Below are positions 1 through 64,000 of a stretch of 64,000 nt of DNA, piece by piece. The translations under genes and the position numbers were made by a program. Every line of letters starts with the position of its first letter. Position 1 is the first letter of the stretch. The notes beneath the pieces are model-generated. The model did no database searches, was not told the DNA's origin, and was given only the letters and a program-made list of their open reading frames with translations. This DNA is from Lama guanicoe (taxonomy: Eukaryota): NCBI GenBank assembly GCA_013239625.1, contig MU053594.1, positions 1,926,127 to 1,990,126 on the forward strand. Reading direction: 5' to 3'.

Positions 1-363
1 TTAGCTCAAGTGCAGGTGCTTCAAGGGTAACCTGTTCTTTCTGCGCTTTTCTTGAGAGCAGGAGCAAAGGTAGGGGGGTCAGAACCCTACCTTCCTGCAA
101 ACTCAACCTAGCCCCCTCATTTTGTGGAACTCCATCCACCCCCAGGTAACTCAAATACAGCTCCAAGCTAATGGTAGCAGATAAGAGACAGGCCCAGAGA
201 AAACAGCAAGACTTGGGCCACTCACAATTCCAGGGACTCTGGACTTCTTTAAGCTTAAAACACGTCCGCCATCTCTGGGCTGCCAGCCAGTCCCCCAAAG
301 CAGTAGATTCTCCCCCATAGCCCTAGTGATGAGATGATGAAACAGGTCCTCCCTCCCCAGGGC

Positions 364-612
364 TCACACTAGGGTCCCATTCTTGTTATCATAGCGGGGT
401 GTGGCCTGGGGGAAGCAAAGGATCGCATACTCTGTGGCATTTTCCATTTGCAGGTGCTTCACCTCCTGGGCAGAGCGTGGCTGGGTACTGCTGCACACTT
501 GAATGTCTGCGTAATGTAAGCTGCTGTCCTCAGACCTGAGACCTTGACTCCTCTCCCGAGACGCAGGCTGCTTTAACACTTGCTCATACGTATGTCCCGC
601 TGTGGCATGGCC
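364..612 (-). CDS. C11orf52: C11orf52 homolog, coding exon 4 (last)
   Basis: Acceptor ctctcag|GGC; encodes GHATAGHTYEQV...LHYADI...TEYAIL...KNGTLV-TGA, matching the C11orf52/DUF4578 C-terminus. Confidence 0.93.
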   Translation of the reverse strand, partial: GHATAGHTYEQVLKQPASRERSQGLRSEDSSLHYADIQVCSSTQPRSAQEVKHLQMENATEYAILCFPQATPRYDNKNGTLV

Positions 613-848
613 CTGAGAGGAATGGACAACATTAAGGGAGATTCTTGGCTTGATTTTGCCCCTCACCTCCAATGCAGGGTCAATTACACTGATGTTTCTT
701 TGCTTTGCTCCATTGAGGGAATAGAGGAAACTGGGTAGAACCAGCAAGGTTATAGATGACTGAGAAGTGTCTGTCCCAGGATGGAAAAGCTGAGTCCTAG
801 GATCCCATGTCTGAGCATCCCCTAAAAGGGACTGAGGCCTGTCTTTAC

Positions 849-907
849 CTTTGTGTAACTCTGTTGCTGTTGCTGCTGCTGCTTTGGTGTCCAACTTGTG
901 TCGTTCC
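849..907 (-). CDS. C11orf52: C11orf52 coding exon 3
   Basis: tcccag|GG AAC...ACA AAG|gtaaag; 59 nt, (G)NDTSWTPKQQQQQQQSYTK; phase fits neighbouring exons. Confidence 0.9.
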
Positions 908-1888
908 CTGGGAGGAAGAAATATGACTTAAATCCATTTTCTCTTCCTGCTCTCTTTGAAGACTGCCCTCTTCAAATCTCTATTAAAGTATCATGGTGGG
1001 CTTCTAACTAATCTCCCTGTGTCTCCTCTCATCTCTCACTCCTTTGCAGAGTATCCAACCTGGCCCTTGCACAATCTGCCCATAACATCTTCCATCCTAA
1101 GTTTTCACTGGCCCCTCACATAGTTCAACAAATGTATGTTGAGAGCCGACTGTATGCCGGGCTCTGTACCACATTCTGGGGACAGAAGGATAAGTAAGCT
1201 GTTTTCTTCGCTTCTGGGAGTTTATAGTCTGTTCAGGGAGTCACATAAGAGTATACACACTATTACAGGGCAACGTGGTTAGAGCTCAGCTACGCCAAAC
1301 ATTCGGTCACTTTCCGTCAAGTCACTCTCTTTCTTCCTTCCTTCCTTTCTTTTTTTCTTTCTTTCATATTTCTCTCTCTCTTTCTTTCTTTTTTTTTTTC
1401 TTTCTCCATGAGATAATTCCCCTGCCTAAAATATCCCCTCCTCTCTGCTCCTCTTCTAACGTGTGACCTTGCTTCACTGGTGTTTTCGGAAGCACTAGTA
1501 GACGGAATTACAATTACTTGCTTACATGTATCTCTCTCTCAAATTTGGTTTTCAGCTCTTTTAGGGCCGAGACCACGTGCCCTTCCTCTTGGGCCTCTCT
1601 GCCTCCTTGGGGCCCTGCAGAGTGCCTCACATACAGTATAAGTATTCAGTAAATTTTTGCTGGATGAATGAAAGAATGAGCAACAACCTTGCCACTCTGA
1701 GATGATGGAAAGGATGAGACTCTGAGTTTCAGAACTGGTCTTGAACCCAGCAACTTAAAGATTAATTTTGGTGATCTGTCTCCTTTTAGTCCTTGCCCGT
1801 TAGGCCCTTTCTAAAGACATTGGTTCTATTCTCTTCTCTAATTTGCACCCCCACTCCAGAATCCCCCCACCCTCCCAACTTCCGTTAC

Positions 1889-1926
1889 CCATTTTCTTTT
1901 TCCTCTGGAAAGTTGATGGGCATCTC
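1889..1926 (-). CDS. C11orf52: C11orf52 coding exon 2
   Basis: ttcacag|G AGA TGC CCA...ATG G|gtaac; 38 nt, RCPSTFQRKKKM(G). Confidence 0.9.
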
Positions 1927-4511
1927 CTGTGAAGGGAAAAACAAATCACTCACATGTGAGAACCTGGGCTCTACCTTCCCTCTACATCATTTGCTGTGTA
2001 AACTCCTTAATATTTTGGGATGACCTTCCCTTACCACCACCACCCCCCAACAAAGATTCACCCTGAGCCAGCCCCAAAGTATTTATTAAGGGTACCACAC
2101 ATCTTCCAAGGGGATGGTTCTGGAAGGTGGAGTGGTACAACTGACATAACCAAACCCAAAATACAGCCTCAGGCAACCGGGCACTCCGTGCCAGGGATGG
2201 AGCCGGGCTGAGGGCTATTCTGAGATTGTCTACAGGCTATTCCCAGCAGACAGTAAGGGAAACCTGCCAAATAAGGGAATATTCCTGGGTTCGGAGACCC
2301 TCTTGCTTCTCCTCTGGTGTCTTTTTTTCAGGGTCTCTGCCAACCCGGGGTTCTCATTCTGGGAGTCACAGGAGCTGCCACCACCAGGGCTAACAGTTAG
2401 GGCCCCGCAAAGCCCCTTCCTGACAGGTGACCTCCCTCTTCACTTCTTTGTCCTTGTTTTTAATTAACAGAGGAAGTGAGAGATGCTTAACCTTTAACAT
2501 CCACAGCACAGGGCGCTCTGAGCCTGGTGAGTGACTCAGCTACACTGCCCTTGCTGCAGGACAGACCTCTCAGACGCATTTCTGGGCCCCTGGGGTCCCC
2601 AGTGGAGCCAGTGTGTCTACGTGATTGTCAACTGTTTGACGGGCAGAGAAGCGACACTTGTCTGAATAGTTTGTGGCTTACTCCGGATGCTTTTTCTTGC
2701 TCGTACATTTCCCACTGTCACCAGAGCCAACCCTACTTGTCTGACTTCTCCTCAAGGAAGTTTCTTTCTTTTCCTAATTAAAAAGAAAAAGAGAGGGCAG
2801 GGGTGGGCGGGGATTTCTAAGTCATGTTCATTTCACTACTGTAGAAAGATCGGGATTTTTCCACACATAGCAGACAGAGGTTTGTGTTTTGGTTGGATTT
2901 TCAGTTTTAATGCAGCTTGCTGAGGGTCGAGCAGTTAGTCTCCACTGAACTCTACAGGTGGTTTGGAAGAAAAGCTTTGAAATTATTTCTGTGTCTTTCT
3001 GCTTCCTCTTCTGCTATTTCAGCTCTTCCTTTCTCTTACCGCTGTAGCCATAGCCTGAGCCTCTAATTCCTCGTCCCTTGTCACACTTGTCTTCCTACTT
3101 ACTTCTACTTAAACGGATAAAGAGAATATTAATTCTAAAATAACACAGACTTGGGCAACTCCATTTTTGTGAACACAGCCTGTTCCCAAGTTGGAGGTTG
3201 CACAATGCCTGGACACAACCCAAATGGAATATTCAGTTAGACTCACGGGTGATAGGATTTTATTTTTAGCTCAGAATTAAAGAACCTAAGTGGGCACTCT
3301 CCTATATTGGCCGTAGGAATAAAAATGGGTGCAATCTTTCTAGAATGCAATTGGCAATAAGGATAAAGCCTTAAACATAAATGTGTGTACCCTCTGATGC
3401 AGCAGTTCCATAGCCTAAGAAATAATCAGACGGGTGCAGATATAGATGCTCATTGTAGGCTTATTTATAATTGCAAAAAGCAGGAAACATCCTTAATGTC
3501 CAACATTGGGAACTAACTAAATAAATGGCATCTCCGATCAATGGAACGTCATACAAGCATTTAAGAAAGATGTTGGAAGAACACTTAATAGCATGGAAAT
3601 TTTTCTTCTTAAGATAATAGAAGGATAACGTGTTTTGGGATTAGATAGCTTTTTAAAAGGATGACATGGAAATATACTAAAATGTTCCTGTCGTCTCTGG
3701 GTGCTCAAATTTATGATTGTTTCTTATTTTCTGCTCTTTGGTATTTTCCACGTTTTCTACAGTGAATGTGTATTAAGTAATCAGGAAAAAAATTTAAATA
3801 AAAATCTCTCCAAGTGTCATAGTGTCTTTTAGTTTCTGGAAGTTTATTGAGATAATGAGAGGAGAACAGTATTTGTCCTATCCTACTCATGTTTTAAGAG
3901 GAAAAAATATATTTTGGTTAGAATATCTGACGTAGTGTTTCTAACCAGGCTCTAGAGTCTGACTGACAGTATCAAACTAGCTGTATGACCTTCAGCAAGT
4001 TTTTTATTTCACCAGGCTTCCATTTTCTTATTAATAAAATGAAGATAATAATAGAACTTAAACTTCAGGGGATTATTGTAAAAATTAGATGAAATAATAG
4101 ATGTAAAATATTCAGCTAGGTGGCACATGAGCATCAGTAGAATCTGGCTACTATGACTACCACCATCAGAGGAAGAAGTAACCAGAACTGAAGACTATGA
4201 AGACCTGGCTGTCTTTCGGTCGAGTGTAGTGATTGTGCGGGACTGGGCTTCAGAGTTAAAACAGGGAGACTTGAAATCTGGCCTCACTGCTAACCAGCCT
4301 GTCACCTTACCAGCTTATCTCACTTTTCTGTTTCCTTATCTATTTCCTAAAATGGAAATAGGGTTGCTGTGAAGGTTAATTAAGTCTCTATATATAGAAC
4401 GTTTAAAATAGTGTTTGACATGTTCTAATGTCTAGCTTAAGTGTGAATTGCGTTGTTTTTATTTTTGTTTTGCTGATTGGTCATCTTTATCAAGATTTTT
4501 TTTTCATTACT

Positions 4512-4707
4512 ATATACAAACTACTATACACAGAATAGGTAAACCAGGTCCTACAGTATAGCACAGGGAACTATATTCAATACCTTGTAATAACCTATGA
4601 TGAAAAAGAATATGTATATATGTATAACTGAATCACTACACTGTACACCAGAAACTAACACAATTATACTTCAATTAAACAAAAACTGAACTCAAAAAAA
4701 AAAAAAA
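4512..4707 (+). mobile_element. L1 3' UTR fragment with poly(A) tail
   Basis: tacaaactactata...gtatagcacagggaactatattcaa...tacttcaatt followed by an A-run; typical laurasiatherian L1 3' end. Confidence 0.8.
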
Positions 4708-5243
4708 GAAGACAACGACTATGAAGACTTGGGAAGAAAGGGAGGGAAAGCTGCTTTATACCCCCTCCTCTGGAAGTTTTTATGTTTCCAGATATCCTTT
4801 GTCTATAGGACATCTCAGAGTTTAAAAAGTGCTTCATCTGTTTTTTTCAGTCCTGACAATATTCTGGGAAACACATATTATTGTTCTTATTTTGCAGATG
4901 AGCCAATTAAGGCCCTAGAATTTTGGTATCTTACTTAAGAAGGCAGGAACCAAATTTCCAATGATTGCTAAGTCTTCTGCACCTATCACTATGCCTGATG
5001 CACATAGGTTTTCAATAAAATATGTGTTCAATTAATGAATGGATACATGAATGAGTAGAAGGAACAGGACTGGAATCCAATGTACTGACTCCAAATCACA
5101 TGTGCTTTGCAATGGACCTCACCTACCTCTCTAAGTGTAACGACACTTTACTCATAAAGAACATCCTCAAGATTCATGCAGGCACGGAGTGGTAGAGCCA
5201 AGAATGCAGTGGACAGGATAAAACCAGGTCCAGGGGTTTATAG

Positions 5244-5624
5244 TGTTAAAAAGAAACAACAGGCCCCGAATGGAGTTTCTTGTGCTAAGTTCACATCACC
5301 AAACCACCACTCAATACGTAGCCTAACTAGAGTTTCAGCCTTCCCCAGGAACGAACATAGTCTTAAGTGGCCATTTGGGAATTTTCTGGTCAGCACCAAT
5401 GAGGTCATCTGCCACACAGACCTTTTCCATCGCCCAAAGGAAGATGAGGTCATCCGACCAGTTCCTGATCCCTTCCCCCTCCTGCCTATAAAAGCCTTCC
5501 ATTTTGTACAGCTCCTTGGAGCTCCTTTCTGCTTGCTGGATGAGTTGCTGCCCGACTCATGAACCATTCAAGAAAGCCAATGAAATCTTGAAAATGTATT
5601 TGGTTGTATTTTTGTTGTTTGACA
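5244..5624 (+). mobile_element. Solo ERV1-class LTR
   Basis: TGTTAAA...TTTGACA inverted termini, 4-bp TSD ATAG/ACAG (1 mismatch), internal cctataaaag TATA. Confidence 0.8.
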
Positions 5625-5904
5625 ACAGCCATGACAAACTCTGGGAAAGAATGATAAAGACATTATAATTCATTTATTGAGAGACTTCTGCACATCCTCT
5701 GCTCTTCAAACCCATGAGCTAAGCAACACGGGTTGTGTAATCTATATTTTATATACGAGGAAAAAGAGAAGTTACAGGGTTTGCCTAAGGTCACACAGCA
5801 AGTGAGTGTGAAAGTTAAATTCAAATATTCCGTGGACATTTCTCATCCTCCTCCTCACTTCTGCCCCTTTACATAAACATTCCTCCAAAGTTGATTTGCT
5901 TGAT

Positions 5905-6160
5905 TTGGCAGGCAGTATTATGCAGTGGTTAAAAGTATCGGCTTTGAAGTCAGACAGCTCTGGGTTGGAATCTTGGTTTATTTGCTTATGAGTCATGTGA
6001 CCCCAGACACAAATTAGTTAACATCTCTGAGCCTCAGCTTCTTAGCTGTAAAACGGCAGGAATAAGGCCACCTCCCTCAGAATTGTTGGGGAAATTACAT
6101 GAGATTTTTTGTAAAGTGTCTGGAACAGAATACGTTCCCAAATGCTACAATTATTATCAT
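5905..6160 (+). mobile_element. MIR SINE
   Basis: MIR core: gcagtggttaaa...tctctgagcctcagcttc...ctgtaaaa; boundaries approximate. Confidence 0.75.
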
Positions 6161-6468
6161 TATCTGGAGGAGAAAGGAAGAGAGGAAAGGGAAAGGAGAG
6201 GAAGAGGAAGACAGAGAAGATATCAATTCACCATTCCAGCCCTGTCCTGGCTACTCTACAGACAGCTGGCTTGGCTGGGTTTTTCGAGCTTTCCTGAAAG
6301 GAGAGGGCACAGAAAGGGGTGCTGCTCTGGTGTTGGCTCCTGGAGGCGCCAGGTGAAGCAGGTGACAGTGGGACGTTGCCAGAGAGCTCTCTGCAGGCTC
6401 TCTCTTAATCTCGAGGCCTCCGTGTCCACCAACGGAGACATTACCCTCCACAATTTGCCCCTACTCAC

Positions 6469-6500
6469 CAGCTTCCCCCACAGCAGAGCCGGTTTCCCAT
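6469..6500 (-). CDS. C11orf52: C11orf52 coding exon 1
   Basis: Kozak-like accATGG; MGNRLCCGGS(W)|gtgagt; total CDS 32+38+59+249=378 nt. Confidence 0.9.
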
Positions 6501-6730
6501 GGTGCTCTGTCTCCCAGGGAGCCCAGCTGTTTTTCCACAGAAAGAGGCTTGTGCATTTCCTGGTTCCTGGTTTAGCTTTCAGTAGCAGCTCCCAGGGAGC
6601 CTCTGTCAGTGTCAGATTTCAACCTAACAGGTTGGACTTTGGAAGCCACCTGCTGGAAGGATTCCCAGGTGACTGCTCCCAGCCAAAGGGTAGAGGAACA
6701 CACACAGGCTCCAGGTGAGAGCAATCTCAC

Positions 6731-6797
6731 CTTCGCGATTTGAAGCTGCTTTGATGAAGCCGTGAACTTGGAGCTTCATGCTTCAGTAAAAAGAAAC
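6731..6797 (-). other. Candidate 67-nt cassette exon (C11orf52 5' UTR or HSPB2-C11orf52 read-through exon)
   Basis: Acceptor ttttctatctcag| and donor GAAG|gtgaga, both near consensus. Confidence 0.55.
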
Positions 6798-7589
6798 CTG
6801 AGATAGAAAAGGACTCTGAGTTTCCTTAGGAAATGTCTTGCTATTACATCACACTGTCATTGAAATATATCCTCTATAACAAAGAGGCTTACCTACGTTT
6901 CCCCAGGACTACCCAGGTTTAATTGACTTTCACTTTCAAGATAATCGGTATCGGTCTCTTATCATCCCTGTCCAGAATCTGAGTTTGAATACTGGACTCT
7001 CTTGGAAACTAAAATGTAGGGAAATAGATTCCTTTTATATTCTCCCTTGCTATTGGAATTAATGTGGGCAAATCACTTTTTTTTCCCCTAGAACTGTAAA
7101 ATGGAGGACTGAACTCATTACTAAATCCCTTTCTGGTCAAAAATCATATGATTCTATTATCGGAACGGTCTCAGCACTTCTTAACCACTCAGCTTCCCAT
7201 TCCCAGTATAGGACTACAGAAGATTAAATGAGATAATATATATAAAGCTCTAGTCCAGAGCCTGGCACATGGGACCCTCTTGCTAAGTCCTAGCTACTAT
7301 TATTATTACTTTTTTGTTCTCGGCTCACTGTCAGATGGTAAAGCATCTTCCTTTGCTGTCTTGTGCTGGACCTTTGCACTAGCCTCAACAAGCATGGCCA
7401 GGCTCCTTCCTGGCAATTCATTCTGTACTTTTCCAATAACTGTACTCTTTTCATCCTGTTACCCAAACTTCTTAGCCTAGCACTCAAAGCCCTCCACAAT
7501 CTGGTCCCTTTTCAGCCACATTATCTAATTTAAAGGAAAAAGCTTAAAGGAAAATGCCTGAGATTTTATATGACCAGAAACTCCAAAGG

Positions 7590-8200
7590 AACCAACAGTG
7601 TCTTGTGGTAGCCAGAAAACCTGATATACCCCAAGCAGCGTTAACAGAAGTCTAGGAAGAAAAAAACCAAAAAACAGAAATCTAGAGTGATAAACAAGGG
7701 TACTGATTATTCCACTGAAGTCTGTGCCAATCAGTCCATGACTGGAATAATAAACTTAGGTTTACATGTTGAATTTCAAATTAAATTGTTAAAAGGCATT
7801 ATTATGTTCAAGAGAAAGTTGTCTGAGTTAAAAGTGGTATGGAAAAAGTCCTAGATAGGTTTAAAAGAAGATAGGTTTAAAAGAAGGAGGCATGTTTAGT
7901 TGAGAAAGGGAAACTATAGGAGGACAGGATGGTTATTTTTAAAGATCTGAAGTGACTCACAAGTGGAAAGAAGGGTTGCATTTATTTTTCTGGACGAAAC
8001 TGGAACCAACAGGCAGAAGTTACTGACATGCAGATTTTGTTTCAGTAGAAGAGTTTATAACACATGTGTCCAATAAGAAAATGAAGTGGACTACTTGATG
8101 AAGTTGTAAGTTTGCTGTCGCTCAAAACGTCCCAGGAGTTGACTAATAATCTTCAAAGAATTTGAATGGGATGGGGATTTCAACTAAATCAGAGTTTTCA
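7590..8200 (+). mobile_element. Old L3/CR1 LINE fragment
   Basis: Degenerate CR1-like segments (aacagtg..gtggtagccagaaaa, ggcatgtttagttgagaa); boundaries approximate. Confidence 0.5.
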
Positions 8201-9565
8201 AATTTCTTCCAGCTAAGGAATCCTTTTTTTTTTAAAATAAAGCTCATATAAAAATTCTAATTACAAAACAGATCAATCTGAAGCTGTTCTGGTTGAAGTC
8301 TGAATAGGATCATTTTAAAATTCTTTTTCTTCTCAACTAGATGTTCAGATTCCTGAAAGTAGACCATAAAGGAGCATAGTTTTAAATTTATATTTACAAT
8401 GTATAACCTCCATAGTATATTACTTGGGGGTTAATAAATGTTTATTGAATGAATGAACAGAAGAATACATCAATAGTTATTTCTCTAAGGCATGCTTTCA
8501 TTTTTAATAGACAGAAATCCTTCAACGAAGAATTGAATTCTTCAAGTGAGGGTTCCTATTCTGGGGGTCCACGCATCCCTAAAAGGGGCATATGAATGGA
8601 GCTCATGAGTTGTGTGAATCTATTCAAACTGTATGCCAAATTTGGAAGCATGTGTATTTTTCTGGTAAGAGGATCTATTACTTTTATCAGATTTTTCAAA
8701 AGGATCTTTAACCCAAAAAAGTTAAGAATCAACCACTTCAGTGGATGAATTTCAGGTGTCTATCACAGCCTCATGTATTTGGAGGCAGGGAGGTCTTCTG
8801 GACACTCCTCAAATCATATACACGCATGCTCTCTTAATTACAGAGAGTAATTGAGAGGTCAGCCCCCCAGACTTTCCTGAATCCATCATACCCCTAGTAT
8901 TAAGTAAGACTCTACTTCCAAAGGAAGTTTCTCTGGTCATCACCCCCACACCGACAGCCCTAGCGCCCCTGCATTTAGCCTTGAATTGGGTGGAACGAGG
9001 CAGTGACTCCTCTCTTTGGAATATTTCAAGGTTAGAAATAAATGCTTTCTCTCATAGGCAGGAGATGGGGGGACTTTGTGGTTCGGTGACAATGGCAGAG
9101 GCTTCTGTGACTGTTCCCGTGTCCTTCAGAATCAGAGACCATTTTTTGTGGACAGAACTTAGCACGGGAAAACAGGGCTTTAGGTAACTCTGCAACCAAA
9201 AGCTCTTTTCCCAACCCCTACCATAAACAGGCCAGACAGTCTGGAGACCCTTGTTTTTGTGTCTCTAATCACCAGCTCAGACAGGGCCCTCTGGGCTGTT
9301 TGGATGGCATATCCCTTTTCCCTCCCAGGATCACTCTCTCTTTTGTTGCATTGTGAGAAAATTATGGCCAGGAATTTGATCCGGAGCCAGTGTCAGCTTC
9401 CGGGTATGATCTCAGCATCCAAGTGTGAGCTCAGGGTGCTGTGACTTTGGGTGCATCTAACTGAGGAGCTTTCGGTCTAGCGGTCCTTTTTGTCTCCCTC
9501 CCTGCCCATCCCATCCTCCAGGCCGCAGAATAGGGAGCAGCACAAACAAGGCCCTGAGATTTGGG

Positions 9566-9571
9566 TTTATT
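9566..9571 (-). terminator. HSPB2: HSPB2 polyadenylation signal AATAAA
   Basis: tttatt on + strand, about 180 nt past the HSPB2 stop. Confidence 0.8.
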
Positions 9572-9748
9572 CAGCTCCACCCAAAACTAGAGGAAAATGC
9601 TATGACACGTCCCAAGGGACCAAACCATACATTGTGGACCACGCACTTCTCCCTCCCGCAAGGATGCTGCTACCTCTGGGTGGTGAGCAGCTGCTCATAT
9701 CACCACGGGAGCTAGAAAGGGGTTCACTGGGTGCTGGGTCTGTGGCAC

Positions 9749-10203
9749 TCAGGGCTCAACACTAGCTGCCTCCTCCTCTTCCTCTGGGTCAGGAGGTGCG
9801 GGGAGCAGGGAGATGTAGACCTCATTGACCTCTGTGTCCAAATGTCGGCCACCCCGAGGCGCCTCCAGGTTGAGGATGCCATCGTGGGAGAGAGCAGCGC
9901 GGACCCGCCAGGGGTCAACATCAGCAGGCAGGACGTAGGTGCGGCAGAACTCCCGGGACACGAAGCCGTGGCGGTCCAGGCGCTGGGGGTGCCGGGCAGA
10001 CACCTCCAGCAGGTTGTCCACAGTCCTCACGGTCACCTCATCTGGGGTAAAGTGGCTCACATCCAGGAATGCCTGGAACTTGCCCTCACTGAGCCGAAGC
10101 TCAGAGGCCCCTGCCCTGCTGCCCTCCCCAGCTTGGGTGGCCCGGGGTCGCACATAGTAGCCATGGTAGAGGGTGGGGGTCAGGATGTCTTCTGGCAGGA
10201 GGC
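9749..10203 (-). CDS. HSPB2: Heat shock protein beta-2 (MKBP), exon 2
   Basis: ccttcag|GC CTC CTG CCA; alpha-crystallin domain FLDVSHFTPDEV...SREFCRTYVLP; ends EEEEEAASVEP-TGA. Confidence 0.97.
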
Positions 10204-10669
10204 CTGAAGGGCAGAGAGAGAGAAGGCAAGAAGCAGGATGAGGGAGGATGAGGTGGGAAGGAGGGTGGGTGAATGAGTGGAGAGCAGGAGGTGAGACCTG
10301 GGGAGAGCCAGAGGGGAGTCAGGAGCAGGAGGGAAGAGGAGGGAGGAGTCCCGGCGGCTGGGAAGAGGGGACTGAGAAAGAACATGAGATGGGGTGGAGG
10401 AGAGCAAGCCAAACCGGGTCTGGGTGGTCCGAAGGGGACCCAGAAGGCACCCGGAGGGGGCAGGGGCGGGCATCAGCGCGCGGCGGGCGCCCTTCTGCGC
10501 CGGGGTCAGCGGGACGGGGAGAGAGGCCTGCCTGGGGCGGGGTGGGAGATGGCTCGCCCCAGGAGTTCAGTTAAGCCGGGAGTGGGGTGGAGGCCAGCAC
10601 CGTTGGGAGATCAGCCCAGAATTTCAGGAGGTGGGGGTGGGAGGCAAGGGGGTGGCGTCCGTGCCATAC

Positions 10670-10763
10670 CTTCTCCGAAGCGCTGCTCGCCCAGGCGGCT
10701 CGGGTTGGCGAACTCGTACTCGGCGGTGGCCGGGTGGGCATGTGGCACCGAGCGGCCCGACAT
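10670..10763 (-). CDS. HSPB2: HSPB2 exon 1
   Basis: MSGRSVPHAHPATAEYEFANPSRLGEQRFGE(G)|gtatgg; 94+455=549 nt, 182 aa. Confidence 0.97.
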
Positions 10764-12116
<1,353 letters not shown>

Positions 12117-13167
12117 TAAATCTGGCTCTAAGTGTCTCAAGTGTCATAGGCACTTGTATGTCTCACAATGAAACAAGATGAGGTCCCTAGTTCTGCTCTG
12201 CCTCAGTGCCAGTGCATCTGATATGCCTTTGTACCCTACTGATTACATTTTCCCCATGTGCTATGCATAGTACTCTGTGTTCCTTATCTCCTAAGTAGGA
12301 TGTCCTTTCTGGTTTGATTTATAAGGATCTACAGGGAAAAAGCTGCCTTCAGACACCTTCGCTCACTCTTCTGATATCTCACACTCCTGACAAATATTGT
12401 CATCTCAAACTTCAGAGCCAGGAGACAGTCCTACCTCATTCTGAGGTTTTTTTTATCCTCGCTGCTTGGAGCTGGACACAGCAACCACACTATTTTCTTC
12501 CTTTCTAGTCCCTCTTTTATGATTTTCCGAGTTTCTCAGGGCTGTGACAGGGCACTGGCCTGGGTTCAAGACTAATGAGGAAAGAATGTAGGTTTAGTCT
12601 TGGGGCCCACCCCCCAACGACTTGTCCTAAAAGGGTGGGAGAATGGGGTGAACAAATAAGGGTGACAGAAGCTGTCAGAGATAACACTCTGGTTTAAAAA
12701 TATTCAAGTGTGAGTAAACAGGAGCTGAGTGGGTGAGGGCTTTGGAAGGATAGTCAGAGCCAGCAGAACATTCCAGATTGAGTGGGTGGGAAACTTGGCA
12801 GAGACCTGAGCAAGAAGAAGGGACCTTTGTCTCACAGACAAACGACAAGGCCAGGCATTAGGTCAGAGCAGCAGCAGAAGCCATGTCCAGTCTCATCCTT
12901 GTGATCTGTCCCCTGGGTGGCCTGTCTTCTTCCCTGTCCCTGTAAATAAAGTTTGGGTCTGATGACCAAGTGTTGTACCTGGGGTACCACTGTGGTAGCT
13001 TTTCTGAACGAGAGAGCCATGTTTACTCACAAAGGGATTTTTAGCCAAAAAGAGAAGAATAAACTACCTGGACAGAAAGTAAGTTTGCAGAATAATGATA
13101 CTGTACTAGTGTAATCCACACTCCTACCATCCTTTCTCCTACCCTCTCCCCACCTTGCTATTTCTAG

Positions 13168-13704
<537 letters not shown>

Positions 13705-14194
13705 ATTTAGGAACAGTGGTTGTTAGACATTTGGTTGCTTTACATAGTTACATTAACTGTGTGGCCCCAGAAGGCCCTTGAACTGAGGACTTTTCTTTTA
13801 GATGTTCAGAATCCTACTTCTTTTTAGCCCATCTTAATGCTGAACTATGTGGTTTGCCTAAGTTTCAGAACTGTACTTAGCTCCTAATAATACCCTTGAC
13901 CCATGTGGAAATCAGTTAATTGAGAACCTGTCTGGATAAATGAGATTCAGCAGATACAAGGGTTAAGGTCAACTACTCTCTGGCAGAATTCTAAAGAATT
14001 GAATAGCTTCTCATTACTTTCTGGGAGTTTTTTTTTTTTTTAATGAGTTTGCTCCCTGCTGATTAGTGATAATTCAGAAACTTGTGCATCAAATAGTAAA
14101 GTTTGAGGTCCTCAGGCTGTTTCAGTTTTGTTCATATGATTTAACTTTAGTTCATAGTCTCCCTGAATGGAGTCTTTTTATTATTAGTCCCATT

Positions 14195-14224
14195 GTTCTG
14201 GAACATTCTGGAACATTCCTGAAG
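14195..14224. promoter_or_regulatory. Six-unit heat-shock element in CRYAB intron 2
   Basis: gTTCtgGAAcaTTCtgGAAcaTTCctGAAg, a perfect alternating nGAAn array. Confidence 0.75.
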
Positions 14225-14496
14225 AGTCAGGACAATTTCTGGGCTTCCTCAGGGACTCAAATCTTCAATGCCAGATGATATTCCATATCTTGTAGGCCCA
14301 ACAAATTATCTAAACCTTTGGGAAATACCTCTGAACACATCCATGCCTCAGGGCTTGGAAAGCTATGAAGTTTTGGCTGTTCAATCTTCTCAGACTCTCA
14401 TTGGCAGGAGAGACAGCCTAGGAAATTTCATGTTAGCCCCAAACAGAACAGCCACTTAGCTTTTCCTCATGTTGCCATGCATTTGGTCACACCTAA

Positions 14497-14784
<288 letters not shown>

Positions 14785-14897
14785 ATGCCCTTTCTCTAAT
14801 GCATTTTTTAAAACAAAATTTCCCCACCAGTGAATGAAAATCTTGTGACTAGTGCTGAAGCTTATTAATGCTAAGGGCAGGCCCAAATTATTAAGCT

Positions 14898-14903
14898 AAT
14901 AAA
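14898..14903 (+). terminator. CRYAB: CRYAB polyadenylation signal
   Basis: AATAAA about 115 nt after the stop. Confidence 0.85.
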
Positions 14904-16194
14904 TATCATTCAGCAACAGATAACTGTCTTGTGTTTGAATATTCCATATTAATCATCACATGATGAGCTAGGGGGTTCTAAGGTTACTTGAGTCAGAATG
15001 ACTGTCTCCAACACTTACTAATGGTGTAAGTTTAGCAAGTCACTTAAACTTTATGGTCTTTAGGTCTTCCATTTATAACACGGGGTATTGATTTTTGCAT
15101 TTGTTGTAAGAAGCAAATTAAGGAGAAAAAGTAGGTAAAGCCCTTGGCAGAGTTCAAGGAATATTAGTTCCTCTCTCTTCTCCCTCTGATTTTGGCCCCG
15201 AGTTCCAAAAATAAATCTGAAGTCTGGGTGACAATGCATAAAAGGCCTTAGTGCATCTCTGAAATTAATCATGTCATCAGGAAGGAGATGGCGCCCTCAA
15301 CTTTATTTGACATTTTCCTACTGATAAGCGTTGCCTTCAGATGATTGCACAAGGGTGACAAATAAGACAGGTGATTATCACCAAACAAGCCTCTCAGGTG
15401 TAGTCTCCAAATTAGCCAGGAAACACCTATTAAAACTAAGACTGGGAAATATACAATTCCTTGATCCACCATTTTAAACAAAGACATGTTATTCTGCAAA
15501 ATACCTCTATTTCACTTTTGCGAGTCTAGACAAACTTCTGATTCAATTAATGAAAAATAGCCCTGGTGTAGGTTATCTGGCATAAATGCTTAGAGACACT
15601 CGTCACTTCTGCAGCAGCTTCCAGCTGATTTCTGATTTCTCACAAGGATGCTTACCTTAGCAAAACCTACAGTTGGGGACTGGCTATGCTTTAAAAATAT
15701 TATACATGAAATAATTGCTGAAAGTTCTCATGATGCAGGGGTGTGGAGCTAGGACTATTTACATTGCAAATCTATACAGGTTCAAAATGTTTTCTCTTAA
15801 AAAACAACTTCCTAATAGCCTGAAATGCTGTGACCTAGCCAGGAGTCAGATTTCTCTAAACTTAGAGCCAATTTTTATGACACTGTTGATTGCCTACGTA
15901 ACCTATTTGCCACCGTCAGTCTTGCCAACAGCACCCCTGATTGGTTTAGGTATCCATCATATCCTTCTTAGCCACATGCTTCAGGAAAGTGAACAAACGC
16001 TCCAGCCATAGTTGATCAATTTTTTTTTTCACAGTTGATATATCTTCAACAGTCCAAGTAAATTATGGAAGTTCTCTTCCCTCAGTAGGGATTAGTCTTG
16101 AAAGGGCTACAACCCAATTACAGTCAATGAGACAGGAGAGAAGTCTGCTGGAGATGCTTCTAGAAAAGCCTTTTACCTTTTAAAAAGACTACAG

Positions 16195-16268
16195 GAGAGA
16201 GAGAGAGAGGGAGGGATGGAGGAGGGAGATGGAGAGAGAGCAAGAGAGAGACAGAGACAGAAAGAGAT
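16195..16268. repeat. GA/GGGA-rich microsatellite within an MLT-like LTR remnant
   Basis: gagagagagagagagggagggatggaggagggag...gagacagagacag. Confidence 0.7.
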
Positions 16269-16789
16269 TGATTTTTTGTCTTCCTCTGGATGTTGGAGTA
16301 TGAGAATGTGATGCTCAGTGCTTTACCCTTTTAAAACTATCATTTTTTAAAGAATAAATCTGGGAAATATACGTACAGTCCACACACATAATTTCAGTAA
16401 GATGTAACACTTAGAAACCAAACAGATGTTTTGCCAAGGGTTTGGGAATGATACAGATTTTCATACTTAGAAAAATTCTATTTTATACTTCACATTTTAT
16501 TTGAATTTTGCACCAGATTTGATCTTTCTTCTGAAGATTTACAATGACTATTCACTCAACAGTTATTTGAGTGCCTACTATGTGCCAGCTACAAAAATAA
16601 TACATGTTTTCTGTCCTAACATAATTAAGAACTGAGCAGAAGAACAGGCAAGTAAAAAGACAATTCTAAAATTCTAAGGCACTTTTTCAAGATGCTACAA
16701 TGTCCATTCAAAATGTCTGATATGAGGATCCTTAAGAGAAATACCTACTCTGGACATGGAAGGAATCCTGGAGATTGTTCTGCCTGATT

Positions 16790-17520
16790 AATTTTTTAAC
16801 AGTTTTATTGAGATACCATTCACTTACTACACTATTCACCCACTGAAAGTATACAACTTAATGGTTTTTATTTATATTTATGGAGCTGTACATCTATTAC
16901 CACAATTAATTTTAGGACATTTCACTAGCCAAGAAGATAACTTACACCCATTAGTTATCACCCTCCAATGCCCACCCCTCAATGCTAGGCAATCGCCATT
17001 CTACTTCTTGTCGCTATAGGTTTGCTTATTTTGGATATTTCATATAAATGGAATCATACAATATGGGGGCCTTTGTGACTAGCTTCATTCATTGAGCAGA
17101 ATGTTTTAAAGTTTCCTCCACGTGATTACATGTATCAGTACTTCACTTCTTATTATTGCCAAATCATATTTTATTACATGGATCTACTGTATTTTATTCA
17201 CCCATTCATCAGTTGATGGACATCTGGATTACTTCCATTTTTTGTCTATTATGAATAATGCTGCCATGAACTCTCATGGACCAGTTTTTGTGTGGACTTA
17301 TCTTTTCATTTTTCTTGAGTGTATATCTAGCAGTGGAATTAATTGCTGGACCCTATGGTAACACTCTGTCTAGCCTTTTGAGGTACTGTCAGACTGTTTT
17401 CCAAAGCAGTTGCCCATTTAAAATTCCCACCAGTGGTGTATGAAGGTTCCAGTTTCTTGATATCTTCGCTAACAGTTATCATCATTTATCTTTTTGATTA
17501 TAGTCATTCTAGTGGGTGTC
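16790..17520 (-). mobile_element. Old L1 (L1MB-like) 3' fragment
   Basis: ttttattgagata..., catataaatggaatcatacaatatg, ttttccaaagcagttg: antisense L1 3' end. Confidence 0.8.
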
Positions 17521-18199
17521 TGAATTCTTAATGGTTTATAAGACTCAGCAAGGTGAAGAGGGAAGAAAATGCATCCAGAAGGGGGAACAGCTTGAAATGC
17601 CCAGGTATTTATGTTTGGACGGAGCACTAGACACATGAGAGGAAATGTGGGAAATGAGGCAAGAGTTAGAAAGGGTTTCTGCTAAGGAGTTCGGAATTTA
17701 TTTTGAAGGCTATAGAAGCCAGTGAAAGGTTTTAACCAAATAAGTAGCATGATCAACTCTGCATTTTTAGACTCAGTCTGGGAACAATACAGTGATTGGT
17801 AAGTAGGGACCAAAACGGAAAACAGAGACACCAACCAAAAGGGTGTTGCAGGAGACTGGGTAAGAAATAATGGGAAAGTGGAATACAGCAAAAATAACAG
17901 AGATGCACAAAAGAGGGGCATAATCAAGACACAACCTGGAGATAGAATTTATAGGGCTTGGTATCGGTTTGAATGGGGAGGATGAGAAAGGGGGATTCAA
18001 AATAATTCCTTCGTTTCTGTTTTTGACAATCGTGTGAACTTATTATATAATACACAATACTAAAAATAAGAAAGAGTGGTTAAGATACATTTAAAAAAAG
18101 TTCACCAAGATATGAAATACATAAGAAGAAAAAAATTTGAGACAGAAGATTATGAATTCAATTGTAGGTATCAGGAAATTGAATCAGAATATAAAGATC

Positions 18200-18800
18200 A
18201 TATATGAAAAATGCACAGCTAACGTCATACTCAATGGTAAGACTGAAAGCCTTTCCTCTAAGACTAGGATCAAGACAAGGATGTCCACTTTTACCACTTA
18301 CAGTCAATATATTATTGCAAGTTCTAGCTAGAGCAATTAGACAAGAAAAAAAAAGTATCCAAATTGGAAAGGAAAAAGTAAAACTATATTTACAAAAGAC
18401 ATACTACATGTAGAAAACCCTAGAGATTTCACCAAAAAAAAAAATCATTAGAACTAACAAGTTCAGCAACACTGCAGGATATAAAACCAACTGCAAAAAT
18501 CAGTTGCATTTATATACACTAACAATGAACAATCCAGAAAGGGAATTAAGAAAACAATTCCATTCATGGTAGCATCAAAACATATAAAATACATAGGAAT
18601 TAACTTAACTAAGGAGGCAAAAACACTTGTACACTAAAAACTATAAGGCATTGCTAAAATAAATTAAAGAAGACACAAATGGATTAGAAAACAATATTGT
18701 TAAGATACCAGTATTGCTAAAGTGATCTACTGATTCAATGGAATTCTTATGAATATCCCAGTGATGCTTTTTGCAGAAATAGAAAAATCCATGCTCAATA
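18200..18800 (+). mobile_element. L1 ORF2 fragment, decayed
   Basis: Translates to [16 protein letters not shown]...[10 protein letters not shown]...[10 protein letters not shown] (L1 reverse transcriptase region). Confidence 0.9.
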
Positions 18801-18987
18801 TAGACCTAACAGTAGATATAATTAACTTAAATTTGACATTTAAATCTTGGTTTGAAAAAACAGATATATGAAAAATAATATATATATATATATAAAAACT
18901 GAATCACTATGCTGTACACCAGCCACAACACTGTAAATCAACTATACTTTGATTTAAAAAGTGGGGGATAGAAAATATTTTTTGTGC

Positions 18988-18997
18988 TTTATTTATT
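18988..18997 (-). terminator. CFAP68: CFAP68 polyadenylation signals (two overlapping AATAAA)
   Basis: tttatttatt on + strand, about 105 nt past the stop. Confidence 0.7.
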
Positions 18998-19099
18998 CAG
19001 AGAGTAAAACTGTGCTACAGTCGGCTAAATTCTTAGTTGTTCTTAGAATGTGCTCCTTCCTATAATCTACACTGGAAAAATGAAACTTCGTATTCTTTC

Positions 19100-19275
19100 T
19101 TAGAATCCTGGACCCTGAAATTGACATTTATGAGGATGACACACACACACAGAGCGATGCTCGACTTGAGGTTTTGAATAGCTCCTCGTGTAAGTTGACT
19201 TCTCTGTGCATTTGTACGGAGGGGGATCCAGCTCAGGTTGATGTCCTGGAAACCAGTGAGGCTCTCGCTTAAATC
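19100..19275 (-). CDS. CFAP68: CFAP68 (C11orf1) exon 4 (last)
   Basis: gcctcag|GA TTT AAG: (R)FKREPHWFPGHQPELDPP...SYSKPQVEHRSVCVCHPHKCQFQGPGF-TAA. Confidence 0.9.
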
Positions 19276-19482
19276 CTGAGGCAAGAGAAAAGAGGAGTCT
19301 TAGTAAGCAATCTCACTCTTACTTCTCAGGGAAACAGACAGTGGCTGTCAAAATTGAGAAATCATTCACTCATTCATTTACTTATTCACTGATTTAATTC
19401 ATTCTTATTTGAGTTCCTTCTATGTTCCAAGCACTGAGTTAGATCCTGAAAATAAAAGAAGTAAAAAGAATCATCCACCTAC

Positions 19483-19549
19483 TATGGGCTGAAAGTGGCA
19501 TTTTGCTGTTGTAGCTTGTGTCATATGTAGTTTCAAAGTAGTGTCCAAA
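19483..19549 (-). CDS. CFAP68: CFAP68 exon 3
   Basis: ttccag|FGHYFETTYDTSYNSKMPLSAH A|gtaggt; 67 nt. Confidence 0.92.
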
Positions 19550-20128
19550 CTGGAAAGAAAAAGTAATAGGTTGAAAACACAGGAGTCTATAACCAATATT
19601 GGGAAATAAAGGGCACAATGACATGAATCCTAATAGGCTCTGTCACGTTTTAGATGGCTGAGAGGTCTATGTGTCGCCAGTCAATATCCTACTAACTTTC
19701 ATATCCTTTGTTTGTTTGTCTGTTTAGGAGATTTAAGGGCACGATGCAGATAAATGACAAGTCTAGATAGACAGAGACCAGAGGAAAAGCTAGCCTGAGT
19801 CAGAAGACATTTTATATATATATTTCTGTACATGAATGAGGTCCAAGAGAAGCAAGAGAAAAAGCCTGCTACCCATTTATTATTACCTTACAATAATAAA
19901 ATATTCAACTTGATAGTAAAGTGGGAGAGGGGTTCCAGCTGAGGACTGCTGCCCTCCCCTAACCACTTCACTGAAGAGAAGCCTGAGAGACCTCACATTG
20001 GAAGTTATCGGATTCCTGCCTCTCAAATGGCCACTGATATATATATATATATACACATATACATACATACATATTATATATATATATTTTACTAACAGAA
20101 GGAAACAAAGATGAGGAAGTTCAATTAC

Positions 20129-20359
20129 CTGGGAAGGCAAGGGTTTGGGCTGCACAATATTCCTCAGATCATATCTTTCCTGGTTCCAGTTGCCCATCAG
20201 GGTACGGTTTGAATAGGCATCCTCATTAGTGGTACATCTCCACCCATACTGGAAAAACTTGGACATATCATTCCAATCTGTCCACACTTCAGCATGGCCA
20301 TCTGCATTAATGAGGCTGCCACAGTGTGGGTTTGTAAGGAAGCAGGCGAGGAACTGCCT
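20129..20359 (-). CDS. CFAP68: CFAP68 exon 2
   Basis: ttcccag|RQFLACFLTNPHCGSL...QPKPLPSQ|gtaatt; 231 nt. Confidence 0.93.
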
Positions 20360-21559
20360 CTGGGAAAAGGTGAGAACAGAAAACATTGTGGCACAAATCA
20401 GAGAGCAGAAAAGGCACCCCTTACTCACCCTTAGCCAAGCAGAACATAAGTGCACCTTCTAAGGATCTAGGCTTTCCTCATAATTTAATTGTCGTGATTC
20501 TGTTTCTTTCTCTCCAAGTCCATGAATCCTTTGACCAACCTTTTCAATCAGCAGTAGCAGATGACTATATAGATTAAATGCTCCCCCCATCTCAAAAAGA
20601 GAGGAGAACTTCAGTACCCCCAATACTATATGGAGAACTAGATAAATATTCTGGTAATTTTGAGATGTAGGAGTTTAAGGACTAAGAGTATTGCTATAGT
20701 CAACAGGGAGAAGTGAGAGCTGGATAATTAGATAATACAATAAATGATCAATAAATGATAATTTCCTTCCTTCTGGGCCCAGCTCAAATGCCTCTTCTCA
20801 GGATGTGGTATTTCCTTTTCATGATGCCTTCCCTCAAGTTAACTTCTCTCTCACATGTCTCACACAGAACTTTATGTTCATATCTTTCTATATTTATAAC
20901 TTTATACCATATGTTAGAGTTCTTCAAATACGTGTCAAATCTCTTATGCTGAACCATGCAATCCTTGAGGACAGGATCTGTGTCTTATTTGTTACCACAT
21001 TCTCTCCTTCTGCTTCCCCTCCCAAACAATAGTACTTTGCACAGACAAGATGATCAATGTCTGAATTTCAGTTTTTTGTAAAGAATCAAAAGCCTAACAA
21101 TTTTTATTTTGGTCTAAAAGATGAGTCTGGTCCCTTGGCTTAGGAGCAAGACAATACCTTTCCTGAAGATGAGTTACTTGAAACTGAGGAGCTTGTGTTG
21201 TATGAAGATTTTGTAGTAGAGTGACAGAAGACCTTACTCTGTCGTTCCATGTTCTTTAATGGAAGAGATGTCACCAAACCTGGCCCTCCCAGTTCTCCAA
21301 GCAAAGAAAGAGTATAAATTATCCAGATCACCAGGTGGCCATGATTTGGGAGTCACCACCCACCCACCTTTCCACAGGTAGAGACAAAGCCAATACTGTA
21401 GGTTTAAAGGTAACTGCTCTCACACCATGTGCCTTTGTGAAGATACATACATGCACTGATGTCAACAAACAGCATGATGACTAAAGAGCAGCTGGTCCCA
21501 CAACGTTCAGCAAGCTGTACTCAGACTGCAGACCAAGATGACACTGTCCCTGGGCCTGT

Positions 21560-22350
21560 AAGGACAGATATCACTACCCACTCAGTTGTCCAAGTCTGAA
21601 ACCTGGGGCTTATCTTGACTCTGCTTTCTCTTTCAGTTGCTTACATCCATTCAATCTGTAGGTCTTGGTGAGTTTTGAATCAGTCCACTACCCTCCATCT
21701 CCACCGACAAGTTCCAATTCAGATCACTATTAGCCCCAGTCTCCAACCTGCAGTAGCCTCCTATTTGACCGCCTTGCCACCAGCCTTGTTCTTGTCTTAT
21801 CCTTTCTCCATAGGAAAGTAGAATTTTTGAAAATGAAAATCTGGTTGTGTCACCTTCCTATTTAAAATCTTTCAGTGCTGGCCAGGGTAAGATTCAGGCT
21901 GTTAAAATGGCTTACAATCCCTGTATGACTTGCTTAACTTCTCAGTCTCATTTGTTATCCACTCTTCCCTCAACTACATTCAGTCAGACTCACTATTCTG
22001 TTTCTCCATCATGCTTTTGCATATATTGTTCCTTCTGCCTCTTCACTCCGGTAATATGATCCCTCCCGCCGCCGCCCCCCCCAGCTTTCAACTCAGGTGC
22101 ACTTCATCCAGGAAAATTTTCCACTTCACCCCTAAACTTGGTAAGGTTCCCCTTCGGTGCACTCCCACAGCATCCTGAACTGCTCCACTCAGCGCTGCAT
22201 CACACCAAATCAGAATCGCCTCATTTGCTGTGTATCCTCCACCAGACTACACGCTCAGTGAAATCATAGGCCACATCTTGTTCCTCCAGATTAATCGCCG
22301 TCACATTGGCCTGGCACATAACACACACTCAGTATTTCTGGAATGAACAC
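21560..22350 (+). mobile_element. L2 LINE fragment in CFAP68 intron 1
   Basis: L2-like segments ending ctggcacata...gaatgaa; boundaries approximate. Confidence 0.65.
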
Positions 22351-22370
22351 AAGGTAGGAGACAGGAGCAC

Positions 22371-22409
22371 CTGCAGAAGCTCCGAATAGAGACAATGGGT
22401 GGCAGCCAT
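22371..22409 (-). CDS. CFAP68: CFAP68 exon 1
   Basis: MAATHCLYSELLQ|gtgctc (weak donor), similar to the human N-terminus as I recall it (MAASQCL...); total CDS 513 nt, 170 aa. Confidence 0.7.
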
Positions 22410-22845
22410 TTCGCGTGAAATGAAGGCCGTTACAAAATCCTCTGTGACAGGAACAGGCAGGACACGGCCCAACCTCTCCGTGGCCTTAGCCCGGCCCTGC
22501 TTCCTTCGCTTAGAACTCGCCTCACCCCTGGCCTGGCCCTTCGCACTAGTGACTGCTTGTGACCTCATGCAAGTGTGACGAAGTCGAGCCCTCGGGCTCA
22601 AAGGCATTTATTTGAACATTCTTGAAAGGGTTAGTTAGTGAGGGGAAGAGGTGGTCGGCGTCTCGCTTTTGCACTCATGGCTATTTTCATCCTAGGATAT
22701 CGCTGCTCCGGTTTGTCAAAACCACCGTGCCCTGTGGTGAGTCATCAATCAGCGACGGCGAACAGGGGGGCGGCAAGAGATCGGTGGAGGAAGTGACGTA
22801 AAAAAGAGCGCCTCCGAGAACGCGGGCAGGGAGCACGCTGAGGCC
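22410..22845. promoter_or_regulatory. Bidirectional CpG promoter of CFAP68/FDXACB1
   Basis: Divergent ATGs about 440 bp apart; AP-1 TGAGTCA 22738-22744; ETS-CRE GGAAGTGACG 22789-22798. Confidence 0.8.
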
Positions 22846-23017
22846 ATGGCCCCTCGGCGCCTCCTGTTGGTCGGGGAGGGGAACTTCTCCTTCGCCGCCG
22901 CTCTGAGCGAGACCCTGGATCCCAGCACCAGGTTAACCGCCACCTGCCTCCAGCGGCCGGCCGACCTTGCCGGGTCTCGGCTAGTCCAGGAGAACCTGCA
23001 GCGCCTGCGCGAGCGAG
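22846..23017 (+). CDS. FDXACB1: FDXACB1 exon 1
   Basis: MAPRRLLLVGEGNFSFAAAL (BMT5/DUF2431-type SAM motif)...RER G|gtagca; 172 nt. Confidence 0.95.
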
Positions 23018-23268
23018 GTAGCAAGGCCCACCCCCCTGCGAGGGCCCACCCCCCGCGAGGCCCCGCCCCGCTGCCGGCGCCGCCCTAAGTGGGAGGGTGG
23101 GCACGTGCGGAATCTGGGAACGTAGGGATTGCTCTTTATCTTCCCACGGACATCTACAGACAACCCGCTGTGTGCCTAGACCGGGGTTGTTTTGCACGAT
23201 TCAGGTTGGGGAGGGGCTTTCTCACGTTCTAGATCTTACGACAGCCTTTTGTCTCTATTTGGTGTCAG

Positions 23269-23425
23269 GGACTGAGGTACGTTTTGGTGTGGACTGCACC
23301 CAGCTGGCAGATGCTTTTGAACTGCACGACAGAGAATTTGATCGAATTTATTTTAACTTTCCGCACTGTGGACGCAAAGCTGGAGTAGCTAAGAACAGGG
23401 AACTGCTTGCCAAGTTTTTCCAGAG
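23269..23425 (+). CDS. FDXACB1: FDXACB1 exon 2
   Basis: gtcag|GG ACT...RIYFNFPHCG...FFQ AG|gtgagg; 157 nt. Confidence 0.95.
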
Positions 23426-24364
23426 GTGAGGAAGGGCGAGCATTCACAAGCAAAATGTTTAAGATGTACATTACATGGTTACTGCCCTCAAACATGTTAG
23501 TTTGGGAAATAGGGCATACGTGTGTAAGTTGTAATGATCGATTTAGAGAGAATGTAAAGCTCCAAAGGAACCTGCAATCTAACTGGAAAGGAAGACATTT
23601 AACCCTGAATGCTAAATAAAAGTACAAATAATGTACTCTTGGGCCCGCAAAGGGAGGATCTCCTATTTGTGATAATACAAAGTAATGGTAGCCAGTATAG
23701 TCTAATGGCTAAGAGCATGGTTTTAGGAGACAAACTGGATTCAATTCCCCACTCACCACTTGATAGTTTTGTGATTTTTGTGATTACATATACTTAATCT
23801 TTAACTGCTTTTGCTTCCTCATCCATAAACTGAAGATATTAGCAGTAACTACCTCATAAAATTATTGTGAACTTAAAAGTGCTTTACACTATTATACCAA
23901 AACATGTGATATTATTGGAGGTCTCTTTGGCTCATAGTTGTCAGGGAACTTTTCACAGAGGCAATATTTTAAGTTAGTATTTGAAGTATGGATAGAATTT
24001 TACTGGGCAGGAGGGGAGTGAAAAGAACAACTTTCTAAATGTGGAAGGACAGCTCAGTCACTGAATCACATGTAGGAACTTTACAGACATTGACTTTTCA
24101 ATGACATATGGATGAACAAGGCAAATACAAAGCTGGGTAACACTCTGGTCAGTCACTAGTAATCAGTTATGAGTTGAACACTGAATTTAAATTCTTTTTT
24201 ACTTCCAGCTGCTTTCTTTGCATGTTTAAAGTCTAATAGACCTTTGCAAATCGGTATGATTGGACTTAAATTATTTCACAGCCAAACCGTGTATATAGTG
24301 CTAACTCCCGTGGTAATTTCTGTTTGTTTCTGATAAGTGGTCGGTGTTCCCCTCTCCCCATTAG

Positions 24365-24568
24365 CTGTGCAGATGTTCTTGCAGAGGAAGGAGAAATCCA
24401 CGTGGCACTGTGTAGAGGACAAGGTGGGACTCCTGCTGATAAGCCCATGAGAGAATGGCACAACAGTTGGCAAGTGGTTGCCATGGCAGCTCTGGGGGGA
24501 TTCATCTTAAGTGATGTGCATCCCTTCAGCTGTGAGGCTGTGTCAGGGTACAAGTGCACTGGATATAG
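24365..24568 (+). CDS. FDXACB1: FDXACB1 exon 3
   Basis: cattag|C TGT...GYKCTGY AG|gtaaat; 204 nt. Confidence 0.95.
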
Positions 24569-24849
24569 GTAAATAATAACAGAGACATAAGCCTTTTTCA
24601 TCTTTCATGTAATCTAATATTCATGAAATCTAAGGCACATGGAATGCATCCAATTTTAACATTTTTGAGAAAAGTCCTGCTCATTTGCACTTTTCTATAG
24701 AATCTGCAATTTGTTGCCCAACATGTACAGCTAGATTTTAATTAAAAATATACTTTTTAATATGTAACCATGTTTTGCTATGTCTCATTACTCAGCCTTA
24801 TTTTATGAAGTATTTGTTTTTAATGCTTTATTATTATGATTATTATGAT

Positions 24850-25155
24850 TATTTTTTACAGTAGGACCTTGTTATCTGCTCTGGGCATAGTAGTTTGTAT
24901 CAGCCAATCCCAAATTCCCAATTTATCCCTCTCTCCCCCCTTTTCCCCCTGTAACTATAAGTTTGTTTCCTATGTCTATGAATCTCTTTCTGTTTTGTAA
25001 ATATGTTCATTTGTATCATTTTTTTCAATGCCACATATAAGTGCTATAATATGATATTTGTCTTTGACTTACTTAGTATGATAATCTCTAGGTCCATCCA
25101 TGTTGCTCAAATGACATTATTTCATTCCTTTTTATGGCTGAGTAGTGTTCCATTT
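24850..25155 (-). mobile_element. L1 3' fragment in FDXACB1 intron 3
   Basis: cagtaggaccttgtt...tctctaggtccatccatgttgc: antisense L1 3' UTR. Confidence 0.75.
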
Positions 25156-25314
25156 TGATAAACGATAAATGATTTAAAAAAACCTCATAGACAAATTTTT
25201 TTCCTTGCCAGTTTCTTTTAAAAAAAAATTTGGCCAATTTCCTGAGTCAGTCTCTAGAAATGCTTGCTTTTTAAAAATAATGACAGATTTCATAATTGGT
25301 GTCTATTTCACCAG

Positions 25315-25473
25315 GAGTCAAGATAAGTCCTTTTATGTAGACGGTGCTTTGAACCATGTCTTCACCCGGAGCTTACCCTTTGAAGGTTTGCAACCAAGAA
25401 TCTCCAGGATCAAACTGGGTGGCCAGTGGTTTTCTTTTCTAGAACCAGAAGTACTTGTAGGAAAACTGAACAG
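25315..25473 (+). CDS. FDXACB1: FDXACB1 exon 4
   Basis: caccag|G AGT CAA...KLN AG|gtaacc; 159 nt. Confidence 0.95.
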
Positions 25474-25843
25474 GTAACCTGATTTTACCAGAAGTCACTT
25501 CTATCTCTAGCTGTATCCTGATTGGCTTGATAATCAGGCAACCATATTATATATTGAATGCATGCTACATGAATTATTAATGATCTTGTGCTGTGAATAC
25601 TTGTCAGTCTGGCCTTCACAAGCCTCTTTAGAATGAAAAATTGTCATGTTTTTTGGAATATTGTAGGCTATCAGAATCCTGAAACACATGATATCTGTTT
25701 TTATGGTAGGTGATTTCTCTGTTTCCTTTATGGATCAACTTAAGGATAATTCTTTTCTACACAGCTATTTGTGCTTTTGATTTTAGCTACATTATATTTA
25801 TAATTTGAAGTTAAGAAAGTCATTTTTGTGTGTGTTTAAACAG

Positions 25844-27023
25844 GGGTTTCCTAGAAGCATCTTCATGTCATCCTGTCAAAACCATAAATGAGAAACTCAT
25901 TGGTGAATTGGGGAAAGCTTTCCCTCTAAAACGGCTCAAGTGTTCCTCCCCTTTGCTGCTACAGGGAGGCACCAGTGTTCTTACTTCCTGCAACTATGAC
26001 ATCCTATCAGCTGCCTTTTGGATTAGTCTCTGTGAAGATAACTCAAATGCTGAGTCCCTGACTGGTGGCACAACACAAGACATGGAGGACTTTCTAGTGT
26101 CATTTTCAGAACTTAGCCTTCCCAAGAGCCTTACAGACAGTAGGGAAGAAGCTCACAATGGAATCTCTGGCCAAGCCAAGGTCTGCCTTAGACCTTCTCT
26201 TCTAGTTCACGTTCAGACTGTAATCCAAGCACCAGACTTCCTCCCAGGCTCTGTGCACGTCCTTAGTGGACCTGTCTTTCGGAAGTGCTGCATCTCGCCC
26301 TTCACAATGCCAGCATTTCATGAGACTTTATTTATCCTTGGGTTTAATAAAAATCCGAAGGATGGCTGTCTTCGGTCACTACTGGACCACTTGAAGTGCA
26401 TTCTAGATAGCCTTCTGACCCAGACGTTGCTGGAGGGCTCTCAGCTGAGCAGTTCAGTAGAATTCGTCTTTCAACCAAATAGGAAAGATTATGTGATTAA
26501 TGTGAAGTTTCATAGTTTTGGCCCAGATTGTGTCAAGGATCTGACTGTTGGGTCTGTCACTACATCTGCTACAAGCGCTATACACAAAGACCAGTGTTTT
26601 GTGTGTGTGTCTGTGAACTTGGACCTGTTGGCCATGCTTGTCTGGGGTATCTCTGATTGGAGGATGTTATGGACCTTTGATACCCGTTTCCTGAAGAATT
26701 TTGTCCCTGGGAAAATAGAACCCTTTAAAAGCTATTCCCTACATCCTCCACACTATGTACACGATATTAGTTTTTGGATAGATGAAAAGAAAAGATTTGA
26801 TGAAGTAGAGTTTCACACTGTGGCCCGAGCAGTGTCCCAGGACACTGTCATATCCATACGATTCCTTAGCCGTTTTCAGCATCCAAAGACTGAACAGGTC
26901 AGCCTCTGCTATCGATTGACTTACCAGACGTGTGACAAGGCCCTCACCCAGCAGCAGGTAGCCTCAATGCAGTCCCGGCTTAGGAAGGAGATTCAACGAT
27001 GGCTACATTTGACACCTCGGTAG
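25844..27023 (+). CDS. FDXACB1: FDXACB1 exon 5 (PheRS-like region and ferredoxin-fold anticodon-binding domain)
   Basis: aaacag|G GGT TTC; YVHDISFW...SLCYRLTYQTCDKALT...TPR-TAG; total 1872 nt, 623 aa. Confidence 0.96.
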
Positions 27024-28331
27024 TTTAGCAAATTCACCTCTACAGAGTAATCCTCGTGAGTGTGGGTATGGATGAAAAAGACCAATTTGTAACCGGTGGT
27101 CCTTTCAGGACAGTTTTGGTTTTTTGTTTTTTTTTTTTGGTAAGATCTTTTGCTTTGTGACTATAGCTACTGTTGGTCGACTAAAGATACCTGTGACTCC
27201 ATCACTTAAACTTATAGATTATAATGCAGTTGGTGACCTTTGGAGTTGTGCAATATTTTGATCCCAAATAATGACTACAAAAAAACCCAAAATGGTATCT
27301 TATACACGAGATACTCTAATGCTGAAGAGATAGTACATCTTGAATGTCTCATCAAATATATTTATAAATATATTTTCCACATTGTCAGTTTCTCTTCCCT
27401 CAACTCTATCATGTCATTTCACTAAATCAATTGAGAGTGGTTTTTAGAGTCAGACAGACCAGCATTGATTAGCTTGGGTAAGTTGCAAGTGCCCCATATT
27501 ATTACTGATATCATTATCAACATCATGTTTATTCCATGGTTGACTGCTGTTCAAGTCGTGGAATTAATAAGTGTCAGATTCAGAGTTCATCCTTAGGTCT
27601 GTCTGACTCTAAAGCCCATTTTTTTTTCTGCCACTTTCTATTACCTTACTTCTTCCTTAGTTTTCTTCAACAGTAATCTCTCAACTGTGAGTAACTCTAA
27701 ACTTTGCCCCCCTAGATTTTGGGGCTTTCTGTTGTAAGCATCTCTACGGGATACTGGGAGATTGGCTTAATCCAGGACATTGAAGAATGGGGTGCTCTAA
27801 GGTGAATGAATAAATGTTCGTGTTAATTAAGAGTTAGGCTCCACCAATTGTAAACTCTATGAAGGAAGTAACTGACTTATTTATTCTTACATTTGGAGAA
27901 GAGCATGTGGAAAGGCAAAATGGAAGCAAAGAAACAAAGTAGGAAGTTACTATAATAATGCAAACAAGAGATAATGGCGACCTGGACCATTATCTGGTGA
28001 ATCTATAACAGAGGCTGACCTGTTCAGTCTTTGGAGTAGGTAATAATTAAGAGGATTTGCTGATCAATTAAACATATGTGCATTCTGAATGGTGTGGAGC
28101 TAGAGAGAGAAGAATCAAGAAGAATCCCAAGGTTTTTGACCCAAGCAACTGGGAGAATAGAAGTGTCTTTAACTGGAATAGGAAAACTGGTATAAGAGTT
28201 AGTTTGTGGAATGAAGAACAAGGGATTTCTTATGGACACCTTTATTACTTAGCTCTCCACATAGACTCTAACTCACTGAGGGCAGGTAATGTGATTTAAG
28301 CCTTCTTCCACCCCCAATAGTGCCTGGTACA

Positions 28332-28970
28332 TATGGAACTGAGCAGGACCCAGTGAGGGCTTCCTGGGGATAGACTCCCACCGCCCATGTCCCCCACCTG
28401 TTGTTTGTGGAAAAGCTCTAGCCTCCTAGGCCTTCCCTGAGTTCCAAAGAGAAAATTTAATCTGAGAAGTGAGAAAATGCAGAGACAAAGGAAAACAGTC
28501 AAACAAAACAAAATAATAATAGTTTAACCATAGAACAAAATCAAGGACCTTTAGTTGCCCCTCAAGGGCTATAGATAATATTCTGAGCCATATCCTTGAG
28601 TTGTTTTATAGATACTAAACCCCCCACCAGGTAGAAGAAGTCTACTGCGTGCTGACCACCAGCACGTGTAGACCCCAGATCGGTTGGAACCAGATGGTAG
28701 ATGGTGCTGACTCCCAAAATATCACCCATTTACCTCACCACCAACCAGTCAGAAGGATGTCTATGAGCTGACCATGCATCCCTCAACCCTTTCCTCTACC
28801 TTGCCTTTAAAAAGGCTTCCCTGAAAGACTTTGGGGAGTTCAGGTCTTCTGAGCATAGAGCTGTCTGTTCTCCTTACAATAAACGCTGTACTTTCCTTCA
28901 CCACAACCTGGTGTCAGTAGATTGGCTTTGCTGGGCACAGATGAGCAGACCCAAGTTTGGTTTGGCAACA
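28332..28970 (+). mobile_element. Solo ERV LTR between FDXACB1 and ALG9
   Basis: ggaactgagcaggaccc start, TATA-like tttaaaaa, AATAAA 28878-28883, ...tttggcaaca end; TSD not found, left boundary approximate. Confidence 0.75.
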
Positions 28971-29046
28971 CTTGGATGGTGTCAGTAGATTGGCTTTGCT
29001 GGGCACAGATGAGCAGACCCAAGTTTGGTTTGGCAACACTTGGATG
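28909..29046. repeat. Perfect 68-bp tandem duplication over the LTR 3' end and flank
   Basis: TGGTGTCAGTAGATTGG...GGCAACACTTGGA occurs twice, period 68. Confidence 0.95.
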
Positions 29047-30279
29047 AGGTAGCACTTGAGCTGGATCTTAAAACAAGGGCTGGGATGTGATGGGAAGATT
29101 GTTGACAAGGAGGGCACACATGAGCAGAGGTATAGATAAGGGAGCATTTGGGGTACTTTACAGGCTAGTTAGTTGAAATGTGAAATGTATATAGCAAAGT
29201 GGTGGGAGATGAGATTAGAAAAGTAGGTTGGGGCCGTACTTAGTTCATAAAAGCCTGAATGCTAGAATAAGAAGTATTATTTTGCAGGCAATAGGGAAAA
29301 TCTGGTGATTTTTGATTAAGGAGATGACACAGTAATGTTTTTGAAAATTAATTGGACAGTGTTGCCCAGAATCCATTTGAGATGGGAGATCCCTGTACGG
29401 ATGCAACTGTAGTGGTCCTGGGTAGAGTCAGGGAGGGGCCTGCAGTAGACTGAAATGAAAAGGAGATGGATGTATGAGATACAGCTAGGCTGGGATGTCT
29501 GAACTTGGTCACTAGTAATTTCCTATGGGAATTGAGCAAATTGATCAATCTGCATTTTCAATACTTGGGAATTTTTAGTAGGAAATCATAACCTAGGACC
29601 CTGTCAAGGTTGGTGCTCCTTCTATAACCTTGTTTTAGTTAGTGTTACAGAGCTCCCTAGGGTGGGATAGAGTTCTGTGATTGAGGGAGTAGGTAGAGTG
29701 TCAGAAACAGATGAACGACCCCTGGGAGTCACAGGCTTGTAATCTGATACAGTTGCCTGTATAAAAATGCCTGTATGAAATCAGGAGCTTTCTCCTGATC
29801 TCGTGGTTGGTAAAGCATGGGCTTTGTAGTAAGACCTGGGTTGGAATATGGCTTCTCCACTTTCTAGCCATTCAACCTTGGGCCTCAGTTTCCTTCCCGA
29901 TAAAACAAGGTTGTTGTAAGAATTAAATTTTAAAAGGATAAAATACATAAAATGCTTACCATAATACTATAGTAGGAATGGCAGTGACTGGTGCCTGGTT
30001 GAATTTGCCGTGCAGAATTTGATGTTCAAGCTCAAGTTTCTTCTTCTCATTTGTATTCTGCCATTATGGCTTTGTCTCTCTGAAGCAGGCTGTCCCTGTC
30101 ACTCACCAAAATACAGAGGACAAGGTGTCAGTGACCTTTAAAGAACTTCCTCTTTGTGCTCTCTTTTAAACCGGGGAGTTGAAGGAGGGTTTTGGTGGGA
30201 AAGTGGAGAACGCTGAGAAGTGAAGGAAGAGAGAGTTGGAGGGAGGGAGGGATGCCCAGAGTTACAAGTGTGTGGAAGG

Positions 30280-31070
30280 GGTGGCTATGACGGTAAAAAC
30301 CAAGTCTCCGGTCGCATTTCTTTTCTACACGGAAACGGGAGTTTGCTGCAATCGGCCCGGGAAAACTATCGTTTGGGTTTTTTTCTGCGCATGTCGAGGT
30401 CTTTTGTCCCTCGGCGGACGCCGTTTGCCAGCCTAGGCTATGTCTCCGCGCTCGTCGCCTCCGTAGGGTGCCGGGTTCTACCTTGCTTCCCAGGCTCGCC
30501 ATGGCGAGCCGAGGGGCCCGGCAGCGCCTGAAGGGCAGCGGGGGCAGCGGCGGGGACCCGGCCTCGGCCGCGGACAAGCTGCGGGAGCTGCTGTGCGGCC
30601 GAGAGGCGGGCGGCGCGGAGCCCCGGCCCGAGTAGGTGTGCGGGCGCGGCGGGGGCGTGGCCGGGCGGCGGGGGGCTGCGCCCGGAGGGTCTCGCCCGCC
30701 GGGTGCGGGGCTGCGCCGCGCCCGGCCTCCCGGCCGGCCTGCCTGGAGGGCCCGTAGTCTCTTCACCCTGGTCGCTCTGCTCTTCCTGGGCGGGTGGGCG
30801 TTCGGTCTTTGCCCGCCTTAGATTCGATTCCCCCGGCTCGGGTCCCGTGTCGCTGGTGAAGCAAGCCTGGAGTGCGGGTCTGTGAGGCTTCCGGCCCAGG
30901 CCTAGGGTGAGCTGGCGTCGTGGCTTTGGAGTTGGCAGAGCCGCCGTGGGAGACGTTGGCAAGAGCAAAGAGTGTGCCTCTCCGGCTGTCTCACAGCTTC
31001 CTTCATCCCCCACCAAAGTCCCGACCCTTTACCCCTTCAGTGTGGGCCCCCGAACCTCCCGCACTAGCCG
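30280..31070. promoter_or_regulatory. ALG9: ALG9 CpG island and promoter
   Basis: CpG-dense, GC-rich region around exon 1; NRF1-like TGCGCATG at 30386. Confidence 0.8.
30501..30631 (+). CDS. ALG9: Alpha-1,2-mannosyltransferase ALG9, exon 1
   Basis: gccATGG; MASRGARQRLKGSGG...EPRP GA|gtaggt; 131 nt. Confidence 0.95.
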
Positions 31071-31537
31071 CCAGCTCTCTCCCGGGGGCTGCAGGTTAGA
31101 ACTGCATTAGGGAGCTGTCAACAAACGGAATTGGAAGAGGAGATGTACCTCGCACATGTCAGGCCCCTGTGTATTTGAACAGATGGCGAAATGAATAAAG
31201 CCATGAAAAGTAACGACCTTGTTAAGAGAGGAAAGAAAAGGCAAACGAGAGCTTTGTCGCTTTCAAATGAGCGAGTGGTTGACTCGGGATAAGCGGAGTG
31301 TCAGGGATGCAAAGAACTAAAGTGCATGAGTTAGCTTACACTTTAAAAGTAGGAAGGCGTGATTAAGGTTTTGAAGGTCTTAATTCGTTCCTTATAATAC
31401 TCGCAACAACTAACAGTTCACTCTTTGAGGTGACTAATTCAAGTACTTTGATGTCTCTTGCCATTGTTGTCATTTCTGTCTAGTTTTAGTCCTAGTTAGC
31501 AAGTCCTTCCTGACACTTTTTTTCTTCTTCTGAGCAG

Positions 31538-31676
31538 GTTATCTGGGAACAAAGCAGGACAAGTCTGGGCACCTGAAGGTTCTACTGCTTTCAAGTGTCT
31601 GCTCTCAGCAAGGTTATGTGCTGCTCTCCTGAGCAACATCTCTGACTGTGATGAAACATTCAACTACTGGGAACCA
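31538..31676 (+). CDS. ALG9: ALG9 exon 2
   Basis: gagcag|G TTA...NISDCDETFNYWEP|gtgggt; 139 nt. Confidence 0.96.
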
Positions 31677-32094
31677 GTGGGTTATTTCTTTAGTTTTCTT
31701 TTTCTCTTGTTTTGTTCTTGATTTCACTGCTTGGGACTTTGTTATTAATCAAGATACAATTAATATACAAGTGTGACTACTAGTAAAATAACTTTTCACT
31801 TTCACATTCTAAGCTGATGATTTACCTACTATTGAAGGGTGTAGGAATCTGGCTGTTTTACGAAAAGGTGTAATTTGTAATTTTCTTCAAAATTTTTAAA
31901 AATAGAAATAATACATTGAGGTAGTTTTAAAATATTAAGTGTAAAGGAAGAGCAGTAGCTCCCTGTTCCATTTCTCATGTCCAAATCCCTGGCCCCAGCG
32001 CAACCACTTTATTTAAACTTTTAAAGTTTTTTTTTGTTCTGATGTTTATTGAGATAAACAATGTTACTAAGTACTGTGCTTGTACTGCAAAATA

Positions 32095-32214
32095 TTGGGG
32101 GGGAGGCAATTAGATTTATTTATATTTATTTATTTATTAATAGAGATACTGGGGATTGAACCCAGGACCTTGTGCGTGCTAAGCATGCACTCTACCACTG
32201 AGCTATACCCTCCC
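32095..32214 (-). mobile_element. tRNA-Ala-derived camelid SINE (Vic-1-like)
   Basis: Minus strand GGGAGGGTATAGCTCAGTGGTAGAGTGCATGCTTAGC...GGGTTCAATCCCC plus AT-rich tail. Confidence 0.85.
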
Positions 32215-32639
32215 TGCATACTGATATTTCTTGACTTAGAAATTTATAAGTCTGTTGAACTTACTATTATAGAAAATTCAGAGGTGAAATTTTCTAATTT
32301 TTTTCTGAGCATAAAAAAATAAATAATGCTTAATGTAGGTAGTTTAAGGAAAATCTAAGATTTAGTGTTTTGGCTAATGAGTATGAAAAAAAAATGGAGG
32401 GTAAAATTCAAGCTTTCAGTGTTGACCAAACAGTAATCTTGTAGGTTTTATAATGTCTTAATGTTTTCAGTATTGCGTCATTTTGATTCTTATCCAATAG
32501 TTGCAAATCTTGTTGTGAATTTCAGCATTTTTGTGTACCTTTGTCTCACTAATATTTTTGCTTAGAAACTTCACCTGCATCCTCTTAACAAGGATTTTTG
32601 GCCAATATAACCCTGAATCCATCTGTTTTGTACTTTCAG

Positions 32640-32774
32640 ACACACTACCTCATCTATGGGAAGGGATTTCAGACTTGGGAATATTCCCCAGCCTATGCCA
32701 TTCGCTCCTATGCTTACCTATTGCTTCATGCCTGGCCAGCTGCATTTCATGCAAGAATTTTACAAACTAATAAG
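32640..32774 (+). CDS. ALG9: ALG9 exon 3
   Basis: ttcag|THYLIYGKGFQTWEYSP...LQTNK|gtaagg; 135 nt. Confidence 0.96.
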
Positions 32775-33349
32775 GTAAGGACAGGCCAACCTGGAAGCAG
32801 TCACAATTGATCAAGAGATGGGTGAGTCTCTGGAACAGTTTTGTGAAAAGGACAAAATAGATTGGTAGTTCAGAGGGGACTTTTTTGGAAGAAGAATTTT
32901 TTTTTTAATGAGTTTTAAAGATTTATTATGTATTTATTTTAAAATTGAAGTATAGTTGATGTACAATGTCATATGTTACAAGTATACAATATAGTGATTC
33001 ACAATTTTTAAAGCTTATACTCCATTATAGCTATTACAAAATATTGGCTATATTCTCTATGTTGTATAATACGTCCTTGTAGCTTATTTTATACCTGATA
33101 GTTTATACCTCTTAATCTTTCACCTCCATCTTGACCCTCCCCTCTCCCCACTGATAACCACTAGTTTCTTCTCTACATTGAAAAACGATCTTTTATTCAT
33201 TCATTATTCCACAAGTATTAAAGGAGCAACTTCTATTTGGTAGATGCTTTGTGTTGTGGATATAACAATGACCAAATCTCTGCCCTCATGGAATTTATAG
33301 TCTAATGAGGATGATGAACATTGAACAAGTAATTATAAATGCAGTGGGT

Positions 33350-34610
33350 CTTGGAGGAAATTTGACTATGATGTGTTTTAGCATGGATTTTTTGGGTTTG
33401 TCCTGTTTGGAGTTTATTCAGCTTCTTGAACTTTTAGGTTTATGTCTTTTTCCAAATTTGGGAAGATTTAAGCTTTTTTTTTTTAGTACTTTTTCAGTCC
33501 TGCCCTGTTTCTCCTCTCCTGAGATTCTAATGAAATGAATGTTAGCTCTTTTATTATAGCTCCTGAGGGTCTCTTTATTTCTCTCTTCCAGTCTATTTTC
33601 TCTGTGTTCAGATTGAGCAAATTCTAATATGTCTTCTAGTTCACTGATTCTTTCTTCTGTCTCCTCCATTCTAGAACTGAGCCTATCCACTGAGCTTTAA
33701 TTTTGGTTGTTGTATTTTTTCAGTCCAAAAATTTCCATTTGGTTTTTCTTTATATCTTCTGTTTCTTTACCTAGACTTTCTATTTCATTTGTTTCAAGCA
33801 TGTTCTTGATTGCTTATTAAAGTTTATTAAACTTATTATTAAACTTATTAAAGTTTTTATAATGGCTTCTTCAAAACTTTGTAAGATAATTCTAACATCT
33901 CATCTTGTTTTTGGTATCTGTTGATTGACTTTTTCCTTCAGCTTGAGATCTTTCTGGTTGACAAGTCATTATCAGTTGAAACTTGGACATTTTGGGTATT
34001 ACCTTATGAGATTCTGGATCTTATTCAGGGGCCCAGCGTGCTGTCTACACCATTCTGCTTCTCTTATTTAAGCTTCTCTTTTAGCTGGCTTCTTTTGATA
34101 CTACTCAAGCAGAAAAAGGAGAGGATTCTCCACCTGATTACTGCCAATAGGACTAGAAGTCCAGGTTACCCACTAGGCCACCACTGATATCACACTAGTG
34201 GGCAGGGTTGAGGTACCTCATTACTGCTATGTTTGGGGGAAGCAGAACTCCAGGCTCCCCAAGTGGTCTCTGCTGACACATTGGTGTGAGAGGGAGCTTG
34301 TTATCACTGGCTCAGAGTCCTTGCCTTCTACTGGACCTCTGATGGCATGGATGGGAGTGGAGCTATGTATTTTTTCTGGGGTGCTTGTCTGGAGTAGAGT
34401 GGTTATTGTCTAAAGTTTTTTGTCTAGCTAGGCTACCCCTTTCTTGGTCTTCTTGCCAGATAGAGCTGATTTTAGTTGGTGTTTTTTTGACTGTGCCCAT
34501 TGGCATTTCTAGCCACCAACTTCTTTAGCTCCAAGTCTGGAATATAGAAGTTGAAAGGAAAATCCAGGGAACTTGCCGCCATGTTGTTCCTCAGGGCCCA
34601 GAGTCCCTAG
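33350..34610 (-). mobile_element. Old L1 5'/ORF1 fragment
   Basis: Minus ORF 33418-33690 (DRLSSRMEETEERISELED...NLPKFGK) resembles L1 ORF1p. Confidence 0.8.
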
Positions 34611-35289
34611 CCAATAGATTTGATGTTGGAAGAGAGAATGAATAGTGGATTGGATTAAATTAGACTGAGAGATAGGAAGAGGCCAGCTACAACACCTTGT
34701 AGGCTTTAGGCAGTTAGACTTTGTTTTCAAAGTGCATTGTGAAGCCACCAAGTTTTTAGACAGAGGAGAGACATAATTGTACTTGCATTTTAGAATAATC
34801 AGAAAGGTAACACCTGTAGAAAGTGATGGAACTCTGTCACTCCCTTCCCTAACTAGTATCTCATTTCTGACTTTTTTGAAACTTACTTATCAGAGGAAAG
34901 ATATACAGGATGAGGAACTTAGTAGAGAAATAATATTCAGTGCTTAAGGTTTTCATTTCCACTTGGATATCCACTGTCACTTCAAATTTGGCATATTCAA
35001 CACAGAATTTTTCCTCTTAACATCAGTGATACAAACAGCAGGTAAAACAGGAATGAAAATTTCCCTTCTCTTGTTCTTCCTGTCTTCTCCCTTTTAGTTT
35101 CTGCCAGTGGGAGCCATGTGGCAAGGGGGAATTGTAGGTGGTAGAGTCGCAGCATCGTAATGCTGAGTAGAGGAGGGTGGGTTTCTGCTGAGAGTCAATA
35201 TGGTAATAATTGGCACCCCTTGTGATGGTTACCTTTCCAACTTCTTGCTCCCCTAAACGAGAACAGCTTTGTTTTGTCTCCCTATGGAT

Positions 35290-36880
35290 TGGAGTGTGAA
35301 TTCCTCTGAACTGTACTCTCAGGAGTGGGATCCACGGGCTACTTAATTTCATGGAGCATTGCCAGATCGCTCTCCAGAATGGCTATTCAACTTTATACTC
35401 CCTGCAACAGTATTTGAGGTTTCAGCTTCCTAACATCTCCTGAGCACTCGATATTTCTGACTTTCTCACGTTTGCTCTTTTCACGTAGGTGAGATGCTTT
35501 CTCATTTTAATTGCATTTCTCTGACTGCTAGTAAGGTAGAGCATTTCTTTGTATATTTATTCGTCATTCAGTTTTCCTTTTCTGTGAATTTCCTTTTATT
35601 ATTATTTATTATTATCATTATATATATATATTTTTTTTAATGAAGGTACTGGGAATTGAACCCAGGACCTTGTGCATGCTAAGCATGTGCTCTACTGCTG
35701 AGCTATACCCTCCCCCCTTAATTTCCTCTTTATATCCTTTGCCTGTTTTTCAGTTGGGTTTTCTGGTTTTCTCTTCTGATTTGGAGAAATTCTCAATAGT
35801 AACCCCTTGTAAGTTTTAGATACTGGAAATACTTTCTCTAAGGCTGTCACTTCTCTGTTACCTTTGTCTGTGGTTCTTTGTTGAACAGAAATCCTTAATT
35901 TTGATAGAGTCAAACCAATTAGTTTTTCACTTATGATTGGTGAGTTTTGTGTCTTGTTAAATCCTTCCCCACAGGTCACAAAGATATTCTTACGTGTTTT
36001 TTTTCTATTAACTTTATAATTTTATCTTTTACATATAAGGCTTTAATTCATTTGAATTTTATTTTTTATAAATTGTAGAAAGATTCAGCTTTATTTTTTG
36101 CTATATGATGGACTGGATTTTCCAGACTACCAGTTAAATAATTCAGCCTTTTCTTTCTGATTTGTAATACCATTTCTGTCATACATCTCATTCCCATATA
36201 TATGTTTCTGGCCTTTTTAGTCTATGTCATTGGTCAGTTTGCCAGTGAGCATCATATTGTTTTTATTACAGCTTCATAATGTGTGTTACTATTTGGCTGA
36301 TGAATTTCTCACTTTATCTATTTTAAAATTTGTATTTGGAAAATCATTTTAGAATGAGTTTGCCCCTCTCCCAAATTCTGGTAGGTTTTGATTGGAGTTG
36401 CATTGACTACATATTAATATGAGAATCAGTATTTTTACAGGGTTAAGTCGTTCCATCCTTAAAATGATATATTTATCCATTTAGTCAGGTTTTCCATGTC
36501 TTTTAATAAAATTTAAGGGATATAGCCATTTCAGGCTTATCTAATCTTTGATAGGATAATGCTTAGATTTTTTTTACACGTTCTGTTACTGTTATGAATG
36601 GTGTCTTATCTTCTGTAACTTTTTAGGAGGTTATTGTGGAAATAGAGGAACACAGTTGAGTTTTGCTTTTTGATCTTAATCTAAATCTCACTAAATTTCC
36701 GTATGTGTCAATGGTTTGTCAGATGAATCTCTTGGATTCTCTTTCATCTGTGTATATAGAGTTTCATTTCTTCTGTTCTGTTCCTTACACTTCATTTCTT
36801 TTTTTGTGTCTTTTTGCACTGACCAGACATCCAGTTGCTATGTTGGATATTAGTTGTCATGAGGACATCACTGTTCTGCT
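35290..36880 (-). mobile_element. Old L1M fragment (hosts a SINE)
   Basis: Antisense L1 3'/ORF2-like segments (cattttaattgcatttctctgac, ttgattggagttgcattga); boundaries approximate. Confidence 0.7.
35599..35717 (-). mobile_element. Vic-1-like SINE
   Basis: gaacccaggaccttgtgcatgctaagcatgtgctctac...gagctataccc; approximate TSD AATTTCCT. Confidence 0.85.
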
Positions 36881-37956
36881 ACAATTGTCCCAGTACAAGT
36901 CTTATATTAACTTATGTTGATTTTTAACTTTCTAAATGTGTTCTTGTATTCTCCCCAACCAGATGAGGAGTCCTTAAATACAGACACTTTGAACTCAAGT
37001 TATCTCTATTCTTAGTAACATCTAGTAGAGTGCTCCATGCATAGTAGATTTTCAGTGCCTTTTTATTGAATTAATGAATGAATCTGGGCATTTGCTGATC
37101 ACTTGATTGAATTCTTTTTGGAATTTTTTGGTTATGTGATGAAAATGGAAAATATTTTTAAGTTATATGCAATAAAATTAATCACAGAATATATTTAAAT
37201 AATGCTTATATTCTAAGGTATTCAGTGCTCCTAAACATACCAGTATACTGAAGTATAAAACTATTCTATACAATTCCTATTATTTTGTTATTTTTAGTTT
37301 TAAAATTCATGTTCTTAAGTATGAAATTAATAAAACCACATCACAGATATTTGGAAGATAGGAGCAAATTATGCACCTAAGTCCCGCTAGTCTGATATAG
37401 CCACTTTTACCATTTTATTTCTTTTCAGTCTTTTCTTATACTTCTCATTTCCATAGCGGTGACTCCAATGTGTAAATAACATTATATCATGCATTTTCAT
37501 TTCATATTTTGTAATAATAATTTTTAATAATTATAGCCAGTTATTGTAATTGTCTAAGGAATCCTTATTGAATGAATGAGCTTTATATCATAAGAATTTT
37601 TCCACTGCCTTTGTAACCATAAATTTTAATATCTCTATCATAGTCTGTGAAATAGATACAGCATAATTTAACCATTTCCCTGTAATTGAACATTTTGTAG
37701 TTTTTAAAATAGTTTTTACTAAATTTGTAGTGCTGCAGTTAACATTTTTATCAATAGAATGTCTGGCCTGGAATCAAAGAAGTACATATACTGAATTTAG
37801 GAATATGAAAATTTGCATGGTTCTTAATACATATTGCTTTTCAAAAGGATTATACCAGTTTACAGTTATTGATAACAAATGAGAGTGGTTTAATCTTTGA
37901 GAGTTTTTCTAATGTGTGTCTGTGACTTCAGTTTTCTTGTTCTGGGTTTCTTTCAG

Positions 37957-38027
37957 ATTCTTGTCTTTTACTTTTTACGATGTCTGCTGGCTTTTGTGAG
38001 CTGCATATGTGAACTGTACTTTTACAA
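37957..38027 (+). CDS. ALG9: ALG9 exon 4
   Basis: tttcag|ILVFYFLRCLLAFVSCICELYFY AA|gtgagt; 71 nt. Confidence 0.95.
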
Positions 38028-38869
38028 GTGAGTATGAAAGCTCTGCGTCTAAAAGTGCAAGGAGGAAGCCCCATGTAGCATAGATTATAGCAGGATGCTC
38101 CGTGCATAGTAGGTTTTCAGCACCTTTTTATTGAATTAATGAGTGAATCTTCATAAGGAGTGTTTAGAAATAGAGAACACTTTCCTTCTAGCTCCTAATA
38201 TTATATCTAAAGTGCGGTTTTTTGTTTGAAACAGACCAGTGGAAGGGACTACTTCTAATTATCTTTCTTTCCTGAGATAATACATACTGTATCTGCATAT
38301 TATTGATTTTAATTCTGTTAATATATGTCTTACTGGCCTTTTATGTGGTAGGATTTGGCAGATCCCCTTCTTTTTAATACTAAGAGATAGGGTCTTGATT
38401 TACCTCTTCCCCCTTGGAGCTTAGCTGACAGGAAATTATTCCCAGTGTGGGACTCACTGCTCTTGTTCGCACCCACTGCATTCTGTTTCACCAAGTACCT
38501 GCTGGTTGATTGAATATTAGTCGTAGTATTAAGTAAGCAGTTAAGTGTTCCAGTAATAAAAAATAGCTACTTTTTTTGCGTGAAACCTAACAAACATCTT
38601 ATTGTAATAATGCTTCAAGAGGTGTTTGGATTTAATAATCATTGTTTAAAGTCTTCCCACTGCAGAACAGCCAAAAATGTCAGGTAAAAAAGTTCTTTGG
38701 TCTTGACTCTGAGTGGAATAGAGGGAAAAAGAAATCCAGTGCCTTTGAGGATTATTACCTTAAGTTGATCTTCATATGAGTTCAGGACTGAATTCAGATC
38801 ACCCTCAGGGTCCAAGTTGAGCATTTATTTTAAATTATTCTAGCTTGGTAGTGTCTCCAGGCATCTTGT

Positions 38870-40930
38870 AAAAACAAATGTAAAATTTCTCTAGAGAAGT
38901 AGATTCTTAACCCAGGTGTCAGAGAATTACCACAGATAAAGTTCTAGTGAACAAGAAATTATAATGATATATATATAATTAAAATAAATGACAAAGCACA
39001 GAAGGAAACACGACATTATGAGTGAGAGCCAACAGAGGTAACAGTCGATAGAAAGCTGACCTGTAAAACTTCATTTATTAGGAATTATTAAAATAAGAAT
39101 ATGAAATAACTATGTTCAATATTTTTAAGGAAATAAAAGAAGGAATTGAAAACATAATAAACAAAGGACTAAACAATCAGTAGCGTAAAAAGGAATTTAC
39201 AGAATGGGAGAAAATATTTGTAAACCATGATTCCGATAAGAGGTTCATTTCCAAAATGTACAAGGAACTCCTAAATTCAATAGTAAAAAACCTAATAATC
39301 TGGCCAACAGGTATATGAAAAGATAGTTAATATCACTAATTATCAGGGAAATGCGAATCAAAATTACAGTGAGATCACTTCATACCTGTTAGAATGGCTC
39401 TTGTCTAAAAACAAAGACAAGTGTTGGTGAGGATGTAGAGAAATTGGAACCTTGGCACACTATTGGTGGGAATGCAAAATGGTACCACTACCGTGGAAAA
39501 CAGTATGAGGTTCCTCAAAAAGTTCAAAATAAAACTACCATATGATCCAGCAATCCCACTTCTGGGAATTTATACAGAAGAATTGAAACCAGGATCTCAA
39601 AGTGGTATTTGCACTCCAGTATTCATTACAGCGTTATTCACAATAATAGTTGGAAACAACCTAAATGTCCATCAACAGAAGTGGGGAGAAAATGTGGTGT
39701 ATACCTACAAAGGAATGTTATTCAGTGTTTATAAAGAAGGAAATCCTACAAATGTGACAACATGGATGAACCGTGAGGACATTGTGCTAAGTGAAATAAC
39801 TAGTCACAGAAGGACAAATACGGCATGACCCCGTTTATATGGGGTATCTAAACTAGTTAGACTCATGTAAGCAAATGGTAGAATTGCAGTTGCCAGGGTT
39901 AGGGGCAGGGGGAAATGGGAAGTTGTAATTAATAGATACAAAATTTCACTTATACGATATGAATTCGCTCTGGAGATCTGCTGTACAGTATTACACCTGT
40001 AGGTAGCAAAACTGTATTTTACACTTAAAACTCTGTTAAGAGAGTAGGTCTCATATTAAGTGTTCCTACCGCAATAGAATAAAAAAGATTAAAAGAAAGA
40101 AAAAACAAATGTGACTACAAAAATGACCAGGCAGATTTGAAAAAGAACCAAACAGAGCTTCTAGAAATGAAGTTTATAATAATCAATATTTAAAATTCAG
40201 TGGATAGTTTAAACAACTGATTAGACACTGCTAACAAGTAAACTAGAAGATTGATCTGAGGAAATTACTAAGATTACAATATAGAGTAACAGAAAAAAAA
40301 TGGAAATATAAGAGAGGTTAAGAAATGTGTATGATAGGCTTGAAAGAGCTGATATACATCCAATCATACCTAGGAGATGATTGAATAGGGAGAGGCAGTA
40401 TTCTGGAAATTTTCCAGAGTAGATGGAAAAAAGATGCTAATCCACAGGTTCAGGAAGCGTAACATATCCTGAGTTGGAGAAATAAAAAGGAATTAGTGAA
40501 ACTTTAAAACACCAAGAACGAAAAAGATCTTACAGGTTGACAGAGGGCTGATATAATACCTACAAAAGAGTGTTAGGCAGTTAGACTGACAAAAGTCCTC
40601 TCAAAAGCCAGAAGACAGATAATTAATATCTTCAAAGTGCTGTGAGAAAATGACTGTCATCCTAAAACTGTAAACCCAGCTAAATCACCCTTTAAGACCA
40701 AGAGCTAAATAAAGACTTTCCAGGCAAAATATAAAGAAATAAAAATCAAACAAAAAATGGAATTTAGCACTAAAGAATCCTCACTAAAGAAGCTTCTAAA
40801 GGATATACTTAGGAAGATACAAAATTATTTCAAAAGAAACTTTGAGATGAAATAAGCAACCCAAGTGAGAAAATAGTTAACACGTGGTTATGTCTGAACA
40901 ATACTGACTAAATAAAGCAATAATCTAATT
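38870..40930 (+). mobile_element. Old L1M ORF1-region fragment interrupted by a younger L1 3' piece (about 39172-40100)
   Basis: Inner piece encodes KLPYDPAIPLLGIY (L1 ORF2 C-terminus) and ends in an A-rich tail; approximate TSD aaacaaa(g/tgt)gacta. Confidence 0.8.
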
Positions 40931-41079
40931 CATTTCATTTATGATTTCACTTATAGAGCTTAAAGGGCCTTCGAGACAGAAGTAAAAGGAGGGGTATAGC
41001 TGATTAAGTTTGAGAAACACCAACTTAGACTACCACTTATCAAAACTTCGGTGTATGTCCTTGTCTTTGTTTTCTGATT

Positions 41080-41310
41080 ACTACCATCTGTTGAGCAACT
41101 CTGTGTCTGGTACTCTTCTAAGCACCTTACCACGCATTGCCCTCACAGAAACCTTATGAAGTAAGTGTTATCGTTAGCCTCATTTAACAGGTGAGATATC
41201 TGACAGAGAGATGATGTAACTAGACCAGGGTACCACTGCTAGTGAGTGGAAGGGGCAGGATTTGAACCTGTGCCTGTCTGAGCCCTGTGGTTTTCCCACT
41301 AAATCAGGCT
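41080..41310 (-). mobile_element. MIR SINE
   Basis: ttgagca...tctaagcaccttac...cctcatttaacaggtgag...ggcaggatttgaacc. Confidence 0.7.
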
Positions 41311-41565
41311 GTTTTCCTATTGATGGTTAAGTATAATCTAGCCCAGAATGTATACATTTCCTCTTAGGTAGAGAGCTTCTGTCCTGTATAAAGAATAAGA
41401 ATGGCTTTCTTATACACGAGAAATTGCTAACAAACCTTCTGAGACAGTTCTGTATTTGACTTTAGATCATCAGTGTTCTCTGTGCTGCAGGCATGTTTTT
41501 GTCCTTTGTTTTGAAATTTCCATCCCTGAGATTTGCTCTGCTGACAGTCTTTGTCTTTGTCCTAG

Positions 41566-41654
41566 GGCTGTGTGCAAGAAGTTCGGGCTGCATGTGAGTC
41601 GAATGATGCTAGCCTTCTTGGTTCTCAGCACTGGAATGTTTTGCTCATCATCAG
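41566..41654 (+). CDS. ALG9: ALG9 exon 5
   Basis: cctag|G AVCKKFGLHVSR...CSSS G|gtaggt; 89 nt. Confidence 0.95.
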
Positions 41655-43506
41655 GTAGGTAAAAGAGCAGGTACACTGAGCGTAACAGGTTCGCTGGTAT
41701 TTCACAGTTGCATCAAGCAGAAGAACTTGTCCAAATGTAGGTTATATTTGTATAGCATGTCAGTCATTTGGAGAGTCCTGTTATTTACATGATCTTGATT
41801 GACCTTTGCAACAATCCTGTGGTGTAAGATAAGTATGTTCTCATTTTTGCAGGTAGGGCACTGAAATGGCTTAGCAAAAGGCAGAGAATTCATCAATTGT
41901 AGAGCTGTTATTTACATCGGATTGCTTTCTATTACATTTTTGTATTTTTTATGACTGCAAGGCTGAAAAAGAGGCATCCACTGCCTCTCTTTGCTGTTGG
42001 GGGAAGGAAAATAATTTTGTTATTTTGCCCAGGGAAGCTCTTTATGTCTAAAAACCCTGATCTTGATGGTTGTATCTTATGCCAATTGTTTGCAGTGGAT
42101 TCTGTAAAAGTATACATCTTCTTTTAGGCTTTTTAAAAATTTTACAGTAAGCTTCTGGAAATCTAGAATAAAATCCTTAATCTAGAGTGGTGGCTTTCAA
42201 CTGTGCCATTGAACATTTGTGTTCTATAAGCTGAGCCAAAGTGGCCTGTTGCCAAAAGGTAGCCTGTTTCCAATTACCCAGAAAAGTTCTTTCTAGATAG
42301 AATCAATATTAATTTTTACTTGGGTGTACCAGAATCTAGTATGCACACTAAATATACACAAAAATAGTAACTAGCAACAAAGTATTTATATATTTTTCCT
42401 TCACTGACTGTATCGAACTCCAGGTTGTTCTGCAAAGACCTCAGGGCTCCACGCCTGAGTAACTTTGAGAGCCACTGTCCTAAATGAGATGTGCTCTACC
42501 CTCTGAGCTGGCACAGACCCCGGGTTCCTCTGCTCCCCTGTCCTCTGCATTGGCGGCTGGAATTGACAGCTTTGGATGCCAGCGATGTTATTTAGCATTT
42601 GTCTTGGAAGGTTGTACCTCACATTTTTTGTAGTTACTTTGCTGCTCCTAAAATTGATTCTTATATGAGAGAGATACCTGGGAGTATCTTTAGTGTTATC
42701 TTTTCAGTTGAGGGTGTTAAGGCATAGAGAAATTAGAGGTGTCTTGTGATATGGGGCCTCTGAACCCTTCGCTGAATTTCTTAAATCGTACTACCAGTTC
42801 AGTGTGGTTGCTTTTGGAGTTGGTACTGATTTTTCCTCCCTAGTGCTAGATGATGCATGTAAAAGGCAGGGAAAGGCAGATCTGCATGCATTTTTTGTGT
42901 TGAGTTGTTAGAAACACTTTGAACACCTGAAGGTGGTCAGTCCTCTGCTCTATACAACAAAGTTATGCTTGATGGGAATAATTAGGGGGGCATCTAAAGG
43001 CCAGACTGTCTCTGTCAGTGGATGCGGATGCAAAGCAGTGCTGCCATTGAACATTTGGCCCTTGAGAAGGCTTCCTAGAATTCCCATGGGGTGCAGGTTG
43101 GTACCGGGACAGTCTCGGAAGACTGTCAGAAGGTAAACTTCTTCACAGATTGTTAGCAATGGCTCTAAGTTTCGTGAAGCGTGTTTCCTGTCTGGGGAAC
43201 CTGGAATTCTGCAAGTTTTGTATTTGGCGTACAGGCCAGGAAATAAATGACATGGTTGGCATTGTGTAATTGGGTGACACATTGGTATGTAAAAAATAGG
43301 AGTGAGAAATTAGAAAACCATGAACTTCATTTTTTTTTAGGAGTATCACTTTATTCCCCATTTCTAAAATACGCATTGCTTAAAATATTTTCCTGGCTAT
43401 TGACATGTTGCAGTGTAGATGCATTTTTAATAGTTGATACCTTATAAATCTCAGTCTCTTGTCCCTTCCCCCATCCACTTATTTTTTCATTTCTTTGCTC
43501 TTGCAG

Positions 43507-43642
43507 CATTCCTTCCTAGCAGCTTCTGTATGTACACTACCTTGATAGCCATGACTGGCTGGTATATGGACAAAACTTCCATCGCTGTGCTTGGAGTAGC
43601 AGCCGGGGCTATCTTAGGCTGGCCATTCAGTGCGGCTCTTGG
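43507..43642 (+). CDS. ALG9: ALG9 exon 6
   Basis: ttgcag|CA FLPSSFCMY...GWPFSAAL GG|gtaaga; 136 nt. Confidence 0.95.
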
Positions 43643-44950
43643 GTAAGAAAGTAGCGCGACTTTATCACTGGGCATATGTCAGTCTTAATGTTAGGTTATC
43701 TCCATCTTCTCCGGATAGGACCTAAGTTACAGGAGTTACTTACACAAAGATTCCGGGAAATGGAAGGCTGTTTCCCTTAGTGCTTCTTGTTATGATTAAT
43801 TCTGGTAAGAATGGTGACTGTTAAGCGTCTACCATGTTAGGCACAGCCAAACCCCTTAGGAACTTTATCCCCAAACCTTACATCTCCGCAAGAGAAATAC
43901 AATTGCTCATGCTTTATAAGTGAGAAAGGAGACTCTGAGAGGCTTTGAGTCATTTGCCCTTAAGATTGTGTTTGCTTGTGGATGCAGACTTTCTGACTCC
44001 ACCGCTGATGGCTTTTGCACACTGTTCCGCCCTGTGCTGTGCATTTTCCCAGCCACCCGGGCTCGGAGTCCGAGTTTCCTCTCAGTCCTTCTTTCTTGCC
44101 TGCAGCATCTTTTTTTTTCCGAGTTCCGTAGTATCTCTCATTCCTTTGGTACTTTTTTGTTTCCACAACTTACACTCCGGTTTGTGCTGTCCTAACCTCT
44201 TCCTGTACCTTTGGTAATTTCAAAAAATGTATTAGTTTGATATTAAGGTTATCATAGTAATATATCTTTATTATTAAAAAAAACAACTACCAGATTGTAT
44301 GAGGTAAAAAGAATTCTTAGTTCTGTTCTCCCCTAACTCAGTCTTTGAAGGTAGTCCCTGCTAATAGCCTTATATATATATCTTTCTAGAAATTGTCCTT
44401 GTGTGTATAAATGCACACACATTTTTATACATACATATGTAAATTCTTAAAACAAATAGAATTATTCTGTGCATATATGTATCTTCTATTGCGCATTGAT
44501 TTATATTATTCTTTGTATCAGTTGCATAACATTCCATTATCATATGGCTGTCCGTAATAGGTTTAGCCATTGCCTTATTGGTAGACATTTGGTTTTCAGT
44601 TTCTTTGCTATTATACACATTGCTTCAGTGAACATTTTTGCACAAATGTCTGTACGCCTGTAGAACTTTTATGGGATAAACTTGCAGAAGGGAGTTACTA
44701 AGTCAGAAAATAGACATTTAAATTTTTCTTAATTGTATTTTAAAGGCTGGTTTCCCCACTTTCAGTCTTATCTTCGATTATATTCTGCATTTCATCCTCA
44801 AATTATTACGTTTCTTAAGATTTTGTGTGAGGCCCTTTTCTATACTTTCTTCACAAGAAGGTCTCTCAACCATCTTGGTGATTCCTGTATCTTTATGTCT
44901 GGTCTCAAGCTTCACTCAATTATTCCAAGCTTCCCCACTGCTCCGTGTCA

Positions 44951-45148
44951 CAGAGGCTGGCTGGCTGCAGCCTGTGGGCCAAATCCAGCTGGCCTGTTTT
45001 TGTACAGCCCAAGAACTAAGAACTGTTTACATTTTTAAAGGTTGTTAAAAAAACAACACACACACAGAAGAATATGCAACAGAGACCATGTGTGGCCAGC
45101 AAAGCCTAAAATGTATACTGTCAAGTCCTTTAAATAAAGCTGACCCCT
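44951..45148 (+). mobile_element. MER58-like hAT MITE
   Basis: cagcctgtgggccaaatccagc...gaatatgcaacagagacc...gctgacccct. Confidence 0.75.
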
Positions 45149-46611
45149 CCTCGATGGTGTCCAAACTTCAGTGTGACTCACAAAGCCCTGGTCTTCCATC
45201 CTCTGTACCCTCCAGCCTCCTTTTGTCAGTTCCTCTGTTACTTCTGCTTTCTGCTCCATCTAATTGCGCGCCATCAACTCCTCAGGTACCTCTGCGTGGC
45301 ACATTTTAATTAGTCTGCCTTTCGCCCAGATGCATGATTTCAGGCTCACAGTTAGTCAGTCAGCTAGCACTCTAGCATCACTTGTTGATTGCTTTGTGCT
45401 AGGCACGGCTGATATTTTGATGAATGAAACAGCTATGGTTCCTACTGTTTTGGAGCTTACATTTTAGTAGGAAATACAGACATTGAACAAGTCATTAAAA
45501 GTGAGATGACTTATCAAAGGAGAAGTGCAGATGCAGTGGATAGGTAGCTAGTTGGGGAGACAAAAACTGAAAAACACGGAATGTTAATGCAAAATTCAGG
45601 TGATAGAATGTGGAAGTTGACATGATAGAAGAGATGTTCTGTGACGGCACATTGTGGTTGGCGTCTGGGTGGATTCTGTGTAGGTAAATAGACTGGTATG
45701 GGAGGGAATTCTCTGGGACAAGAGCGTGAGGAGAGGCTCTGTCTAGTGTCCTAGGTTAGGAAGTCATGGATGTGAAGGCGAGTGTTCAGACACCAAGAGC
45801 TGAGCACCTGCTGAGAAAATGAGTGTAAGGAAAGAAAAGTCAAAGCTTGCTTTTGGGAGATACGACCATGGGAGGGCACACCACGGGGGAGGGGCAAAAA
45901 GAAGCCCAGAAAGGGGCACTAAGGAAAAGACTAGAACAGAGCATCGGAGCCAGGGAGTCTAAACAGGAAGGAGCAGATGCTTTGTGTCAAGTGCAGCAGA
46001 AAGACAAAGGGAGATGAAGCTTGTGGAAAGTTACTGGGTCTGGCTGCGGAGAGATTCCTGGTGACCGTAGGCTATTAATAGCTCAATGCCATAAGCCTTA
46101 AGGAAGAAATAGTGAAGGCAACACACGTATGCCACTTGCTTGAGGAATTTAAGTGAAAAGAGGAAGAGCCCATGGTGTTGGAAGGGGATATAGCAGAACA
46201 GAAGTGAAAGTTATTAATGTTTTATTACTAAAATCTTAATAAGTTGCAGAAGGGAGAAATCAAGATTGATTTATTTGCAGGGCGGGAGTAGGGCAGGAGA
46301 GTACATTTACTTATGACTAATGTATTTTAAATGTCCATTACACATAAATCCATATAAAATGAAGCTCATTCCAGAAGCTAAATATTTATATTTCTTGTGC
46401 ATTGTGGGATGCATCACAGTCTGGTGGGTCCTGTGAAGAGATCACATTTTTATTTTTTAGAGAACATCCTTTCACATACCACTTTTTTCCCTTACTGTAA
46501 TTACTCGAGACATTTTAGTCTCAGTTCGGCAAGAGGTATGTGTGAATCTGACCTGTTGGACTCTGTAGTCTCAGTATTTAACTCCCTATTTTCTATTTCT
46601 CTGTTAAATAG

Positions 46612-46699
46612 TTTACCTATTGCCTTTGACATGCTGGTCATGAAACACGGGTGGAAGAATTTCATTAATTGGTCGCTGGTTGCCCTAATGCTCTTTCTG
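46612..46699 (+). CDS. ALG9: ALG9 exon 7
   Basis: aaatag|T LPIAFDMLV...ALMLFL|gtgagt; 88 nt. Confidence 0.94.
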
Positions 46700-46895
46700 G
46701 TGAGTTTTCTTTCTTTCTTCCTTTTTTTCCCCCCTTGTTCTGTTCGTAAGTTGCAATGAAAATAACTTCTGCCGTGGAATGGAGAACATTAGGAGTTGAT
46801 TCTGTTTTTCATCCTGAAGTTTATCCTATTACCGCCATGAGAACATTCCCAGAGCAGAACTCTACAATTGCTGTGTATTTTCTGCTCTGTTCCAG

Positions 46896-47001
46896 GTGCC
46901 TGTGGTGGTCATCGACAGCTACTATTACGGGAAGTTGGTGATCGCACCACTCAACATTGTTTTGTATAATGTCTTTACTCCTCACGGACCTGATCTCTAT
47001 G
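46896..47001 (+). CDS. ALG9: ALG9 exon 8
   Basis: ttccag|VPVVVIDSYYYGK...HGPDLY G|gtaagg; 106 nt. Confidence 0.96.
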
Positions 47002-47240
47002 GTAAGGCCTTGTGAAATTTGGAGAATGTTTAGGAGGTAGCTTCATTTGCCTCAGCCTTGAAATTTTAATTCAGTTGCCTCATTTTATCAAATATAGCAT
47101 CTCTTTGCTGGCAGTCTTCTTTTCTTATTAAAAAATAAATGATATTTGGACATAGCACAGTGATGCTATGGAACCACTAAATATTTTTCCTTGGTTAATG
47201 TGATATTCAGATTTGGAATTCTGTTAGTCCTACTCTCTCT

Positions 47241-47806
47241 CTCTCTTTTTTTTTAAATTATTTTACTATTTTTTAACTTTTTTTTATTGAGTTATAGTCA
47301 TTTTACAATGTTGTGTCAAATTCCAGTGTAGAGCACAATTTTTCAGTTATACATGAACATATATATATTCATTGTCACATTCTTTTTTGCTGTGAGCTAC
47401 CACAAGATCTTGTATGTATTTCCTTGCTATACAGTATAATCTTGTTTATCTATTCTACATATGCCTGTCAGTATCTACAAATTTTGAACTCCCAGTCTAT
47501 CCCTTCCCTCCCTCTCCCCCTTGGCAACCACAAGTTTATCACAAGTTTATAGTCTATGTCTATGAGTCCGTTTCTGTTTTGTATTTATGTTCTTTTTTTT
47601 TTTTTATTCCACATATGAGTGATCTCACATTGTATTTTTCTTTCTCTTTGTGGCTTACTTCACTTAGAATGACATTCTCCAGGGACATCCATGTTGCTGC
47701 AAATGGCCTTATGTTGTCATTTTTATGCATGAATAGTATTCCATTGTATACATATACCACAGCTTCTTTATCCAGTCATCTGTTGATGGACATTTAGGCT
47801 GTTTCC
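47241..47806 (-). mobile_element. Relatively young 5'-truncated L1 with TSD
   Basis: Poly-T head; ORF2 C-terminus FAATWMSLENVILSEVSHKEK; TSD AGTCCT(A/C)CTCTCTCT at 47226-47240 and 47807-47821. Confidence 0.88.
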
Positions 47807-50292
47807 AGTCCTCCTCTCTCTTACTCTCAGTTTTGAGTAATGGGAACTCTGTTGCGTTTGCCATGGCTTTTGATGCTACTCTTTTTAAAGTGTTACTTTT
47901 TTTCTCTTTTCATTGGAAAATCAATATGATAGCAAAAGTAAGAAAATTAAAATATTCATAATCCCATCATCCTCCCTCAGATGGCTATTGTTAACACTCT
48001 GGAATATATTCGTCCACACATTTTCTTTCCAAATACACATTTTGTATTACTTTTTCTTTCTTTAATTTGCATTACGTCAGTACTGTGCATTAGAGAAGAA
48101 AGTTTGGAAAATCTGTAGACAAAGTGTAGCAAATGGGGGTGGGGTCAGCACAAGGAGGTGGGTAGTTTGGCCAGTTTAGGGTTCAGAGGGGGAAAAAAGG
48201 AATGCCTTTAGTCTGGGGTACGTTCTCCAATTTCCGTCCATCTCCGCCCTTCCTCTGATTCCTTTCTCTCAGCTAGTCTTCTTTTTTTTTTTTGCCAGCC
48301 AGCCAATGAGCCTGTTTTATTTGGCCCCTGGGGGCATTTGAGTTGGTGACCACGAAGGGGGATGAGCTAGAGATCTTTTTGATCAGATTAGCCAAGTCAG
48401 TAAACATTTTATGAGACAGTTTTTCATGAACATAAATGTAGTTTCTTCTGCCTTAATCTTTGAAGGTCTTAGAGCATTCTGTATGTGTGATTGTCTTGGA
48501 GCTCTGCTTTGAAGCAGGTTAATATTATCTCTGTCTGTGTCTCTTAGCAATTTAAAACATGCCCATCCTTCTTCTGTGCCACTTTGCCAATAGAACCAAC
48601 AAATTGAATGAGCATATTTAAAGGAAGTATATGAATGAAATTTAATTGGGCCTCCTGGGATTTGGGGAATATTGTCCTTTTAGATGGCAGTGATAGGTTA
48701 AAAATAAACTATTTTGTTCAGTGAATTGAATTTACAAACTGCATGGCTAGAGAATAATTGCTAAGTGAAGGAATTTTAAAAGGCTCCTTTATGAGGCTGT
48801 AAGGTCCCCAAGGATATGAGAAAAAGCTGTAACTTTAATCTTTTGCCTCTAGATGTCTCTCTTTAGCTAGGAGGGTTGGCATGTTTTTAATGGCCCCTTG
48901 TTTTAGTTTACTTGTAGAATTGTTTTGGATTCTACAAGACAGTAGAAGGGGGGCTGTGCTCCTAGAACCAGGTTGCACATTAGAAATTGACTTATATGGA
49001 ACCTATTGTAAACAGAATATCCATTATATATGGGTGAATAAATTGTGTTAATTTGAGTTTAATTTTGAAAAATTGGTTCTCTGCCTTTTAAATGAGTTCT
49101 TGCATATTGATACTCTGACTGCTGATTTATAAAGCTTTGTATGAAAGTATGTGAAAGTTACATGGTTTTTGTAGCTTGATGAGATTTTTACATCTCAAAA
49201 TAAGCAGATTGGTAGAGAGAGTAGGAGAGAAAGAATAAATTCTGACTGAAGGTTATGTTTCTAGTTTAGCAGTAGGTAGGTCAGGGACCCCTGTGGTAGG
49301 TTTTGGGATCCAGCAGAGCAGTGGCCAGTCTCTCCCTGGATGTTGGCATCTACTATTCATTTCAGCCAGTGTTTTACTGGGAGGAGTCTTTGGGGCTCCG
49401 TTCTGCCTGCTTTAATGAACCCAGGTTAGGGTTTTGCTATTTCGGATGTGCAGGAACTGATCACTTTCCTAGTGACAGAAAAGGCTTTGTTGGCCAGAGG
49501 GAATCGCCCATCATCCTGGGCATCAGCAGGACTGGTGCAGTGCTGTGGTCAGCCAGACTGTAGGAGCTGTTCCTTGATGGTAGACTTCTTGCAGTTTTAC
49601 CTCATCTTTGAATCTGACAATTTTTCAGGGGTGTCTGATTTCCATGGTAACTGCTTTTTGCTTTAGCAGGCTTGCAGAGAATACTTCTTCAATCTTAGGA
49701 GTAGGTAGTCTTTGTGTATTCGAAGCCTTCAGTAAAGATTTCTCATGAGTGTATGAAAGAGTGAACAAATTCTGGGGTATCCGTCAGATGACCTCAGTGC
49801 CCTGATCACTACTGTGTCCTAGGACTGTTTTGTTTGGACCTGTTATGGTGTGCTAGTTGGGATTATCTTGATACCAAATAAGAATAATAGAGATAAAAGT
49901 TATACTTTACCATTGTCAGCTAATTTTATCGTAATTGTTGAGTCCATTCAGTAAATATCAAAGACTTATCTTTTTTTTTCAATTGAAGTTACAGTGCGTC
50001 AATTGCTGGTGTACAGCATAATGTCCCATCAGAGACAGATGCTCTGATGCTGTAAAACTGTCAAACAGTGAGACAGTATGTCTTTTGTCATGCAGGCTTC
50101 AGCTCTTTCACTTGTATGGCATTATTTCACTTTTTGGCATTATTTTGACTGTTTTGTAAGTGTCACCTACTTCAGATGCCTCATTAGCTTTGGTAGGCAC
50201 ATAGTTTTTTATCTGAAAATTAAAAATGCATTGTGCTGATGGTTTTTGCATACCTCTCTTAGTGCTGTTTCTTACATATAAGCCTATAAATA

Positions 50293-50433
50293 TTTTTTTA
50301 ATTACTTTTTTTTTTGCAGGGGGGAGGTAATTAGATTGGTTTACTTATTTATTTTCAGAAGAGGTACTGGGGAATGAACCCAGGACCTCATGCATGCTAA
50401 GCAAGTGCTCTACCACTGAGCTATACCCTCTCT
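50293..50433 (-). mobile_element. Vic-1-like SINE with TSD
   Basis: tRNA-Ala-like body; TSD CCTATAAATA at 50283-50292 and 50434-50443. Confidence 0.88.
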
Positions 50434-50891
50434 CCTATAAATACTTCTTTAATGAATGGATAAATGACTTCAGTTAAAGAAACACTGAATACATTGCTTT
50501 TGAGCATTTATCATATGTCCCCATAGAATTTGCTGTCTGATGGTAAGGCTGCAGACATATGAGTAGATACAGTCCAGTGTCTTCTGTGCTACAGTGTGGG
50601 AATCATAGGACAGACAGTGTGGGAATCATAGGAGTAAGTCCGTCTCTTGGTATTGGGAAAGACTTCTGGGAGGTGGCAGTCCTTGAGGTGAGCCTGGAAG
50701 GAAGAGTAGGAGTTTGCCAGGTGCATCGCAGAAAAACAGACTGTCACAGGCTGCTGAGACAAAGAGATTGAATATTGAGTTCTTTTTTAAAAACCTAAAG
50801 TAGTTTTACAGCATTAGCCGAATTTTAGGTAGGAACTGCACAGGCACGAGCAAGATCATTTCAACCTCTCCATTGTGATTGTAAAAATATA

Positions 50892-51381
50892 CAGATGGCC
50901 CCCGACTTACGACAATTCGACTTAACAATTTTTTGACTTAACGATGGTGTGAAAGCGGTACACATTCAGTAGGAACTAGACTTCACATTTAGAATTTTGA
51001 TCTTTTTCCAGGCGGTTGGTACGTGGTGTGATGTCTCTCGTGCTGGGCCAGGGGCAGCTCCCAGTCAGCCACTCTGTCACCAGGGTAAACAACAGAAATA
51101 CAACCACCATTCTGGACCCACATGACAATTCTATTTTTCATTTTCAGTACAGTAGCCGATGAATTATATGAGACAGCACTGTATCATAAAACAGACTTTG
51201 TGTTAGGTGATTTTGCCCAACTATGGGCTAATGTAAGTGTTCTGAGCAAGTGTGAGGTAGGCTAGGCTAAGCTATGATGTTCTATAGGTTAGGTGTATTA
51301 AATGCATTTTTGACTTACAACATTTTTAGTTTACAATGGGTTTATCAGGACAAAACCTCATCGTAATTCGAGGAAGATCTG
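50892..51381 (-). mobile_element. Tigger5/MER47-type Tc1-mariner element
   Basis: TIRs CAGATGGCCCCCGACTTACG / CGTAATTCGAGGAAGATCTG, flanked by TA on both sides. Confidence 0.85.
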
Positions 51382-53989
51382 TAAATATTTATTCTCTCTA
51401 TTGTTCCCGGTTTTCAAGGGGCCCATTCTATATTTTCTTGGCCAGAAAACATATATTAATGACGCACTGCAGACCTGAGCTGACTCTTGTCTTCTGAAGC
51501 CAGGGGAAGGAAATAGTTTTTCACAACTATTAGCTGGACGAGGTAAAGAGTACTTGGCACTTAGGAAGTTTAGAGTTGTGTAGACATAAAACTGCAAAGT
51601 CGTAGGCGAAACTTCTCTACAGGTCAGAGATCAAGAGGTGAAATTTAGTGTTGCAAAAACGAAAGTCACTGGTCTTGGCACTGATTTTGCCTCTTACCCT
51701 TGTAACATTTCGAGTTGTCTGGTGTTGAGGTTAAGTGTTTTTGTGTGGCGAGCGAACAGCAGCTCTCTGATGAGGAGTACACAGTCCCGGGGAAGGTACA
51801 GGAGGACAGGTGTGAGAAAAAATGCTCTTCCCTCAAAAGTAACAGCAGGTCTGCTCAGGGATGTGATCCCTGCCTGTTTGTGTGTTTTATTAACACTTGT
51901 CAGATCACTAGACAGGAAATTTCAGGAGGTTAAGGCTAATGCCTTCTATTAAAAGGCCCACAGTTTTCCACTCTTGCAGCAACAGAGGACGAAGCCCAGA
52001 GGAGTCTTTTGATGCCTTCCTAGGGCTGACTGCCAGCCGGAACTGTTCTAAGGCCTTCCCTCTTTTGTTAATCATTTCTCTTGAACCTTGATGGCTTTTC
52101 CCTCTTGGTGGTGCAAATTTGACTTTTATAAGGATGACTTACTATAATTTGGTTCCTAGAGTTCTATAAAATTATAGGACTAGAAAATGGTTCCCCTTCA
52201 TTCAGCCTATGGAACAGTAAACATTATCCCTTCTTTTAGCATCTTTCAAAGCTCCCTTTAGCTCATTTGGATGAGAGGAATTGAGGCACTTTCCATAAAG
52301 AGGGAGGTAGGTGAGTCACTCGCTGCGAAGACCCGGCTTCCAGACTCTTCTTAGATTTTGCACCAGTTACATGCTTAGCTTGTCATTCTGACATATTTTT
52401 CTACATAGTTCAGCTTTGATACTTTCTGAGAGCAGCATTTAATATCTCCCTGGGAAGAGATAAAAAATTTTACTCCTTTTCCTTTCTAAGGGAAATGCCT
52501 CATCAAGTAGGGGAGGACACTGACTAACCGAAGTCACAATTTTTGTCCCCTTTCGCCCTTGTTTTTAAGACTGTTGTCACTTTGAACCTTCCTGACTCTT
52601 GGCTTATCCCCCAGTTTTTGCCCCATCCTTCAGGGAAGTAGCAGTCTATTATGAAATGTTCACAGCCTAGCTATGAACTTGATCCTAATACATAAAAATA
52701 AGTGAGTTTGCCAACATTAAGATTTTGGCTCCACGTCTCTGAGTATAGTATACCTCTGTAAAAAGATAGTCAGCCCGAACAGAAGGGCATAGTAAGTTGT
52801 GGTAAAGACAGAAGAACACTAAAGTGCTTTCCTGAAAAAATAATGTGTATTTGCAAGGGCCAAAGAGAATGAGGCTCTTTTCTGTTGATGTTTAGCATTT
52901 GAAATAGATGGTATAAAAGGTGACTCGCCCCTGGTTTTCACTAGTCACTCGGGTTTTTCTTCTGAGGCTCAGATTTTCAGAATTTTGTAAAGAAAAAATG
53001 GGGGGTTAAGGTTGACAGCACTGCCCCCACACTGGCGATCAGGAGAGGATTGTGCAAAAAATGTACTCTTCTCTGGAAACTGGACTCCTACAGAACTCAA
53101 TTTAGGGAATGTATTATAAAATAGTCATTGAAATCCAGAGAAGACATATATTTCTGTTTTGAAAATAAAGCCATCCATTAGTTTTCTGTAACCCAAAAGG
53201 GTATTTGTAAAGACTATAAGACACTAATGTCTCTAATGAACTTGGCCTGGAACAGAACCTCTGTTCCTGAACAGCCCCTGTCATTGTATTTAGACAGGAA
53301 GGAAAGAGCTTTCCCGAAAGGTGACACACAATTGAACTTGAGGCCTTGCTAGGGTACTCCCCTTCCCCTTACTCCTCCCCTAAATGTTTCTCGCATTATG
53401 GGTTTGGTTTCTAATCTTATTTTGCTGTGCAAGCTGCAAAAATGTCAGACTTTTCTGACTGTTCCTCTGCCTTCTGATTACCCTTTTAAGCAATGCTGAT
53501 TGCAGGAAATTGCTGTGGTGCAAGGCGGGTGTCACAACACACAGTGATTAGAACCCGCATGTGTCATTCACGGCCTGATTGAAGTAATCACATGGAGGGG
53601 AAGAGCAGATGAGAAACCTGCTAAGTATGCAGAGGGGGCTGTTTCTCATCATTTGAGTTTAAGGGTTTGGAGTTAAAGAATCAAAACTTGTGTGAGTAAG
53701 CCTTATGTTTTCAGTCATTTTTCTTTCTTTCTTTTCTGCTTTTTTATTGAAGTATAGTCAGTTTACAATATCGTGGCAATTTCTGGGGTACAGCATGATG
53801 TTTCAGTCTGAATCGACAAAACTTCTGAGCAGGGTCTGGGTCTCTGAACATTGTTTTCCTAGGGAAAACAAGTTGTTGCTTTTTACTGAACCCAGGTGCC
53901 CCATATGCACACTGTGGAATAGTGGTTGAGCATGTCAAGAAAGATACTAGAATGTAAATAGGATAAACATATGGCAAGAAAATGAGGAA

Positions 53990-54701
53990 AGCCCTAAGAG
54001 CTCAGTCCTGCAAGGCTGCACCCCCCCGCCCCCACGCCCCACTTTCGATGCCAGTTGAAAATCTAGGTTGTCCTCGGGGCTTCTGACTGACCAGCTATGG
54101 ATTGGAAATTCCAGCAACCGCCACCTTGGGTTCAATTAGTTTGCTAGAGTGGCTCCCAGAACTCAGAGAAGCATTTATTTACATTTACCAGTTTATCATA
54201 AAGGATATTTAAAGGATACAAGTGGATACCAGATGGAAGAGATGCATAGGGCAAGGTGTGTGGGAAGGGCTCAGGGTTTGCTCTCTGGGTGTGCCACAGC
54301 CCTCATGTGCTCCTCTACCTGTTCACCAACCCAGAAGCTCTCTGAACCCTGTCCTTTTGGGGTTTTGTGGGGCTTCATTACGTGAGCATCATTGGCCACT
54401 GGTGATGCAACTGTATTGGCCAGTCTCTCTCCCCTGGAGGTTGGAGTCTGGGAGTGGGCAGGGGTTAAGGGATGACAGGACTGAAATTTCCAGTCCTCCG
54501 ATCCTGAAGCTGGTTTCCATAGCAACTAGTCCCCATCCTTAGGTTACCTAGGGGCTTTCCAAAGTCTCCTGATTAACATAACAAAAGATGCCTTCATCAC
54601 TCTCATCACTTAAGAAATTACAAGGGTAATTTTAGGAGCTCTGTACTAGGAATGGGGGTGAAGACCAAACATACATTTCTTGTTATGAATCACAGTATCA
54701 G
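53990..54701 (-). mobile_element. MER21-like LTR
   Basis: Ends gaagaccaaacatacatttcttgttatgaatcacagtatca, reverse complement of a MER21-type start; left boundary approximate. Confidence 0.7.
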
Positions 54702-55040
54702 CACTAAGCTGTTTATATGATTTGGTTGTTCTGGAAAGTATTAGTCTCATTTGGGCAGGGCAGTTTGGGCTAGACACTGTGGTCAGTATAGAAAATGCAG
54801 CTAAATGCTTGAGACTTGGTTTCTTTCTAAAGCATTTCGACCAAACCCATTGTCTTCCTGCCTTCTGTTCTCGTGCTTCCTGTGTGTGGCTGAGCACGGA
54901 AGGGGAGTGGGCTTGTGGCTGCCGTTCACGGGAGGCCTTGGACCATCAGCATCGCTTGAATAAAGAACATTATGAGTCAAGCCCTGTGATAGGCATTGGA
55001 GGCATCTACTAATGATTTCTTATCTCTTTGTCGCCCTCAG

Positions 55041-55163
55041 GCACAGAACCCTGGTATTTCTATTTAATTAATGGATTTCTGAATTTTAATGTAGTGTTTG
55101 CTTTGGCTCTCCTGGTCTTACCACTGACTTCCCTTATGGAATACCTTCTGCAGAGGTTTCATG
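55041..55163 (+). CDS. ALG9: ALG9 exon 9
   Basis: cctcag|GC TEPWYFYLINGFLNFN...QRFH G|gtaagt; 123 nt. Confidence 0.96.
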
Positions 55164-56925
55164 GTAAGTGGCATGATGATGATAGATTTGGGGGAAGAAA
55201 GAGAAGTAACAGTGTATACCAAGAGTCTACTTATTTTATTCTCCATTTTCTTTCTACGGAAATGGTTGGCTTATTGCATTTTCCATCTGTGTTTGTAGAT
55301 TATTTAACCTATGTGAAGATTTCGTTAGTAATTGCAACAGAGGGAGGAGATTTATATTCCTTTAAATGAGAAGTCTGTATAATTTACAGAACCACCTTGC
55401 GAGGCAAAACGTTTGTAAAATCTTGGGAGATAAGCCTATTTCAGTCTTCTGGTTTTGTTTTGTTTTTTTTTTTTAAAGAAGTGTGTGTTAACATGGTAGT
55501 TTGCTAAGCTAATCAGTGCTAGAGGCAAACTTTCTTTGGGAAATCACTTCAACCAAAAATTTGAAAACCAAACCGTGTAGAGATTTCCCCCAAATCTGAT
55601 GCTTGCTGTGTGTTGCCCAGTGCTTCCTCAAGTTGTCATGGCTCTCGATATACAGTGCCCATAGTTTCTTTTGTGGAAGACAGATTTGAGCAGAAATTCC
55701 TGTGAGCTGTGGAAAGAGATTTAATTTCAGACTTTGTAGTCTGATTTGGATGCCATATGATCCCTGCATACCAGTCCCCATCCTGCTTTCGTACTACGTA
55801 CGGTTTATAAAGAGTTCACTGTGTTATAATAAGAGAACAGGAAAGCAGCCTTCAGGGTCACTTTTGTGTTGCTTTAGGACTTTTGTTTTAACATAACCAT
55901 GATGCCATTATCCTAATAAAATTAACAGTGATTCCTTAATATCATCTTATACCCAGGTAATATTCAGATTCCTATATTGTCTGAAAAATAGCTTTCTACA
56001 GTTTTTTAAAAGCAGGATCTAAATAAACAAGAGGCATATACTGAATTTGAGGTTATGTTTCTTTGGTTTTTTTTAGAGATATCCCCCCTCACCTTTTTTC
56101 TCCAAAAGTTTTCTGAAGAATCCAGGTCTTCCATCTTGCATAGTGTCCCACATTTGGATTCAGCTGTTTGTTCCCTTGAAGTATTATCTCACTCCTCCAT
56201 TCCTTGTAGTTCTTAAGGATCACTTTTTCTTTTTTGGAAAAGTAACTTTTTTTCTGACTATAAAAATAATTCATGCTCGTGGAAAATTTAGAAATGCTTG
56301 TGACATAAGTATAAAGACAGTAAAAATAAAATAAAAACAGTATATTGCTGTTATCCAAAGTATGAGTCCAATTTTGACTTAAGAATATGTAATGTACCCA
56401 CGTGTCCATCTACTGGAAAATGAGTACTTTCTGGTTTTTCTTAATATTTTTGTATATTTTATAATAGAAAAAGTACTTTTTTAAAAGAAAAATTATTAAA
56501 AAATAAAAATAATAAAAGAGAAAACATAAAAAAATATAAGTAAGCAGAAAGGATATTTCCCATACATTTTATAGAGGACATTTCAAAAATTTAGGCCATT
56601 TTTAAAAATGTATTTGTTAGCCTTTAAGATACAGAAGAGGAAAAGATTGTTTACTCATAGAAGAATAGATTTTTTTTTATGATTAAGAAAATTCCGACCT
56701 AGAATGTAAAGTTTAAATCTTACATTATAGCCTAAAATATCATGGTAAAATCTTAGAGTGAAAAGTTTGAAAGATAAACTTGTTATTGCAGCTCAGGAAT
56801 TTTTACCCCCGAAGAGTTTCTGCGGAAGCACAGATAACTGAGGAACAGTAACCGAGGCATTGCTACTGTGGGGTCTTCAATGACTGCCTGATCTTTTCAT
56901 CTAAAGTTGGTCATTGTAGACATAA

Positions 56926-56944
56926 TGGACACCAGGGGGCGCTG
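56926..56944 (+). promoter_or_regulatory. CTCF motif in ALG9 intron 9
   Basis: TGGACACCAGGGGGCGCTG versus consensus TGGCCACCAGGGGGCGCTA (17/19). Confidence 0.75.
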
Positions 56945-57769
56945 TCTGCCTACCATTGGCCTGTTTGCTTTGCTCATTATCACTAATACAAGCGCAGTAG
57001 GGGATGCCTTCACTGTGGGTTGCAGGCTTATCTCTCAGTGTTCATATGCCTAACCACAGGAACTTTCCAGCAGGTGCTTGGGTCTTAGTGTTCATTAAAT
57101 TCTTTTCATTCTTTCACATGCTTTAAGTACATCTTGGCTTTAATTTTGAGGTAGAGTGGGTGGGTATTGCAGGAGAGAAGACTTGATCAGTAAGCTCCCT
57201 TTAAGAGTGTTTTTATATTTGCTTTGAAAGAAACTCTTTGTCATTTGTAGCTTGACAGAAACCAGTGATGGGTTTGAGAATCCAACTTTTTCCCCTCCCT
57301 TTGATCTTTAGCTATTTAAACAGGCTAATTGTTGTGTAAGTAAGAAGATTAATGTGTTAAGCAGAACATAGGAATCAAAACACCCAAGAAATGAATTAAT
57401 GTTATGCTTTTGATTAATCTTAGGAAACTTCAGTCTTAGTAGCAGGACTCATTAGAGAGAGAAGGCTTTTTGTCCTTCATCCAGTGTAGAAATAATTAAA
57501 GTTACCTATTCACCTGACTTTCATTTGTATTCTAGCTAAATACAGTATTGTGCCTTTAAATGTTGGATCTCTTGGGAGAGCTAAGGGGTATATCTCTCTT
57601 TCTACTTGACTCCTTTATTGCATCAGAGAAGATGTGAATACAGAAGTTGGAACGTTTTATGGGGGGCCCTAGAACATACTCCCAAGTTTGAGATCAAGAG
57701 AACGTTGAAACTAAACAGGATGTTTTGTTCTAATATGGTGAAAAGTGGATCTTTTTCTGTGTCTTACAG

Positions 57770-57924
57770 TTCAGAATTTAGGCCACCCATATTGGCTTAC
57801 CTTGGCTCCAATGTATATTTGGTTTATAATTTTCTTCATCCAGCCTCACAAAGAGGAGAGATTTCTTTTCCCTGTATATCCACTTATCTGCCTTTGTGGC
57901 GCTGTGGCCCTTTCTGCACTTCAG
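57770..57924 (+). CDS. ALG9: ALG9 exon 10
   Basis: ttacag|TT QNLGHPYW...QPHKEERFLFPVYP...SALQ|gtgagt; 155 nt. Confidence 0.97.
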
Positions 57925-58489
57925 GTGAGTTTCAGGGAAATGTATATTGGTTTTGTTCTGTTTCACTTTATAAATCGTTCATAAAGCTTAAAGGCAGATT
58001 ACAGAATACCTCCACCTAAGGTATTTTATCTGCACATTAGACCCGGTACAGATCATCTTATTAAAGGTTATGTATTGATTGCTTAGCTGTTGATCTTACA
58101 GGTATTTGCTGATTACATATTTGCAGTGTTAATTTGTGCGTCATTTTGTCTCTGTTGTCAATGAGAATCCAATTGCTATGAAGGAAATCTTTTCAAGTCA
58201 TTGTGTTGGCTGAGCACAGAAGGATGGCCCCACAGCAGAATTAATAGAATGCCTGCTCTTCAACTATGAGGCCTGAATAAAGCTCGCTCAGTGTTTGGGG
58301 GAACATCAGGCAGTTGGCAATATGGGACAGTACATTTGTAATCCTGGCTTAGAACCTGTCCAAGTCAATTCCCTGTCAGAACTAATCTTGAATGTCTTGG
58401 TATTTATGGCCCCAGAAGCCCCAGACTCTTTTTTTTTTTTAACGTGTGCTACCATTTGCAATTGGGAGAAAAAAAATAACAAGGTGGTA

Positions 58490-58820
58490 AGTTTTTTTAT
58501 AACACATTTATGGAGATATCATTCACAAACCATATAATTTACCCATTTAAAGTGTTCAGTACAGTGGCTTTTAGGATATTCACAGATCTGTGTAACCATC
58601 ACTGCAGTCAATTTTAGAACAATTTCATCACCTCAAAAACCCTTTACCCTTTAGCTCCTTTCCCATATCTCCTCAGCCATAAGCAACAACTCATCTACTT
58701 TCTGTCTCTAGACTTGCCTATGCTGGGCATTTCATATAAATGAAATCATAAAATATGTGTGTCTTTTTGTGACTGGCTTTTTTCACTTAACATAGTGTTT
58801 CAAAGACTCATCCATGTTAG
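58490..58820 (-). mobile_element. Old L1 3' fragment
   Basis: accatataatttacccatttaaagtg...ttcatataaatgaaatcata. Confidence 0.7.
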
Positions 58821-59955
58821 GATGATAGTTTCAAAAAGTAATTTTAATTATGAAAGTAATTGAACTTCAATGCAGATAATTTTTCTTCTACCACTTTGTA
58901 AATCAGTCCTATGATCCTTAACAAAACCTCCTAGCATTTTTGCCTAGCATATATCAAAATTTATTGTGGTTGTAACCTAAGTGTTTATATAACTTTATAT
59001 CCCTTTTAATATAATAATATCATAATGTTCTCTATGTTGCCTATATATCTATACCCATCATTTTAACAGCAGTGTAATGTTCTGAGTTGGATATAATATA
59101 TAACATTATATAACATGTAATATATTGAATTGGTTATATATAATGATTAGATACAATTTATGTTAGAGTTTAGGTTGCTCACTTATTACAGTATTATAAA
59201 TAACATAGGATAAATATCTTTGTTTAGGTATTTGGATTGTTTCCTTAGGAGAGATTCCAAAAAATTTGAAAGTTCAGACGTATTTATGGCACTTGATACA
59301 TATTGCAAAATTGCTTTCCTAAAGTAGTTCTAATCTAGGAGGAAAAAAAGGAAAGAAAGAAATCTCACGGAAAGGTGTTCAAAGACTGCAGAATTCATGC
59401 AGGGGTATATGTTGTAATCATATTTATCTAGTTTGTGAAGTAGTTTAGCAGATAATTAACAGCAATTTCCTAATGTTCTATGAGAGAAATTCTTTTTTCT
59501 TCTTGTTTGGTCATGAGACATTTTGTTGATACTAAAAACTTTGATGAAAACTTGTCAATAAGGAAAGTGAAGGTTAATATTAGTTATGTCAAAATAGATT
59601 GAGAAACTATAATATCAAAAAACTACCAAAAAGCCATTTCTGTTTAAATATTTGAAAAAATAAATTATTAAGACTTTAAGCACTAGAGAAATATTCAAAT
59701 AATTTTTCTATGAAGCTAGTGAGATTTTATTCTTGGCAATCCCTCTGGCTTGGCTGATCTGTGGACAGTTTAGCCGAGCTTGCTTTAATCTGGAATTTGG
59801 AGTGGGTACCTCACTAAGTATTTGCAAATTCTCGGACCCTTGATAGAGCCTCTTTTGCTGCTTCCTCCACTCTTAGTGTTCCTATGATGTCTTATGATTG
59901 TGTGTATTCTGCAAGGTGTATCTTCTCTTTTCAATACAGTTTTCTTTCCTTCTAG

Positions 59956-60085
59956 AAATGCTACCACTTCGTGTTTCAGCGGTACCGCCTGGAGCATTAC
60001 ACTGTGACATCCAACTGGCTGGCGCTAGGAACACTTTTCCTGTTTGGGCTCTTATCTTTTTCCCGCTCTGTGGCACTGTTCAGAG
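59956..60085 (+). CDS. ALG9: ALG9 exon 11
   Basis: ttctag|KCYHFVFQRYRLEHY...SRSVALFR G|gtaggt; 130 nt. Confidence 0.94.
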
Positions 60086-60649
60086 GTAGGTGTCTTAAGT
60101 TACACTTATAAGGCACTTCATCTTGGGTTTTGCTTGATATGTGATTGTTTAATACAATTCAGCTTAAGCTGAGGGGTGGTGGGGAGGACTTTTCCATAGG
60201 GAGAACCTGTGGGCTTCATATTATTACTTAGGATTGACGAGATGATTGAGAATTCCTTTTAGTGTGATTAACTATAACTTTTTTCTCTATTCTTACTGAT
60301 TTTTCTTCCTTTTAAAAGGATGCTTTTTCCTTTCTAAGGATGAACTATTAAGGAAGCCTTAAACTTGGGGTGCTAATTTGGGGTTCAAGTCTCATGATTA
60401 TATTCTTCCTTATAATCATTATTTGGATCCAGAATATTAAAATGTGCTCAAAGAGCATGAAAATTAAAAGGTGGCAGGGTGTAGAAGGGCAAGAAAGCAA
60501 ATGATTTTTGGCAAAAATAGGGCTTCTGCTATAACCATCTTCCTAACTGCAGAGACATTTTACACAGTAGAAGGACATTAACTTGCATTATAATTAAATG
60601 TCAGAATCTTGTTTCATCTTTGGCTTTCACAAACTTTTCTCCCCTCCAG

Positions 60650-60797
60650 GGTATCATGGGCCCCTTGATCTGTATCCAGAATTTTACCGAATTGCCACAG
60701 ACCCAACCATCCACACTGTCCCAGAAGGCCGACCTGTTAATGTTTGTGTAGGAAAAGAGTGGTACCGATTTCCCAGCAGCTTCCTTCTGCCCGATAA
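60650..60797 (+). CDS. ALG9: ALG9 exon 12
   Basis: ctccag|GG YHGPLDLY...VCVGKEWYRFPSSFLLPD AA|gtaagt; 148 nt. Confidence 0.96.
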
Positions 60798-61956
60798 GTA
60801 AGTTGCCCTTTAATTCTCAAAGTTTTAAATCAGAAAGTAAAAATAGCAATTCTATGGCAGTGTCTTCTTAATTTTTCTTTACTTTAGATTTTTCACAAGT
60901 TTTTGAATAATTCACCATCTCAGAGAGCTGTGGGAACTGCGCTGTGCACCCACGGCCGGCATTTGCTAGACTGAGCGCTGTGTCTGGCAGTGCACCCTGC
61001 ACCGTCCTTAGCCGCAGGCGTCTGGAGACTCCTGAAAACACCTCGGCCCTGGGCTTCTGTTAGTGGCTCTCCTTGAGGATTCATATTCACATTTTTATAA
61101 TGAACTGATATTAGTCAACTTCTTAAAGTGGTTTAGAAACTCTAGGTAGAAGAGTATTTTTAGAGAAGAGATGTTTGTCATCCAGCAACAGTGAAGGTTC
61201 TCTGCCAATGTAGGGACTCTGGGGAAGCTGTGGTCAAGACAGCCGTTCCTCTGTCCCTCATACTGTCTGTTGTTGGATGTAGCAGCACAGGCTCTGAAGC
61301 TCCTTTGCATTTGCTGCTTTCGGGCAGAGAAGAGTCCTATTTAGTGAAGAGAGAAGTCACGTTCAGATGAGTCACGTTGCTCCATTTGGGGACCGGCTTC
61401 AGCAGTTTAGCTGGTGATAGTATCTTTTGCTTGATAAAGATCCTGTATCAGTCATTAATGATTAATTAAAACTTGTTTTTTAAGTGTTAACTTTAGCCTT
61501 TGCCTTTTACATTTGAAGTAAGTTTCATAACTAAAGATACTTTTGAGGATTACTCGGGAGCGAAGGTCTCCCACAGTGAGTTCTTACATTTTACTCTTCT
61601 CTCTATACACCTGATGAGTTTGCTTTAATTTTAATGAGACCCTCTGATCACGTGGTAATTGGCAGTAAACGTTGAATTTCTCCGGTGATTTGATGGTATG
61701 AACACTATTGCAGATTTCACTGCTGAGAGTTGGTGACACGGGTTGAGAGTCGTCTAGTTGAAAATGTCTCAGCGATTTTGGACCGAATTGTGACCTCTGT
61801 CTCTGTGCTCCCTGGTTGAGGTTTTAGCAGAAATGCTTTTCCCCAAGTGAAATGTTTTCCACAGAAACAAATTTTTTTTGCTTGTGTATTTCAAGTACGT
61901 TTAGCAACATGAGCCCCCTGTGTTTTCCTTATTCTCCTTATTTGTGTTTCTGACAG

Positions 61957-62086
61957 TTGGCAGCTTCAGTTCATTCCATCAGAGTTCAGAGGCCAGTTAC
62001 CAAAACCTTTTGTGGAGGGACCACTGGCCACCCGGATTGTTCCTACTGACATGAATGACCAGAACCTAGAGGAACCATCCAGATAT
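61957..62086 (+). CDS. ALG9: ALG9 exon 13 (gene continues beyond the window)
   Basis: tgacag|T WQLQFIPSEFRGQLPKPF...EEPSRY|gtaagg; cumulative 1581 nt (527 codons), no stop. Confidence 0.95.
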
Positions 62087-63269
62087 GTAAGGGCAATATT
62101 CTCTTTATTTACTACTCTGAAAAGAGTTCTACCCTTAAAATCTGTTGGCATTCATATCACAGCATTGATGAGATGGGCATTTTTTAGAAAGTGATTTTTT
62201 TTCAGGGTGAGGGATATAGCAGCTTTTGTTGAGAAAGAATGAACAGTATCATTTCTATTTTCAAATGACCGCCTTTGTTTTCTATATAAAATACATAATT
62301 AAATATGTTTTGTAAGCTGGGCTAGAAATTTTCTTATGTTTAATTTGAATCATCATTTTGAAACACATTCTGAAACTCTTATCACTCCTTGGTCCATTAA
62401 AATACTTGGTGTGGAACTTTCAAGTTATCAGTAGACCTTTGACCTATTGGTATATTCTGGTTTGAGCGAATGGACCTTCAGTGAAGGCTGTTCTCATAGT
62501 GAATCCCTGAAGCAGTCTGTGTCAGGGCTGTGCTCTTCTGCCCACTCATCTTTACGCACCCTGAGACCCCACGTGGGTTTTATTTCAGTTCCTTAGAAGG
62601 ATGACACTTTCGCCATTTGACACCTGTAAAATCTTTGATTGTGGAAAAAAGTGAAAGCAATAAACAGAATGTTCCTTTTCCCAGAGACAGTAAAGGATTA
62701 TTTTATATAATTATTAGAAAGCACATTTTTTGGCAACCTGTCTGTTAAAGAAACATTTAACAGTTTAAATGTCAAATACATTTTGTTCAGATTTTCTTAT
62801 GTCATATTTCACTTAAAATGTGAAATACTGGGACTTCCAGTTGTCTTCCTAAGCAAACCTACAGCCACGTCTGGCCTTTTGTCTCCCAGACTAGGGCAGG
62901 TCAGATTTCTATGAAGACCCCTCAAGGTTATGAGTGAGATTCATACTGTGTGTGCTTTAGCTTATGAGCTATGTATGTAGTCGTGAAATACATATTTGGC
63001 TTGGCCCCTAGACAAGGTAAGAGATGTGTTCCCCTAAGTGGCTTATATTGGAGCTTCCTTCTGATTCCTGTAACTATGAAAATACCCCTGGGCAGGATAA
63101 GCTGTTGTTGGTCATTTTCATTTTAGCTGCACGTAGCTCCCGAGAGCAGGCTTTGCTGTACAGGGGACCACCTTGGGGACACTAGATAGTCAAAAGGGTA
63201 GGACAATATGCTATGATGGGGCAAGATATAAATTCAGAGTGATGTTGTCACGGCTGTTTTGGGAAGAGC

Positions 63270-63520
63270 AAGTCTAGGGTGGTTAAAAAAAGCATGGACT
63301 TTGGAGACAAGTAGACCTGGGTCCTCATCCCAACTCTGTTGGTGACCTTGGGCAAATTACTTAACACCTCTCTGTAACTAATTTCAGTTTCTATCTATGA
63401 AGTAAGAATAATGGTACCTACTTTGGAAGAAATAATATGAGATTGGATGTTATATCTCTCTGTCGTATTTAGCATAGTGTCTGGTACATAGATTTTCTCA
63501 CAAATATTCTTAATTTGATA
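63270..63520 (+). mobile_element. MIR SINE
   Basis: gtggttaa...gcatggactttggag...gaccttgggcaaattacttaac. Confidence 0.75.
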
Positions 63521-64000
63521 ATGGTGTTTTTGATAGATTAGAGGTAAAGGAACCCCTAAGAGGATTTATAATCTGCCCAAATCTCTCTCTCCTTCGTTAA
63601 TTTTATTGTTCCCCAACCTAATTTTTATTACAGTCCTTCCAGACTCATTGTTGCTCTTTCTGTCCCTGTGACTTTGCTTATCTTGGTGACTGTGCCTGGA
63701 CTTCCCTTGTCTACCTTCTTATACTGTCAAAACTCTTCCCCTAGGAAGTCTCTCCCAACTATTTAAGTCCATAGTGAGCAGTTCTTCTCTAAATGCCTTA
63801 CATGTTTATCTGCATAGCTCCTTTAGCCATCTAATTCTGTTCTCTTATGTGATTTAAATGTTTCTGATATGGATGTCATATTTTCCCCTGTGAGATTGTG
63901 AGTGCTACGGGGAGAATGCCTGCCCCTTATTTCTTTTGTATTCACCAGGGCGTTCAGGGTAGTGCTGCATATCTAGTCGTTAGCTTGTATGTGCCTCCTG

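What the first reader, a model, noticed from the sequence alone, without database searches (positions are those of the whole stretch)
22846..30631. In-frame FDXACB1-ALG9 fusion: a methyltransferase-like domain on an ER mannosyltransferase
Seen: a good acceptor (gttctaccttgcttcccag|, AG at 30492-30493) lies 7 nt before the ALG9 ATG. FDXACB1 exons 1-4 total 692 nt; 692+7=699 nt, or 233 codons, so the splice 25473>30494 reads ...KLN-R-L-A-MASRG in frame with full-length ALG9. The splice 25473>31538 (ALG9 exon 2, also phase 2) is in frame too. Known: FDXACB1 exons 1-4 carry the BMT5/DUF2431-like SAM-binding domain, and ALG9 is a GT22 ER membrane enzyme. From memory, a human read-through model of about 844 aa exists, equal to 233+611; this needs verifying. 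Inference: a conserved frame would point to a real alternative product that tethers a putative RNA methyltransferase domain to the ER in place of its anticodon-binding domain.
Basis: partly seen in the sequence, partly recalled or inferred. Interest (0 to 1): 0.75.

Follow-up and report, generated by a model that had tools for sequence, protein, structure and literature searches.

The report
Read-through splice joining FDXACB1 and ALG9
Two neighbouring genes in a camelid genome can in principle be spliced into one in-frame message, but the join is already in vertebrate gene annotations, its position varies between species, and it looks like ordinary transcription run-on rather than a selected hybrid enzyme.

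Summary
The arithmetic is right. FDXACB1 exons 1-4 total 692 nt (phase 2). The AG 7 nt before the ALG9 ATG is the best-scoring of 284 AGs in the interval, and splicing to it or to ALG9 exon 2 keeps the frame. It is not new: the same junction is a gorilla RefSeq model (862 aa), and fused models exist in 34 vertebrate genera. The junctions fall into seven classes. The commonest, exon 4 to ALG9 exon 2 (15 genera), is the textbook read-through pattern, and three of four FDXACB1 introns share phase 2 with ALG9 intron 1, so the frame needs no selection. No read-level or peptide evidence was obtained for this animal. Best reading: low-level read-through splicing between genes 3.5 kb apart (0.68). A translated, selected amniote isoform is not excluded (0.1).

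The parts
22846..23017 (+). FDXACB1 coding exon 1 (172 nt, ends phase 1); start of the BMT5-like domain with the glycine-rich SAM-binding motif
23269..23425 (+). FDXACB1 exon 2 (157 nt, ends phase 2); NFPH motif
24365..24568 (+). FDXACB1 exon 3 (204 nt, ends phase 2); end of the Pfam BMT5-like match
25315..25473 (+). FDXACB1 exon 4, the second-to-last (159 nt, ends phase 2); its first ~17 codons are still conserved methyltransferase domain, the rest is a variable linker; donor of the proposed fusion
25844..27023 (+). FDXACB1 last coding exon: degenerate mitochondrial-PheRS-like region plus FDX-ACB; skipped in the fusion; holds phase-0 cryptic donors at 26897 and 26957 that match junctions of some annotated fusions
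27716..27801 (+). 86-nt cryptic exon (AG..GT, open frame) used by two merged camel-cluster models
27809..27814 (+). first AATAAA after the FDXACB1 stop, 786 nt downstream; candidate poly(A) signal, use not shown
30200..31000 (.). CpG island over the ALG9 start (G+C 0.51-0.82, CpG o/e 0.76-0.98): ALG9's own promoter region (inferred)
30465..30466 (+). second in-frame, stop-free AG, 34 nt before the ALG9 ATG (6.0 bits, rank 10 of 284)
30501..30631 (+). ALG9 coding exon 1 (131 nt, ends phase 2)
31538..31676 (+). ALG9 exon 2 (acceptor 13.2 bits); start of the GT22 domain; the acceptor used by most annotated fusions

Best explanation
This is ordinary cis-splicing between adjacent genes. RNA polymerase II sometimes runs past the FDXACB1 3' end into ALG9, 3.5 kb downstream on the same strand (inferred). 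The spliceosome then joins an FDXACB1 donor to the next strong acceptor: usually ALG9 exon 2, or, in lineages that happen to have one, an AG just before the ALG9 ATG. The frame survives because FDXACB1 introns 2, 3 and 4 and ALG9 intron 1 are all phase 2 (shown), and intron phase is inherited regardless of any fusion. A little fused protein may be made and would probably insert as a working ALG9 with a cytosolic passenger domain (inferred), but nothing indicates selection for it. The camelid -7 AG is a lineage-specific chance acceptor.
For: Distance 3,477 nt from stop to ATG, same strand, second-to-last exon joined to second exon: these match the rules in PMC4450057 (passages), where 4 of 20 random such gene pairs gave a product. 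PMC2953495 (passages) found this intron pattern in 42% of conjoined mRNAs and both frames kept in 48 of 297. Fused models in 34 named genera use seven junction classes: e4>exon 2 in 15 genera; e3>exon 2 in 4; e2>exon 2 in 1 (half the domain, Pfam 1-113 of 168); e1>upstream in 1; e4>-7 AG in 3; e4>other nearby AG in 2; donors inside exon 5 in 10 named genera. The -7 AG is excluded in 11 of 18 mammal records. Neighbour fusions of the same kind occur elsewhere: ALG9 joined to HEAT repeats of the PPP2R1 type in rabbit and Scotinomys, and BMT5-like joined to an Obg GTPase in 2 representatives. Only 2 of the top 150 BMT5-like representatives carry ALG9, both vertebrate models. FDXACB1's last acceptor (7.8) is weaker than both ALG9 acceptors (11.1, 13.2), and no AATAAA lies within 785 nt of the stop.
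Against: No junction reads were obtained for this animal or its relatives, so read-through itself is inferred from other species' annotation. One junction, e4>exon 2, recurs from monotremes to birds, turtles and squamates and is the one that keeps the whole methyltransferase domain (conserved F184, H192, F194 lie in exon 4). The two genes have stayed adjacent since teleosts (fused models in Poecilia, Gambusia, Albula). The -7 site outranks all 283 other AGs in the interval, and AG-compatible states appear in camelid, a bat and gorilla. Protein databases hold only in-frame products, so out-of-frame junctions could not be counted.
Confidence: 0.68

Rival explanations
1. Annotation artefact. The fused models come mostly from gene-prediction merges and from projecting one human model onto other genomes. 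In this camelid the splice is only possible on paper.
For: The two 844-aa macaque models are 'hypothetical protein' GenBank entries. The pig-tailed macaque junction (phase-0 donor in exon 5 straight onto Leu-Ala-Met) needs an AG at -6, which conflicts with a -7 acceptor in its sister species (inference). The camel-cluster fusions are merges through a cryptic exon and use neither exon-4 junction. 0 of 94 short proteins, many from assembled sequencing runs, held both halves. No retrocopy exists in this genome. No hit in four fusion catalogues' supplements that held text, and no fusion entry in a pig read-through survey.
Against: Many fusions are RefSeq 'isoform X' models listed beside or in place of the normal ALG9 (gorilla, Tupaia, Peromyscus, Ictidomys, Taeniopygia, Hemicordylus). 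That pipeline normally needs transcript support for alternative introns (recalled, not checked here). The varied junctions are hard to explain by projection from one template. Contig-derived ORFs drop rare variants, so the 0 of 94 is weak.
Confidence: 0.15
2. An ancient selected isoform. FDXACB1 residues 1-231 joined to ALG9 (mostly from exon 2) is translated in amniotes and holds a SAM-dependent RNA methyltransferase on the cytosolic face of the ER, where it could act on membrane-bound ribosomes or tRNA.
For: The same e4>exon 2 junction is annotated in 15 genera spanning amniotes. It keeps the whole methyltransferase domain and the whole GT22 domain. ALG9's N terminus is cytosolic, and the human enzyme was expressed with an N-terminal FLAG-eYFP tag (PMC13503287). 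Adjacency is old.
Against: The junction is the default read-through pattern and its frame is fixed by intron phase. Six other junction classes exist, some cutting the domain. No fusion appears outside vertebrates among 150 representatives. The fusion discards the tRNA-recognition half that 81 of 98 long representatives keep. Yeast Bmt5 works in the nucleolus on pre-60S particles (PMC3950682). No paper on the fusion was found.
Confidence: 0.1
3. Regulatory read-through. What matters is the transcription, not the protein: run-on from the FDXACB1 promoter crosses the ALG9 CpG island, damps ALG9's own promoter or lowers full-length FDXACB1, and the in-frame splice merely avoids nonsense-mediated decay.
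For: The ALG9 start sits in a CpG island 3.2 kb past the FDXACB1 stop. PMC2953495 proposes such regulation for conjoined genes. Varied junctions would be tolerated under this model.
Against: No expression data were obtained. Nothing here distinguishes it from noise.
Confidence: 0.07

Closest known systems
Annotated FDXACB1-ALG9 fused models: gorilla RefSeq XP_055211477.2 (862 aa), macaque EHH23416.1 (844 aa), galago H0X7G0 (807 aa); Bos, Tupaia, echidna, zebra finch, turtle and lizard models of about 800 aa
   Different: No camelid model with either exon-4 junction was seen. The camel-cluster fusions use an exon-5 donor and a cryptic exon.
Human ENSG00000258529
   Same: Listed with ALG9 at chr11:111,842,219 (PMC12746921) and called a provisionally annotated mannosyltransferase of unknown function (PMC10057398).
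   Different: That it is the FDXACB1-ALG9 read-through gene is recalled, not shown by any search; its sequence was not seen.
cis-SAGe / conjoined genes (PMC4450057; PMC2953495)
   Same: Same strand, under 30 kb, second-to-last exon to second exon, canonical sites.
   Different: Transcription and junction use were not shown in this animal.
Yeast Bmt5 (PF10354), m3U2634 methyltransferase of 25S rRNA (PMC3950682)
   Same: FDXACB1 residues 7-175 match PF10354 at 155 bits. The N-terminal part of the model matches SAM-dependent methyltransferases such as TrmB.
   Different: No activity or substrate was found in print for FDXACB1. The single m3U of human 28S rRNA is made by SPOUT1 (PMC11641110). FDXACB1 adds a PheRS-like half.
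Human mitochondrial PheRS (FARS2; 3tup, 3cmq, 8p8x)
   Same: FDXACB1 487-621 matches at E 9e-26, and the fold match covers about 300 columns.
   Different: The catalytic region is degenerate in FDXACB1; this whole half is lost in the fusion.

Membership tests
cis-SAGe read-through chimera | Parent genes adjacent on the same strand, under 30 kb apart | tested here: met
   3,477 nt from stop to ATG; rule from PMC4450057
cis-SAGe read-through chimera | Second-to-last exon joined to second exon at canonical sites | tested here: met
   25473>31538 is GT-AG and in frame; annotated in 15 genera. The -7 junction is a minority variant.
cis-SAGe read-through chimera | 5' gene actively transcribed | tested here: inconclusive
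cis-SAGe read-through chimera | Junction shown in RNA of this organism | not tested
   one search gave no result, so no reads were examined
cis-SAGe read-through chimera | No DNA rearrangement; both genes intact and single-copy | tested here: met
   intact 623-aa FDXACB1; one match each, all 18 protein matches on one contig
Conserved functional fusion isoform | Acceptor and frame conserved across mammals (-7 AG) | tested here: not met
   6 compatible, 11 excluded, 1 unclear of 18 records, read from the residue three codons before the ALG9 Met
Conserved functional fusion isoform | One fixed junction across species | tested here: inconclusive
   seven classes; the commonest is in 15 of 34 genera but is also the default pattern
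Conserved functional fusion isoform | Obligate single-gene fusion in some lineage | tested here: not met
   2 of 150 representatives carry ALG9, both vertebrate models; top 150 of 2607 hits only
Conserved functional fusion isoform | Translation evidence (peptides, ribosome footprints) | not testable with these tools
   no proteomics or Ribo-seq tool; nothing in print found
BMT5-like methyltransferase (PF10354) | Pfam score above the curated cut-off, with SAM-binding motif | tested here: met
   exons 1-3 each pass; 151-158 bits in fused models
BMT5-like methyltransferase (PF10354) | m3U methylation of rRNA | not testable with these tools
   shown only for yeast Bmt5 (PMC3950682)
GT22 mannosyltransferase ALG9 (PF03901) | Whole GT22 domain retained in the fusion | tested here: met
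   profile 2-414 of 414 in the gorilla and bovine fusions

The most novel reading that the evidence does not exclude
An amniote-wide, translated FDXACB1(1-231)-ALG9 isoform, made mainly by the exon 4 to exon 2 splice, that swaps FDXACB1's tRNA-recognising half for an ER anchor and so places an orphan SAM-dependent RNA methyltransferase on the cytosolic face of the ER, next to membrane-bound ribosomes and the N-glycan precursor pathway.
Probability: 0.1. Interest if true: 0.65.

Novelty: already known. Interest (0 to 1): 0.2.

Why it matters
As it most likely stands, it matters little. It is one more read-through pair, already modelled in RefSeq and Ensembl-derived sets. It has a practical side: ALG9 is often annotated with a spurious methyltransferase N terminus, and in human data a separate overlapping gene id may split ALG9 read counts (inference). 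If the fused protein were made in quantity and selected, it would be a rare conserved read-through protein, would tie an orphan RNA methyltransferase to the ER, and would bear on the reading of ALG9 exon-1 variants, since the exon-2 junction bypasses exon 1.

Tried and rejected
Read evidence: 24 runs were listed, but laying reads gave no result, so junction use, the ALG9 start site and the FDXACB1 3' end remain open. The word shares are not used as evidence of the fusion. Genomic DNA of other mammals: two metagenome scans found nothing, so conservation of the AG was read indirectly from protein models extended upstream of the ALG9 Met. The rat record P0107 was left out of that count because its junction is ambiguous, and ground squirrel because it uses a downstream AG. 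Structure: the fused-protein model is uninformative (pLDDT 39.7, pTM 0.27, 15 sequences) and was not used. The FDXACB1 model is weak (pLDDT 53) and was used only for family-level matches. No complex prediction was run, as no binding is claimed. Junction-spanning short proteins: 0 of 94, weak evidence. Retrocopy of a spliced fusion: none. First exon-2 boundary was off by one and was corrected. Literature: FDXACB1+ALG9 gave 2 unrelated papers (listing only); fusion names and recalled ids gave 3 papers, none naming the fusion (passages of two read); some searches were listings. Supplements: no hit in PMC13429570, PMC7969022, PMC8226361, PMC5053695 (the last held only 1,816 characters); PMC7038929 held only 344 characters; PMC2953495's were unreadable; these gaps may hide a listing. 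Earlier scan notes: nothing relevant.
Full report
Setting. The window is from a camelid: FDXACB1 exon 3 is 99% identical to a Camelus dromedarius protein, in a 2.05-Gb assembly. It holds FDXACB1 (22846-27023, +) and the first part of ALG9 (from 30501, +; further exons mapped). Both genes are single-copy and intact.

Observation. Four exons total 692 nt, and the five-exon gene gives 623 aa. The AG at 30492-30493 lies 7 nt before the ALG9 ATG. Splices 25473>30494 and 25473>31538 both keep the ALG9 frame. In a small weight matrix built from 16 acceptors of this window, the site scores 11.1 bits, first of 284 AGs in the interval and above FDXACB1's own last acceptor (7.8). Sites this strong occur at about 0.56 per kb in the ALG9 gene body, true sites included (18 of 2187 AGs). 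Of 11 AGs in the 250 nt before the ATG, 6 are in frame and 4 are stop-free. So a good in-frame acceptor is there, and it is moderately unusual but was picked after the fact.

The fusion is already annotated. Searches with exon 3 (best 120 of 449 listed) and with the junction region of a macaque model (best 120 of 315), plus cluster look-ups, returned models with both PF10354 and PF03901 in 34 named vertebrate genera. This is not a frequency, since only top hits and part of each cluster were seen. A human model was not seen. ENSG00000258529, an id I recalled, is listed with ALG9 in PMC12746921 (passage) and called a provisional mannosyltransferase in PMC10057398 (passages).

The junctions vary. 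By genus: exon 4 to ALG9 exon 2 in 15 (Bos, Capra, Tupaia, Molossus, Peromyscus, Rattus, Tachyglossus, Ornithorhynchus, Eudromia, Taeniopygia, Pangshura, Macrochelys, Vipera, Liasis, Hemicordylus); exon 3 to exon 2 in 4 (Canis, Dasypus, Trachemys, Emys); exon 2 to exon 2 in Felis; exon 1 to an upstream site in Panthera; exon 4 to the -7 AG in 3; exon 4 to another nearby AG in Ictidomys and Heterocephalus; donors inside exon 5 in 10 (Microcebus, Mandrillus, Macaca, Rattus, Manacus, Poecilia, Gambusia, Camelus, Ophiophagus, Albula), several of them plain gene merges. Macaca and Rattus fall in two classes. The cat form keeps only Pfam positions 1-113 of 168. The exon-3 forms keep the Pfam match but lose F184, H192 and F194, which are 91-98% conserved among 93 diverse homologues. 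No camelid model uses either exon-4 junction.

The -7 acceptor is not conserved. An AG at -9/-8 requires Arg or Ser three codons before the ALG9 Met. Reading that residue from models extended upstream or from junctions: compatible in the window, gorilla, galago, two macaques and a bat (6). Excluded in orangutan (Lys), humpback whale, lion, tiger, a mouse-identical record and two unnamed records (Thr), naked mole-rat (Ala), an unnamed divergent record (Val), raccoon dog (read in another frame) and pig-tailed macaque (11). Unclear in tenrec (Ser). The pig-tailed macaque call is an inference: its model joins a phase-0 exon-5 donor (26897 here) directly to Leu-Ala-Met, which needs an AG at -6, as the orangutan Lys codon would give. 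That casts doubt on the two 844-aa macaque models. One-base length differences in the same UTR also shift the -34 AG out of frame in two unnamed records. The test is indirect, because no genomic DNA of other mammals could be fetched.

Why the frame is kept. FDXACB1 introns are phase 1, 2, 2, 2 and ALG9 intron 1 is phase 2. Any of three donors gives an in-frame join to exon 2. Intron phase is nearly fixed in vertebrate orthologues (established knowledge), so recurrence of the frame is not evidence of selection on a fusion. The geometry is the textbook one. PMC4450057 (passages) gives the rules: same strand, under 30 kb, active 5' gene, second-to-last exon to second exon; 4 of 20 random pairs yielded a product, and 5 of 11 coding fusions were in frame. 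PMC2953495 (passages) reports this intron pattern in 42% of conjoined mRNAs. Local features fit: a weaker last acceptor and no AATAAA until 786 nt past the stop. As controls, ALG9 is also modelled fused to PPP2R1-type HEAT repeats in two other mammals, and BMT5-like domains to an Obg GTPase in two unnamed representatives.

What the protein would be. Residues 7-175 are BMT5-like. Yeast Bmt5 is a nucleolar Rossmann-fold m3U methyltransferase of 25S rRNA (PMC3950682, passages). The one m3U of human 28S rRNA is written by SPOUT1 (PMC11641110, passages), so FDXACB1's substrate is open. Its second half resembles mitochondrial PheRS by sequence (E 9e-26) and fold, and 81 of 98 long representatives keep a match to that half, against 2 with ALG9. 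The fusion drops all of it. [quoted passage not shown] The GT22 domain is whole in fused models. So a fused protein would probably insert and work as ALG9 with a cytosolic passenger (inference). The predicted structure of the fusion was too poor to use.

Evidence against my reading. One junction recurs across amniotes and is the one that preserves both domains. The genes have been neighbours since teleosts. Many fusions are RefSeq isoforms, which usually rest on RNA introns (recalled). Databases hide out-of-frame junctions. And I have no reads: one search gave no result, so read-through in this animal is inferred, not shown. On the other side, 0 of 94 short proteins spanned a junction, and no retrocopy exists.

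In print. No paper on the fusion was found in searches (listings). PMC13189227 names FDXACB1 only in a primer table. Supplements of PMC13429570, PMC7969022, PMC8226361 and PMC5053695 had no hit. PMC12831279's 12 searched files name the two genes only in gene lists (file 13 is on microproteins). PMC7038929's held almost no text and PMC2953495's could not be read; either could list the pair.

Verdict. The feature is a known kind of event, and this pair is already in annotation. Incidental read-through 0.68, artefact only 0.15, selected isoform 0.10, regulatory run-on 0.07. Interest 0.2.

Noticed in passing
window 22846-27023: FDXACB1 itself is the more open question: a BMT5-like methyltransferase joined to a degenerate mitochondrial-PheRS-like half, kept in 81 of 98 long representatives. 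Human 28S m3U is made by SPOUT1, so a tRNA substrate, perhaps tRNA-Phe, is a testable guess (inference). No functional paper appeared among 27 listed.
   Followed up: partly
window 27716-27801: 86-nt cryptic exon with AG/GT ends and an open frame, used by two merged camel-cluster models between an exon-5 donor (26957) and ALG9 exon 2; its donor lies 8 nt before the first AATAAA.
   Followed up: partly
window 28290-29046: A stretch that reads like a solitary retroviral LTR (recalled resemblance, not tested), with an AATAAA at 28878 and an exact 68-bp tandem duplication at 28909-29046, lies between the two genes.
   Followed up: no
window 9749-14781: Two small heat-shock genes head to head (HSPB2-like on -, CRYAB-like on +). 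The name HSPB2 is recalled.
   Followed up: no
window 19500-22400 (- strand): Exons of a gene running opposite to FDXACB1 and sharing its CpG island; by synteny C11orf1/CFAP68 (recalled).
   Followed up: no
proteins P0140, P0245: Rabbit and Scotinomys models join ALG9 to PPP2R1-type HEAT repeats, probably the next gene downstream (neighbour identity recalled).
   Followed up: partly
proteins P0435, P0492: Two unnamed representatives join a BMT5-like domain to an Obg-family GTPase: either neighbour merges or a real pairing of two large-subunit assembly functions.
   Followed up: no
proteins P0229, P0235, P0254, P0269: Some fused isoforms in ground squirrel, mouse lemur and tree shrew start at an internal Met in FDXACB1 exon 3, so they lack most of the methyltransferase domain.
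   Followed up: no
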